Shown here piece by piece: positions 1 to 64,000 of a stretch of 64,000 bases of DNA. Under the pieces are notes generated by a model. The model was not told the DNA's origin and did not search any database. It saw only the letters and a program-made list of their open reading frames with translations. Both the position numbers and the translations under genes were made by a program. Where the stretch lies: assembly GCA_951406725.2 (NCBI GenBank), contig OX597815.1, positions 192,448,001 to 192,512,000 on the forward strand, written 5' to 3'. The DNA is from Octopus vulgaris. Its lineage: Eukaryota. Within the stretch, counting starts at the first letter, position 1, and every line of letters starts with the position of its first letter.

Positions 1-419
1 CATTGGCCTAATCATACATCAATTGAACTTAAAAATATGCTATATATTTAGCTTCTTGGTGTAGTATGCTTGATATATAATTTAGATCTTTGATGTGATA
101 TTATATAAGAGCTGTTATCGATGTGTGTCTTAAAAAGTTTGTATATACACCTCGTAATTCTGGGTTCGGTTGCTTGGGCAATTGTTTTCTACTATAATAT
201 CGGTCCATTTTCAATATAAATGTTTATATTTATAAAGATATTAATAAGCATGATAAATATTCCAATGAATAATTTATAGTAATAACAATACGACGTTTTT
301 AAAAACACTATTTTAAAATTTCTTATAACGAAAGCTTTTAACACTAACAATATCTTCGACCTCGCTCTGACTTACGCTCTGCGACAAATTGGACGGCTAT
401 TATTTATAAACATTCTTTG

Positions 420-648
420 CTGACACTCCGTCGGTTACGACGACGAAGGTTCCAGATGAAAATTAACGTGCAAGTGGCTGGGCACTCCACAGATACGCGT
501 ACCTTTAACGTAGTTTTCAAGGAAATTCATCGTGACACAGGATGTGACAAAGGCGCCTCTTTGAAACACAGGTATATCTTATTTTTGCTAGCTGAATGGA
601 CCGGAGTAATGTGAAATAAAGTCTCGTGCTCAAGGACACAATGCACCA
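420..648 (-). mobile_element. SINE fragment (D-type core plus B-type 3' tail), abutting a SINE A copy
   Basis: Minus strand reads TGTGTCCTTGAGCACGAGACTTTATTTCAC...CGTCGTAACCGACGGAGTG, matching the fuller copy at 20341-20666. Confidence 0.8.
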
Positions 649-706
649 TCGGTTGTCAAGCGATGTTGGGGGGACAAACACAGACACACAAACATATACA
701 CACACA

Positions 707-787
<81 letters not shown>

Positions 788-950
788 GACGGGCCTGTTT
801 CATTTTCCGTCTTCTAAATCCACTCACAAGGCTTTGGTCGGCCTGAGGCTATAGTAGAAGACACTTGCCCAAGGTGCCACGCAGTGGGACTGAACCAGGA
901 ACCATGTGGTTTGTAAGCAAGCTATTTACCATACAGCCACTCTTGCACCT
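648..950 (-). mobile_element. SINE family A, tRNA-derived, 3' part missing
   Basis: Head GAGTGGCTGTATGGTAA...GGTTCAGTCCCACTGCGTGGCACCTTGGGCAAGTG with an internal (TA)n(TG)n tract; more than 15 related copies in the window. Confidence 0.85.
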
Positions 951-996
951 TAATAATTCACACACACACACATAACTATAATAACTGTATATAATA

Positions 997-1368
997 TCTC
1001 TCTATATATAAACGGCAGTTTGTCTGTGTGTGTTTCTGTGTGTCTGTTAGGTTGTACCCTCACCCTGACCACGGCTTTCAACCGATTCTGATGAAACTTG
1101 ACACACACATAGCCCAATGTCATAATTCAAAACTAACGCAGCGAAAATTTTGAAAAGTTCCCCCAGTTCTGAAAAAAATCGATAAATTCGACATGGGGTC
1201 GAGAATCAGAAACACAAACCACAGACTGTCTAGGGGACGCACATCGACCTTTTAAACTAAAAAAAAAATTTACCATCATTTTTTTCCCATTTTTTGGCTA
1301 TAACTCTCTAAAAATGCTTTATAGTTATTTCCCTTACAAACCCGAGCAACGCCGGGTGATACTGCTAG
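997..1368 (+). mobile_element. Non-autonomous Helitron
   Basis: Termini A|TC...CTAG|T with no TSD; subterminal hairpin ACCCGAGCAACGCCGGGT; last ~100 bp shared with 54717-55116. Confidence 0.85.
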
Positions 1369-1845
1369 TATATCATAATGATATTTATTCTCTGATTTGA
1401 AGTGACAGTTTTTAAATATAAACAAATGACTGAACGGTTCGTTGAACATGTCAAGGGAAGTGTATTTTGACGTGTTCAACAAACTGTGACACCTAAGCCA
1501 AACCAAATCAACTTAAGTAATTTAGTAAAGCCACACATTGATTAGTCAGAATACAGTTTGCAAAACTTAACATTCTGGAGCTAATGCAAATGTATTTAAG
1601 GCACACATTTTAGCCAGTTCCCTACAGCTGTAAATTGTAAAACATAACTGTCACCACTACTACATTAACCTGAAGATTACATAGCTTAATGCATGAAAGT
1701 ACTAGTTCAATCAGAATGGACTTTTGATATTCTATCATTTCATTATATTATATTGTATTATTATAAGATTGTAAATAAAACGTGAGAATCAGACAAAGCT
1801 GGAATTTCTTTGAGTAATATATTCTTCTATGCATAATCATACACA

Positions 1846-1896
<51 letters not shown>

Positions 1897-1933
1897 GTGT
1901 GTGTGTGTGTGTGTGTATGAGTGTGTGTGTGTA

Positions 1934-2163
1934 TTTTTTTTTTTTTTTTTTTTTTTTTGTACTTGTTTCAGTCATTTGACTGCGGCCATGCTGGAGCACC
2001 GCCTTTTGAGTACAGCAGGGATCACCACCTCCTGCCGGAGCCTCGTGGAGCTTTTTAGGTGTTTTCGCTCAATAAACACACACAACGCCCGGTCTGGGAA
2101 TCGAAACCGCGATCCTCCGACCGCAAGTCCGCTGCCCTAACCACTGGGCCATTGCGCCTCCAC
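1934..2163 (-). mobile_element. Chimeric SINE: family B head plus family A tail plus poly(A)
   Basis: GTGGAGGCGCAATGGCCCAGTGG...CCCTGCTGTACTC is joined to AAAAGGCGGTGCTCCAGCATGGCCGCAGTCAAATGACTGAAACAAGTA and then an A-tract. Confidence 0.75.
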
Positions 2164-2189
2164 TGTATAAGTACGTATATGTATATATA

Positions 2190-2692
2190 GACTACTGCTC
2201 CCAACTATATCCACCATACAGTATAGAATTAACGGTGGGACTCGAAACAATCCAGCGAAACTACTCAAAGATTATCGTCTCAAAGCAATATGTTAGCTAC
2301 AGGGAAAAGCTGCAAAAGTTAAGAAAGTTACGCAAACAGCAGAACGGGGTTCCACTGGATAATGCCTAAGATCCCAGCCTCGCCATCAGGATACATGACA
2401 ATATACCGCAATAGCTTGGGTTTCAAAAGCCCACAGCTCTTCAGTATTCTTCCAAAAAGTCTGACAAACCCGAATGGTGGGGATGTTGGTGTCTTCAAAA
2501 CAAAAAACTGAATCTCCTCCACTCAAGGATACCGAATGAGCCTACAGGAAACATAGATGAGTGCAGCAACATCAAACCCCATCATTCATCAAATGCCACA
2601 TATCAAGAGGTTTCAAATAGCGAAGGTGCTGCAAACCCCCCAGTGGTGCCTCAGCAGGGACGCAACCCTCGAACTGAAACTAGTTAAAGAGC
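2190..2692 (+). mobile_element. Decayed 3' end of a CR1/L2-group LINE (ORF2 C-terminus and tail)
   Basis: Translates as DYCSQLYPPYSIELTVGLETIQRNYSK ... SYREKLQKL ... NSLGFKSPQLFSILPKSL ... VFKTK ... IPNEP, typical of the post-RT region of CR1-group ORF2; interrupted by stops and frameshifts. Confidence 0.75.
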
Positions 2693-2822
2693 CAACGAGT
2701 CAATCTTCACTTTGTTGGAGTCAATAAATTACCTGATGCAAAGTTTTCCCCGACATCTTCAACTGTAAACATTCAAAGAATCAACCTTCATTTCTTTTTT
2801 GGAGTCTCTCTCTCTCTCTCTC

Positions 2823-2865
<43 letters not shown>

Positions 2866-3759
2866 ATGACTATTGAAAAGGTTGCAAGACGCAACGAAAA
2901 TTTTAGGAAAATAAAAATACGAAATAAGTGGAAATTTTACCGGTGAGTGTGTTACATTATAAGGCACAAAAAGAAAATGACTCTCCCCAGACACAACAGA
3001 ATATGCTTCAATACACGAACTCATATAAAGAATCTTGTAAACTAAATCCAAAAACGAAATATATATTGAAAATTAAAGAGAAAGGGAGTGACTTAAATTC
3101 GCATTTAGAATTTTTATATCTAACCTCTAGACCGTCAAACTAACTGAACAGTGCTCCCATCTTCAATGTTCTGAGATCAAATTCCGGTAAGAGTAGGCTT
3201 TACTTTTCGTACTTCGAAGTTTATTAAAAAAACACCAGTTGTTGTGGTTGTGTAGCTCACCGTTAGCTAGTTTTCAACGATCGTATGTCAAAGGCGTACG
3301 ATTAAAGATTATAGACATTTAAGTCAGATTTGGTTGCTATTTTCAGCAGTCCGAGCGACCATTTGAAGATGCCATCGTTTGCTCGCATTTCAACAACTGT
3401 GGTTAATTTAATCTACTGTTCTCTAACTTCAAATTTATACCATTGTGCCTATCTTGAGTTAGTGCAGAACGAGCAAGCAATGCCTTGGATTATCTTAGCA
3501 GAACTAGAAACAAATTAGAAAAATGAGCAGTTGTTTTCAGGCCATATAAGATTTTGGTATTGGAAATGACGGGGAAAGTCTTGCATCAGATAATTTATCG
3601 ACTCTCCCCCCCCCCAAAAAAAAAAATGAAAGACAAAGTCAATCTCAGCGGAATTTGAACTCAGAACGTAAGGAATCGGAAAAAAAAGTACTATTAAGAA
3701 TTTTTGTCTGATACGCTAACAATTTTTTCAGCTTCCCACCATAAATATATCTTTCTAAG

Positions 3760-4210
3760 TTTGGCTCAAGAACAGAAATTTTGATAGGAGTGTTAAGTCG
3801 ATTACGTCGACACCAATACTTAACTGGTACTTAATTTATCGACATCAAAGGATGAAAGGCAAAGTCGACCCCGGAGGAATTCGAACTCAGAACGTAACGG
3901 CAGACGAAATACGGCTGGGCAAAATGCGAAGCCGTATTTCGTCTGCCGTTACGTTCTGAGTTCAAATTCCGCCGAGGTCTACTTTGCCTTTCATCCTTTC
4001 GGGGTCGATAAACTAAGTACCAGTTACGCACTGGGGTCGATGTAATCGACTTAATCCGTTTGTCTGTCCTCGTTTGTCCCCTCTGAGTTTAGCCCCTTGG
4101 GGGTAGTAAAGAAATAGGTACTTATTTTATCGACTCTGAAAGATAAGAGGCAAAGTTGACATCGGCAGGATTTGAACTCAGAACATAAACAGCCAAAACA
4201 AATATGGAAA
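3760..4210. mobile_element. Nested and inverted cluster of SINE family C copies
   Basis: Minus copy ~3760-3916, plus copy ~3917-4116 and minus remnant 4117-4210, all carrying the GTCGACTTTGCCTTTCATCCTTTCGGGGTCGAT-type core. Confidence 0.85.
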
Positions 4211-4794
4211 TATGTGGACAATCCCAGGCTGGTGATAAAAAAATTTTTGACCAGGAGGTTGAGCAGGATTTTGTCATGTGACAGTTCTTTCGTCACGCCA
4301 CTAATATATTGTAACTCAGAACGCAAACTCTTCTGATCGTATGTAACAAGGCTGCAGTGTGTTAAGGGATGGTAGCGAAGTGTTTGAAAGCTTCCACCAT
4401 TAAATTGTAAACTCATAGATCCACTGTCCTGGTTTTATTATTCCGTGATGAAATTTGCCATTTGATTGGTTGGGCAGTTGTTGCAAGATCCGGACGATCT
4501 GCTGTAGAGATTGTATGTGATAGCCTCAATCCTGTTAGGAACTGTGCCGAGTATCTCTTAGCAAATAGTAATATAAGTAGTTTCTCTCTAATATGATAAG
4601 TAATTTCTCCTTCATAATTTATTCCCATATAACACTGATATATAATGCCGGTAGGATATGCTTTACTTGAGCCTTTTGAGAGCTTACACGTGCAGTGAAA
4701 CATTAGGAAGTATCTGAAGGGTTTTGCTAGAGATATCAAAGTATAACGGAAGAGGTATTTCTGTTGATCGAACAATTGCAAAAGTCATTGTCGA

Positions 4795-5020
4795 GCCAGC
4801 TGGAAGGAACGTTAAAGCATCGTTAGAATACTTTTCTGTATTTGTTTCGGCTGTTTATGTCGAGTTCAAATCCTGCCGAGGTCAAATTTTCCTTACATCC
4901 TTTCAGAGGTGATAGAATAAGTACCAGTTACGCACTGGGGTCGATGTAATCGACTTAGCCCCTTTGTTTGTCCTTGATTGCCCCTTCTATGTTTAGCTCC
5001 CTGTGGGCATTAAAGAAATA
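4795..5020 (+). mobile_element. SINE family C (type-2 tail), diverged
   Basis: GAGTTCAAATCCTGCCGAGGTC...AAGTACCAGTTACGCACTGGGGTCGATG...TAAAGAAATA. Confidence 0.8.
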
Positions 5021-5059
5021 AGAATAAGTACCCGTGAAGAACTAGCGTCGATATAGTCG

Positions 5060-5180
5060 CTTTGCCTTGTCTTTTATGGTTATATCTGCTTTATTATTTT
5101 ATGTCTTCTTATCTGTTGAAATTAGAAAATGCCATAAAATCTTGCATTTCTCTGTCTTAGATACGCTGTCAACTCGATAA
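5060..5180 (-). mobile_element. Fragment of an RLE-type LINE (R4/Dong/NeSL-like) endonuclease region
   Basis: Translates as KTEKCKILWHFLISTDKKT*NNKADITIKDK, resembling the KILWDFxIQTDxxIxHNxPDI motif. Confidence 0.6.
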
Positions 5181-5197
5181 TTATAAATTTTTTTAAT

Positions 5198-5412
5198 GAG
5201 TGAGAGAGCAGTGCACGCCATCAGAGTGACACTGGGGAACAAATATACAAAGCCCAGTATACCCATCATGACTACCCGTCTGATAAGGGTACACCAGGCA
5301 CATGCATCACAATCACATGTGCGCGACATGGTGATCTCATATAAGAGAAACAGCGCATGACCTTGCAGGTGGGACCCGTTAGAATTTTCTTCAGGTCAAG
5401 TAGCCCATCCTC
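5198..5412 (-). mobile_element. Repeat family E, partial
   Basis: Aligns by eye to 11191-11405. Confidence 0.75.
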
Positions 5413-5694
5413 GATTGTGAGAGCATTTGAGTTTATTTCCGATATTGTCATTATAAAAATCATCTTTGGTTGATCGTTGAGAGAACGTTGCGGAGGTTTG
5501 CGCGCCTGAGTGCTCTTGTTATTGAATATTATTAGGAATTGTATGAAAATAATTGTGAAAATATTTCGTGTATCGTAGAAGTATAACCTGTTCATTGCAG
5601 ATAAATTTTAACAACAAAATCGTATGTGGACCCTTAAAGGTTATGTGGACCCTGATTGAAAACCGCTGGTTTGAATGACTACGATGAGAGAGAG

Positions 5695-6050
5695 ATCATC
5701 ATCGTTTAACGTCCGCTTCCCATGCCAGCATGGGTTGGACAGTTCGACCGGGGTCTGGGAAGCCAGGAGGCTGCACCAGGCTCCAGTCTGATCTGGCAGT
5801 GTTTCGACAACTGGATGCCCTTCTTAACGCCAACCACTCCGTGAGTGTAGTGGGTTCTTTTTACGTGCCACCGGCACAGGTGCCAGGGGAGGCTAGAAAC
5901 GGCGACGATCGGTTGGTGCTTTTTGCGTGCCACCGGCACAGAAGCCAGTCAAGGCGGCGTTGGCATCGGCCACGTTCGGATGGTGTTTTTTCCGTGCCAC
6001 CGACACAGGTATCACAACTACAATTTCCATTTGATTTTTTGATGCTGATG
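5695..6050 (-). mobile_element. Family F retroposon with an RTE-like 3' end
   Basis: Minus strand GGCGTTAAGAAGGGCATCCAG...GGACGTTAAACGATGATGA; second copy at 43658-44010. Confidence 0.7.
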
Positions 6051-6688
6051 TACTGTGGTAGGTAAAACGGGATCATGTTATTAAGTTGTCTGTTGGCCCC
6101 AAATCTGCTCTGATCTAGCGGCCAGTGTTATTTTTCAGACAGTTTATCAAGGAATACATTATCCAGTTTGTATCTTTTTTAACAGTAGGGTGTGATGTCT
6201 AACCGTTCGAGTAACCATGTTTAGGTATTCTCATTGCTTCGTCGAATACCAGGTATACACTGGGGGCTAATTCAAGTGTCATTGTCACATTACTTGACAT
6301 GCAAAAGCTGGTCTCGTGGTCTAATGAAATTATTGAATGCAATTACTGATTCGGGTAGGCGTGCATGCGTGCGTGCGCATATATATGTACGTATGTGTGT
6401 GTGTGTGTGTGTGTGTGTAAGTGTGTGTGTGTGTGTGTGTGTTTGTGTGTGTGCGCGCGTGATTGAGGTTGAATGTGTTACTTATTTGTCTTTTTTAGCA
6501 GTGTTTGTTTTCTTTATTTCTTCAAAATTTTGTCATATATATATATATTCTTCATTTCAATAAGAATATAACATATTCCATTTGCTTTCTCTCTGCGTCA
6601 CGATTGCTTTTCGCTGTTAATTGAAACAACAAAACACTTGAGTGGAAAAGATAAAAGAAAAAGCCAAGCAAACACGTAAGACTCCAAG

Positions 6689-7012
<324 letters not shown>

Positions 7013-7219
7013 AGAGAGAGAGAGAGGGGGAGGATAGATTGAATGTGAAATAGAAGGGAAGTGGGAGAAGTGTGGAAAGAGATAGGAGGAGGAGTATCGT
7101 GTGCAGTGTGGAAAAATGTGTTGTATAAAATGTGATTGAGATTCAAATGAAGCCGGAAGGAGGGAAAATTTGAAGGGAAATTACTAGGAGCGTTAAAAAT
7201 GGATTGAATGCAATGCACT

Positions 7220-7471
7220 CACACACACACACACACACACACACACGCTCAGACATTTATAAATGTATAACCATATGAAAACATACATGCATGAGTGTAT
7301 ATAAAGATATGCATGTATATACGAACACACATATATCCACACAGACACACGCAAACACATTTATACAGATATAATTTACATGATATTTACATATACTCAT
7401 ATATATTTGCATATACGTATGTACATTCATACATACATGCATCTCTCTCCCTCTCTCTCATATATATATAT

Positions 7472-7508
<37 letters not shown>

Positions 7509-7767
7509 GATAGATAGATAGACCTATATATACATATATTTATAGATAGATAGATAGATAGATAGAAAGATAGAAAGAGATATAGAGATATAGACAGAGA
7601 GATAAATAGATACAAAGATAGATAGATATGGATATATATATATACACACATATATACACACTATATTATATATATATGTAAATAGATAGATATGAATATA
7701 TATATATATCTATATACACACATATATACACACTATTATATATATATATGTAAATAGATAGATATGA

Positions 7768-7798
<31 letters not shown>

Positions 7799-8380
7799 TA
7801 CACACTATTATATATATATATGTAAATAGATAGATATGAATATATATATATCTATATACACACATATATATATCTATATACACACATATATACACACTAT
7901 TATATATATATATGTAAATAGATAGATATGAATATATATAGATAGATAGATATAAATATATATATAGAGAGAGAGAGATAGATAGATATGAATATATATA
8001 TATATAGACAGATAGATAGATTGATATGAATAAATATATATATATATATATATATATAAATATATACACACACACAAACACAGAGGCACAGAGAATCGTG
8101 GCGGAGGTGGGGGGAGGGAAGAAAACAAAAGAAGCCAGTATAATGGCACGACTGACAGAGAAAAAGAAGGATAGATAATAAAGAAATGTTTATGTGTGAC
8201 TAATACCCACTTACATGATGTACACATAATGGATAGCCACACACGTTTGTACAGACGCAACGAACGAAAATGCGTCCGTGAAAATGTAAACGCAAAATGA
8301 AAGCGACTGAAATAGATAGATGGGTGGTTGGACAGATATATGTACACATATGCGTGCGTGAGTGTGTATCTATACACTCG

Positions 8381-8416
<36 letters not shown>

Positions 8417-8623
8417 TATAGATAGATAGAGAGAGAGAGAGTGAGAGAGATGTAGTTACATTTGTGTGTGTGTATACATATATATATATATATGTATGTA
8501 TATATATATATATATATATATCTGTGAATTGGTGTTTGTGTGTGTATATACACGTATGTATGTGTTTATACATACACATGTGTTTGGTGTCTGTGTTTGT
8601 ATATACATATGTATGTTTGCGTG

Positions 8624-8680
<57 letters not shown>

Positions 8681-8718
8681 ATATATAAACACAGTGTTTG
8701 CGTATGTACACCGACGTG

Positions 8719-8752
<34 letters not shown>

Positions 8753-9482
8753 CACACTTCAGAATACATACACACACAGTATATACACTTTGTTGTCCTT
8801 TATGTTTCATGTCACTTTCGTTCTCCCTATATATACGTGTATATATATATATATATATATATATATCTATGCAGAGAGGGAGAGAGAGAGAGACATAGAA
8901 AGACAGACAGACAAACAGTGAGAGAGAGGGAGAGAGGGGGGAGCGTGGGGGAGAGAGAGTCAGAGATTGATAGTAAGCTCTTTAGATAAACCGGTGAGAG
9001 AGGAAGAGTGTGTTCGAGGGCAAGTGAGAGACAATGAGGGAGAATTAGAGGGAGAGAGAGAGAGATAGTGTGGGTGTGTATGTGTGGAACATTAGTGATT
9101 TTCATTTGTGTTCTTCTGTTTGTTTTTATAATGATTTCTTCATCTTTAATTCAGTGAGACAGAATAAAATGTTAAGTGGTGACATAAAATTCGGAAGAAG
9201 AAAAATGAAGGTAAAAAATAAATAAATAAATAAATAAATAAACATGAAACTAAATGAACTAAATGAGAGTGAGAGGGAGAGGGAGAGAGTGGGTGGGAGG
9301 AAGAGGAAGGGAGAGGGAGGAAGAGAGGGAGAAAGAGAGACATGAAAACAAAGGACAACAAAGGTGTATATAGTGTGTGTGTATATATACCGAAGTGTGT
9401 TCTATATATATATAAATATATATATATAGTACATTTCGGTATACATATACACACACACATGCGTACATATATATATATACAA

Positions 9483-9517
<35 letters not shown>

Positions 9518-10165
9518 CATACACAAACACATACATATATACATATTTACAGACATATGTATACACATATATACAGACATATATGTATATACATACATAC
9601 AGACATATATGTATATACATACATACAGACATATATGTATATACATACAGACATTTGTATATGCATACATACAGACATATGTATATACATACATACAGAC
9701 ATATGTGTATACATACATACACATATATACATATATATGTGTATATATGAGTACATACACATATACATATACATATATATACATACATATATACACACAT
9801 ATACATATTTATAAGTATATACATATATGCATATATATGCACATTTATACACATATATACACATTTATACACATATATACATATATATACATTTATGCAC
9901 ATATATACATATATGTATACTTTTATGCACATATATACTTCTATATATACCTACATGCACACACACACACACACATTTATATATATATATATATATATGT
10001 ATATACCTATATGTGTATATATGTATATTCCTATATATGTATATTCCTATATACACATATGCATATATACGTATATACATATATATACACATTGTGCGTA
10101 TATGTATAGTTATGTATATATGTATATACACACAAATATGTATATGTGTGCGTGTGTGTACGTGA
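7220..10165. repeat. Compound TA/CA/GATA low-complexity domain, including a ~65-bp minisatellite at ~7640-7935
   Basis: Visible simple repeats; unit TATACACACATATATACACACTATTATATATATATGTAAATAGATAGATATGAATATATA occurs about 4 times. Confidence 0.9.
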
Positions 10166-10375
10166 GTATGCAGTGGACGGCGATGGGGAAAAGAGGAAAC
10201 GGTAATATAAAAGGAAAGATTGCGAAAATGTGACATAGTTTGAAACTAAAGAAATAGATTGGTCGAGAATAAACACGAGGAAATTATTGATGAGAAGGAA
10301 GCACAAGCACACACACACTCAGTGAGGAGCTTGTGATAACAAAAACATTACCAAAATACCTATGACAATGAAGAC

Positions 10376-10426
<51 letters not shown>

Positions 10427-10448
10427 CAGCAGTAGTAGAGGTGGTGGT

Positions 10449-10785
10449 GTGGAGGCGCAATGGCCCAGTGGTTAGGGCAGCGGACTCGCGGTTTCGATTC
10501 TCAGACCGGGCGTTGTGAGTGTTTATTGAGCGAAAACACCTAAAAAGCTCCACGAGGCTCCGGCAGGGGATGGTGGTGATCCCTGCAGTACTCTTTCACC
10601 ACAACTTTCTCTCACTCTTACTTCCTGTTTCTGTTGTACCTGTATTTCAAGGAGCCGGCCTTGTCACTCTCTGTGTCACGCTGTGGAGTGCTCAGCCACT
10701 TACACGTTAATTTTACGAGCAGGCTGTTCCGTTGATTCGGATCAACCGGAACCCTCATCGTCGTAACCGACGGAGTGCTTCCACC
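10449..10785 (+). mobile_element. SINE family B with a short internal deletion
   Basis: Pol III A/B-box head TGGCCCAGTGG...GGTTTCGATTC; 12-bp TSD AGAGGTGGTGGT at 10437-10448 and 10786-10797. Confidence 0.9.
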
Positions 10786-10856
10786 AGAGGTGGTGGTGGT
10801 TGTAATAGCAGTGGCGGCGATAGTGGTGGAGTTATCATTATTATTATTATTATTAT

Positions 10857-10958
<102 letters not shown>

Positions 10959-10959
10959 G

Positions 10960-11165
10960 GGGCGGTGAGCTGGCAGAAACGTTAGCACGCCGGGCAAAAT
11001 GCTTTGCGGTATTTCGTCCCTCTTCACGCTCTGAGTTCAAGTTCCGCCGAGGTCGACTTTGCTTTTCATCCTTTGGGGAACGATAAACTAAGTACCAGTT
11101 ACACACTGGGGTCGTCTTAATCCTTTCTCGCAAATTTCAGGCCATGTGCTTCCAGTAGAAAGGAA
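10960..11165 (+). mobile_element. SINE family C (type-1 tail), following an (AGT)n tract
   Basis: GGCGGTGAGCTGGCAGAAACGTTAGCACGCC...AAATTTCAGGCCATGTGC. Confidence 0.85.
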
Positions 11166-11190
11166 TATTATTATTATCATTATTATTATT

Positions 11191-11662
11191 GAGTGAGAGA
11201 GAAGTGCATGCCATCAAATTGACACTGGGGTACAAATATACGAAGCCCAGTATACCCATCATGACTAGCCGTCTGATAAGAATACTCCAGGCACATGCAT
11301 CACAACCATATGTGCGCGACATGGTGATCTCATATCAAGATAAACAGCGCATGAATTTGCAGGTGGGGGCCCAGTTAGAATTTTCTTCTGTCGGGTAACC
11401 CATCCCGCTCAAAAGGTCCCTGAATAAGGGTTGTTTAAGGATATTGAAGGAAACACCTATGTTTCCAAAGGTGAAATTATCCAAACCCCAAAGAATCCCT
11501 CTCGACACATGGCTATGATGCTTCCCCACGACCTCTGCTCTTGATCAGAGATGCACATATCACCAGCCATTAAGGGACATGGTCAACTGGTTAAGGTCAA
11601 ACAACTGACAAGCAAATCTGCGGTATTGAGCAGAATATTTGCTGTAGTACATCTTTTATACC
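11191..11662 (-). mobile_element. Repeat family E, probably a retroposon 3' end sitting in (TAA)n
   Basis: Two copies in the window; this one has (ATT)n on both sides. Class is inferred. Confidence 0.65.
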
Positions 11663-12331
11663 ATTATTATTATTATTATTATTATTATTTTATCACTATG
11701 TGTTTAGCGTGCAGATCTCTCCCTTGTGATATTTTCTCTCAAACATATTATCCTAAATTTAATGATTTTTGTTTCAGGTATCAGTGGTTCCAATAGTTCA
11801 GAAAAGAATGAAAATAGTGAGAAATGAAATGTACCACAAAATACTACCAATACACCAATTCCACTGGTGCGTTACTCAATCAAAGAACTGCAATACATAC
11901 AAAGTCCTCTAATATACCTTGAACTCACATGAGTAAAAAAGAAAAGAGACACAGACAGATTAAAGGAAATTGTTCTTTGCATTTAAAAACTATGGAAATA
12001 TTAAAAAAAAAGCATTTCATTTAATTTTTTCCACAATTTAATTGTTTTTCTTGCTTTACTCTAAGTTGAAAAAGTCGCAAAGCCTAAAACCGGTACTAAA
12101 ATATTTTTCAGGATAAAATTATTTTAGCATTTTCTACCTTGTCTTATTTTCCTTTTACATATCAACTCGTATATTCCTTTTCAACATTCTCTCTCTAAAA
12201 AGAATAAATGGTATTATTGAAATGCCATTACGTGTAGCAAGCGAGTTATCATCCGTACAGGCAAATTAATAAAATATATACATACAATACAAGATATATA
12301 TATATATATATATATATCTTCTTTGCATTAA

Positions 12332-12377
<46 letters not shown>

Positions 12378-12379
<2 letters not shown>

Positions 12380-12577
12380 TTAATCCAAACATGAAAGCAC
12401 AAAAAAAAACACAACAACGCGAGGACGTGGAACAAATATAGTATTATTGGACGCTCAGGAAAGAAGGAGGGTTCAACGTTTCGAGCAGAGCTCTTCGTCG
12501 GAAACATAGGAGAAGGAAAGATCCAGAGAAGGGAAGACAGAGGGAAAAAAATCGCCAACGTTACACACGCGGTCACA
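12378..12577 (-). mobile_element. Penelope-type terminal repeat (family G) with a hammerhead-like motif at 12471-12505
   Basis: GTTT-CCGACGA-A-GAGC-TCT-GCTC-GAAA-CGTT-GAAC; ends in (TA)n; homologous to 18650-18840 and 62394-62530. Confidence 0.65.
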
Positions 12578-12658
12578 TTTTATATATATATATATACCGG
12601 CGAGCTGGCAGAAACGTTAGGGTGAAATGCTTAACTGTATTTCGCCTGTCTTTACTCT

Positions 12659-13038
12659 GTAGGCGCAGGAGTGGCTGTGTGTTAAGTAGCTTGCTTACCA
12701 ACCACATGGTCCCACTGCATGGCACTTTGGGTAAGTGTCTTCTATTATAGCTTCGGTCCGACCAAAGCCTTGTGAGTGGATTTGGTAGATGGAAACTGCA
12801 AGAAGCCCGTTGTATATGTATATGTATGTGTGTGTATGTGTCTGTTTGTCCCCCAACATCGCTTGACAATCGATACTAGTGTGTTTACGTTCCAGTAATG
12901 TAGCAGTTCGGTAAAAGACACGGATAAAGTAAGTACTAGGCTTACAAAGAATAAGCTCTGGGGTCGATTTGTTCGACTAAAGGCGGTGCTCCAGCATGGC
13001 CGCAGTCAAATGACTGAAATAAGTAAAAGAGTAAAAGA
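12659..13038 (+). mobile_element. SINE family A
   Basis: Runs from the GTAGGCGCAGGAGTGGCTGTGTG head to the GACTGAAATAAGTAAAAGAG tail. Confidence 0.9.
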
Positions 13039-13057
13039 ATACTCCATTATCTTTTAG

Positions 13058-13450
13058 CTTTTACTTGTTTCAGTTATTAGAATGCGACCATGCTGGGGCA
13101 CCACCGTGAAGAATTTGTGGTCGAATGAATCGATCCTAGTATTTACTTTTTAATATGTGGTACTCATTGTATTGGTCATATTTAGCGAACAATTAGGTTA
13201 TAGGTAAGAAAACATACCAAGACAGGTTGTCAAGCGGTGATGGGGGACAAACAATTACAAAGACAAACAAATAGACAGACAGACAGACACATATATACAT
13301 ATATATTATATATAACAAGCTTCTTTCAGTTTCCGTTTACCGATTCCACTAATAAGGCTTTGGTTAGCTCGAGGCTAGAGTAGAAAACACTTGCCCAAGG
13401 TACCATGCAGTGGTACTGAACCCAGAACCATCTGGTTGGAGGCAAGCTTC
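13058..13450 (-). mobile_element. SINE family A, older copy, tail-to-tail with the previous copy
   Basis: Diverged reverse-complement match to family A. Confidence 0.8.
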
Positions 13451-15329
13451 TTAGCACATAGTTATGTTTGCCCTTAACTCTGCACCTAACTCTTCGTAAC
13501 GATTACAAATTTTGGTGTAAAGCCAGCAGTTTGGGGATGAACGGGTTAGTCAACTGCTTCTTATTTCATCGACCCCCAAAAGAATGAGAACAAACTCAAC
13601 TTTGACGGTATTTGAACTCACAACAGAAACAATTTTAAGAAATGTCGCTTGTCCGCCGTCATAACGAGTCCTCCAGCTCACCGCCTTAATCATAATCTCT
13701 ATAATTTCTTTTTACTGTGGGCACATGACCTGAAATGTTGGAGGAAGAGTTGAGTCGAATATGTTAACCCAGAGCTCAACTGATATTTATTTTATCGACC
13801 CCAAAAGATGAAAGGCAAAGTTGATCCCGACGAAAGTTCGACTCGGTACGTAACGAGTCGTATGAAATGCCGCTAAGCGTTTTTCTCTCACATACTAACG
13901 ATTATACCAGTTCGCCCCCTTACTGATATCGCATATAATGCAAGGTGAGATAGTTAATCAACCACGATACCCAGAACTGTGAAATCCTTTCAGATTCCAA
14001 GTCTTGTTGCTTACTCTCTGCTTCTGCCTAAGCTGCATATCACTTAAAGAAACGAGCCATAGAAAGTATGTAGATGGATCTCCAGCAGTCCCGAAGACGA
14101 ATATCCAGTCGTTCGACTGAGCATTCTGGTTTTTGGTATGATATATAGAGCATATGTATGTGTATAAAGTTTGGTGTTATGAAAACATTTTCTCTCATAT
14201 TCGCAAGAGCGAAAAATTTGGTTCTTGTATTTTAGATAGGTGTTCGGGCAAAAAGAGATTTTCAGACAATTCTTTTCTCGCTAATGCATTAACTGCTCTT
14301 TCTGCTACTGATGAAGTAAAGCTTGACGTTGTAATCTGTGATATTGAGGACTCTCCACTTGATGTAATCCTTCAACGACTACACATGTATAGCCAGGGCT
14401 ATGACATTACGTCTCTCCTGGATATTAATGGTTGACCTTCTGTCGTTCCCTCATCCATATATTTTGAGTGACCCAGAAAAGAATTACCTTAAAATACTTT
14501 CTTCACTCGGACACCTACTCAAACTGCAATATTGAAATTTTTCGCTGCTGGTCGCATAAAACAAAAAAATCTGATCGCTCATCTACGGGTTCCACCATCA
14601 TTATTAACGCTAAGACCTCCACCATCTGTCGTTCTACCAACACAACTGAAAGTCCAGTAAAATTTTGACCACACCAAACCAATCACATGCATATGAACCC
14701 AGACATGAAGTTAAATGCTTTGGTACGCACTCGATCCTCCCTCCAAAACCCCTACGCACATATCAACTCACCTCACCCCGCTTCAGCTGGTTCATATTTG
14801 TATATTTGTATATTCTTTGAGGCAACAGAAATAACTCCTTGTGGGTTCGATCCCATCTCTTAATTACCGCCCACGACTTCGTTTCGTTTTTTTTTTATGT
14901 CGCAGCACAAATAAACAAGATTTGATACTTCCACACCTCCATAAACAGAGCAGTCGCCGCTTTTTCTATGCCGTACAGTGTTGTGTTCTAATTTTTAAGA
15001 CTCTAGGTTGATTAAATTTTTGTTGCTATATCTTACAAAGCAAATGACTGCAAGGAAGCTTCCACAATGCCTCATGGGAGAGTGTGCATGTGTTTAATTT
15101 AAGTAGAAGAATTGTGTCTGTTACCTACTTTGAATTCTGAGTGACAAGTTTTTAAAATGCTATATTGTACAAGACAGCATATCACTAGGTTTACAAAAAC
15201 TAGGTCTGATTCGGTTAATACGAAACACCTTGCCTATATATACAATATATGCATGAACAGAAAAATTATTTAGCCGGACAGGTTTTAATTGTGTTGGAAT
15301 GTTATCAACTTCTGAAAATCCCTTTTAAC

Positions 15330-15930
15330 TACCTTTTGACCTACAGATTAAAAAAAATTTTTTTTTTGTAACTAAAAACTTTCAAACTTCGGGAACTGGT
15401 AGAATGTGTCATATAAAACATCTTTTACTTTTAGCGCTTCGAGAAAAAATTATGTTTACGAAGTTATTTCACGTTAAAGTTGTCGTATTTCAGTAATTTC
15501 AACCAATTAATGACGTGTAATTCAGCAGTATAAAATTACTGCTGTTGTTTGTCAACAAGAACTTCCGGCGGTGTATATTTCGTTTTTGTCACTGTTATTT
15601 ATGACAACCTTAACCCCCTAACCCTAAAACCAGTACAAACGCACGAACGATGTCATAAATAACAGTGACAAACGAAAAATACACCGTCAATAGTTGTTGT
15701 TGACAAACAACGGTAGTAATTTTATTCAGCTGAATACACGTCACTGATCGGTTGAAATTACCGAAATGCGAGAACTTTAACATGAAATTACTTCGTAAAT
15801 ATAAGTTTTTCTCAAAAATGCTAAGAGTAAAACAAGTTTTATATGACACATTCTATCAGTGTCCGAAGTTTGAAAGTGTTTAGTTACAAAAAATTATTTT
15901 TAAAATCTGTCAGTCAAAAGGTAAAGATCC
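15330..15930. mobile_element. Foldback MITE with ~280-bp inverted arms and a central TAACCC motif
   Basis: 15330-15607 is the imperfect reverse complement of 15651-15922; the right end AAAGATCC matches the 48684-49100 element. Confidence 0.85.
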
Positions 15931-16614
15931 TACCCAAGAAAACGTTGTTTACGAACCCACTATTGTTGAAATGAAAGTATGTGAGCTTGGTGCAAAGATG
16001 TTATGCTCACGGCCGTAAGGTCATCGTTTCGATTCCGGACCGTGTTCTTGATCAAAACATTGATTTCACATTGTTCTGCGATCGCTTTGACATCAGACAG
16101 GCGACATAATATGCACCTGAACAGGTAATGCCAATTTAATGAATTTAATGAAGGGAGTGATATTGTATAGCACAAACATTTGTTCGCTATAAATAAATTA
16201 TCTGCGCAGATTGTTCAGCAAGAATTTTCAAAATGCTCATCTGTCGTCTACAACAAGAAACTCCATAAAAAGCTACGGAAATTATATAACCTGAGATAAT
16301 GCTGGTGCCATTTTTTTTGTCTGGTCATGAAGTTATTCGTATATAAAGACAATGTTGTCAAAACATACGGAGTTGGCTAGAATCTATCGAGATTATATTC
16401 TATAATACAATATAACAGTGAGATAAAACACTGTTGATGCACCAGTAATGTGTTTAAACAATCGCGAAAACAATAGAAAAAGAAGCCTTGATCTCTCCAA
16501 TATACTTTACCTATATCACATTGATATCGAGAAGTTATTCTCTTTGAAAGATAACGTGAAAAAAAAGGAACTTGTTACGCACTTTTCTCGTCTTGGATTA
16601 CTGTTTCTTGATTC

Positions 16615-16667
<53 letters not shown>

Positions 16668-16981
16668 ATATACATAATATACATATGTGTGTATATACAA
16701 ATACATACACATACAATATGTGGCTGTGTGTGTTTATGTATGCATTTATATATATATGTGTGTGTGAATATATACATATATATGTGGATTTATGTATGCA
16801 TGTATGTATATATATATGTGTGTATTTATGTATGCATATATATGTGTGTGTGTGTATATATGCATATATATGTGTATTTATGTATGCATATATATGTGTG
16901 TGTATGTATATGCATATATGTGTATTTATGTAATCATATATATATGTGTGTATATATGCATATATGTGTATTTATGTATGC

Positions 16982-17018
<37 letters not shown>

Positions 17019-17025
17019 TATATGC

Positions 17026-17105
<80 letters not shown>

Positions 17106-17693
17106 AACGCACTTGAGATTTTATTCACGATCTTTTTTTTTCAATTTGTCAAGATATCCAGCAAGTATTATGAATGAATTTTGTTGAAAAGCTTCTAACT
17201 TTTGGCGGAAATATCATTTTTTTTCTTGTTCTTTTTGTTTTGTGAATCTGTTCCTGCTTCGTGCAGAATTTTCGACAAAATGACTACCACGAAGATAAAA
17301 GAGACGACTCCGATCATAATGGTAACCACCTCCGTTCTTCGGAGGAGAAGAAGAAGAATAAGAATATTTTAGACAATCGTGAAAAAACAAAAAGTACAAA
17401 GACACAAATGTATTACGCCAGGACAACAATACAATAAACATAACAGAAAACAACACTTATGGACTTGCGCAATAGTACGTCTTTCAATAAAGATTACATA
17501 AAAACCAAAATGAAGGCGTCTATGTGGTCAATCAGTCTATTAGAAATAGCAACCAAATAACCTTTCCATTTAGACTCCCCACCACCACCACAGTTTGAAG
17601 CGGTATTGAACCTACAGTTCTATATTTAAGAGATGAGGAATTATGTACATTATTTACAATTGACGGATATTTGTCCTCATCTTCTTTGTTGTT

Positions 17694-17739
17694 AACACAA
17701 CGTTTCGGCTGATATACCCTCCAGCCTTCATCAGGTGTC
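17694..17739 (-). ncRNA. Minimal type-I hammerhead ribozyme motif (Penelope type)
   Basis: GACAC-CUGAUGA-A-GGCUG(loop)CAGCC-GAAA-CGUU-GUGUU: stem I GACAC/GUGUU, 5-bp stem II, palindromic loopless helix III AACGUU. Confidence 0.65.
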
Positions 17740-17990
17740 TTGGGGAAATTTCGAACCTGGGTTCTCATTCCTAAGGTATTTTTCGACTTTATTATTATTG
17801 TTATTATTCATGTCATAATAATTATGATAACAACAACAACAACAACAATAATAATAATAATAATAATAATAACAACAACAATAACAACAGCAACAATAAT
17901 AATAATAATAATAATAACAACAACAATAACAACAGCAACAACATCGAAAAATACCTTGGGAATGAGAACTCAGGTTCGAAATTTCCCCAA

Positions 17991-18036
17991 GACACCTGAT
18001 GAAGGCTGGAGGGTATATCAGCCGAAACGTTGTGAT
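17991..18036 (+). ncRNA. Minimal type-I hammerhead ribozyme motif (Penelope type)
   Basis: Same motif as 17694-17739 with one stem I mismatch. Confidence 0.6.
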
Positions 18037-18649
18037 AACAACAAACAAGATGAGGATAAATATCTGTCAAATGTAAATAATGTAAATAATGAACCTGTTG
18101 GATAATACACTACTATACACTACTAAATAGATGGATTTATTATTGATGAAATACGTGTAATTCATGGCCGGATTAAGACCAATAGAACCCTTAAGCACTT
18201 AAAAGATTTTGGTGTCATTTTGCATGTGTAATTCAAAATTTTAATAATAATAAACCATAAGATAAATTTATATATTTCAAAATTAAACAAAACTAACGGT
18301 AAGATAGGAAGTAAGGCTTATTTTTATATATTTCCATTTTATTCATATTTGAAAAGTTTTGTCTTTGGTCAGACACCCAAAATTTATCTTACGTAACACA
18401 TCTGCATCTATACTTAGTAGAAATTAGACATCCAGCCTCAGTGCATAGTTGTTCTGGTGGGATTTTTAATATACTTCAACCAGGGACTTGCCTCTTTGGT
18501 AGGCATGGTAGGCAGTGCCTACTCTGAATGAAATAGATCGATAGTAACATTTTCTTTTTATGGTAAAATATGCACCTAATTCAATAAAATTATGAAAGTT
18601 ACTCTGATTATTATGCATAAAATGCAATATATATGTGTGTGTGTGTGTG

Positions 18650-18840
18650 TGACTGCGTGTCCCCTTCCGTCTTCCCTTCCTTGGATCTTTCCTTTTTCTA
18701 TGTTTCTGACGAAGAGCTTCGCTCGAAACGTTAAATCCTCCTTCTTTCTTTCCTGAGCATCCAATAACACTATACTTGTTCCACGTCTTCGCGTTGTTGT
18801 GTTTTCTCTGTGTTTTCATGTTTGAATTAACTATATATAT
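18650..18840 (+). mobile_element. Penelope-type terminal repeat (family G) with a hammerhead motif at 18702-18736
   Basis: GUUU-CUGACGA-A-GAGC-UUC-GCUC-GAAA-CGUU-AAAU. Confidence 0.7.
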
Positions 18841-20305
18841 TGTAGATTATGTAGGCATAATTTGCCCCAGCCTTTCAAATCTCAGTATTAAAACTACGTA
18901 CAGTACTGATGCAGTACACATGCTGCGTACATTCAACAACATTTTCTTTACGCGCTACAAAGGCAGAAATAAATCTGTCACGCCTGTGTTTCGTTTATTT
19001 TTTTTTATGAATTTTACATAAACGTCACCCGCTGCCTACTTTGAATACTTACTCACTGCACGTGCTTCATTTCACCAGATAAAATAAACGCCAAGTTGAG
19101 TAATTTATGACCATTAACATTAAAAATGCACGAAAGGCAATGTCTCCGCGTGGAAGAGTACACTCAATAATGTTTATTTTAACAAGATAAAATTACATAA
19201 AAGCCAAAATGAAGGCGTCTATGTGGTCAATCAGTCTATTAGAAAAAGCAACTAAATAACCTTTTCATTTAGACCCCCCCACCACCACCACAGTTTGAAG
19301 CAATAATGATCTTACAGTTCTATATTTAAGAGATGAGGAATTATGTACATTGTTTACATTTGACGGATATTTCTTTTTTGCCGTAAATCATTTACCATTT
19401 CTGTGGTGGTCGCCACTTCCTTTGATTTCCTAAGCACGTGCATATTTTTCTAAATGGTTAATCCAACACTGGTTTAATCACAGTTTTGGTTATCAAAGTT
19501 AATCTGGGAATAAATAACAACGAAGTCGATAGTGTCTCGATAAAGCAGAAGATAATACTTGAAACTCACAATCGAAGACAACTGAGGCGTAACGATCAAA
19601 AGCATAATGAAAAACAACAAAAACGAAAATGTAGATCATGTGATGTAATAAATAAATAAATAAACATTTTTTAATTCAAATTTTCTCGTATAATTAGATT
19701 TATAATTAATAGTCTTAAATTTTGGTACAAGGCCAACATTTTGTAGGGAGGGGAAAAACAATGACATCGATCCCAGTGCGCAACTGGTACATATTTTATC
19801 GACTCCGAAAGGATGAAGGGCAAAGTCGACTTCGACGGAATTTTAACTCAGATCGTAAGGACGGACTAAAAGCCGCTAAGCATTTTGCCTGGCGTGCTAA
19901 CGATTCTGCCAGCCTACCGCTTTGGGAATTATAAATAATATGATGTAATGAGAATCATACAATACAATGAGAAGCATAGAGTCTCTCTTGTGAGATTAAA
20001 GGTTATTATAACATCGTGGTCGATATGTTATAAAATTACGAACAAGACAGAGCGGAGAAATATTCTTTCTGTAGACAAACCTCTCTCTGATTTGTGTGTG
20101 TGTGTGTGCGCGCGCGTATGTATTTGTGTGCCTGAGGTTGTCCCCTCAACATCGTTTGACCACCGATGCTGGTGTGTTTACGTTCCCGTAACTTAGCGAT
20201 GGAATAAGTACTAGGCTTACAAAGAATAAGTCCTTGGATCGATTTGCTCGACTAAAGGCGATGCACCAGCATGGTCGCAGTCAAATAACTGAAACAAGTA
20301 AAAAG

Positions 20306-20340
<35 letters not shown>

Positions 20341-20342
<2 letters not shown>

Positions 20343-20666
20343 AGCACTCCGTCGGTTACGACGACGAGGGTCTCAGCTGATATGATCAACGGAACAGCCT
20401 GCTCGTGAAATTAACGTGCAAGTGACTGAGCAATCCACAAATACGTGTACCCTTAACGTAGTTCTCAGGGAAATTCAGTGTGTCACAGAGTGTGACAAGG
20501 CCAGCCCTTTGAAATAGAGGTACTACTCATTTTTGCCAGCTGAGTGGACTGGAGCAACGTGGAATAAAGTGTCTTGCTCAAGGACACAACGCGTCGCCGG
20601 GAATCGAACTCACGACCCGACAATCGTGAACCTGATTGCCCTAAACACTAAGCCATGCGTCTTCAC
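20341..20666 (-). mobile_element. SINE with D-type head/core and B-type tail
   Basis: GTGAAGACGCATGGCTTAGTG...GAGTTCGATTCC...GTGTCCTTGAGCAAGACACTTT, followed by the family B 3' half ending CGTCGTAACCGACGGAGTGCTCC. Confidence 0.85.
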
Positions 20667-20705
20667 GCGTATATATATATATATATATATATAGCGTCTT
20701 CACGC

Positions 20706-20745
<40 letters not shown>

Positions 20746-21418
20746 TAACCTATGTTTTTAATTATACGTATGTACACGCTCAACAAAGACAATATGTCGA
20801 TCAGTTTGTCGTGTCGTTATTTTAAAACGTGTGAACATCATTATTTTCTTTACAACTATAAATGTCAAAAATGTGAAAATTCTATTCAAACAACAAAATA
20901 TATTATCTTTTTTATTTGAAACTGTTTACAGTTTTAAATGTTTCAAAACAAAACGAAGCAAAACGGGCAATGAACAACTGTTTATAATTGCATGTTTGTA
21001 CTTAAGTTTTAACTCTTAATTAAATATTTATAAAACTTAGTTTGGCTAAAACAGTTAGACACTCTTAAAGAAAATTAAAAGGCAGGTATTTCCGTCCATG
21101 TACTGAAGTAAAGTGAATTTTCTTTACAATATTTGATTAAACACCCAATAATTATTTGTTCTACTTTGGTCTCTAACAATATATACCGGAGTATTACCGT
21201 AGGGTAAGTCGAAAAGTAAAATTTAGTTCTGTTTAACCTAATTCTAGAAAGCAGATATTGTTGCTGTTGTTGTTGTTGTTTCCTAACGCTAGGAGAACTC
21301 AGATCCACCAGACGTATATTCTAAGGTGTTCTTCAGTTCCTCGTTTTGTTCTTTTAGAGTTGTCTTTGAGAAATCTTATGTCTACCTTTTCCCATGTCTT
21401 ACTTTCTTTGAACACCAT

Positions 21419-21648
21419 TACTCTTTTACTTGTTTCAGTCATTTGACTGTGACCATGCTGGAGCACCGCCTTTAGTCGAGCAAATCGACCCCGGGACTTA
21501 TTCTTTGTAAGCCAAGTAGCCAAGTACTTATTCTATCGGTCTCTTTTGCCGAACCGCTAAGTTACAGGGACGTAAACACACCAGCATTGGTTGTCAAGCG
21601 ATGTTGGTGGTGGTGGTGGTGGTGGGGGGCAAACATACACACACACAG

Positions 21649-21681
<33 letters not shown>

Positions 21682-21838
21682 CATATATACAACGGGCTTC
21701 TTTCAGTTTCCATCTACTAAATCCACTCACAAGGCTTTGGTCGGCCCGAGGCTATAATAGAAGACGCCCAAGGTGCCATGCAATAGGACTGAACCCGGAA
21801 CCATGTGGTTCGTAAGTAAGCTACTTACCACACAGCCA
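21419..21838 (-). mobile_element. SINE family A
   Basis: Near full-length match to family A. Confidence 0.9.
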
Positions 21839-22027
21839 AGGAGTTTTAGTTGCTATTACTTGCAGACTAAATGCCCCATGTAGAACGCTCTCCTCCTGCA
21901 CACCCCGAACACACAAATACACATACTTACGCACACACATACACACACAGACAACGTGCACAACCACGCGTGCTCACACACACATACATACACAGGTATG
22001 TATATGCATATACGCCACAGTTGTGAT

Positions 22028-23494
22028 TGTACTTCAGGTAAAGTAAAAGTGGGTATAACTATAAAATAACCATTTTATTAACTAAAACGCGTCGTTTAAA
22101 CCGCGAAGATTACTGAAGTTATTCTTTCTTTGTGCAAAAGTACAACTCCTCAACACAGTCTCCGTCACAAGCCATGCATTTGTGCCATCGCTGAACCCAA
22201 CTCAAGAATTCTCTTTAAAAAAGTTAAATGTATGCACTGTTGTATCCATTTCTTCCCTGCCACTTTAAACTCGTCTGTGCCAGCAAATCTTCGTCTCAGA
22301 AGACTATTTGTCATGAACCGAGCAGATGGAAGCTGGAGAACTCCAGATCTGGGCTGAGCAGTGGATAGAAGACCACATGCCAAACACAGTTATTCAATTG
22401 ACTGACTTCTAGCCCAAGATGAGTGTGGTCGAACATTGTTATGATAAAACAGGACCGTTTTCATATCCTTGTTCGGTGTCTTTCACTTGATGGTTTCATT
22501 AGATTTATTGAATGTCTCAATGTACCGTGCGCTGCTCACTGTACATTGAAGTACCAGAAAATCAAAGAAAATGACGCCGTCCCCATCCAGAAACATAGCT
22601 ACCATGACTTTCTGTGTCTTTCACCTTTCCAGGTGCTGATACAAGAAAATGATGCTGTTCCCATTCAAAAAGATAGTTACCATGACTTTCTGTGTCGTTC
22701 GCTTTTCCAGGTGCTGATACGTTCCTAAAAATCAAAGAGGATGACACCCTTATCACCATAAAATGCACTTAACATAATTTTTTGTGACGATCATTAGCTC
22801 TTGAACATCTTACACCTTGGAGAAGAGATGTTATGTCATTCCATGGACTGAGTTTCGTTTCATCACAATATTAAGGTCATATTTCATATCTTATCATGAG
22901 ATCGGAAAAATTAACGTGTTTCTGTTGGCTTCAAACACTTCCTGTATAGCAGAGCAGACTGCCATATTACTCTCCTATAAATCTAAGTTGCTGTGGTAAC
23001 CACTTTGTACACAAATTCCAATATCCAGAGACTTTTTCCATCTTCTGTAATACATTGTGGCCAAATTCTAGTCGTGTAACCAGCTCGCGGATTGTGACTT
23101 AGTCAATGCGAATTAATTCATTCACACGCTGGCGATTAATGTTAGCGATTGCAGTTGATGGCCTCCAACTGCTTTGCTAATCTTGAATATTTCTCCTTCT
23201 TTAAACTTTTTCATTCATCTCTGCATATTGCTTTTGTTAATCGCATCGCCTCCATAAGCAACCTATAACCTATGGATATCCAATGGCTTTTACTCCTCTT
23301 TGGTTAAGAATTCGATAACGCCACGTTGCTTCTGCTTGGAGCGATTAGTTGCCAGCAATAGAAAAAAGAAATAGGTAAAAGAGTTAGTATGAAAGTAATG
23401 ACACTCAACTACATGTGCAATTTGAACGAACTGTGTCAGTTAATAAAAAAAAAGTGATACCCATTTTAACATTACTTTCACTACGACCCTCTTG
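22028..23494 (-). mobile_element. Dead mariner transposon, near full length
   Basis: N-terminus QKQRGVIEFLTKEE*KPLDIHRL; HNDNVRPH; YPLLSPDLEFSSFHLLG (a YSPDL motif); degenerate TIRs sharing (G/A)TGGGTAT(A/C)ACT...TTTTATTAACT; many stops. Confidence 0.8.
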
Positions 23495-24400
23495 TCTGTG
23501 TGAGTATGTATGTCTTTGTATGAACTGCATCTTTAAACCTTAAATCTAAAACATCTGTTAGAAATATCATACTTGTGCGGTTGTGATATTGGCTTCAAAT
23601 TTTAACACAAGACCATCTGTTTCAAGGTGGGGGAGTGTACATCAACCCAACTGCTCAGCTGGTACTTATTTTATCGACTCCGGAAGGATGAAATGCGAAG
23701 TCGATCCCGGTGACATTTGAAATCAGAGCGCAAAGCTGGAAGAAATGCTGCTAAGCATTTTGCCCTTCACGGTAACTGTTTTGTCAGCCCGCCGCCTTCA
23801 ACGACTCTTTAATATAACAATTTCAGAAACGCGGTGACTTGCAGAATGACATTGCCTTTCATCCTTTCGGGGTTGTTAAAACAGGTAGCAGTTGAACATT
23901 AGGGGTCGATTTAATCGTCTTACCGCCTCCTCCGAAATTGCTGCCAAAATTTGAAACTAATATTAAGGGTTCGTTATTTTCTCAGCACAATTGTACCCCA
24001 CAAGTGCTTAGGTACTTACAATTCAGAATTGTGTAAAAAAAAAAAAAAAAATTAAGTTGGCTCGATTTAAATTCTCCCTAACCGGTTTCCTCTCTACTTT
24101 TAATCGCATTAAAAGAAAACCGTCCATGGAAATGTGATTATCCTTAAACGATGAACGTAAATAATGTTTCACTTTATCTTATATGAATCATGTCTTTCAA
24201 ACATCCATATAAATGTATTCATGCTAGAAGATTTACTCTAGCGTACTGCGAGAACTATCATAAAAGTAATATCTCTTCACCAAGTACTACAGCAAATGCA
24301 TGTCAATCTTTACTACATATATCAATACCTCTTCTCTTTTTTTGCAAAGTTATATTGCTTCAGGCTAGAAATAGAAATTAATAGCTCTATGCCTGTATGT

Positions 24401-24446
<46 letters not shown>

Positions 24447-24949
24447 ATGTGATATAATATAATATATTATAATACAATATAACATAAATATATAATGTAT
24501 ATATATATATAATGTAATATAATATATTATATTATAATACAATATAACATTATATATATATATCTTTATAGATGTAATGGTATTAACGAAATTATATATA
24601 TATATATATCTTTATATATGTAATGGTATTAACGAAACATATAGCTGAAAAATATTCACATCATGGAATAATGTTCCTTCTACCCTGTCACATCAAAGAC
24701 CATAATTATTGAAAGTTTCAAAAAATATATGAAGAAATGAATATAAAAACAAATAAATAGATAAATATGAAAGAAAAAGGAGGATGGTTGAAACAAGGAA
24801 GAAAAGAGATGCTGATATTTAGATCCCATGTTTTTTAGTAACTTAAAAATAAGATTGTTAGAGTCGTTGACTGTACAGACAATAGGTATGAGATTTTGTA
24901 AACGTTTGATACACTCCTTGTATAAGTAACCTAACGGTTCGTTTCTTAC

Positions 24950-25010
24950 TTATATGCACACACACACACACCTGTATGTATATATATGTGTGTGTGTATG
25001 TGTATATATG

Positions 25011-25042
<32 letters not shown>

Positions 25043-25488
25043 CAAGCACACACACATATATACATACGTATACACATATATGCATACACACATACATACA
25101 TACATATATGCATACACATACATACATGCATACGCACATGCATGCATACACACATACATACACATGAATATATATACATACATGCATGCATGCATACATA
25201 CATGCATGCATACACACATGCATACATGCATGCATACACATGCATACATGCATGCATACACATTCATACATACATACATACACATACATACACACACATA
25301 CATACATGCATACACATACATACATGCATACACATACATGCATACACATACATGCATACATACATACATACATACATACATACATACATACATACATACA
25401 TACACATACATACACATACATACACATACATGCATACATACATACATACATACATACATACATAATACATGCATACACATACATACAT

Positions 25489-25523
<35 letters not shown>
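24950..25523. repeat. (TACA/TGCA/CA)n compound microsatellite
   Basis: Visible simple repeat that produces the long spurious ORFs here. Confidence 0.95.
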
Positions 25524-26328
25524 TCTAATGTGGAATTAAATCTGACAATCTGAGCTTCAATGCCGAAGGAAACAAAAATGTATAATTTACTAAATACATC
25601 AAGGTTTATATATTTTACTTGTTTTGTATTTCTTTACCTATCTTTTTTTCTCCATATTCTTCAGTTTTCATCGTTTAAATTTATGTTCAAGGAATTTTAT
25701 CTTATGCTAGGATTATCTCTTGAATAATCTCATACGTATCAGAAGTTATACCCATTTCTACTCTTTTGTTCCAAAATATGCTAAGAAAAAAAATCCTTAA
25801 TTGTAGTATTAATCTATTGTTTTTATGGCGTAGGAACAAAGATTAAAATTTTGAGGGAAGCGTACAATCGAATGCAGTACTCTGCTGTCATGTATAATCC
25901 TCGACACTGGAGACCCTCGAGTTAAGTGGGTCTGCTAGGGTTTGAACTCACTGTCGTAAAGGGATATAACAAAGCATTTTATCTAACACTGTCCGACCGT
26001 CTCATCTCTTATCTCCCCTTGCTGTTCGCGTAACAAGAGACAGAGCTGGATCTCACCATATCCTATCACTATTGTAGTCTTTCTGCTTCTGTCCCATCTA
26101 GTTGCCTATAAAAGGGGGATAGCATCGGATCTGTTCATATCCAATATACTTTATCATCACCGCTTGCCGCAGTGCTAGACGTTGCTTCCTTCCCTTACCT
26201 CTTGGTTATTGACGTTCAAAGCTCGTTCTTACTGTCAACAATTTCTATTCCTTTTCTTTCCCAGATGCAAACAGCTAGATGTCTTTACTGTTTCTTTCCA
26301 TCAATCTGTTTTCGGTATTAATTTTCTA

Positions 26329-26562
26329 TAAGGCGGCCAGCTGGCAGAAACGTTAGCACGCCGGGCGAAATGCTTTGCGGTATTTCGTCTGCCGCTACGT
26401 TCTGAGTTCAAATTCCGCCGAGGTCGACTTTGCCTTTCATCCTTTCGGGGTCGATTAAATAAGTACCAGTTACGCACTGGGGTCGATGTAATTGACTTAA
26501 TCTGTTTGTCTGTCCTTGTTTGTCCCCTCTGTGTTTAGCCCCTTGTGGGTAGTAAAGAAATA
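26329..26562 (+). mobile_element. SINE family C (type-2 tail), full length
   Basis: 15-bp TSD GGTATTAATTTTCTA at 26314-26328 and 26563-26577. Confidence 0.92.
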
Positions 26563-27052
26563 GGTATTAATTTTCTACATACACAATGACTTAATCGAAG
26601 AAGAGAAATTACTGGAAATTGTAACATTCAAATCAATTGCATTGAAATTAAAAGTGAATTAAGTTACACAGGTGAATTGCGATAGATTTTACAAAGAATC
26701 GAAAGTAGCACACAAGACAAGCTTACTAATGGAGTAATAAAAGAGTAGAAGTCGGAATGTGATGTGTAACATCGTTTCAGTGTCAAACTCTGTTTTCCTT
26801 TTTATTTCTTTTCTCGTGAATCTCTTTCGTTTCGTGTCTCTTCTTCTCTCTGTGCCTCACACTGATTCTATCTTTCTATCTCTTCCACGCTTTCACACAC
26901 ACGTTTTATCTCTCATTTTTCTTATATGACACACTGTATACTCAGTATATCTTGGAATATTGGTTTCAAATTTTACCACAGAGTTAGCAAATTTGGATAA
27001 AGGTTTAAGTTAATTACATCGCCATCCGTGCTCAAATGATACTTATTTTATC

Positions 27053-27444
27053 GGTGGAGGCGCAATGACCCAGTGGTTAGGGCAGCGGACTCGCGGTCAT
27101 AGGATCGCGGTTTCGATTCCCAGACCGGGCGTTGTGAGTGTTTATTGAGCGAAAACACCTGAAGCTCCACGACGCTCCGGCAGGGATGGTGGTGATCCCT
27201 CCCTGCTGTGCTCTTTCACCACAACTTTCTCTCACTCTTACTTCCTGTTTCTGTTGTACCTGTATTTTCAAAGGGCCGGCCTTGTCACTATCTGCGTCAC
27301 GCTGAATATCCCCGAGAACTACGTTAAGGGTACAGGTGTCTGTGGAGTGCTCAGCCACTTACACGTTAATTTCACGAGCAGGCTGTTCCGTTGATTCGGA
27401 TCAACCGGAACCCTCATCGTCGTAACCGACGGAGTGCTTCCACC
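27053..27444 (+). mobile_element. SINE family B, full length (copy 1 of a tandem pair)
   Basis: GGTGGAGGCGCAATG...GGAGTGCTTCCACC; flanked by 106-bp direct repeats. Confidence 0.92.
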
Positions 27445-27550
27445 ATATCTTGGAATATTGGTTTCAAATTTTGCCACAAAGTTAGCAATTTTCGGTAAAA
27501 GTTTAAGTTAGTTACATCGCCATCTGTGCTCAAATGATACTTATTTTATC

Positions 27551-27938
27551 GGTGGAGGCGCAATGACCCAGTGGTTAGGGCAGCGGACTCGCGGTCATAG
27601 GATCGCGGTTTCGATTCCCAGACCGGGCGTTGTGAGTGTTTATTGAGCGAAAACACCTGAAGCTCCACGACGCTCCGGCAGGGATGGTGGTGATCCCTGC
27701 TGTACTCTTTCACCACAACTTTCTCTCACTCTTACTTCCTGTTTCTGTTGTACCTGTATTTTCAAAGGGCCGGCCTTGTCACTCTCTGCGTCACGCTGAA
27801 TATCCCCGAGAACTACGTTAAGGGTACAGGTGTCTGTGGAGTGCTCAGCCACTTACACGTTAATTTCACGAGCAGGCTGTTCCGTTGATTCGGATCAACC
27901 GGAACCCTCATCGTCGTAACCAACGGAGTGCTTCCACC
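27551..27938 (+). mobile_element. SINE family B, full length (copy 2)
   Basis: Differs from copy 1 at only a few positions. Confidence 0.92.
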
Positions 27939-28692
27939 ATATCTTGGAATATTGGTTTCAAATTTTGCCACAAAGTTAGCAATTTTCGGTAAAAGTTTAA
28001 GTTAGTTACATCGCCATCTGTGCTCAAATGATACTTATTTTATCAGCACTGAAAGGACAAAAGACAAAGTCGGCCCCCAACGGTATTTAAACACGGAACG
28101 AAAGTTAGAAATACCCGCTAATCACTTAGCCCGACACGGTAACGATTCCAGCAGCTTGCTGCCTTGTATATCTTGGACTATTGTTTGGTTTAAAATACCT
28201 CATTTAAAATCAATATATGTGAAAAGTTAGTATGCATTTTCAAATATCATGTTTTGAATTTCGGCTTGTTTATAAATATGAAATATTCAAGAATGATACT
28301 CTATGAATCAGACTGAATTTTTATAATGATCGAAATGAATAAATAAAAATTTTTGGACATTTATTGTTCGTCTCTTTGCACTGAAACAGCCCCATATATA
28401 TACGAAAATGTGGAACGATGAAAATGAGTGCTCAGCACCGCATTGGTGGATATAATTTCTTTGTATGTGAATTAAGGCTGCTATTAGTTTCATGTTAAGG
28501 AAAGTAGGAAAATATCCTAGTGTCTTAAAAAATTTGCAAGACGATCACATGAAGTAAAGTGTTCACTTCATATACCAACATTCATGCATTTGTGTGTGCG
28601 TGTGTCTGTGTGTGTGTGTATGGGGGTGCGTGTGTGTGTGTGTGTGTATGGGGGTGCGTGTGTGTGTGCGTGTGTGTGTATGTGTGTGTACA

Positions 28693-28912
28693 TATGAGAA
28701 GGTAATGAAAAGTTATTGGTTTAAAGGTATCACTAAAGGTCTAGCTGGATGCTCAATCTTCCGAGTGATTTTAGAAAGCTTAGAAAAACTGAAGGACCGT
28801 TGCAATAAGTGTGTGAATCTGCTAGAGGTATATGTTGAATAAAACCATAATTAACTGATACTCCTGTATTTTCTTTTACCCAAAACCAGGAACTTTCCAG
28901 CATCCATCTCGT
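28693..28912 (+). mobile_element. Mariner-derived MITE
   Basis: Encodes the transposase C-terminus LEKLKDRCNKCVNLLEVYVE*; degenerate TIRs (TGAAAAGTTATTGGTTT and AAACCAGGAACTTTCCAGCA). Confidence 0.7.
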
Positions 28913-28960
28913 GTGTGTGTGTGTTTGTGCGTGTGTGTATGTGTGTGTACACACACACAC

Positions 28961-29698
28961 GAGTTAGGGATGGAGTGGATAAGATCTGGACTACATATGT
29001 TTCATAGCCAGCGGAATCTCAGAAATGGTAAACATCCAGGCGAGGTGTATACCGCAGACTATTCTTCTGGCCAAGGATGTCTTGGTTAAATGAAAGTTTA
29101 CATTGTCACAAGGAGGCACATGTTGATGCATGGAAGATTCAATCAGAATGTGTAGAGAGCACAACAGGTGTGGAGAATATAAATGTAGAGAGAAATAAGG
29201 ATTAAAGGAAGGAAAAAAGAAAAGAACAAGATAAGGGAATGAGAAGAAGGAGGAATTTAAGCAAGATCATTTGACTGGTAATATTCAATGGAGCCGTTTT
29301 GGTCGAATCACAGAAGTAAGCGAGGGGAGTGGTAGTTGAAAAAAAAGATAATGTGGAGGGGAGAGGGTGAGGAAATATTTTTGATCAAGTGGGAGAAAAA
29401 AGTGTGCATGAAGAAAGCAAGAGAGAATGAGGAATTTACGTACGGTCATCTGACCGGTAATATTCAATAGGGCTGTTTCGGTTGAATCATAAAAATTATC
29501 AAGGTGAGTGGTATTAGAAAAAATAATGTGAAGGGAAGAGGATGGGGAGTGACAATGTAAACTTTCATTTAAGCAAGGTATCCTTGGCCTGAAGAGTGAC
29601 CTGCAGTATATACCTCGCTTCGATATTTACCACTTCCGAGGTTCCGCTCGCTATGAAACATATATAACCCAGATCTTATCTACTCCGGTCCTTAACTC
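28961..29698. mobile_element. Foldback-type element with ~150-bp inverted arms
   Basis: 28961-29109 matches the reverse complement of 29549-29698 at roughly 80% by eye; the purine-rich spacer contains an internal direct repeat. Confidence 0.7.
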
Positions 29699-31344
29699 TT
29701 GTATTCCTATTCGCACACCTGGAAACCCTAGTCGCCTACCGTGAAATATAAAAAGAGCCTTTTTCGGGTTATCGTACTTCGATACGAAAACAATCTACAA
29801 CCTTCCGGTAAACCACTTTTGTTCCTGAAAGTTATTTTTTAATATTTACTACGGATTGCTTGAAGCTAACTTTCTTCCTACACCTCGATCTCTGGATCAC
29901 TTGTTCATAATCTAGCGAACGCTAACTGTGTGGAAGTCACGGAAATGGAGAAAATATAATTAAACTTGTCGCTTTAGGATATCTCACTTACCAACAAAAC
30001 CGAGTACATGAAACTCATTATTCATGTTACAAACGAAGTAATTCGATAGATGCGATGGAAAGCTTTCTCCATAGTATCCGAGAAACAGTAGCTTTCGCGT
30101 TTATATAAAGGCACACAACCAGCTGTAAAGCTGTAGAACACAAACCACGTGACGGCCATTCGTAAAATACTCTACGACCGGGGTACGTAATAACCATCTG
30201 TAGTTTATATATCCGAAAAACGAAACAGACTCTAAAACATATATACGTGTGTGTGTGTGTGTGTGTGTGTAGAAAAAGAGGTGGGAAAAGAGTAACAAAA
30301 CAGCATAAAAGTGTAAATCTCACAGATGATTAATAATTTAATTGATTTCTACAGCTGTTTCAGTAGTTAGTGTAAAAACATGATTAATATAATTAATAAA
30401 TTAATTTAGATAAGATGGGTTATCAACTTCATCAAGTAGAAAACTTGAAAGGTGGAAACTGAAATAGCGTTACCGTTTTAAACATGTCAACTACATTTGG
30501 AAAAGAGAAAATATAACGGAGTGGGGAAAAAAAAACTAATAAGTTATATAAGGAAATTTTGAAGAGATATCTTTTCGAATTATAACTACAATTTAGTGTC
30601 CTCCTACTACGGTTTCCTTTCCTTATAATTTACTAAATGATGCATATTTTTTTAAGTAATAGTTTTCCAGGGACACAGTTCAGAAGATGTAGATCAGGAT
30701 TATGTTAATGAAGTTAAAATTAAATTGTTTGTTTCTTTTATAAATTCAAGAAGAAAAGAATTACTTAGAATTCTTAACCGTTATCGTTACAATTTTTTTT
30801 TTATTCAGAAAATTTTTCAGATTTTACGAACTGTGAGTATGATAATGAAGATATTAACGAACAATAGTGTAGAATATTGAAAGCAATATATTCCCTCCTT
30901 CACTTCCAAGTAATTTTCATTCACTAAAAATTTTTTAAAAATTATTTCATCAACATAATCATAGATTTTCTTTTCTATAGTAACGAAATTAAGATTAACA
31001 ATAAACATAATATCGAAAACTTCACATAACATAAACGATTGGAAAACATTCAAGTTTGCTGCATTAAGAATTGCATTATCTACATTAAAATGAAAAAATT
31101 ATTCACATATTTTTACATATAAAGTACCTCCACAATAATTTGGTATACTTAAAGTCGTTTAAGTTTAACATAAAAGAATAAGAAAAAAACGTTTTAGAGT
31201 ATTTTGACACACTGGCATCGCTGAATAGCTCAGCTTGTTTATTATAGAACTTCATTGAGGTTGAAGATAACCTAGATCTTTCTGAGGAGAGCCAAAGCGA
31301 CGATTGTATTTAATCGTTAAATATTATTTCGATGTATAGGAATA

Positions 31345-31552
31345 CTCTTTTTCTCTTTTACTTGTTTCAGTCGTGTGACTATGGCCATGCTGGAGCGCCG
31401 CCTTTAGTCGAGCAAATCGACACCAGGACTTATTCTTTGTAAGCCTAGTACTTATTCTATGGGTCTCTTTTGCCGAACCGCTAAGTTACGGGGACGTAAA
31501 CACACCATCATCGTTTGTCAAGTGATGTAGGGGGGACAAACACAAACACACA

Positions 31553-31605
<53 letters not shown>

Positions 31606-31779
31606 GCATATATACGACGGGCTTCTTTCAGTTTCCGTCTACCAAATCCATTCACAAGGCTTTGATCGGCCCGAGGCTATTGTAGAAGACACTTGCCCAA
31701 AGTGTCACGCAGTGGGACTGAACCCGGAACCATGTGGTTGGTAAGCAAGCTACTTACCATACAGCCACCTCTACGCCTA
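31345..31779 (-). mobile_element. SINE family A
   Basis: Full-length match to family A. Confidence 0.9.
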
Positions 31780-32670
31780 TGGTATGATGGAATGGTAAGA
31801 TTCCTTGATCGGGTTTCGAGGACCGGTTATTATTTTTTTTTTTTTTGTTGCATTTTAATTAAATCACTACCAGTTCTTGGAAAGATATGAATGTCCCAGC
31901 ATCCCATTTCCTTTCCCTCGACAGTAGATGAGAGAATTATTTAGTAATATGTAATATTACTTATTACAAAAAAAAAAAATCAAACATTGATACTTGGGAG
32001 AGGCTATATCTCAGTTATGAAGCTTGTAAAAAAATGTCAAAAATATGTCTGTAGCTGTTTCTTTGCACACACCAGAAAAATGAAAAGATAATATTGGTTA
32101 TCGACCAACATATCTTTTCTCGCTGTTTATTTCTTCTTGTTTAGATTTTAAAAATCTCTCTACATTAAATTTGCCAACACCTAGTTCCTATTATTTTCCA
32201 TGCAGATGGCGTGTCGACATTATTTGATTTCTGAAGAATTCTATGTTTCCACGCCAACTAATGTACGTTTCTGTATATATATATTTCGTGATTCGTTCTC
32301 TTCTAATTTTGTCTCCTACAGAGAAGCAATACTTTGCTGATGGAAAAAAAAAACAACAAAAAGACAAAACAAAACACGAAACATGTCAAGGTAATAAGCA
32401 GTGGCTGAGTGAAATGTCAGCTTCCAATTAAGAAATAAACTAAACTTTACAAGTTTCAGTACTTTTTCTCTCATTTGTATGTCTAAGCGTCTATCTGACT
32501 GCCTGTCGTTAGTTTTACTTCTTTCACGTTTGACTATAAACCACATCTAAGTTTTACTTAATGGTTGCGCATTTCATGTGAATATCACTTCATTTGCATG
32601 AGTAAAGACGCGCTTTGGGAGTATCTCTCTCACATACACACACACAAATGTATATATATGTGACCAAGAT

Positions 32671-32727
<57 letters not shown>

Positions 32728-32909
32728 CCTGCTCGCTTAGCCAGCGGAGTGGCGTCATTTGAAGGCTAAAACAATGCAAAGCGCATTGTGACCAGCGATG
32801 TGTAGTAACATCTGATAGCCTGGTCGGTCACGGTAATCACGGTGATTATATATATATATATATTGAAGTTCTAAGTCTGTAGGGTAAAAACGGTATGTTA
32901 GAAAACTAT

Positions 32910-33261
32910 GGGAGAATGGAGAGGAGACCCCTTTCGGTCTTGAATGACCATGGGATTGCACCTAGAAAATTACCCTCTAAGGTACTAGTCCGGGCAAGGT
33001 TGTTTATGGAAGGCCAGCAGTTGCCCATGCATACCAGTCTCCCCTCTCCATGCCACCGATGTTATCCAAGGAAAAGGCAAAGGCTGATACAGCTTGACAC
33101 TTGTGACGTCGCAACTCATTTCTACAGCTGAGTGAACTGGAGCAACGTGAAATAAAGTGTCTTGCTCAAGAACACAATACGCAGCCCGGTCCAGGAATCG
33201 AACTCACAACATCACGATCGTAAGCTCGACGCTCTAACCACTGAGCCATGCGCCTTCACAG
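32910..33261 (-). mobile_element. SINE family D (tRNA head, CORE-like centre)
   Basis: TGGCTCAGTGGTTAGAGCG...GAGTTCGATTCC; 13-bp TSD GTTAGAAAACTAT at 32897-32909 and 33262-33274. Confidence 0.9.
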
Positions 33262-33956
33262 GTTAGAAAACTATAGGAACACGAGTTAAAAAGGATGCTT
33301 TCTCGATCACCTTTGGTTAGCAGCCAAATCGCTGCCGTTAGATTCTAGCGTTTAAAAAGAGAAAGAAAATGTGTGTAGCTGAAATATTTGGCAATCCTAA
33401 AACGCCGAGGAATCGAAACTGGACTGCTATGTTTCAACAGTCATGATTTTTGTTACAGACCAATCAGATATCTGGCAGAGAACACTATTAATAGGAACGC
33501 GATTCGTTCAATTATTGATGATTTCAGTTACTGACCACTCAGACATCTCTAAAACAGGATCTCATCTTCAAATTGTTTTTACGTGTTTCATTTTCATTGA
33601 CAAAAAAACCCCAACAATTTACAGAATTCTTTTGCCACTAGCAAGCAGTGATGACATACGCGTGTTGCTGCTAAGCTGACCCCTCTCACTACTGTCATTC
33701 TCGACCGCAACAGCATCTCACAAACTGTTGGTTTAACTGGTGTAACCATCTTTTTTATGGTTGATAGTAACGACAGTACATACTTTTGTTGACGATGAAA
33801 ATAGATATTTTTGCATTTGAAATATCAAACAGAATTCCTGTTGCATTCATCGACATCAAGTCAAGTCTACCAAATCGATGCACTGAAGTATTCATATCGT
33901 TACATGTGTGAATGAAAGATATGCAGTTACTGATTTATTATATCTCAAACGAAGTC

Positions 33957-34525
33957 GGCGAGATGGCAGAATCGTTAGCACGCCGGGCGAAATGCTTAGC
34001 GGTACTTCAACTGCCATTACGTTCTGAGTTCAAATTCCGCCGAGGTCCACTTTGTCTTTCATCCTTTCGGGGTCGATTAAACAAGTACCAGTTACGCACT
34101 GGGGTCGATGTAATCGACTTAATCCGTTTGTCTGTCCTTGTTTGTCTTCTCTGTGTTTAGCCCCTTGTGGGTAGTAAAGAAATAAGTATTTCGTCTGCCT
34201 TTACGTTCTGAGTTCAAATTCCGCCGAGGTCGACTTTGCCTTTCATCTTTACGGGGTCTATAAATTAAGTACGAGTTACGCACTGGGGTCGATATAATCG
34301 ACTTAATCCCTTTATCTGTCCTTGTTTGTCCCCTCTATGTTTAGCCTCTTGTGGATAGTAAACAAATAGGTATTTCATTCTGAGTTCAAATTCCGCCGTG
34401 GGATCGACTTTGCCTTTTATACTTTCGGGGTTGATAAATTAAGTATCAGTTATGCACTGAGGTCGATGAAATCAACAAGTCCCCTCCTCCAACATTTCAG
34501 GCCTTGTACCTTTAGTAGAAAATCG
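33957..34525 (+). mobile_element. SINE family C trimeric array
   Basis: One head, two type-2 units and a terminal type-1 unit. Confidence 0.88.
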
Positions 34526-34589
34526 AAAGATTATATCTGAAACAGAAGAGATGTTCACAGCTTTTTCAGCACTAAGAGATAATGAATTC

Positions 34590-35042
34590 AAATTTTGACA
34601 AAGGACCATCAGTTTTTTGAGGAGAGGGAATGTCAATTACATCGATCTCGGTACTTGATTAGCTCTTATTTCATCGAACCCGAAAAGAGGAAAAGTAAAA
34701 TCGACTTCGGCAGATTTTGAATTTAGAACGTAAATATGGACGAAATACCTGTTTCTTTATTACCCACAAGGGGCTAAACATAGAGAGGACAAACAAGGAC
34801 AGACATAGGTATTAAGTCGATTACATCGACCCCAGTGCGTAACTGGTACTTAATTTATCGACCCCGAAAGGATGAAAGGCAAAGTCGACCTCGGCGGAAT
34901 TTGAACTCAGAACGTAGCGGCAGACGAAATAGCGCAAAGCATTTCGCCCGGTGTACTGCCAGCTCACCGCCTTTGAAATATGGACGAAATACCGCAAAGA
35001 ATTTTGTCTGGTATGCTAACGGTTCAGAGAGCTCGCCGCCTC
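34590..35042 (-). mobile_element. Young type-2 SINE C (34750-34975) inserted into an old type-1 SINE C
   Basis: 18-bp TSD AAATATGGACGAAATACC at 34732-34749 and 34976-34993. Confidence 0.88.
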
Positions 35043-35308
35043 AGCACAAATATTTAATAGCTAAGCATAAGCGATCACCCAACTTCACATCATTTTTGGC
35101 ATTTGTTTGACTTCAATGGAATCCACTCTGTTGTAGGTTTTCAGGTCAGCTCTACAATCTGCTGATAATTTCTCTCTTCCCACTAATCTTAGAGATCCTG
35201 AGAAAGAGCAAGAACACTCTCTCCTGAATAAATCATAAAAAGAGAGTCAGAGAAATATATAAGAGTTATGACAGTCATTGACTAGTACTATTTCTTCTCG
35301 TCCTGTAC

Positions 35309-35344
<36 letters not shown>

Positions 35345-35348
<4 letters not shown>

Positions 35349-35530
35349 AGGCGAAATGGTCTAGTGGTTAGGGCAGCGGACTCGCAGTCGGAGGATCACG
35401 GTTTCGATTCCCAGACCGGGCGTTGTGTGTGTTTATTGAGCGAAAACACCTTAAGCTCCACGAGGCTCTGGTAGGCGGGTGGTGACCCCTGTTGTACTCT
35501 TTTGCCCCAACTTTATCTCACTCTTTCCTT
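35345..35530 (+). mobile_element. SINE family B, 5' half
   Basis: Head matches 27053 onward. Confidence 0.85.
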
Positions 35531-35532
35531 GA

Positions 35533-35582
<50 letters not shown>

Positions 35583-35693
35583 GGGTTTGTATGATTGAGT
35601 ATAGAGGGATATATATTATTCAAAGGAATTCCAACTCTGTTTTTTATGTTATATTTATATTCTTTATAATATTAATGTAGAATATAGAATATA

Positions 35694-35754
<61 letters not shown>

Positions 35755-36194
35755 GTATAATGAAATGAAGTATTGATTGTCTTATTGAATAGATGAAATA
35801 CTGAATATAAAATATTAGGGGGCTAGTATACTTTCTTGCGTTATAGCAGTCTTCAAGGTCCCAGGTTGTGAGAGGAGTGTTTCAACTGTGTGTTTGTGTG
35901 TATATATCTATATATAAATATATAAAGGCACGCTGGCAAAATGCTGCTCCTCTGAACCTTACATGTCATTCTGATTTTGTGGCATGAAGCAAAGCAGACC
36001 TAGCCGTCCACTCAAGAAAACACGTAGTAAATTTTCAACAAGCACTCAAGCAAACTGAGTCCTCAACTTGTTCCATTTACCAAAAGATTTGCAAGGCACC
36101 AGCAGGCCTCAAGAGACACACTCGTGTCTATAGAACATGATTAATGCTTTATTTTACTGTTTTACTGAACCCTCATTTGTCATTCCCAAGAGAC

Positions 36195-36289
<95 letters not shown>

Positions 36290-36643
36290 GAGATAAGTCT
36301 AGATTTTCCTGTACAATATTTACTGATTGACTCTGCTAGATATGTATGAGAAGTAAATAGTTATCGATTTTGAATATCTTACATATTATATCTTGTTTAT
36401 TGGTATATAGAGACTTTTTTTTATGTTAGATTAGATTAACCAAATTTATTTGAGGTGTGTATATTTATCAGTTCCTGGTTCATTAAAAAGCAACAAAACG
36501 AATAGTAACAATACTATATATAGGTGGGTAGACATAAATATACATATAAACATATACATATCAACATTTAGATATACTTACACATATACATACACACCTA
36601 CATAGATGCATACACACACACATATATTTATATTAATGTGTGC

Positions 36644-36676
<33 letters not shown>

Positions 36677-36679
36677 AAT

Positions 36680-36815
36680 AACTTGCTTACGAACCACATG
36701 GTTCCGGGTTCAGTCCCACTCCGTGGCACCTTGGGCAAGTGTCTTCTACTATAGCCTCGGGCTGACCAACGCCTTGTGAGTGGATTTGGTAGACGGAAAC
36801 TGAAAGAAGCCTGTC

Positions 36816-36865
<50 letters not shown>

Positions 36866-37092
36866 GTATGTATATGTGTGTGTGTGTGTGTGTGTGTTTT
36901 GTGTGTGTTTGTCCCAACATCGCTTGACAACCGATGCTGGTGTGTTTACGTCCCCGTAACTTAGCGGTTTGGCATAAGAGACCCATAGAAGAAGTACTAG
37001 GCTTACAATGAATAAGTCCTGGGGTCGATTTGCTCGACTAAAGGTGGTGCTCCAGCATGGCCACAGTCAAATGACTGAAACAACTAAAAGAA
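36680..37092 (+). mobile_element. SINE family A
   Basis: Match to family A, lacking the first ~30 bp. Confidence 0.9.
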
Positions 37093-37143
37093 TATATCTG
37101 TGTGTGTGTGTGTGTGCGTGTGCGTGCGTGCGTGTGCGTGTGC

Positions 37144-37177
<34 letters not shown>

Positions 37178-37755
37178 CTGCCTTGAAAAAATCGTTACCT
37201 TTAGTAATTAACATGGAATAAAAAAAGAAAGAAAAGTAGGTAACTCCAAATTCTGAATAAATTCTAAATTGAATGAAAGCAAGCAGTGAAAGGTGACTTT
37301 GATGTTTGTCAACTACAGTGACATCTTTGGATGTGTTTCAGTATTTTAAGACTTCTTCATCGAAACATAATCTCCTAATTTATCGGCTGCTTAAATACAC
37401 ATGAGAAAATTGCCTTATTTTTACTGGAGAAAAAGGCATTACGTTGATAGAAGTTAAAGTGAGATTGTGCAACTTTTATGCTCTTTTGAAACGGCATTAG
37501 CAACGTATATGAATTGTAAGGTTTTGAAAGAAGCTATTAGGGAAGCTTGACTCTGTTTTTGACCATTGGATAGAGAAGAAAGGAAAGAGGAAAACGACAC
37601 AAAGGCAAGAACGAAAAAGTCAGCAAGGCTGGAAAACAAACACATAGATAAATAGAGATAGATAGATAGATAGAAAGGTAGATAGATAGAGATAGGCAGA
37701 TAGAAATAGAGAGAGATAGATAGATAGAAAGAGATAGAGAGATAGAGAGATAGAT

Positions 37756-37834
<79 letters not shown>

Positions 37835-38214
37835 GATAGATAGAGATAGATAGAGATAGATAGAAAGAGATAGATAACGACAGAGAGACAGACAGACAGA
37901 TATATAGATGAATAGATGGATAGATAGATAGATAGGAGACAACATACGCGAGTTTAGTGAGAAAAGAAAGTATGTGGACGCTTTTAGGAGAAGTCCTAAT
38001 TTTAATAAACCTACTTGCAAATAGGAACTGGGTTTTCTGACAGCTGAAGCTTTTTATTAACTAAATCTGGAAATAGGAATCGAACGTTGGTTATTGATTG
38101 ATTAGAAATTCTTAGATATTAGCATGAAAGCATGATAAAAAGATTTGTTTCTTGTCATGATGCAAAGTGTCTTATAAGATTATTTGTAGAACACAATGTA
38201 TTGCAATAACAACC

Positions 38215-38259
<45 letters not shown>

Positions 38260-39117
38260 TAAAGGAGATAGGGAAAGGAGGAAAGGAGAAAAAAAGCTAT
38301 ATTACATTATTATAGGAAATGGTAAGTATAAAATCATCACCAGAGCTGACAAGAATCTCTTATTCGCGAAAGTGGCATTACCAAACAGCATACGACATAA
38401 CATTTTGACACAACTGTGTTTGGAACGCAAAAGCTAATGTAGTTTATGATGAATATCGATTTAAAAAAAACAAACTTAAACACAATTCCGCAAGTTCGAA
38501 GAGGTAAGTAAGGAAGAAATAAGATTTTGTGATATTCATGGCTTTCTCAAGATTTATTAGCGGAGTAATTGAAATGAAATAGCTACAAGTGCATATTGAA
38601 ACTGGCAGAAACATCTTACTCTATATCGCTAGCTGTCTGCTAGCGATATTGATTTCTTACATAAGGGCCAAAGCCACATGTTTTTATAGAAAGGGCATGA
38701 GAGGTGTAAGTGAAGTGAATGATATACCGTTGTAGATTCGGCTTAACGGTACGTTATTGTATTTAACAGCGATCGCAAGCTGAAATAACGAAAGGTTTCT
38801 TATATATTTGTCTACTCGCAAATACACAAATTTATTGTGGCTGGAGATGGAATGTGGCAGTGTAAATGTATTTCCTAAAATGGCCATCTTGACAAAATTG
38901 AAATCAGATTATATATTGTCTATTTGGCAACCAGGTATGGCCGTGTAGTTAACAATAAAACTTCTCTCATTATGACAGGATCCAATTCCGTCCAGAGGCA
39001 TCACGACCAAGTCTTTTTTCTACCTCGGATTGTCCAACGCCTTGTGAGTGAAATTTGGTTGACAGAAACAGTGGGTATAACCATCATATATGTGCATATG
39101 TGTGTGTGTATGTATGT

Positions 39118-39445
39118 ATGGCTGTGTGGTAGGAAGATTGCTTCTCAACCATATGGCGCTGGGTTCAGTCCCACCGCGCGGCACCTTGGGCAAATGTCTT
39201 CTATTATAGCTTCGAGCCGACCAAATCCTTGTGAGTGGATTTGGTAGACGGAAACTGAAAGAAGCTCGTTGTATGTGTGCTGTATGTGTGTGTGTTGCCT
39301 GTATTAGTCCCCCAGTCATCGCTTGACAACCGATGCTGGTCTGTTTGTATCCCCGTAACTTAGCGGTTCGGCAAAAGAACCGATAGAATAAGTACTAGAC
39401 TTACAAAGAATACGTCCCGGGAGTTCGATTTTTTCCACTAAAACC
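39118..39445 (+). mobile_element. SINE family A, diverged
   Basis: Match to family A with the tail missing. Confidence 0.8.
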
Positions 39446-39804
39446 CTTTCCACAGAAAGAAACAAGGAGAGAAAATAAAGACTATGTAGTGGCTAGCGAC
39501 CTATCATGGCGAATGCCGGACATACATGCGCGCACGCACGCACACACACACACACACGCGCACACAACGGAGTACCAGTAGTTGTACCGATAAACAGGGA
39601 CTTTGAAAAATACTTTGTAAGACTAAATCCAGTTTCCTGTATGGCGGAGGTGGGGACTCTACTCAAATATTAAGGGAGTTCTGAAATGTTTTAATGGAAT
39701 TCCTGTCTGATATTCAACCCTACTCTTTTGTTCAGGCTCTTAACCGATGTGTCTTGACCGTTCCCTCCCCCTGTTGGCCCAGCAGACAAGAATGGGTGAA
39801 ACTC

Positions 39805-40031
39805 TCTTTACTCTTACTCTTTTACTTGTTTCAGTCATTTGACTGCGGCCATGCTGGAGCACCGCCTTTAGTCGAGCAAATCGACCCCGGGACTTATTCT
39901 TTGTAAGCCCAGTACTTATTCTATCGGTCTCTTTTGCCGAACCGCTAAGTGACGGGGACGTAAACACACCAGCATCGGTTGTCAAGCAATGCTAGGGAGA
40001 CAAACACAGACACACAAACACATAAACACAC

Positions 40032-40090
<59 letters not shown>

Positions 40091-40252
40091 TACGACAGGC
40101 TTCTTTCAGTTTCCGTCTACCAAATCCACTCACAAGGCATTGGTCGGCCCGGGGCTATAGCAGAAGACACTTGCCCAAGATGCCACGCAGTGGGACTGAA
40201 CCCGGAACCATGTGGTTGGTTAGCAAGCTACTTACCACACAGCCACTCCTGC
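39805..40252 (-). mobile_element. SINE family A
   Basis: Full-length match to family A. Confidence 0.9.
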
Positions 40253-40844
40253 TTTAATATCTGTTCAAGATATTTAAATGTATGTAACTGAATTTCTTCA
40301 AAACTACCAATGGTTAAATTCGTTTTTGTAACTATTCGAGTAACCCCTTTCACCAAATGATGTTTCGCAAACTCCCTTGAATTTCATAATGTAAACACTT
40401 TTCTGGTTATTAATTTCCATGGGTGAAAAAACGAAAATAACTAAAATATATAAATAAATGAATGAATAAAGGTAAAAGCAAAATGAATTATTTCATATTT
40501 AATTACTGAGAAATCAATAATTATTAATACTAAAAGTATATAGTACAAAAAGAAAGAAATATTTTCTAGAGATGAAAATAAGCGTTGAACCAGTAAAACA
40601 ACACATTTGGCTTTAATTTATCATTCCATTAATTTTATTAAAGAGCATTCATTTAAAAAACTGTATTTATGAATTTAGATCTAACAGATCGTTGATATTC
40701 GACCTTGGTGCAATATCAGTAATGTTTTCTGTTCACTGACAAGACAACATTGTGTTTATACCTTAATACCGACAAAAATTGTTTTCGAAAATTTGTTTTA
40801 AGATATAAAGTATTGCACCTGGATTAAATTCTTTTATTCTTCTA

Positions 40845-41246
40845 TTCTTTTTACTGGTTTCAGTCACTTGACTGCGTGCGGCCATGCTGGAGCACCACCT
40901 TTAGTCGAACAAATCGACCGCAGGAATTGTTCTTTGCAAGCCAAGTATTTATTCTATCAGTTTCCTTTTGCCGAACCGCTATGCGACGGAAGCGTAAACA
41001 CACCCACGTCAGTTGTCAAGCGATAATGGTGGGGGGCAGACAGACACAAATACATACATATATATATATGTGTGTGTATATATACGACGGGCTTCTTTCA
41101 GTTTCCGTCTACCAAATCCACTCACAAGGCTTTGGTCAGCCCAAGGCTATTGTAGAAGACACTTACCCAAGGTGCCACACAGTAGGACTGAACCCAGAAT
41201 CACGTGGTTAGGAAGCAAGCTTCTTACCACACAGCCGCTCTTGCGC
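40845..41246 (-). mobile_element. SINE family A
   Basis: Diverged full-length match to family A. Confidence 0.85.
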
Positions 41247-41601
41247 AAGAAAAACCACAACCTTCTAAATCCTCTAAATACCTAGTCATCCCCTTAGTAC
41301 CCCTTTATATTTGTCACACCATTGTGAGAACTTAAACCCATATATACTCCTGGTTGCGTTTTCGCAAAGCAAAACCTGCTCCTACTTGTTTCGACATGAA
41401 CTCCCCGGGTAGCATCTGACTGAGCATACGAAATGCTCAGTAGGTAGTCAACACCCGTAGCTAACAGTTTCATACTGTCCTCTTCCAGATTGTGAAAGCT
41501 CACCGTAACGTTTAATCTTTATATGGATTAACGCCTAGTGGACAGGAGCAATGAAATCTCCAGTCCACTGGATTAATGAAATCTTGCCATGTAGGGAGTA
41601 A

Positions 41602-42140
41602 CGTGAAGATGCATGGCTTAGGGGTTATAGTGTTCGACTCATGATCATAAGTTTGTGGTTTCGATTCCTGGAACGAGTGATGCGTTGTGTCCTTGGGCAA
41701 AACACTTTATTTCACATTGCTCCAGTCCACTCAGCCGGTAAAAGTGAGTTATCCTGTTACGGACCGGCGTCCCGTCCAAGGAGGAATATATACGCCAGAA
41801 AAACTGCAAAACTAGCTCTGTGCTCCTAACGGAATAATGTAGACTAACCATGAAGGGGTGGAGGCACATGGCCTAGTGGTTAGAGCAGCGGACTGGCAGT
41901 CGAGGGATCGCGGGTTCAAATCTCAGACCGGGCGATCCGCTTGTTTATGAGCGAAGCGCCTAAGCTTCACGCGGCTCCGGCAGAAGGTAATGGCGAAATT
42001 CTGCTGACTCTTTCGCCACAACTTTCTTCCACTCTTTCCTCCTGCATCTAGCAGCTCACCGTCGAAGTGGGGAACCCATTCGCCAATGAAACCGGCCCTT
42101 ATGATCCAGGCATGGATCGAGAAGGAACAAACAACAATCA
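41602..42140 (+). mobile_element. Two adjacent SINEs, D-type head (41602-41830) and B-type head (41858-42140), each with a different tail
   Basis: Heads match families D and B; the 3' parts differ from those of the 32910 and 27053 copies. Confidence 0.75.
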
Positions 42141-42324
42141 TTAAGGGAGGAGTACTAGAATTCGGACTGTAAGATATTTATAAATTCATTCAAGGAATTC
42201 CATGGATCGAATTTCGAACAAGAAATTGAACCAGCTCGACAATATCCAGAGCTGTATCGATCTCTATATTAAGAACCATTCGGAACCAATCAGTCATCTG
42301 GATGTATCTAAGCTCTTTATCTTT

Positions 42325-42650
42325 TATCTGTTACTTGGTTCAGTCATTAGACGGCGGCCATGCTGGAGCACCGCCTTGAAAATTTTTTAGTCGAATTACT
42401 TAACCCCAGTAATTTTTTAAAGAGCTTGCAATTTATTCTATCGGTCTCTTTCGTCGAACTACTAAGTCACCGGGCCATAAACAAACCAACACTGGTTTTC
42501 AAGCGGTGGTGTGGGGCAAAGACGCAGAGACACACTTATGTATGTATATATGTGTGTATGCGTGAGTGTGTGTGTATGTAGGTGTATGTACATAAATGTG
42601 TGTGTATGTGTGTGTGTGTGTATATGTGTATGTAGGTGTATATATATAAA

Positions 42651-42681
<31 letters not shown>

Positions 42682-42873
42682 AGTGTATATGTGTGTACAT
42701 GCATATATACAACATGTTTGTTTTTTGTTTGCGTCTATTAAATTCACTCCCAAAGTTTTGGCCGTCCCGAGTCTATATTAGAAGACACTTGCCCAAGGTG
42801 CTGCGTAGTGGGACTGAACTCGGAACAATGTGATTCAGAAGCAAGCTTCCTCCTGCACAGCCATACTTGCGCC
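42325..42873 (-). mobile_element. SINE family A with an expanded internal microsatellite
   Basis: Diverged match with a ~170-bp internal TG/TA tract. Confidence 0.8.
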
Positions 42874-43657
42874 TTAATTCACCGTCTTCGAAATCATTGG
42901 TTTTTATTTCTAAGAAAATTGGCATCGATAATAATTTACCAACGATGCACCGACAGAAAATCTTAAGAACTTCATAAGCATACAAAAATATTAGATATGT
43001 GAATTCTAATCTTGTTTTTCCTTATAAATCCTTAATTCAAATTTCTAATCCACATATGAAAACACGAATACCTCCCACGTAATAACTGTGTCCACCAGGG
43101 GAAAACGTGTGTGTGTGTGTCCATTATTGTTCGTATCAAATGTAAAAGCAACACAAAATTGCATATCTTCCGATCCTAACATATAAATATTTTTTTGTCA
43201 AGTTAATATATAACCAATATATTTAGCTTTTATTACATAAATGCTACTTGTTGAATCTAATACTATTTAAGCAATGTCTAATATAAGAAAACATCGTGAG
43301 AATGTTCGACAAAGTTGCAAACTCCTTTAATTTTTCTTTACACACAGAGTTAACGTATTAATCAAGAGAATACGAACATGAGAGAACAGCGAATATATTT
43401 ATTATGAAGCTCTTCATATTTCCTACTTCTTATAAAGAATTCTTATGTATGTATGTACATACATACATACGTACGTACGTACATATGTATGTAGATACAT
43501 ACATACGTACGTACGTATGTATGTAGATACATACATACGTACGTACGTACGTACGTAGATACATACATACGTACGTACGTACATACATACATACATACAT
43601 ACGTACGTATGTATGTATGTATGTATGTATGTATGCATGTATATACATATCAACATT

Positions 43658-44010
43658 GTTTAACGTCCGCTTTCAAAGCTGGCATGGGTTGGACGGTTTG
43701 ATTGAGGACTGGAAAGCCAGGCTCCAATCTGATCTGGCAAGGTTTCTTATTTCTTTACTGCGCACAAGGGGCTACACACAGAAGGGAAGGGGGACAAACA
43801 AAGACAGACAAACGGATTAAGTTGATTATATCGACCCAAGTGTGTAACTGGTACTTATTTAATCGATCCCGAAAGGATGCAAGGCAAAGTTGACCTCGGC
43901 GGAATTTGAACTCAGAACGTAACGGCAGACGAAATACCGCTGGCAAGATTTCTACAGCTTGCTGCCTTCCTAACGCCAACCACTCCGCGAGTGATGCGGG
44001 TGCTTTTTAT
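43658..44010 (-). mobile_element. Family F copy interrupted by a 5'-truncated SINE C (43748-43939)
   Basis: 14-bp TSD CTGGCAAG(G/A)TTTCT at 43734-43747 and 43940-43953. Confidence 0.85.
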
Positions 44011-44295
44011 CTTTAATTACAACATAAGATGCAATATATAAGTGTGTCTCTTTGTGGCTGTGTTGATCGCACCCATCATCGCTTGACAACTGCTGTTGGT
44101 GTGTTTATGTCCCTGTAACTTAGCGGTTCGGCAAAAGAGGCCGATAGAATAAGTACTAGGCTTACATAGAATAAGTCCTAGAGTCGATTCCTTCGACTAA
44201 AACCCCTTAAAGCAGTGCTCCAGCATGACTGCAGCCAAATGACTGTAACAAGTAAAAGAATATACATTACACACACACATACATACATATATATA

Positions 44296-45255
44296 TTGGG
44301 TTGTCCGGAAAGTTCGTGCCGAGTTTTAAAGGAAAGAAAAAGATCAATAAATACTTGCCATTACAATTTTAATCAACCTAATATGAAACACTTTGTTGCA
44401 CAATGCATCTCCATCTTTCCTTTAACTCGAAAATACCCTCTTCCTAGAACTGGGGTGAATTCATGGCAAAGAATTCATCAAAGTATCTTTTTACGTCATC
44501 CAAGGAATTGAAATTTTTACCATTAAGACTATTCTGCAGAGACCTGAATAAGTGGAAATCCGAAGGAGCAATATCTGGTGAATATGGAGGGTGGGGTAAC
44601 ACATCCCAGCCGAGCTGCAGCAATTTTTGTCTGGTTCCCAAAGAAACGTACGGTCGTGCTATAATCATGTTGGAAGACAACACCCTTCCTGTTGGCCAAT
44701 TCTGGACGTTTCTTTCGAACTTTTGCTTTTAACTCGTCCAGTTGTGTGCAGTATTTCTCAGAATTAATTGTCTGGTTAGTTGGGAGAAGCTCATAGTACA
44801 AAATTCCTTTCCAATCCCACCAGACACAAAGCAAGACATTTTAGGTTGAAGTCCCGCTTTTGGGGTGGTTAAGGGTGGCTCGTGTCGCTTACTCTAGGAT
44901 CGCTTTCTCAGAATATTTCGGTAGATAATCCATTTCTCATCACCTGTCACAATTTGCTTTCAAAATGGCGCGTTTTTATTCCGTTTATAAAGCGAATCAC
45001 AGACGGAAATGCGATCCAAAAGGTTCTTCTCACTCAACTCATATGGTATCCCAAACATCGTAGTGATTTGTGTACCCAAGCTTTACCAGGTGCTCATGAA
45101 CGACGGATTTTGATAGGTTGAAGCTTTCTGCCTATTCTCGAGTTGTGCAATGTGTGTTATTCTCAATTAATGACTTGATTTGGTCATCTGTAGTGGATGG
45201 TCTGCCTGATCACTCTTTATCAATAAGGCTGGAACCTTGCGAACCACTATTTCTA
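44296..45255 (-). mobile_element. Dead mariner (DD34D type) transposase pseudogene, 5'-truncated
   Basis: LCVWWDWKGILYYELL, GVVFQHD and HPPYSPDIAPSDFHLFRSL with frameshifts; one end reads TA|TTGGGTTGTCCGGAAAGTTCGTG. Confidence 0.92.
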
Positions 45256-45699
45256 AATGATTAAAATATTGTGTTTAATAAGAGTGAAGAAAGAAACATT
45301 TAACGTAAAAAGAAAAAGAAAACAAATAATAATTTTTCGTTGTTAAACCACTGTCTAATCGAAAGGTTAGAGTTTCTTCCCTTTCGGAATACTTTCCCAC
45401 TATACACTGTTTCGGATATCTATACCCCCAAACCCAGAATATCTCAATAACTACTGCTCTGGTTTACGCGAAACTTGTTTCATTCTGCTCGTATTAACAT
45501 TTCAGGGTTAACTTAATTCATAGTATTTTCCTATTATGTACCAGTTTGGCTGGGTAACATTACAAGCAAGCAAGCAAGATTCAAACTGGCTTTTAATGTA
45601 TGTATATATATATATATATATATATATAAATTAATAAATAAATAAAACATATGCATATATACATACATATATGTACGTACCTACCTCTACATGTATATA

Positions 45700-46010
45700 T
45701 ACATGCATATATGGGTACAGGACACCAAAAAAACGTCGAACACAATGAGAAACGAAAACAAACACAAAACCAAGGAAATGGACATTGTTCTTAAACAACG
45801 AAAAAATAGAGTACAGGACATACAAAACAAGGAAAATTCCCCTTCTTCAGTCGCCTTTGTTACATCTATTCCATGTTTCGAAGGTCAAGGCGATACATGA
45901 CTTTAATGAAACAATCCTTCCCGCGAAAATCAAATTTAATAAAATTTGAGATTTTTTTGCGGAGGGGTAAAAATGGTAACAAAAACAGGACAGTAACGAC
46001 AGTACAAAAT
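45700..46010 (-). mobile_element. Probable Penelope-type 3' terminal repeat carrying an atypical hammerhead-like motif (45839-45899)
   Basis: T/G-rich tail ending in TA-rich repeats, as in family G; contains CUGAAGA, GAAA and GUA core strands. Class is inferred. Confidence 0.5.
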
Positions 46011-46352
46011 ATAAACAGTAAAAGACAGGACAAGGAGAATAACAGTAACACAAACAAGAAGGGCTGTTACATATACATACATATATACATGTGTATGCGT
46101 GCGCTCGCATGTGTGAGAATCGAGTAAAACCCTTGTGGACTGCTATACGAAGTTCACCTGCGGTCATTCGTTACCTGATGTCATTATAAAGCAGTGAGAA
46201 TGTTCCTGCTACCGGATATATATCGGAAATTCCACTGTATCCGTAGAGTTTATATAAATAGATAAATGATAGGAAATGGAATTAAAGAAAATGGAAAACT
46301 TTCTATTGTTTATCATTTACTTCCATGTGTGTGAGTGTATACACAGACACAC

Positions 46353-46426
<74 letters not shown>

Positions 46427-46625
46427 CTAAAATAGTTTCAGAATTTCGAAGGATCCCTTTGGTACAATGGTAGAACGCCTATCATGTATAAAAGTGATGT
46501 GGGTTCAAGTTGTATATGCGGCCTTCGACTTTTTATGTCCAAAAGATGCTTTCATCCTAATATTTACATATTATTATTAAAATCTTTATATGTACATCGG
46601 GATCCAATCTGAAACAATATATATA

Positions 46626-46675
<50 letters not shown>

Positions 46676-46947
46676 ATAGATATATATACATAATATAATA
46701 TACTTTCTGTATTCACTGTGCTTTCAGACAAGATTTTCATTAGGATTAATCTGTGTTCTTTAAATCATTTAAGAATAGCACATTCTCTAATCCAGCACTA
46801 GATTAATTGTTGGAAACTCTGACAATTTCCAGAAACGATTGCTGGCTTTCAAGCAATAAGAAATTCTGTTTGAATTCCTACTTAAGTTGATATACGAAAA
46901 TATATTATTCATCTTATAAATAAACCAAGGAAGAGCTTGTATGTCCG

Positions 46948-47393
46948 TATATATACCTATTAGTATATGTACATATGTATGTGTGTGTATATGTATATAT
47001 ACCTATTAGTATATGTACATATGTATGTATGTATATATGTATATATACCTATTAGTATATGTACATATGTATGTGTGTGTATATGTATATATACCTATTA
47101 GTATATGTATGTATATATGTATATATACCTATTAGTATATGTATGTATATATGTATATATACCTATTAGTATATGTATGTATATATGTATATATACCTAT
47201 TAGTATATGTATGTATATATGTATATATACCTATTAGTATATGTACATATGTATATATACCTATTAGTATATGTACATATGTATATATACCTATTAGTAT
47301 ATGTACATATGTATGTATATATATATATGTATATATACCTATTAGTATATGTATATATATATATATATATATATACCTATTAGTATATGTATG

Positions 47394-47395
<2 letters not shown>
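46948..47395. repeat. Minisatellite with an ATATACCTATTAGTATATGTA core
   Basis: About 13 copies, unit length ~28-44 bp. Confidence 0.95.
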
Positions 47396-47436
<41 letters not shown>

Positions 47437-47983
47437 ATGTAGAGAGAGTGAGAGGAAGACAGAGTGAGTGCGAGTGAGAGAGGGTGTATGTGTGTGGGGG
47501 TTGATGGAGTCAACACTTCAACTCTTAGTCATTGTCTATTATTAGATCAGCTGTGATTGAGTAAAGTTTATGATCAAAAGTATTTCATACATCACGACTA
47601 TTTCCTGTTATATTTTTTTTATACAGTATATATCTAGGATTGTGAGGGAGATAGATGCGTGACCTAGCGGTTAGAATGTTGCATTTACGATCTCAAGATC
47701 GTGATTTCGATTCTCAGACTGGCGGTGCGTTGCATTCTTGAGCTAACCATTTCAATTTTACGTTGGCCCAGTTCACTCGATTGTAAATGGGTCACCCTGC
47801 GACGAATCGCTGTTCTGTCCGGGGGGGGGGTATGGGCTTGCCAGTCTAGCCAGTGGGCTGGCATCATTCCAAAGCTACACTTTCTGTCCGTTACTTAGCC
47901 CGTCTGTAACGCTTTCACCCGATTAGTTGAAGGGAATGGTGAAGAGCAGAAGAAAAAGGAGAGGAAAAGAGGGTGAAGCGAAG

Positions 47984-48031
<48 letters not shown>

Positions 48032-48683
48032 TGTGCTGTGTATTAAGTCTATAAAATTATGCATAAAATATATAAAGTGCATTAAGTAATCCTCGTATTC
48101 CAATTTCCTTCACTTTTCAATGGTTAGCAGATGAACGACTATCTTTTGAGACAGGCTCAACACAGACTACACTTTCAATAAGTTTACCATTGATTCCGTG
48201 AAATATTCACGGGTCCCGCTAGCAGATATAATTTGAATAGACTTGGCTGCTATTTCTAGTTGGACATGCCACCGCATAATTGTTTTCTAGTGGGCTTAAC
48301 TCTTAGTTCTGCTCTATGATATGAAAAGCATGTCATTCTTCGTTACTCTCTATTTGTCACGTTTTCCCAACTCTGGGAATATGTTGCATGGTATTAATTA
48401 AACTGCGTTGAAAATCTTCCCAATATTTTGTCATCATTCCAAATGTTCTCTCACCTCCAAGGTATTGTAATCACGATTCCAGTTTTTTTTCTTCGTCAAG
48501 TACATGTTAACAACACCAGACAGGATCAATGGTCAGTATGTTTGACAACGCCAGGCTGAATTAACAGTCAGTACCCTAGCAACTGAGGAAGATAAGTCTC
48601 CCAATATGGTCGCTGTGGCTGCTAGAAATAACAGTCAAATTTTCTTAAACTACCTCCTCATACTTTTAAAAATATGTATCGGA

Positions 48684-49100
48684 GGATCTTTTCGGTTTGA
48701 ACGGCAGTTTTTAACATAATTTCTAGGTAACTAAAAAATTTAAACTTCGTGTACTGGTAGAATGTGTCAATAAAATATCCTTTTCTCTTGGCTTTATTGA
48801 GAAAATTCATTAGTTTGTAAGATATTTGTTGTTTTTTTTCTTCAATTTCTGCAATTTCAACCAATCAATAACGTCTATTGAGGTAAAAAAAACATTCTGT
48901 GCCGTATGAATATGTCCCTCGTTTAAGAAACAGATTGGGTTTATTTACATTTGTGAAGAAAAAAAGATACTCTTCTCCCACCCCTAACCCTAACCCTAAA
49001 ACAGATTGAAATGCAATAGATCGATACTAGGGTTATAATTATGGGTGTTAATTTCATATGACACCGCAAGAATAAACTACCGTTCAAACCGAAAAGATCC
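48684..49100. mobile_element. MITE with 21-bp perfect TIRs and an 8-bp TSD
   Basis: GGATCTTTTCGGTTTGAACGG...CCGTTCAAACCGAAAAGATCC; TSD GTATCGGA at 48676-48683 and 49101-49108; internal CCCTAA repeats. Confidence 0.92.
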
Positions 49101-51107
49101 GTATCGGATACTGCAGAGCTAGATACGAAAATAGATGGGATGGTCACGGCTGGAACGCTTTAGTAATGTATGTGTTCGATCAGAGCTGGTGTAGAGTAAA
49201 GAATGATTAATAAACAACTTGTATGCATTTTTTTTTTTCCTTTTCGGAATTGCTTTGAGCAGGACAAAGTGCTACGCCCAAAGCCGACTCGGATATTGAT
49301 AAAACTGATGTCGTTAACATCTCGCTTAAAATGCCACAAGTCGACAGATGCAGAAATAATAAAAGAGAAAAAAAAAACATCTGCAGGAAAAGAATTCTAA
49401 AAGAATTTTCGTGTCATCAATGTTGTAACCTTCAACCATACATTCACACTTTTTAAAAATTTTTTGACGTTTTCTCTCATTTTCATTTTCTATTCTATCT
49501 TGAACACATTCTTTTATCACTTGTAAATACTCACTATTCTCTTTGGTTCCTATTGGTAATTATGGTGCATTCTCTAGACGCAGAGATAATTTTGATAAAT
49601 CAAGAATTTATGTTGAATGGTATTTGATAGAGCAGTATTCATCTATGTTGTTATACAGTTTTGTTTCAACTCCAAAATAAAATTAGGAAAATGTGCTGAT
49701 GTTACAACTAAATGAAATACGAAAGAAAAAGAAAACTGTAAAATCATTTAATATTAAGAAAAATATACAATACGATTAATATAAAATAAAGCTGAAGCAA
49801 ATGAACACCAAATATATAGTGCGTGTGTTTTTATTGGCTAAACTGGCAACATGACCGTCCTCAAATACAACAATATTTATTTATATTGCTTTGAATTAAT
49901 CTTACATTATCTTGTAGCTTTAATATTTCAATAATGTGACAGTCTAGTTTGAATATAAAACATAGATCTCGCCGGTTTGAATGTTATATAACATATATGT
50001 TATATATAACATATATGTTATATATAATGTTATATATAATCCATTCTTTCCCGAACATGGATGGCTGAAAATTCGGTGCATCTAACATGACGCAGTGATT
50101 TTCCCTTCTACGCTGCTGTCACTCGTGTTGGTTCCAGTGATTTGACCATCTGCTTTAATTTATGCCGTTGTCAATACCGCCTCATTCTTTCTCTTGCTAG
50201 TTTATATCGTCTGTCGTCCATATTTTATAAACAAATATCAACTTTCAAGGGAGTAGGCGATAAATAAGTGCACTTATTCGCCTGATGGGCGATATATATA
50301 AAATTTAGTTCAATAAAATAAACTACACTTTTCACTCACTCACTCACTCAACACCACCTCCTCACCACCACTACCTCCTCGCCATCACCACTACCTCCTC
50401 GCCATCACCACTACCACTTCATATATCTCTTTTTCTTTCTATTTCTTACTTCAAAAAAGTTTTTAACTATGTTATTTCCCTCCCCGCATCGTTATAATTT
50501 CTCTATTTCTCTTTCCCTTCACCGCACATTTTAATAACCACGTGACAGCATAATGCACTGGTTGGCAAAACGTCTCTACTCTCTGTCTTGCTCTCTCTCT
50601 TACTCTCTCCCTCTTTCTTTCGCTCTGCATATATATAACTATCTGTTTTCCTTCAACCTCACCGCTACACCACCTTCCGCTAAAGATTGCATTTCTAACT
50701 TTCTCTGCATCTCTCCCTTCAACTAACATTTGAACCACGTAATAACTATTACTTTCCTCCTACCGCACGTGGTTCGCATTTCTCTGCCTCTTTTTCCTCT
50801 TGTTCTGCGCCTTTCCCTTCAATTAACCACCTGACAGCATAACGATTTCGGCCTTAGCATATTAAAATATAGATAATATCGATGATGATATTGATGATGA
50901 CGATGACAGCAAAAGACCAACTGATCTTCCAATTGACATATACTTTTAAGTTTTAACACTAAGAAAACTAGTTAAGGTTGCGGCAAAAAGAAAGACGATT
51001 AATAATGAAAGTAGCTAATTTGTAACAGTATCGAAGAAAAACTCGTGCAGTAAACGAGCTGACAATTTGGCTAAAAATAGTTAATTATCTCCCAAATCAC
51101 ACTACCA

Positions 51108-51266
51108 CAGTAGCGTAGCTAGTGGGTGGAAAGTGCGGACTTGTGCTCGGGCAAAATTTTTGTTTCATAAACCTGCATGTTAGGTTGAAATACAAAGTGG
51201 GGATGTTGGTGTAACACATAAACTTGAGAACTGCTCAGGGCACCACACATTCTAGCTAGATCACTG
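51108..51266. mobile_element. hAT-like MITE
   Basis: Imperfect TIRs CAGTAGCGTAGCTAG and CTAGCTAGATCACTG; flanks CACTACCA and CTCTAACA match at 6 of 8 positions. Confidence 0.55.
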
Positions 51267-51289
51267 CTCTAACAAAATCAGACACAATT

Positions 51290-51770
51290 AAATACTTGTG
51301 CTTGTGGCAGCATTCACCTGGGAGGTCTGTGACGAGAAGATTGAGCTGGCTCCAACCAGCAAGTTCATCAGGTCCCTCATGTATACTGACTAAACCTGAC
51401 GGTCGACCCTTGCTTTCCAGTTGGCAAAGTAATGCTTCTGCCTGCAAACATCCAGCTTCCAAATTTTATAAATGCGCCACTGGGAGAGCAAGCGCGTCGG
51501 CCTAACCGTAGTCGTCATTCATTTTTGAGGTGTAGAATTTATGTTTGGAGTTTCAGAGGGAATCCAAGTTCACATTGGGTCCCCGGTCACATGCATAAAC
51601 ACTTTGCGACAGTGTGACTTATAACAGATTATCTTGCCTTTGATTGTTGACCGTCGCAAAGGATTCGCTGACCAAGTCACTACCGATCATCGGAGCATAC
51701 ATAACCTGGAACTGAAGCGCGTGGCACACGTGGTAGTTAACCCATAGCTGGCACCATAACAGATACTACT
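51290..51770 (-). mobile_element. Possible highly decayed RTE-type LINE 3' region
   Basis: Fragments CYGASYGLT, RLRLG and LLCQLESKGRP occur in the order expected for RTE motifs (LLYGSETWTLT, RLRxAGH, LLW...RGRP). Confidence 0.35.
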
Positions 51771-52082
51771 GTTCTGGGTCAGAGTAGATCGAAGAACAAT
51801 AGTGGTTAAGCCTTTAGAACCCTGGAACTACTGGATGTAGTTTAAAGTCTTACACTTAGATTAAGTAGCCCTAGATAGCCCTATAAGGATGGGAAGGTCA
51901 CTGTTAGAATACTTTTGAGCATAGTTTTGTTTCTTACGTGATTAGGATTGATCTGAGACTAAACAACAACTGCAATAACAAGTACATTATTTACAATTGA
52001 CGGATATTTGTCCTCATCTTGTTTGTTAACAACGTTTAGGCTGATATACCCTCCAGCCTTCAAGTGAGCTGGAGATAACAAT

Positions 52083-52140
52083 GGACAATTGTCGTCCTGA
52101 TGGTGGCTATTTAGTCAGAAACACGTGTCCATGACTGTCC
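52083..52140 (+). ncRNA. Degenerate minimal hammerhead ribozyme motif
   Basis: GGACA...GUCGUC-CUGAUGG-UGGCU(AUUU)AGUCA-GAAA-CACGU-GUC-CAUGAC-UGUCC; palindromic helix III; A9>G change and one stem I mismatch. Confidence 0.55.
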
Positions 52141-53869
52141 TCTTATCTCCAGGCAATAAGCCTCTCTTTCTAAATAGCATATCAGGAATCTGTTCAGTTT
52201 GGCTCACAGATTTAATTAATTTTTTTAACTAAACAGTTTTAACTAAACACAGGCAGTAAACAAAAAGTAGAATAGAACAGAGTGGTGGCATTTAGTATAG
52301 AGATGACCCGGAAGTTGTTCCTCTTCGATTACTATCGAAAACAGCAATAGCTTTCTTCAGCTGAATACATGTCGTTGATTGGCTAAAATTAACAAATACG
52401 ATGATACACGAAATAACTTCCAAAATACGAAATTTTGTCAAAAATGTTCAAAGTAAACCGTGTTCAGCGTGAGAAATTACACCAGTATACAAAGTTTCAA
52501 ACTGTTAGGTTTAAAAAAAAATTTTAATCTGTAAGCCAAACTGAATAGCTCTCATATCAGCTTTAGAGAATCCTTGATTCTCGAGATCATCTCCCCTTTT
52601 CATATAGTGCTGGTCTTTATTACCATTTCGTAGTTATTTAGTACAGAGAAACAACAGAATAACGCCATTAGTGCGAGAGGTTGAAAAGGAAGAGTGAAGA
52701 GCAGTGTCGGAAAGAAACAGAGGACGCTAAGCTGAGAGAAAAGAGGTTAGTATGGGTATGAATTAAGGCACTTGTGGACGTGACAGGAGGATCGAATGGA
52801 AGAATGACAGGGGGAATGGACAAGTAGAAGAAAGGGACACTTGGGAAATTAGCAATTAGCATTTGAACCAGCACATTATTTGGTAATTATGGTGCATTCT
52901 CTAGACGCAGAGATAATTTTGATAAATCAAAAAGATATGTTGAATGGTATTTGATAGAGCAGTATTCATCTATGTTGTTATACAGTTTTGTTTAACTTCG
53001 AAATAAAATTAGGAAAATGTGCTGATGTTACAACTAAATGAAATGCAAAAGAAAAATAGAACTGTAAAAGCATTTAATATTAAGAAAAATACACAATTGT
53101 ATATACAAATAGAAAAAAATACTCACGGAAAGTAACGAAACAGACCGAAGACAAATATATAAACAAACAAATAAGGAAGCGAAGAATTGGGCTATAAACA
53201 CTTTCTTTTAAGTGAAAGAAAATTAAAAAAAAAAGAAAGAATTTTAACGGATAATCTTATAACGGTAAGATGGATTAGACGAGTCAACATAAACCGAATA
53301 TTCAAAATAAAACAATTGACATTAACACGTAATAAACACACTCAAACACACACACACACACACACAATGATACTCACACATTCACAGAAATACATATACA
53401 CGCATACACACCTTGTCGTCTGCGATAAAGATAACCTATAGTAACGTTAATGTAATTACTGGAAATTAAAGCGAACTGCTTAATTTGATTGTAGGAATTT
53501 TAATCTCTGCACAAGATCATTTGCCTGTCCACTAAGAAATTAAATGCAAATTATTGCATTTGTTGTTTTGAAACGAATCTTCGATGTTTAATGAACCCCC
53601 ACCACCACCAATTCCCAGACATCACCTTACAGAGATCGAAAGAAGGTGAAGCAGAAACTCTTAAGTGAAATTGTGATTGTGGTGGTGGTAGGTGCAATAA
53701 TAATAATAATAGTGATGTTTGAGGTGGCGGCGACAGTTGTGGCGGCGGCGGTTGTGGTACTAGTAGTAGTGATAGCAACAGAGGCGGTAGTAGTAGTAGT
53801 AGTAGTAGCGGCAGTAGTTCTAGTAAAAATGTTTGTGGTGATAGTCGCAACAGTCGAAGAAAAAAATAT

Positions 53870-54449
53870 TCTTTTATACTCTAGGCACAAGGCCTGAAAT
53901 TTTTGGGGGGTGAGAGAGCCAGACGATTAGATCGACCCCAGTACGCAACTGGTACTTAATTTATCGACCCCGAAAAAATGAAAGGCAAAGTCGACCTCGG
54001 CGGAATTTGAATTCAGAACGTAGCGGCAGATGAAATACCTATTTCTTTACTACCCACAAGGGGCTAAACACAGAGGACAGACAAACGGATTAAGTCGATT
54101 ATATCGACCCCAGTGCGTAACTGGTACTTATTTAATCGACCCCGAAAGGATGAAAGGCAAAGTCGACCTCGGCGGAATTTGAACTCAGAACGTAACGGCA
54201 GACGAAATATCTATTTCTATTTCTTTACTACCCACAAGGGGCTAAACACAGAGGGGACAAACAAGGACAGACAAACGGATTAAGTCGATTATATCGACCC
54301 CAGTGCGTAACTGGTACTTAATTTATCGACCCCGAAAGGATGAAAGGCAAAGTCGTCCTCGGCGGAATTTGAACTCAGAACGTAACGGCAGTCGAAATAC
54401 GGCTACGCATTTCGCCTGGCGTGCTAACGGTTCTGCCAGCTCGCCGCCA
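53870..54449 (-). mobile_element. SINE family C trimeric array
   Basis: Head, two type-2 units and a terminal type-1 unit. Confidence 0.9.
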
Positions 54450-54716
54450 TCGATGAAAGAATATTAACATCATTGATTTGTTACTTAGGTATTATTTCAT
54501 ACTATTGGTTCGTTCGAAGGCGGGGGGGGTGGGTGGCTATACCCATTCTCCTCCCATGTCCTTTGATACTTGTGAGATCAAAAGGTTAACGTTGAACTAG
54601 AACAGAAACTGTGAGGAGAAGCTTGAAGGAAATATTCTATGTTTTACATTCAAACCAGCCAATTTAGGCCTCTCACACTATGTCACTTTAAGAATGACAG
54701 TCACATCATTGAAATA

Positions 54717-55116
54717 TCTTTATATATATAAAAGAGAAGTTGTGTGTCTGTCTCCTACGATTTAGATTCCTAACTACTCCCACATTTTGCGGTGCAGTTT
54801 AACCAAAACCGGGTATCTTATAGTCGTGATTCATATCGAGCCCTTCTGGGAATTAGCGCGCGTCTACGATGAGTCTACGATTTAAAAAATAATTTACCAT
54901 CATTTTTTCCATTTTAATGAATTTTTTCGCTATTATGTAAGGGAAGTAACTCTCTAAAAATGTCTACGATGAGTCAACGAATTTTAAAATAATTTACCAT
55001 AATTTTTTTTTCCATTTTAAATGCATTTTTTTGCTATTTTTTGGCTATAACTCTCTAAAAATGCTTATATAGTTATTTCCCTTACAAACCCGAGCAACGC
55101 CGGGTGATACTGCTAG
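54717..55116 (+). mobile_element. Non-autonomous Helitron
   Basis: A|TC...hairpin...CTAG|T termini; an empty paralogous site lies at 55511-55545. Confidence 0.9.
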
Positions 55117-56411
55117 TTGAAGCTAGAAGAATAATGTAAGATTTAATCAAATCAATATAAATAAATAAACGTCATATTCGCCAGATTAATTTGGATGCTA
55201 AAGGTTTGGGTCCATCTTCGCAAAGTGGATTTTGAGACCTTTTCAGAGGGTAAAAATTGTCTCTTGTATGTCATTAAACAGGGTAAGTGGCAACAAGGAG
55301 AGGTGTTTGAGTTAGGAAAGCCTGTGCTGAAGTATTACGTACTGTTGTTTGTATTTAAAGGGCGAATACGATATTGTTTTAGTGACTGCGTCATGTTAGA
55401 TGCACCGAATTTTCAGCAATCCATGTTCAGGAAAGAATGGATTACCCATTTAACATTCAAACTGGCGAGACCCGGCCAAAATATTCTATGTTTTATATTC
55501 AAACTAGACTGTCACATCATTGAAATATTGAACCTACAAGATAATATAAGATTAATTCAAAGCAATATATATAAACGTTGCTGTATTTGGGGACGGTCAT
55601 GTTGCCAGTTTAGCCAATAGAAACACACGCACTATATATTTGATGTTCGTTTACTTCAGCTTTATTTTATATTAAACGTATTTCTGCCGGAGTTCTTTCG
55701 AGACACTTCTGTCAACTTTTTTGACAGATTAATATGAATGCCAAAAGTTTGGTCCCATCTTTGCAAAGTGGATTTTGAGACATTTTTGAGGGTAAAAATT
55801 GCCTATTGTATGTTTCTTGTATGCCATTCAAAGGAGAGAGAGTGTGAGTTAGGAGGGCCTGTGTAAAGTTATTACATACTGTTTGTATTTAAAGGGCGAA
55901 TACAAGATTGTTTTAGCAACTGCGTCTTTCTGCTAATGAAGGGCGATAAAAGAGCCCTTAGAGGTGGGGCAACTGTTGGAGCGAGTGTCGCTGGCTATTT
56001 TCCACGGTAACGCCTTTGCAATCATGTCCACGAGGCGTGGCTGAACACCTCATCTGTTCTGGGGTGTACAACAAGTTACCCCCTTCTCGCCTTACCCGTC
56101 TTCTGCTGCTTAATCCACGCCTTTTTTTCTTCTTTGTTTCCATGGTGAAGTAGTTATGGGGTTTTTTTTCTTGGTAATTTGATCTTCATACTTTTAATTT
56201 TTTCTTTCGTTTCTTCCTGTGAAAACGTTGTTAATAAAATGGAATTTTAAGTCGAAAAAAGAATTGGAATGGTTCCCTGAAAGAAACAAGTGTAATTCTA
56301 CATGGAGTTAGTGAAGGTTTGGCACAAGGTGCCCAGGTTTCCTGTTCAATATAGTCGATTCAAAGTAGGAGAAAGAGAGAAAGAAAGAGAGAGAGAGCGC
56401 GATACTATTTT

Positions 56412-56870
56412 ACTCTCTCTTTTACTTGTTTCAGTCATTTGACTATGGCCATGCTGGAGCACCGCCTTAAATCGAGCATATCGACCCCAGGACTTATTCC
56501 TTGTAAGCCTAGTACTTATTCTATCGGTCTCTTTTGCTGAACTGCTAAGTTACGGGGACGTAAACACACCAGCATCGGTTGTCAAGCGATGTTGGGGGGA
56601 CAAACACAGACACACAAACATATATACACAGGTATACCTATTTCTTTACTACCGACAAGGTGCTAAACACAGAGAGAACAAACAAGGACAGACAAACGGA
56701 TTAAGTCGATTACATCAACCCCAGTGCATAACTGGTACTTATTTAATCGACCCCGAAAGGATGAAAGGCAGAGTCGACCTCGGCGGAATTTGAACTCAGA
56801 ACGTAACGGCAGACGAAATACCGCTAGGCATTTCGCCCGGCGTGCTAACGTTTCTGTCAGCTCATTGCCA
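56412..56870 (-). mobile_element. SINE A 3' half (56412-56630) abutting a full type-2 SINE C (56639-56870)
   Basis: Direct matches to both families. Confidence 0.85.
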
Positions 56871-57378
56871 TTTCAAAATACTTAATAATGAAACTTTTGC
56901 CCCTGTCATGTCTTTTTCAGTGCAAGAAATCAATACTGAGAAATAAAAATAAATAAAAAAAAGGATGGTGGCTTGGTAGAAGCAGTAGACCAGTCTTACG
57001 TATACTGAAGGACAGACATAGCCATGGCTTCAATGGAATTCTTCTGATGCATAGTCATGTTTTGCAGTATTTGCTGGCGTCTCTTTACATTCGGAGTTAG
57101 AAGCCTTGGAAGGTCAACTTCGTCATTCATCTTTGAAGCGTCGATGAGTCTCTATAATCGATTTATTTTCTGCTTCACCCCAATCTATGCCAGTGTGCCT
57201 CTGTGAGAAACCAATCATGAAACACGTGTGAAGATTTTTCATCTTCCATTCTTTTCGCTTCCCTTTTTCGGTATTTTCCTTTCATTTGCTTTTCATCTAC
57301 TCTCTAAATTATCTTGTCTTTCTTCTCTAGCTTTCTGTCTCTTAATCCTCTCTCCCTATCTTTCGCTCTCCATCTTAC

Positions 57379-57965
57379 TATCTATCTGCTTATCTACCTA
57401 CCTACCTACTTATGTATCTATCTATCCATCTATCTACCTACTTATGTATCTATCTATCCATCTATCTACCTACTTATGTATCTATCTATCCATCTATCTA
57501 CCTACCTATGTATCTATCTATCCATCTATCTACCTACCTATGTATCTATCTATCCATCTATCTACCTACCTATGTATCTATCTATCCATCTATCTACCTA
57601 CCTATGTATCTATCTATCCATCTATCTACCTACCTATGTATCTATCTATCCATCTATCTACCTACCTATGTATCTATCTATCCATCTATCTACCTACCTA
57701 CCTACTTATGTATCTATCTATCTATCTATCTACCTACCTACTTATGTATCTATCTATCTACCTACCTACCTACCTATCGATCTGCCTATCTGTCTACCTA
57801 TCGATCTGCCTATCTATCTATCTATCTATCTGCCTATCTATCTATCTGCTTATCTATCTATCTGCTTATCTATCTATCTGCCTATCTATCTATCTATTTA
57901 TCTATCTATCTACCTATCGATCTGCCTATCTGTCTATCTATATCTATCTATCTGCCTATCTATCT
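57379..57965. repeat. (TATC/TACC)-based tract with a 32-bp higher-order unit
   Basis: Unit TATGTATCTATCTATCCATCTATCTACCTACC occurs about 9-11 times. Confidence 0.95.
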
Positions 57966-58587
57966 TGATGTTCAATTTATGTAAAATTTAACGTTTGATA
58001 AATTAGCATTTGGAAACAAATGAAGATTATCACGATCAAATTTGTCCATTCACTCTAAAATAAATATTAACAACCCCGCCGTTGAATCCCTAATTTATTT
58101 AGCTAATTACCTTAATTGTGCTTCGCTCAACAAGTTACTGGCGTAATTCCTGAACAAAACATTTACAAAATTTGGAATTTTTTTTCTTCTATTAAAATTA
58201 TCCTTTTCAAAAAGACTGTAAAGAAGAAAAAATAAAAATAGAAAGATAAAACAAGGGAAAATGAAAATTGTCATGTATAGTGTTAAATATGCAAATATTT
58301 GCCAGAGAAACTACTTAAAATTACTTTTCTTGACATGAGCTGAAGTCCTTTGTGGTACTTAAAAATAAGATAATATCGGTTTATATTAAAGCTGTAAATA
58401 ATCTCTAAAATATGCTATAACATTTTGAATTTTAAGTATTATACCGTGAAGGGGATTATAATATAATTTCATTTTTATATTCATAACACATGCTTATTGG
58501 CAGAAGGTTGTCATCGTCCAAATTTCCTTCATGAATATATATATTTTTTAACATGGAAATTTAAATGATGACGTAAATAAACCAAGA

Positions 58588-59159
58588 TTCTTTTCTACTA
58601 TAGGCACAAGGCCTGAAATTTTGGGGGAGGAAGCCAGTCGATTAGATCGACCCCAGTACTTAATTTATCGACCCCGAAAGGATGAAAGGCAAAGTCGACC
58701 TCGGTGGAATTTGAACTCAGAACGTAATGGCAGACGAAATACCTATTTCTTTACTACCCACAAGGGGCTAAACACAGAAGGGACAAACAAGGACGGACAA
58801 ACGGATTAAGTCGATTATATCAACCCCAATGCATAACTGGTACTTATTTAATCGACTCCGAAAGGATGAAAGGCAAAGTCGACCTCGGTGGAATTTGAAC
58901 TCAGAACGTAATGGCAGACGAAATACCTATTTCTTTACTACCCACAAGGGGCTAAACACTGAAGGGACAAACAAGGACGGACAAACGGATTAAGTCGATT
59001 ATATCAACCCCAATGCATAACTGGTACTTATTTAATCGACCCCGAAATGATGAAAGGCAAAGTTGACCTCGGCGGAATTTGAACTCAGAACGTAACGGCA
59101 GACGAAATTCGGCTACGCATTTCGCCCGGCGTGCTAACGTTTCTGCCAGCTCGCCGCCT
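58588..59159 (-). mobile_element. SINE family C trimeric array
   Basis: Head, two near-identical ~183-bp type-2 units and a terminal type-1 unit. Confidence 0.9.
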
Positions 59160-59589
59160 TTTGTAATAAACTAAGATTATTACTTGTTTACACAGTTTCG
59201 TACGCTGGCCAGTTGACATTGGAGCCGCACATCCTACATACTTCTCAAAACAATTTTCTTAAGTACTTCTTATTTACAACTTTATCTTTCTTTGAACTCC
59301 ATGCACAGCGTTCCAAAATTGTTCCTTTCATGAAACTCATCCTTCTAAAAACCGCATCCAATACATACGATACCTCTTCTCATTTCATCTAACTATAGTT
59401 TCCGTAAATGGCCTGCAGCATTGTGTGTCCTTTTTTGTTGCTGGGGCAGTGCAAACTCTTCCTGGTATTTTATTGTATCAGTTTTTTTTTTGTTACGGGG
59501 TTTGGTTGCAGTCTTTTGTTGTATTAGCGTTTATATTGTGTTGTGTAAGTAATGCGAGTGGCGTTCTTCTGTTGGGGATCCAGCCTGTC

Positions 59590-59722
59590 GAATGCATGTA
59601 GGCAGTACTTGTCAGTAAAATCTTTTGGATATCTCTTACGACATGGTTCTCCTGGAATCTAGATGTTTGACATCTCTTTTTTTATCATACCTAGGGCACT
59701 TACAGTAACAGGAACAGTTCTC
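59590..59722 (-). mobile_element. C-terminal remnant of an RLE-type (R4/Dong-like) LINE
   Basis: RTVPVTVSALGMIKK...IPGEP, then a frameshift to DIQKILLTSTAYM, matching the PVIVGALG...IQKxxLxxTA motif. Confidence 0.7.
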
Positions 59723-59887
59723 TTTTACTCTTTTACTTGTTTCAGTCATTTGACCCCGGGACTTATTCTTTGTAAGCCCAGTACTTATTCTATCGGACTC
59801 TTTTTGCCGAACCGCTAAGTGACGGGGACGTAAACACACCAGCATCGGTTGTCAAGCAATGCTAGGGGGACAAACACAGACACACAA

Positions 59888-59937
<50 letters not shown>

Positions 59938-60098
59938 GTCAGGCTTCTCTCAGTTTCCGTCTACCAAATCCACTTACAAGGCTTTGGTCGGCCCGAGGCT
60001 ATAGCAGAAGACACTTACCCAAGATGCCACGCAGTGGGACTGAATCCGGAACCATGTGGTTGGCAAGCAAGCTACTTACCACACAGCCACTCCTGCGC
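59720..60098 (-). mobile_element. SINE family A with a short internal deletion
   Basis: Match to family A. Confidence 0.9.
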
Positions 60099-61589
60099 TT
60101 ATCTCGTTTATCATTATTGTTGTTGTTTTTATTATTTAGGTGTAGTGTTCATTCGATTTTTTCCTAGCTGCTTAGTTCCGGGTACGTATTCAAACACCGG
60201 ATGTCAGCTGTATTACGTCAAAGTCATTTAACGGAAAGAGGAAAACTGAAAAACACAGACACACAGTCTCACATACACATGTGTTTGCGTACACACATAT
60301 ATACATACGTGTGTGTGTGTGCTTTCTGCTCAGTTACCCCCTTGTCAGATTCACTCACGAGGCATTGATTATCCCAGGAAAAAAGTAGAACAGACTTGTC
60401 CAAGGTACCACACAATTGGACGAAACTAGATGGTTTTGAAACGGACTTCTAAACCACACAGAAGCGTCTGCACCAAATAGTTAAGATTAAATTTTAACCA
60501 ATCCAAAAGCTCACCCAGTTCTCTCAACTCTCTTCCTCCACCAGGGCATTGCGGACTAACAAATAAAGTACATTAAAGTTTGTTACAGATAGATTTGTCT
60601 AAAAAGTCCTGTTGAATTTCAAATTCTCATTCCTTAAAACTGTTTAGTCATCGTTTCGTTTCATCGTTCCGTTTGTAGTTTTTGATCTGACCGAATACAA
60701 AGCGGCTGTCTCCAGAGAATTCATTATATGGTATATTGAAGTTTTCAACTGTATTCAATAATATTTATGGCAAATTTGAAATTTTTCTGCCTGCTCAAAG
60801 CAAACAGCGTCATATTTTATCTTATTATTAACTAATCTATCACTTCAACTTTAGAACTCAAGCCAAAAGATAAAATTCTTTTACCGTTTAATCTAGCATG
60901 AATTATTCATCAGTAACCGAGCCTCGTTATCTTGGTCACTTCTTTATCAACAACTGTAGTTTCAAATTTGTTTTGTTGATTTTCATATCTGAAATATACA
61001 TTACATTTAAGTGTGTGTGTGTGTGTATTTATATAATATATGCATGTGTATGTATGTCTCATGTAGATATATGTGTGTGTATTTGTATATAATATATATG
61101 TATATATCTTCCTCATCACTGTTGTCACCCCATGTGCTTCGAGAATATCTACTCTCTCACCCGCATCTACTCTCACTTCCTCACACACAAACACACACAA
61201 GCCAACACCTCATGGCCCTGCCAACCAACGCCATTATACTTACAACCTTGTAACACCGTTATACACATACATACATACATACATGCACTCATACATATGC
61301 CACACAAACCCACACATGCTTCTCTCCCCTTATGTGCGCTTCCAGACGCAGATGCACTTTTCTACTAGCACCAGTACCCTCCACCCGTCACTTCCTACTT
61401 TCGTAACTGTCCGATGCAAAACTTGCTTTCGGTATTCTCCCTTGGTTTCTAGCCCTTCGCCTATATTCTTTTTTGTCTGATTACCTCCCTTTGTCACTAT
61501 GCTTATCTCTGTCTTATATTATATTATATCATATACGCTCTGTGCAAAAAGAAACCGAACTCAGGTGAGTATCACGTAAGTCTAGAGAT

Positions 61590-61757
61590 GTAGGCGTAGG
61601 AGTGGCTGTGTGGTAAGTAGCTTGCTTACGAACCTCAGGGTTCCGGGTTCAATCCCACTGCGTGGCATCTTGGGCAAGTGTCTTCTACTATAGCCTTGGG
61701 CCAACCAAAGCCTTGTGAGTGGATTTAGTAGACAGAAACTGAAAGAAGCCCATCGTA

Positions 61758-61818
<61 letters not shown>

Positions 61819-62022
61819 GTATGTGTGTTTGTGCCCCCAACATCGCTTGACAACCGATGCTGGTGTATTTACGTCCCCGTAACTTAGCGGTTCGGCAAAA
61901 ATAGACCGGTAGAATAAGTACTAAGCTTACAAAGAATAAGTCCTGGGGTCTATTTTTTTAAATCGACTAAAGGCGGTGCTCCAGCATGGCCACAGTCAAA
62001 TGGCTGAAACAAGTAAAAGAGA
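61590..62022 (+). mobile_element. SINE family A, full length
   Basis: Head-to-tail match to family A; AGAGATG on both sides. Confidence 0.9.
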
Positions 62023-62393
62023 GATGGGAGCGATGACCTCCCTTGCAAATGCGCTATGGACACAAACTATGTGTCGATAGCCAGCTGGAAAAAAATTGTT
62101 TTCCTGGGGCTATAACAACAGTAACGTCCTTTATAGGACAGCCACATTCTGTTGGCATATAAACATTACCATTCCTAACATTATAGCAAAGACAAAAATT
62201 ACACGGATGCAAACTTCTTCGTACTAATGTACAAACAATGTATTAGATCCATTGGGAAAAATGATTCTACAAATATTTTTGAGGATGGAAACTAGTATTC
62301 ATCAGTTTGAGAACTGCTACCTTAACACGATTTTCAGAGCGAATCAGCTTTAGCCAATGTGGCAAGGGTGGACCTTTTGAATTACATGTGCAT

Positions 62394-62530
62394 ATGTTTC
62401 CGACGAAGAGCTCCGCTCGAAACGTTAAACCCTCCTCCTTTCCTTCTTTCCTGAGCGTCCAATAATACTATATTTGTTCCACGTCCTCGCGTTGTTGTGT
62501 TTTTTTGTGCTTTCTTGTTTGGATTAACTT
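62394..62530 (+). mobile_element. Penelope-type terminal repeat (family G) with a hammerhead-like motif at 62396-62430
   Basis: GUUU-CCGACGA-A-GAGC-UCC-GCUC-GAAA-CGUU-AAAC; ends in (TA)n. Confidence 0.65.
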
Positions 62531-62555
62531 TATATATATATATATATATATATAT

Positions 62556-62603
<48 letters not shown>

Positions 62604-62638
62604 TAGAGAGAGAGATAGAAAGAGATATATATATATAG

Positions 62639-62687
<49 letters not shown>

Positions 62688-63144
62688 CTAGCATTGTTCT
62701 GATACTTTGTCTATTTCGAAAATATGACGAGGCAAATCTAATCTCAGCACGATTTGAATGCAGCGGGCAGAGCCGAGAAGAATACTTGTAAACACTCTAT
62801 CCGAAGCTCGAACGATTCGGCCAATTCTAGGTCTTGTTATCTACAATTCCCCTACAAGAGTAAATCCTAAATTTATTTTGTTGTGGGGCTATTCTACGAT
62901 TTCTCAAAATCACAGAACACCTGCCTGTATTTTACGGCTAATCCAATCACCCAAATTTTAATAAGACATTAAATGATATAAAAGTTGTTTTAGCGATAAA
63001 GTTTACTCGTGTAAAAAAAAAAAAGAAAAACATAAAATAACTATTCTAAAATGGTGAATAGGTTTTTTTATATAATAAATTTTAATTAAATTTCGTTCAA
63101 AAACAACACTATCTCACGGAACTCCAAAAATTTTACTCAGAATT

Positions 63145-63375
63145 TTTCAAATTCCGCCGTGGTCGACTTTGCCTTTCATCCTTTCGGGGTCGATTGAATA
63201 AGTACCAGTTACGCACTGGGGTAGATATACTCGACTTAATCTATTTGTCTGTCCTTGTTTGTCCCCACTGTGTGTAGCCCCGTGTGGGCAGTAAAGAAAT
63301 AAGAAACGTTAGCACGTTTGTCCATCCTTGTTTGTCTCCTATGTGTAGCCCCTTGTGGGCAGCAAAGATATAAGA
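63145..63375 (+). mobile_element. SINE family C, 5'-truncated, with a duplicated type-2 tail
   Basis: Core match; the tail ...GTAGCCCC(G/T)TGTGGGCAG(T/C)AAAGA occurs twice. Confidence 0.85.
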
Positions 63376-64000
63376 AATTTTACTCAGAATATTGATGTTC
63401 CTGAGAACCGATTTGAGAAACATAGATCCAAAATTCAAATTACGCTTACAAAACATAGCCGAGAGAGCCAAACTACACACAAACTCACCAGTCCTACAGT
63501 ACACAAAGAAACGACAAAATTAACGTACAGGCAATGAGTAGATAGACAACCGACAACTGATGAAGGGTCGTTCTTTAAGTTACTTGTCCTGTTTTCCATT
63601 TGTTTCTCTCGTTTGCGTATTGAACTCATTTGTCGTATTTTATGTTTACTGTCGGTGACGTCCATTATTTATATTTTATCAGATCCGTCATGATTTCATT
63701 AATTAATTTCTTTAAAATTGATTACTTAAAATTTAATCAATTAATCGCATCGTAGTGAAGGCTCCGATGTCTTGCCAATATGGTTTACTTTGCATCAAAC
63801 GTCAGTGATGGTCATTATGATTTATGCCAATCCTTACCGAAACGCTCAATCTCGTTCTCCACAGAAGTAAGAAAAACTTTCTAAATGTTTCAATAAGTCA
63901 ATCAAAGCAGAAGCGATGCGTAATTCTAGCAGGTTTTCCCAGATTGGTAAAAATCGATATGCTTCGCAAAATCGCAGGCTGTTGACTGTATGTAAAGGAA

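Follow-up and report, generated by a model that had tools for sequence, protein, structure and literature searches.

A 64,000-nucleotide stretch of the Octopus vulgaris genome (the window) carries on its minus strand what is likely a self-cleaving hammerhead ribozyme, borne by a non-coding mobile repeat. Its core is predicted to be normal, except that the chain would be open at A9/G10.1, where two helices would close the break. Non-circularly permuted hammerheads were previously known from viroid-like environmental RNAs only, and CUGAnGA was assumed to stay joined to helix II; the split-core variant would break this assumption and is abundant in an animal genome. Moreover, it supplies a descriptor for genome scans, a prediction that can be tested cheaply at the bench and a natural case of helix insertion at A9/G10.1 that ribozyme engineering could use.

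The motif and its repetition in the genome

Read along the minus strand, the motif begins with CAUGU-A (45899-45894), which comprises the helix III 5′ strand (45895-45899), ending in the G-U of the cleavage triplet, and H17 (45894). There follow the helix I substrate strand UCGCCUU (45893-45887), a 3-nt link joining helices I and II, CUUC (45883-45880), GAAA (45879-45876; with the helix III 3′ strand, 45872-45879), AAGGCGA (45857-45851) and CUGAAGA (45850-45844), the last two being the second strand of helix I followed by C3-A9 (45844-45857), and finally a single A and GGGG (45842-45839). Each of these segments and the 3-nt link lie where the original prediction had placed them, helices I and III are in register, and the core bases CUGAnGA, GAAA and UH are all present. 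As had also been claimed, the strand order falls outside any circular permutation of types I, II and III: these share the cyclic order CUGAnGA > GAAA > cleavage site and an unpseudoknotted core, and here the order is reversed. By analogy with known hammerheads, cleavage is predicted 3′ of H17, that is after A45894; this base is A in the window copy, C in subfamily B and U in other families.

A descriptor made of the core with helices I and III has a single match across the window; 150 first-order Markov windows contain none. In the genome (2.8 Gb, 227 contigs), the core pattern GUH > CGAAAC > CUGAnGA with n other than A has 3268 matches versus 95 for the reversed pattern, and its counterpart with n = A has 2577 versus 48, giving ~5800 exact-core matches for the two; the window motif is, on these counts, a real repeated feature. 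A third pattern yields 376 matches versus 288 in its control. Fifty of the 3268 matches were retrieved for comparison; the retrieved matches form several families with helix I strands that differ and yet stay complementary, the conservation of the core across them being partly built in, as they were found by the core pattern. A scan against Rfam returned no hammerhead among the 150 listed of 438 matches, and those listed were AT-repeat microRNA artefacts only.

The competing second GUA pointed out in the original prediction does exist (45863-45861), but it is private to the window copy and absent from all 29 other closest copies. The window copy differs from these by four changes, one of which, U45862, creates the GUA and breaks one pair of helix IV. 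A type II reading through this triplet was rejected both for its being private and because no helix I is available to it.

Helix II and the predicted opening of the catalytic chain

Helix II had been proposed as GGGG/CUUC, with one extra A separating GGGG from CUGAAGA. This pairing can be drawn, but the upstream strand GAAGG (45916-45920, G10.1 being 45920) pairs instead with CCUUC (45880-45884, C11.1 being 45880), which follows a linker of 2-3 nt, and the extra A with GGGG (AGGGG, 45839-45843) forms the 3′ strand of a helix V, whose 5′ strand is CCCCU upstream (45963-45967; pair probability 0.98, 4/5 pairs). The earlier assignment is probably wrong. Since AGGGG pairs with the upstream CCCCU beside a hairpin ending at G10.1, the catalytic chain is predicted to open between A9 and G10.1, with two extra helices inserted there.

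The choice between the two strands rests on other families and on energies. Among 96 exact-core copies (loci L001-L110 with one duplicate locus omitted, core-changed copies being excluded by the pattern), which represent about six families, at least 4/5 Watson-Crick pairs are reached in 80 with the upstream strand and in 2 with the downstream strand; when the 17-position search was repeated at two control places, 4/96 and 7/96 passed. The helix reads GAAGG/CCUUC, GACAC/GUGUC, GGCCC/GGGCC and GCACC/GGUGC in unrelated families, that is, complementary pairs that differ from one family to another, and in family C 11 of 18 copies pass the test, the helix being poorly kept in many. Downstream pairing comes to only 1-2 consecutive pairs in families C and E, and is impossible in loci L141 and L167, because no G lies within two bases after CUGAUGA; helices V and VI form there. 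Duplex energies for the window copy are -4.6 kcal/mol for the upstream helix II, -7.4 for helix V and 0.0 for GGGG/CUUC. Within the window's superfamily helix II is nearly invariant (4/5 pairs unchanged), so that the alignment cannot choose between the models, and GGGG/CUUC pairs there in 98.5% of cells over 17 rows. Of the three helices whose covariation had been put forward as a check, I and III covary in the alignment, and II does so only across families.

Additional helices and predicted overall fold

As first described, the motif lacked helices IV, V and VI as well as its host element. Helix VI is a hairpin (45921-45962) with its 3′ end abutting G10.1, and helix IV pairs 45906-45913 with 45858-45865. 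Hammerheads with additional helices, among them one whose core bears an extra stem, were reportedly described by Weinberg et al. in 2015.

In an alignment of 17 superfamily members 10 of 24 pairs change on both sides, against 0-2 in slid controls; the rows are related, which leaves few independent events. The changes fall in helix I (4, out of 5 counted pairs), helix III (3 of 5), helix VI (2 of 4) and helix V (1). The last is the first pair of helix V, which goes from U-A to G-C in 3/17 rows of one lineage; between families its pairs are different altogether (CCCCU/AGGGG, GCCCCG/CGGGGU, AAGACA/UGUCUU, GGGG/CCCC and UUUCCAUA/UAUGGAAG). Helix IV was left uncounted because of alignment gaps, and its support comes from inspection and search: its strands differ among families yet stay complementary. 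An alternative helix IV with a U-rich strand downstream was rejected, as it is broken in subfamily B, where pairing with the upstream partner persists. In nested folding, the window copy forms helices V, VI, IV and III. Folding z-scores of five copies range from -1.3 to -3.4, those of family A being modest (-1.8 and -1.3).

The helices as assigned from sequence and covariation run in the order V5′ - VI - II5′ - IV5′ - III5′/cleavage site/I - linker - II3′/GAAA/III3′ - IV3′ - I/CUGAnGA - V3′. In such a fold, V, VI, IV and III would provide a nested scaffold on which I and II form as pseudoknots. Besides their contact at the core, helices I and II would share an outer junction with helix IV. From there, helix IV would lead back to helix III by way of an internal loop or a bulge, thereby tying the distal end of helix III to helices I and II. 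The RNA would be monomeric in this reading and would bend sharply between helices III and IV. The III-IV junction is a kink-turn-like loop in family E, a purine-rich 4x4 loop in family A and a 4-nt bulge in family C. The family E loop, with its 3-nt bulge and tandem G-A/A-G, resembles the kink-turn pattern; a canonical kink-turn, sought by eye, fits family E and not the window's family. In family C, zero unpaired bases lie on one strand between III and IV, and this zero-length link strains the monomer.

Relation to described hammerheads

According to the available part of Eckert et al. 2023 (PMC10085705), type SGC (HRIMA-1 and its variants) has been described and validated, is known from metatranscriptomes only (583 sequences, none in a known genome) and cleaves in vitro as a monomer. 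The original prediction had left it in doubt whether its topology was new: the order cleavage > GAAA > CUGAnGA is published there as type SGC, and the split at A9/G10.1 is not in the part covered. The window motif and type SGC have in common this order, with helix I/CUGAnGA last, a link of about 3 nt between I and II, two pseudoknots in the core and a helix that joins the strand 5′ of helix I to the strand 3′ of the helix II 5′ half, thus binding the other sides of I and II (helix IV here). Unlike the window motif, SGC has an uninterrupted block C, in which helix II comes directly after CUGAnGA (0-1 base between them, helix II starting within 1-2 bases); here the helix II 5′ strand is upstream and V and VI sit at A9/G10.1. 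A further difference is the ~5800 exact-core matches in the octopus genome. By its strand order, the motif is a non-circularly permuted hammerhead variant and not type SGC as defined. In the same part of that paper block C is assumed to be uninterruptible and the search pattern demands CUGAUGA(U)G, a requirement that makes it blind to the split-core form.

With type CSG (PMC10085705) the motif shares a helix II 5′ strand leading into the cleavage-site block and then the GAAA block; in CSG, however, the block of helix I/CUGAnGA joined to helix II comes first, whereas here helix I/CUGAnGA sits at the 3′ end. To judge from strand positions, the fold may arise by opening once more the ring from which Eckert's types SGC and CSG derive, helix IV then standing where these have their stem I/II interaction helix. 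The split-core wiring was not found in the literature searched, whose scope leaves out most subscription journals; no such wiring is described in the accessible portions of the Li 2026 preprint, Cervera 2014, Forgia 2023, PMC13725137 and PMC6155905.

The host repeat

The window copy belongs to family A and lies in a 5′-truncated copy (minus strand, 45615-46069, the lower end being approximate) of a ~810-nt non-coding unit, whose 3′ end runs into (TA)n. The 40 scored of 2343 candidate copies, the window's own place excluded, are 96-98% identical. Longer copies consist of partial tandem units, with a period of 810 in locus L010 and of 774-924 in four other loci; their 5′ ends vary, some pieces are inverted, and the 3′ end is fixed at (TA)n. 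The window element has, in short, a Penelope-like insertion structure. A tandem copy in locus L032, near 734, has a 32-nt deletion between GAAAC and GGGG and loses helix I and CUGAAGA.

A diverged copy led to subfamily B, in which the triplet is GUC, a G-C replaces an A-U of helix III, and helix I survives two A-to-G changes. Thirteen fixed differences separate the two subfamilies: none is in C3-A9 or GAAA, seven are in loops, one is the A to C at H17, four preserve pairs and one breaks a terminal pair of helix IV. Changes in individual copies are not depleted at paired positions, which indicates that most copies decay neutrally.

In published systems (PMC4209133; bioRxiv 10.64898/2026.07.22.740005), non-LTR retrozymes and Penelope pLTR hammerheads likewise consist of non-coding tandem units with one hammerhead each; they are likely Penelope-dependent, and a bulged base before helix II is usual in them. 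Their hammerheads, however, are of type I, unlike that of the window, and often minimal and dimeric. No reverse transcriptase ORF was found in 60 family A/B loci, nor the Naiad ORF with N-terminal GIY-YIG and C-terminal reverse transcriptase, and an autonomous partner of family A was not found among the loci tested. A Penelope-type ORF beside locus L097 was rejected as partner, the motif occurring in 1 of 20 loci, the query's own. Pfam named none of four flanking ORF pieces; an Atlas search gave unnamed eukaryotic clusters. Penelope-type elements of a family that is both young and abundant occupy loci L171-L190; the top hits share 93-97% identity, open frames among the hits reach 936 aa, and the permuted motif is absent nearby.

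As to how the element might multiply, the RNA would cut after A45894, and two such cuts in a tandem transcript would free a unit of ~810 nt. The freed unit could then be circularised and copied by a Penelope-like reverse transcriptase back into (TA)n sites, possibly with more-than-unit reverse transcription, as proposed for Penelope elements. Four sets of contigs, presumed to derive from RNA, cover the L010 unit and dip near the predicted cut (~1634); L010 has private changes there, and contigs cannot show ends or circles.

Other families and Naiad elements

All bases of the catalytic core are kept across otherwise unalike families, two of which were found by BLAST alone, and so is the UH rule. 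Most of the 30 third-pattern loci do not parse; some belong to families already known, and about five are new and parse in full or for the greater part (L141, L154, L157, L165 and L167). In a protein search, family E lies downstream of reverse transcriptase C-terminal fragments, in sense direction, at 13 of 30 loci, or 11 of 28 after dropping two loci first found by the motif. It is also the family E version that closes the Naiad_Obim and Naiad_Ovul consensuses given by Craig et al. in their supplement. By eye, all six helices can be assigned in five more entries within the part of the collection covered (first 7 places per term), three of them neighbouring ones with a coral label; on this parse, the wiring ends Naiad consensus sequences, including ones further from cephalopods, which show two versions, one of them being that of the three coral entries.

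In the available text of Craig et al. 2021 (PMC8557442), Naiads are found without a canonical hammerhead, and some of the consensuses holding this wiring at their 3′ end are flagged 'HHR_half_core'. If our reading is true, it would explain the apparent lack of a hammerhead in Naiads as compared with other Penelope-like elements. Partial tandems, inverted 5′-truncated pieces and (TA)n targets are shared by Naiads (same source) and the window element. Unlike them, the latter lacks an ORF, and its DNA does not clearly resemble the Naiad-like loci tested, against which the family A unit gave only one AT-rich 85-nt match. Family A is young, whereas cephalopod Naiads are described as remnants, which counts against the explanation preferred here.

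Family C is located in a 3′ UTR, ~400 nt beyond the end of a non-LTR ORF that bears restriction-endonuclease-like motifs (loci L072, L074 and L075). From its motifs, we take this element to be HERO-like. The family C core is nearly identical to one entry in the accessible Naiad part of the Craig supplement, which hints at ribozyme exchange between element classes. Taken as a whole, the odds seem to lean slightly towards a wider proposal, according to which this undescribed hammerhead, with A9 and G10.1 split by two helices and a ring-closed fold, would be the missing Naiad ribozyme across animal phyla, would have moved between Penelope-like and restriction-endonuclease-type non-LTR elements, and would drive circular-RNA retrozymes of ~0.8-0.9 kb in thousands of copies, invisible to all current descriptors.

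Alternative readings

The main alternative to the monomer fold is a domain-swapped dimer, in which the same six helices form but the I/CUGAnGA strand of one tandem copy completes the core of its neighbour. The units do lie in tandem, the hammerheads of Penelope elements are believed to be active in dimeric form (PMC4209133), and the zero-length III-IV links of family C would be easier to accommodate in trans. Against this, helix III is 4-7 bp long, whereas dimeric minimal forms have 1-2 bp; the entire motif is closed locally by helix V, and SGC monomers cleave in vitro (PMC10085705). In family E, the kink-turn-like loop would give the bend. On balance we regard the dimer as improbable, roughly one chance in several.

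Rather less probable still is a hammerhead-derived fold that no longer cuts, its role being to let the reverse transcriptase recognise the RNA or prime on it. Two helices at A9/G10.1 are indeed far more than known insertions, Naiads are said in the available part of Craig et al. to spread without canonical hammerheads (PMC8557442), and the fixed 3′ end of the repeat lies ~280 nt downstream of the predicted cut and not at the cut. Against such a fold stands the retention of all catalytic bases and the UH rule in families as unalike as those above; in the families listed, H17 is A, C or U.

An ordinary type-SGC hammerhead, with helix II formed by GGGG/CUUC right after CUGAAGA-A, fits the published SGC order, the 3-nt linker and one extra base and can be drawn in 17/17 superfamily rows, but is very unlikely, as two of its four pairs are G-U, none changes on both sides, and it is impossible in L141, L167 and the coral Naiads, its bases being occupied by helix V. 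With fair confidence, the monomer with an opened core is the reading that we prefer.

Other elements in the window

The window also holds canonical minimal hammerheads of type I at 17734 (-), 17996 (+) and 18706 (+), the first two forming an inverted pair. All three have one extra A between A9 and G10.1, the site at which the permuted form has its two helices. At 63535-63575 (+) lies the 3′ half of another permuted motif, similar to that of locus L081, with the GAAA and cleavage blocks absent. Tandem repeats of 184-190 nt at 34011-34467, 53924-54399 and 58656-59108 make up one SINE-like family, presumably akin to octopus SINEs. Finally, a unit of 494 nt is present in 2.2 tandem copies at 26947-28044, with 97% matches.
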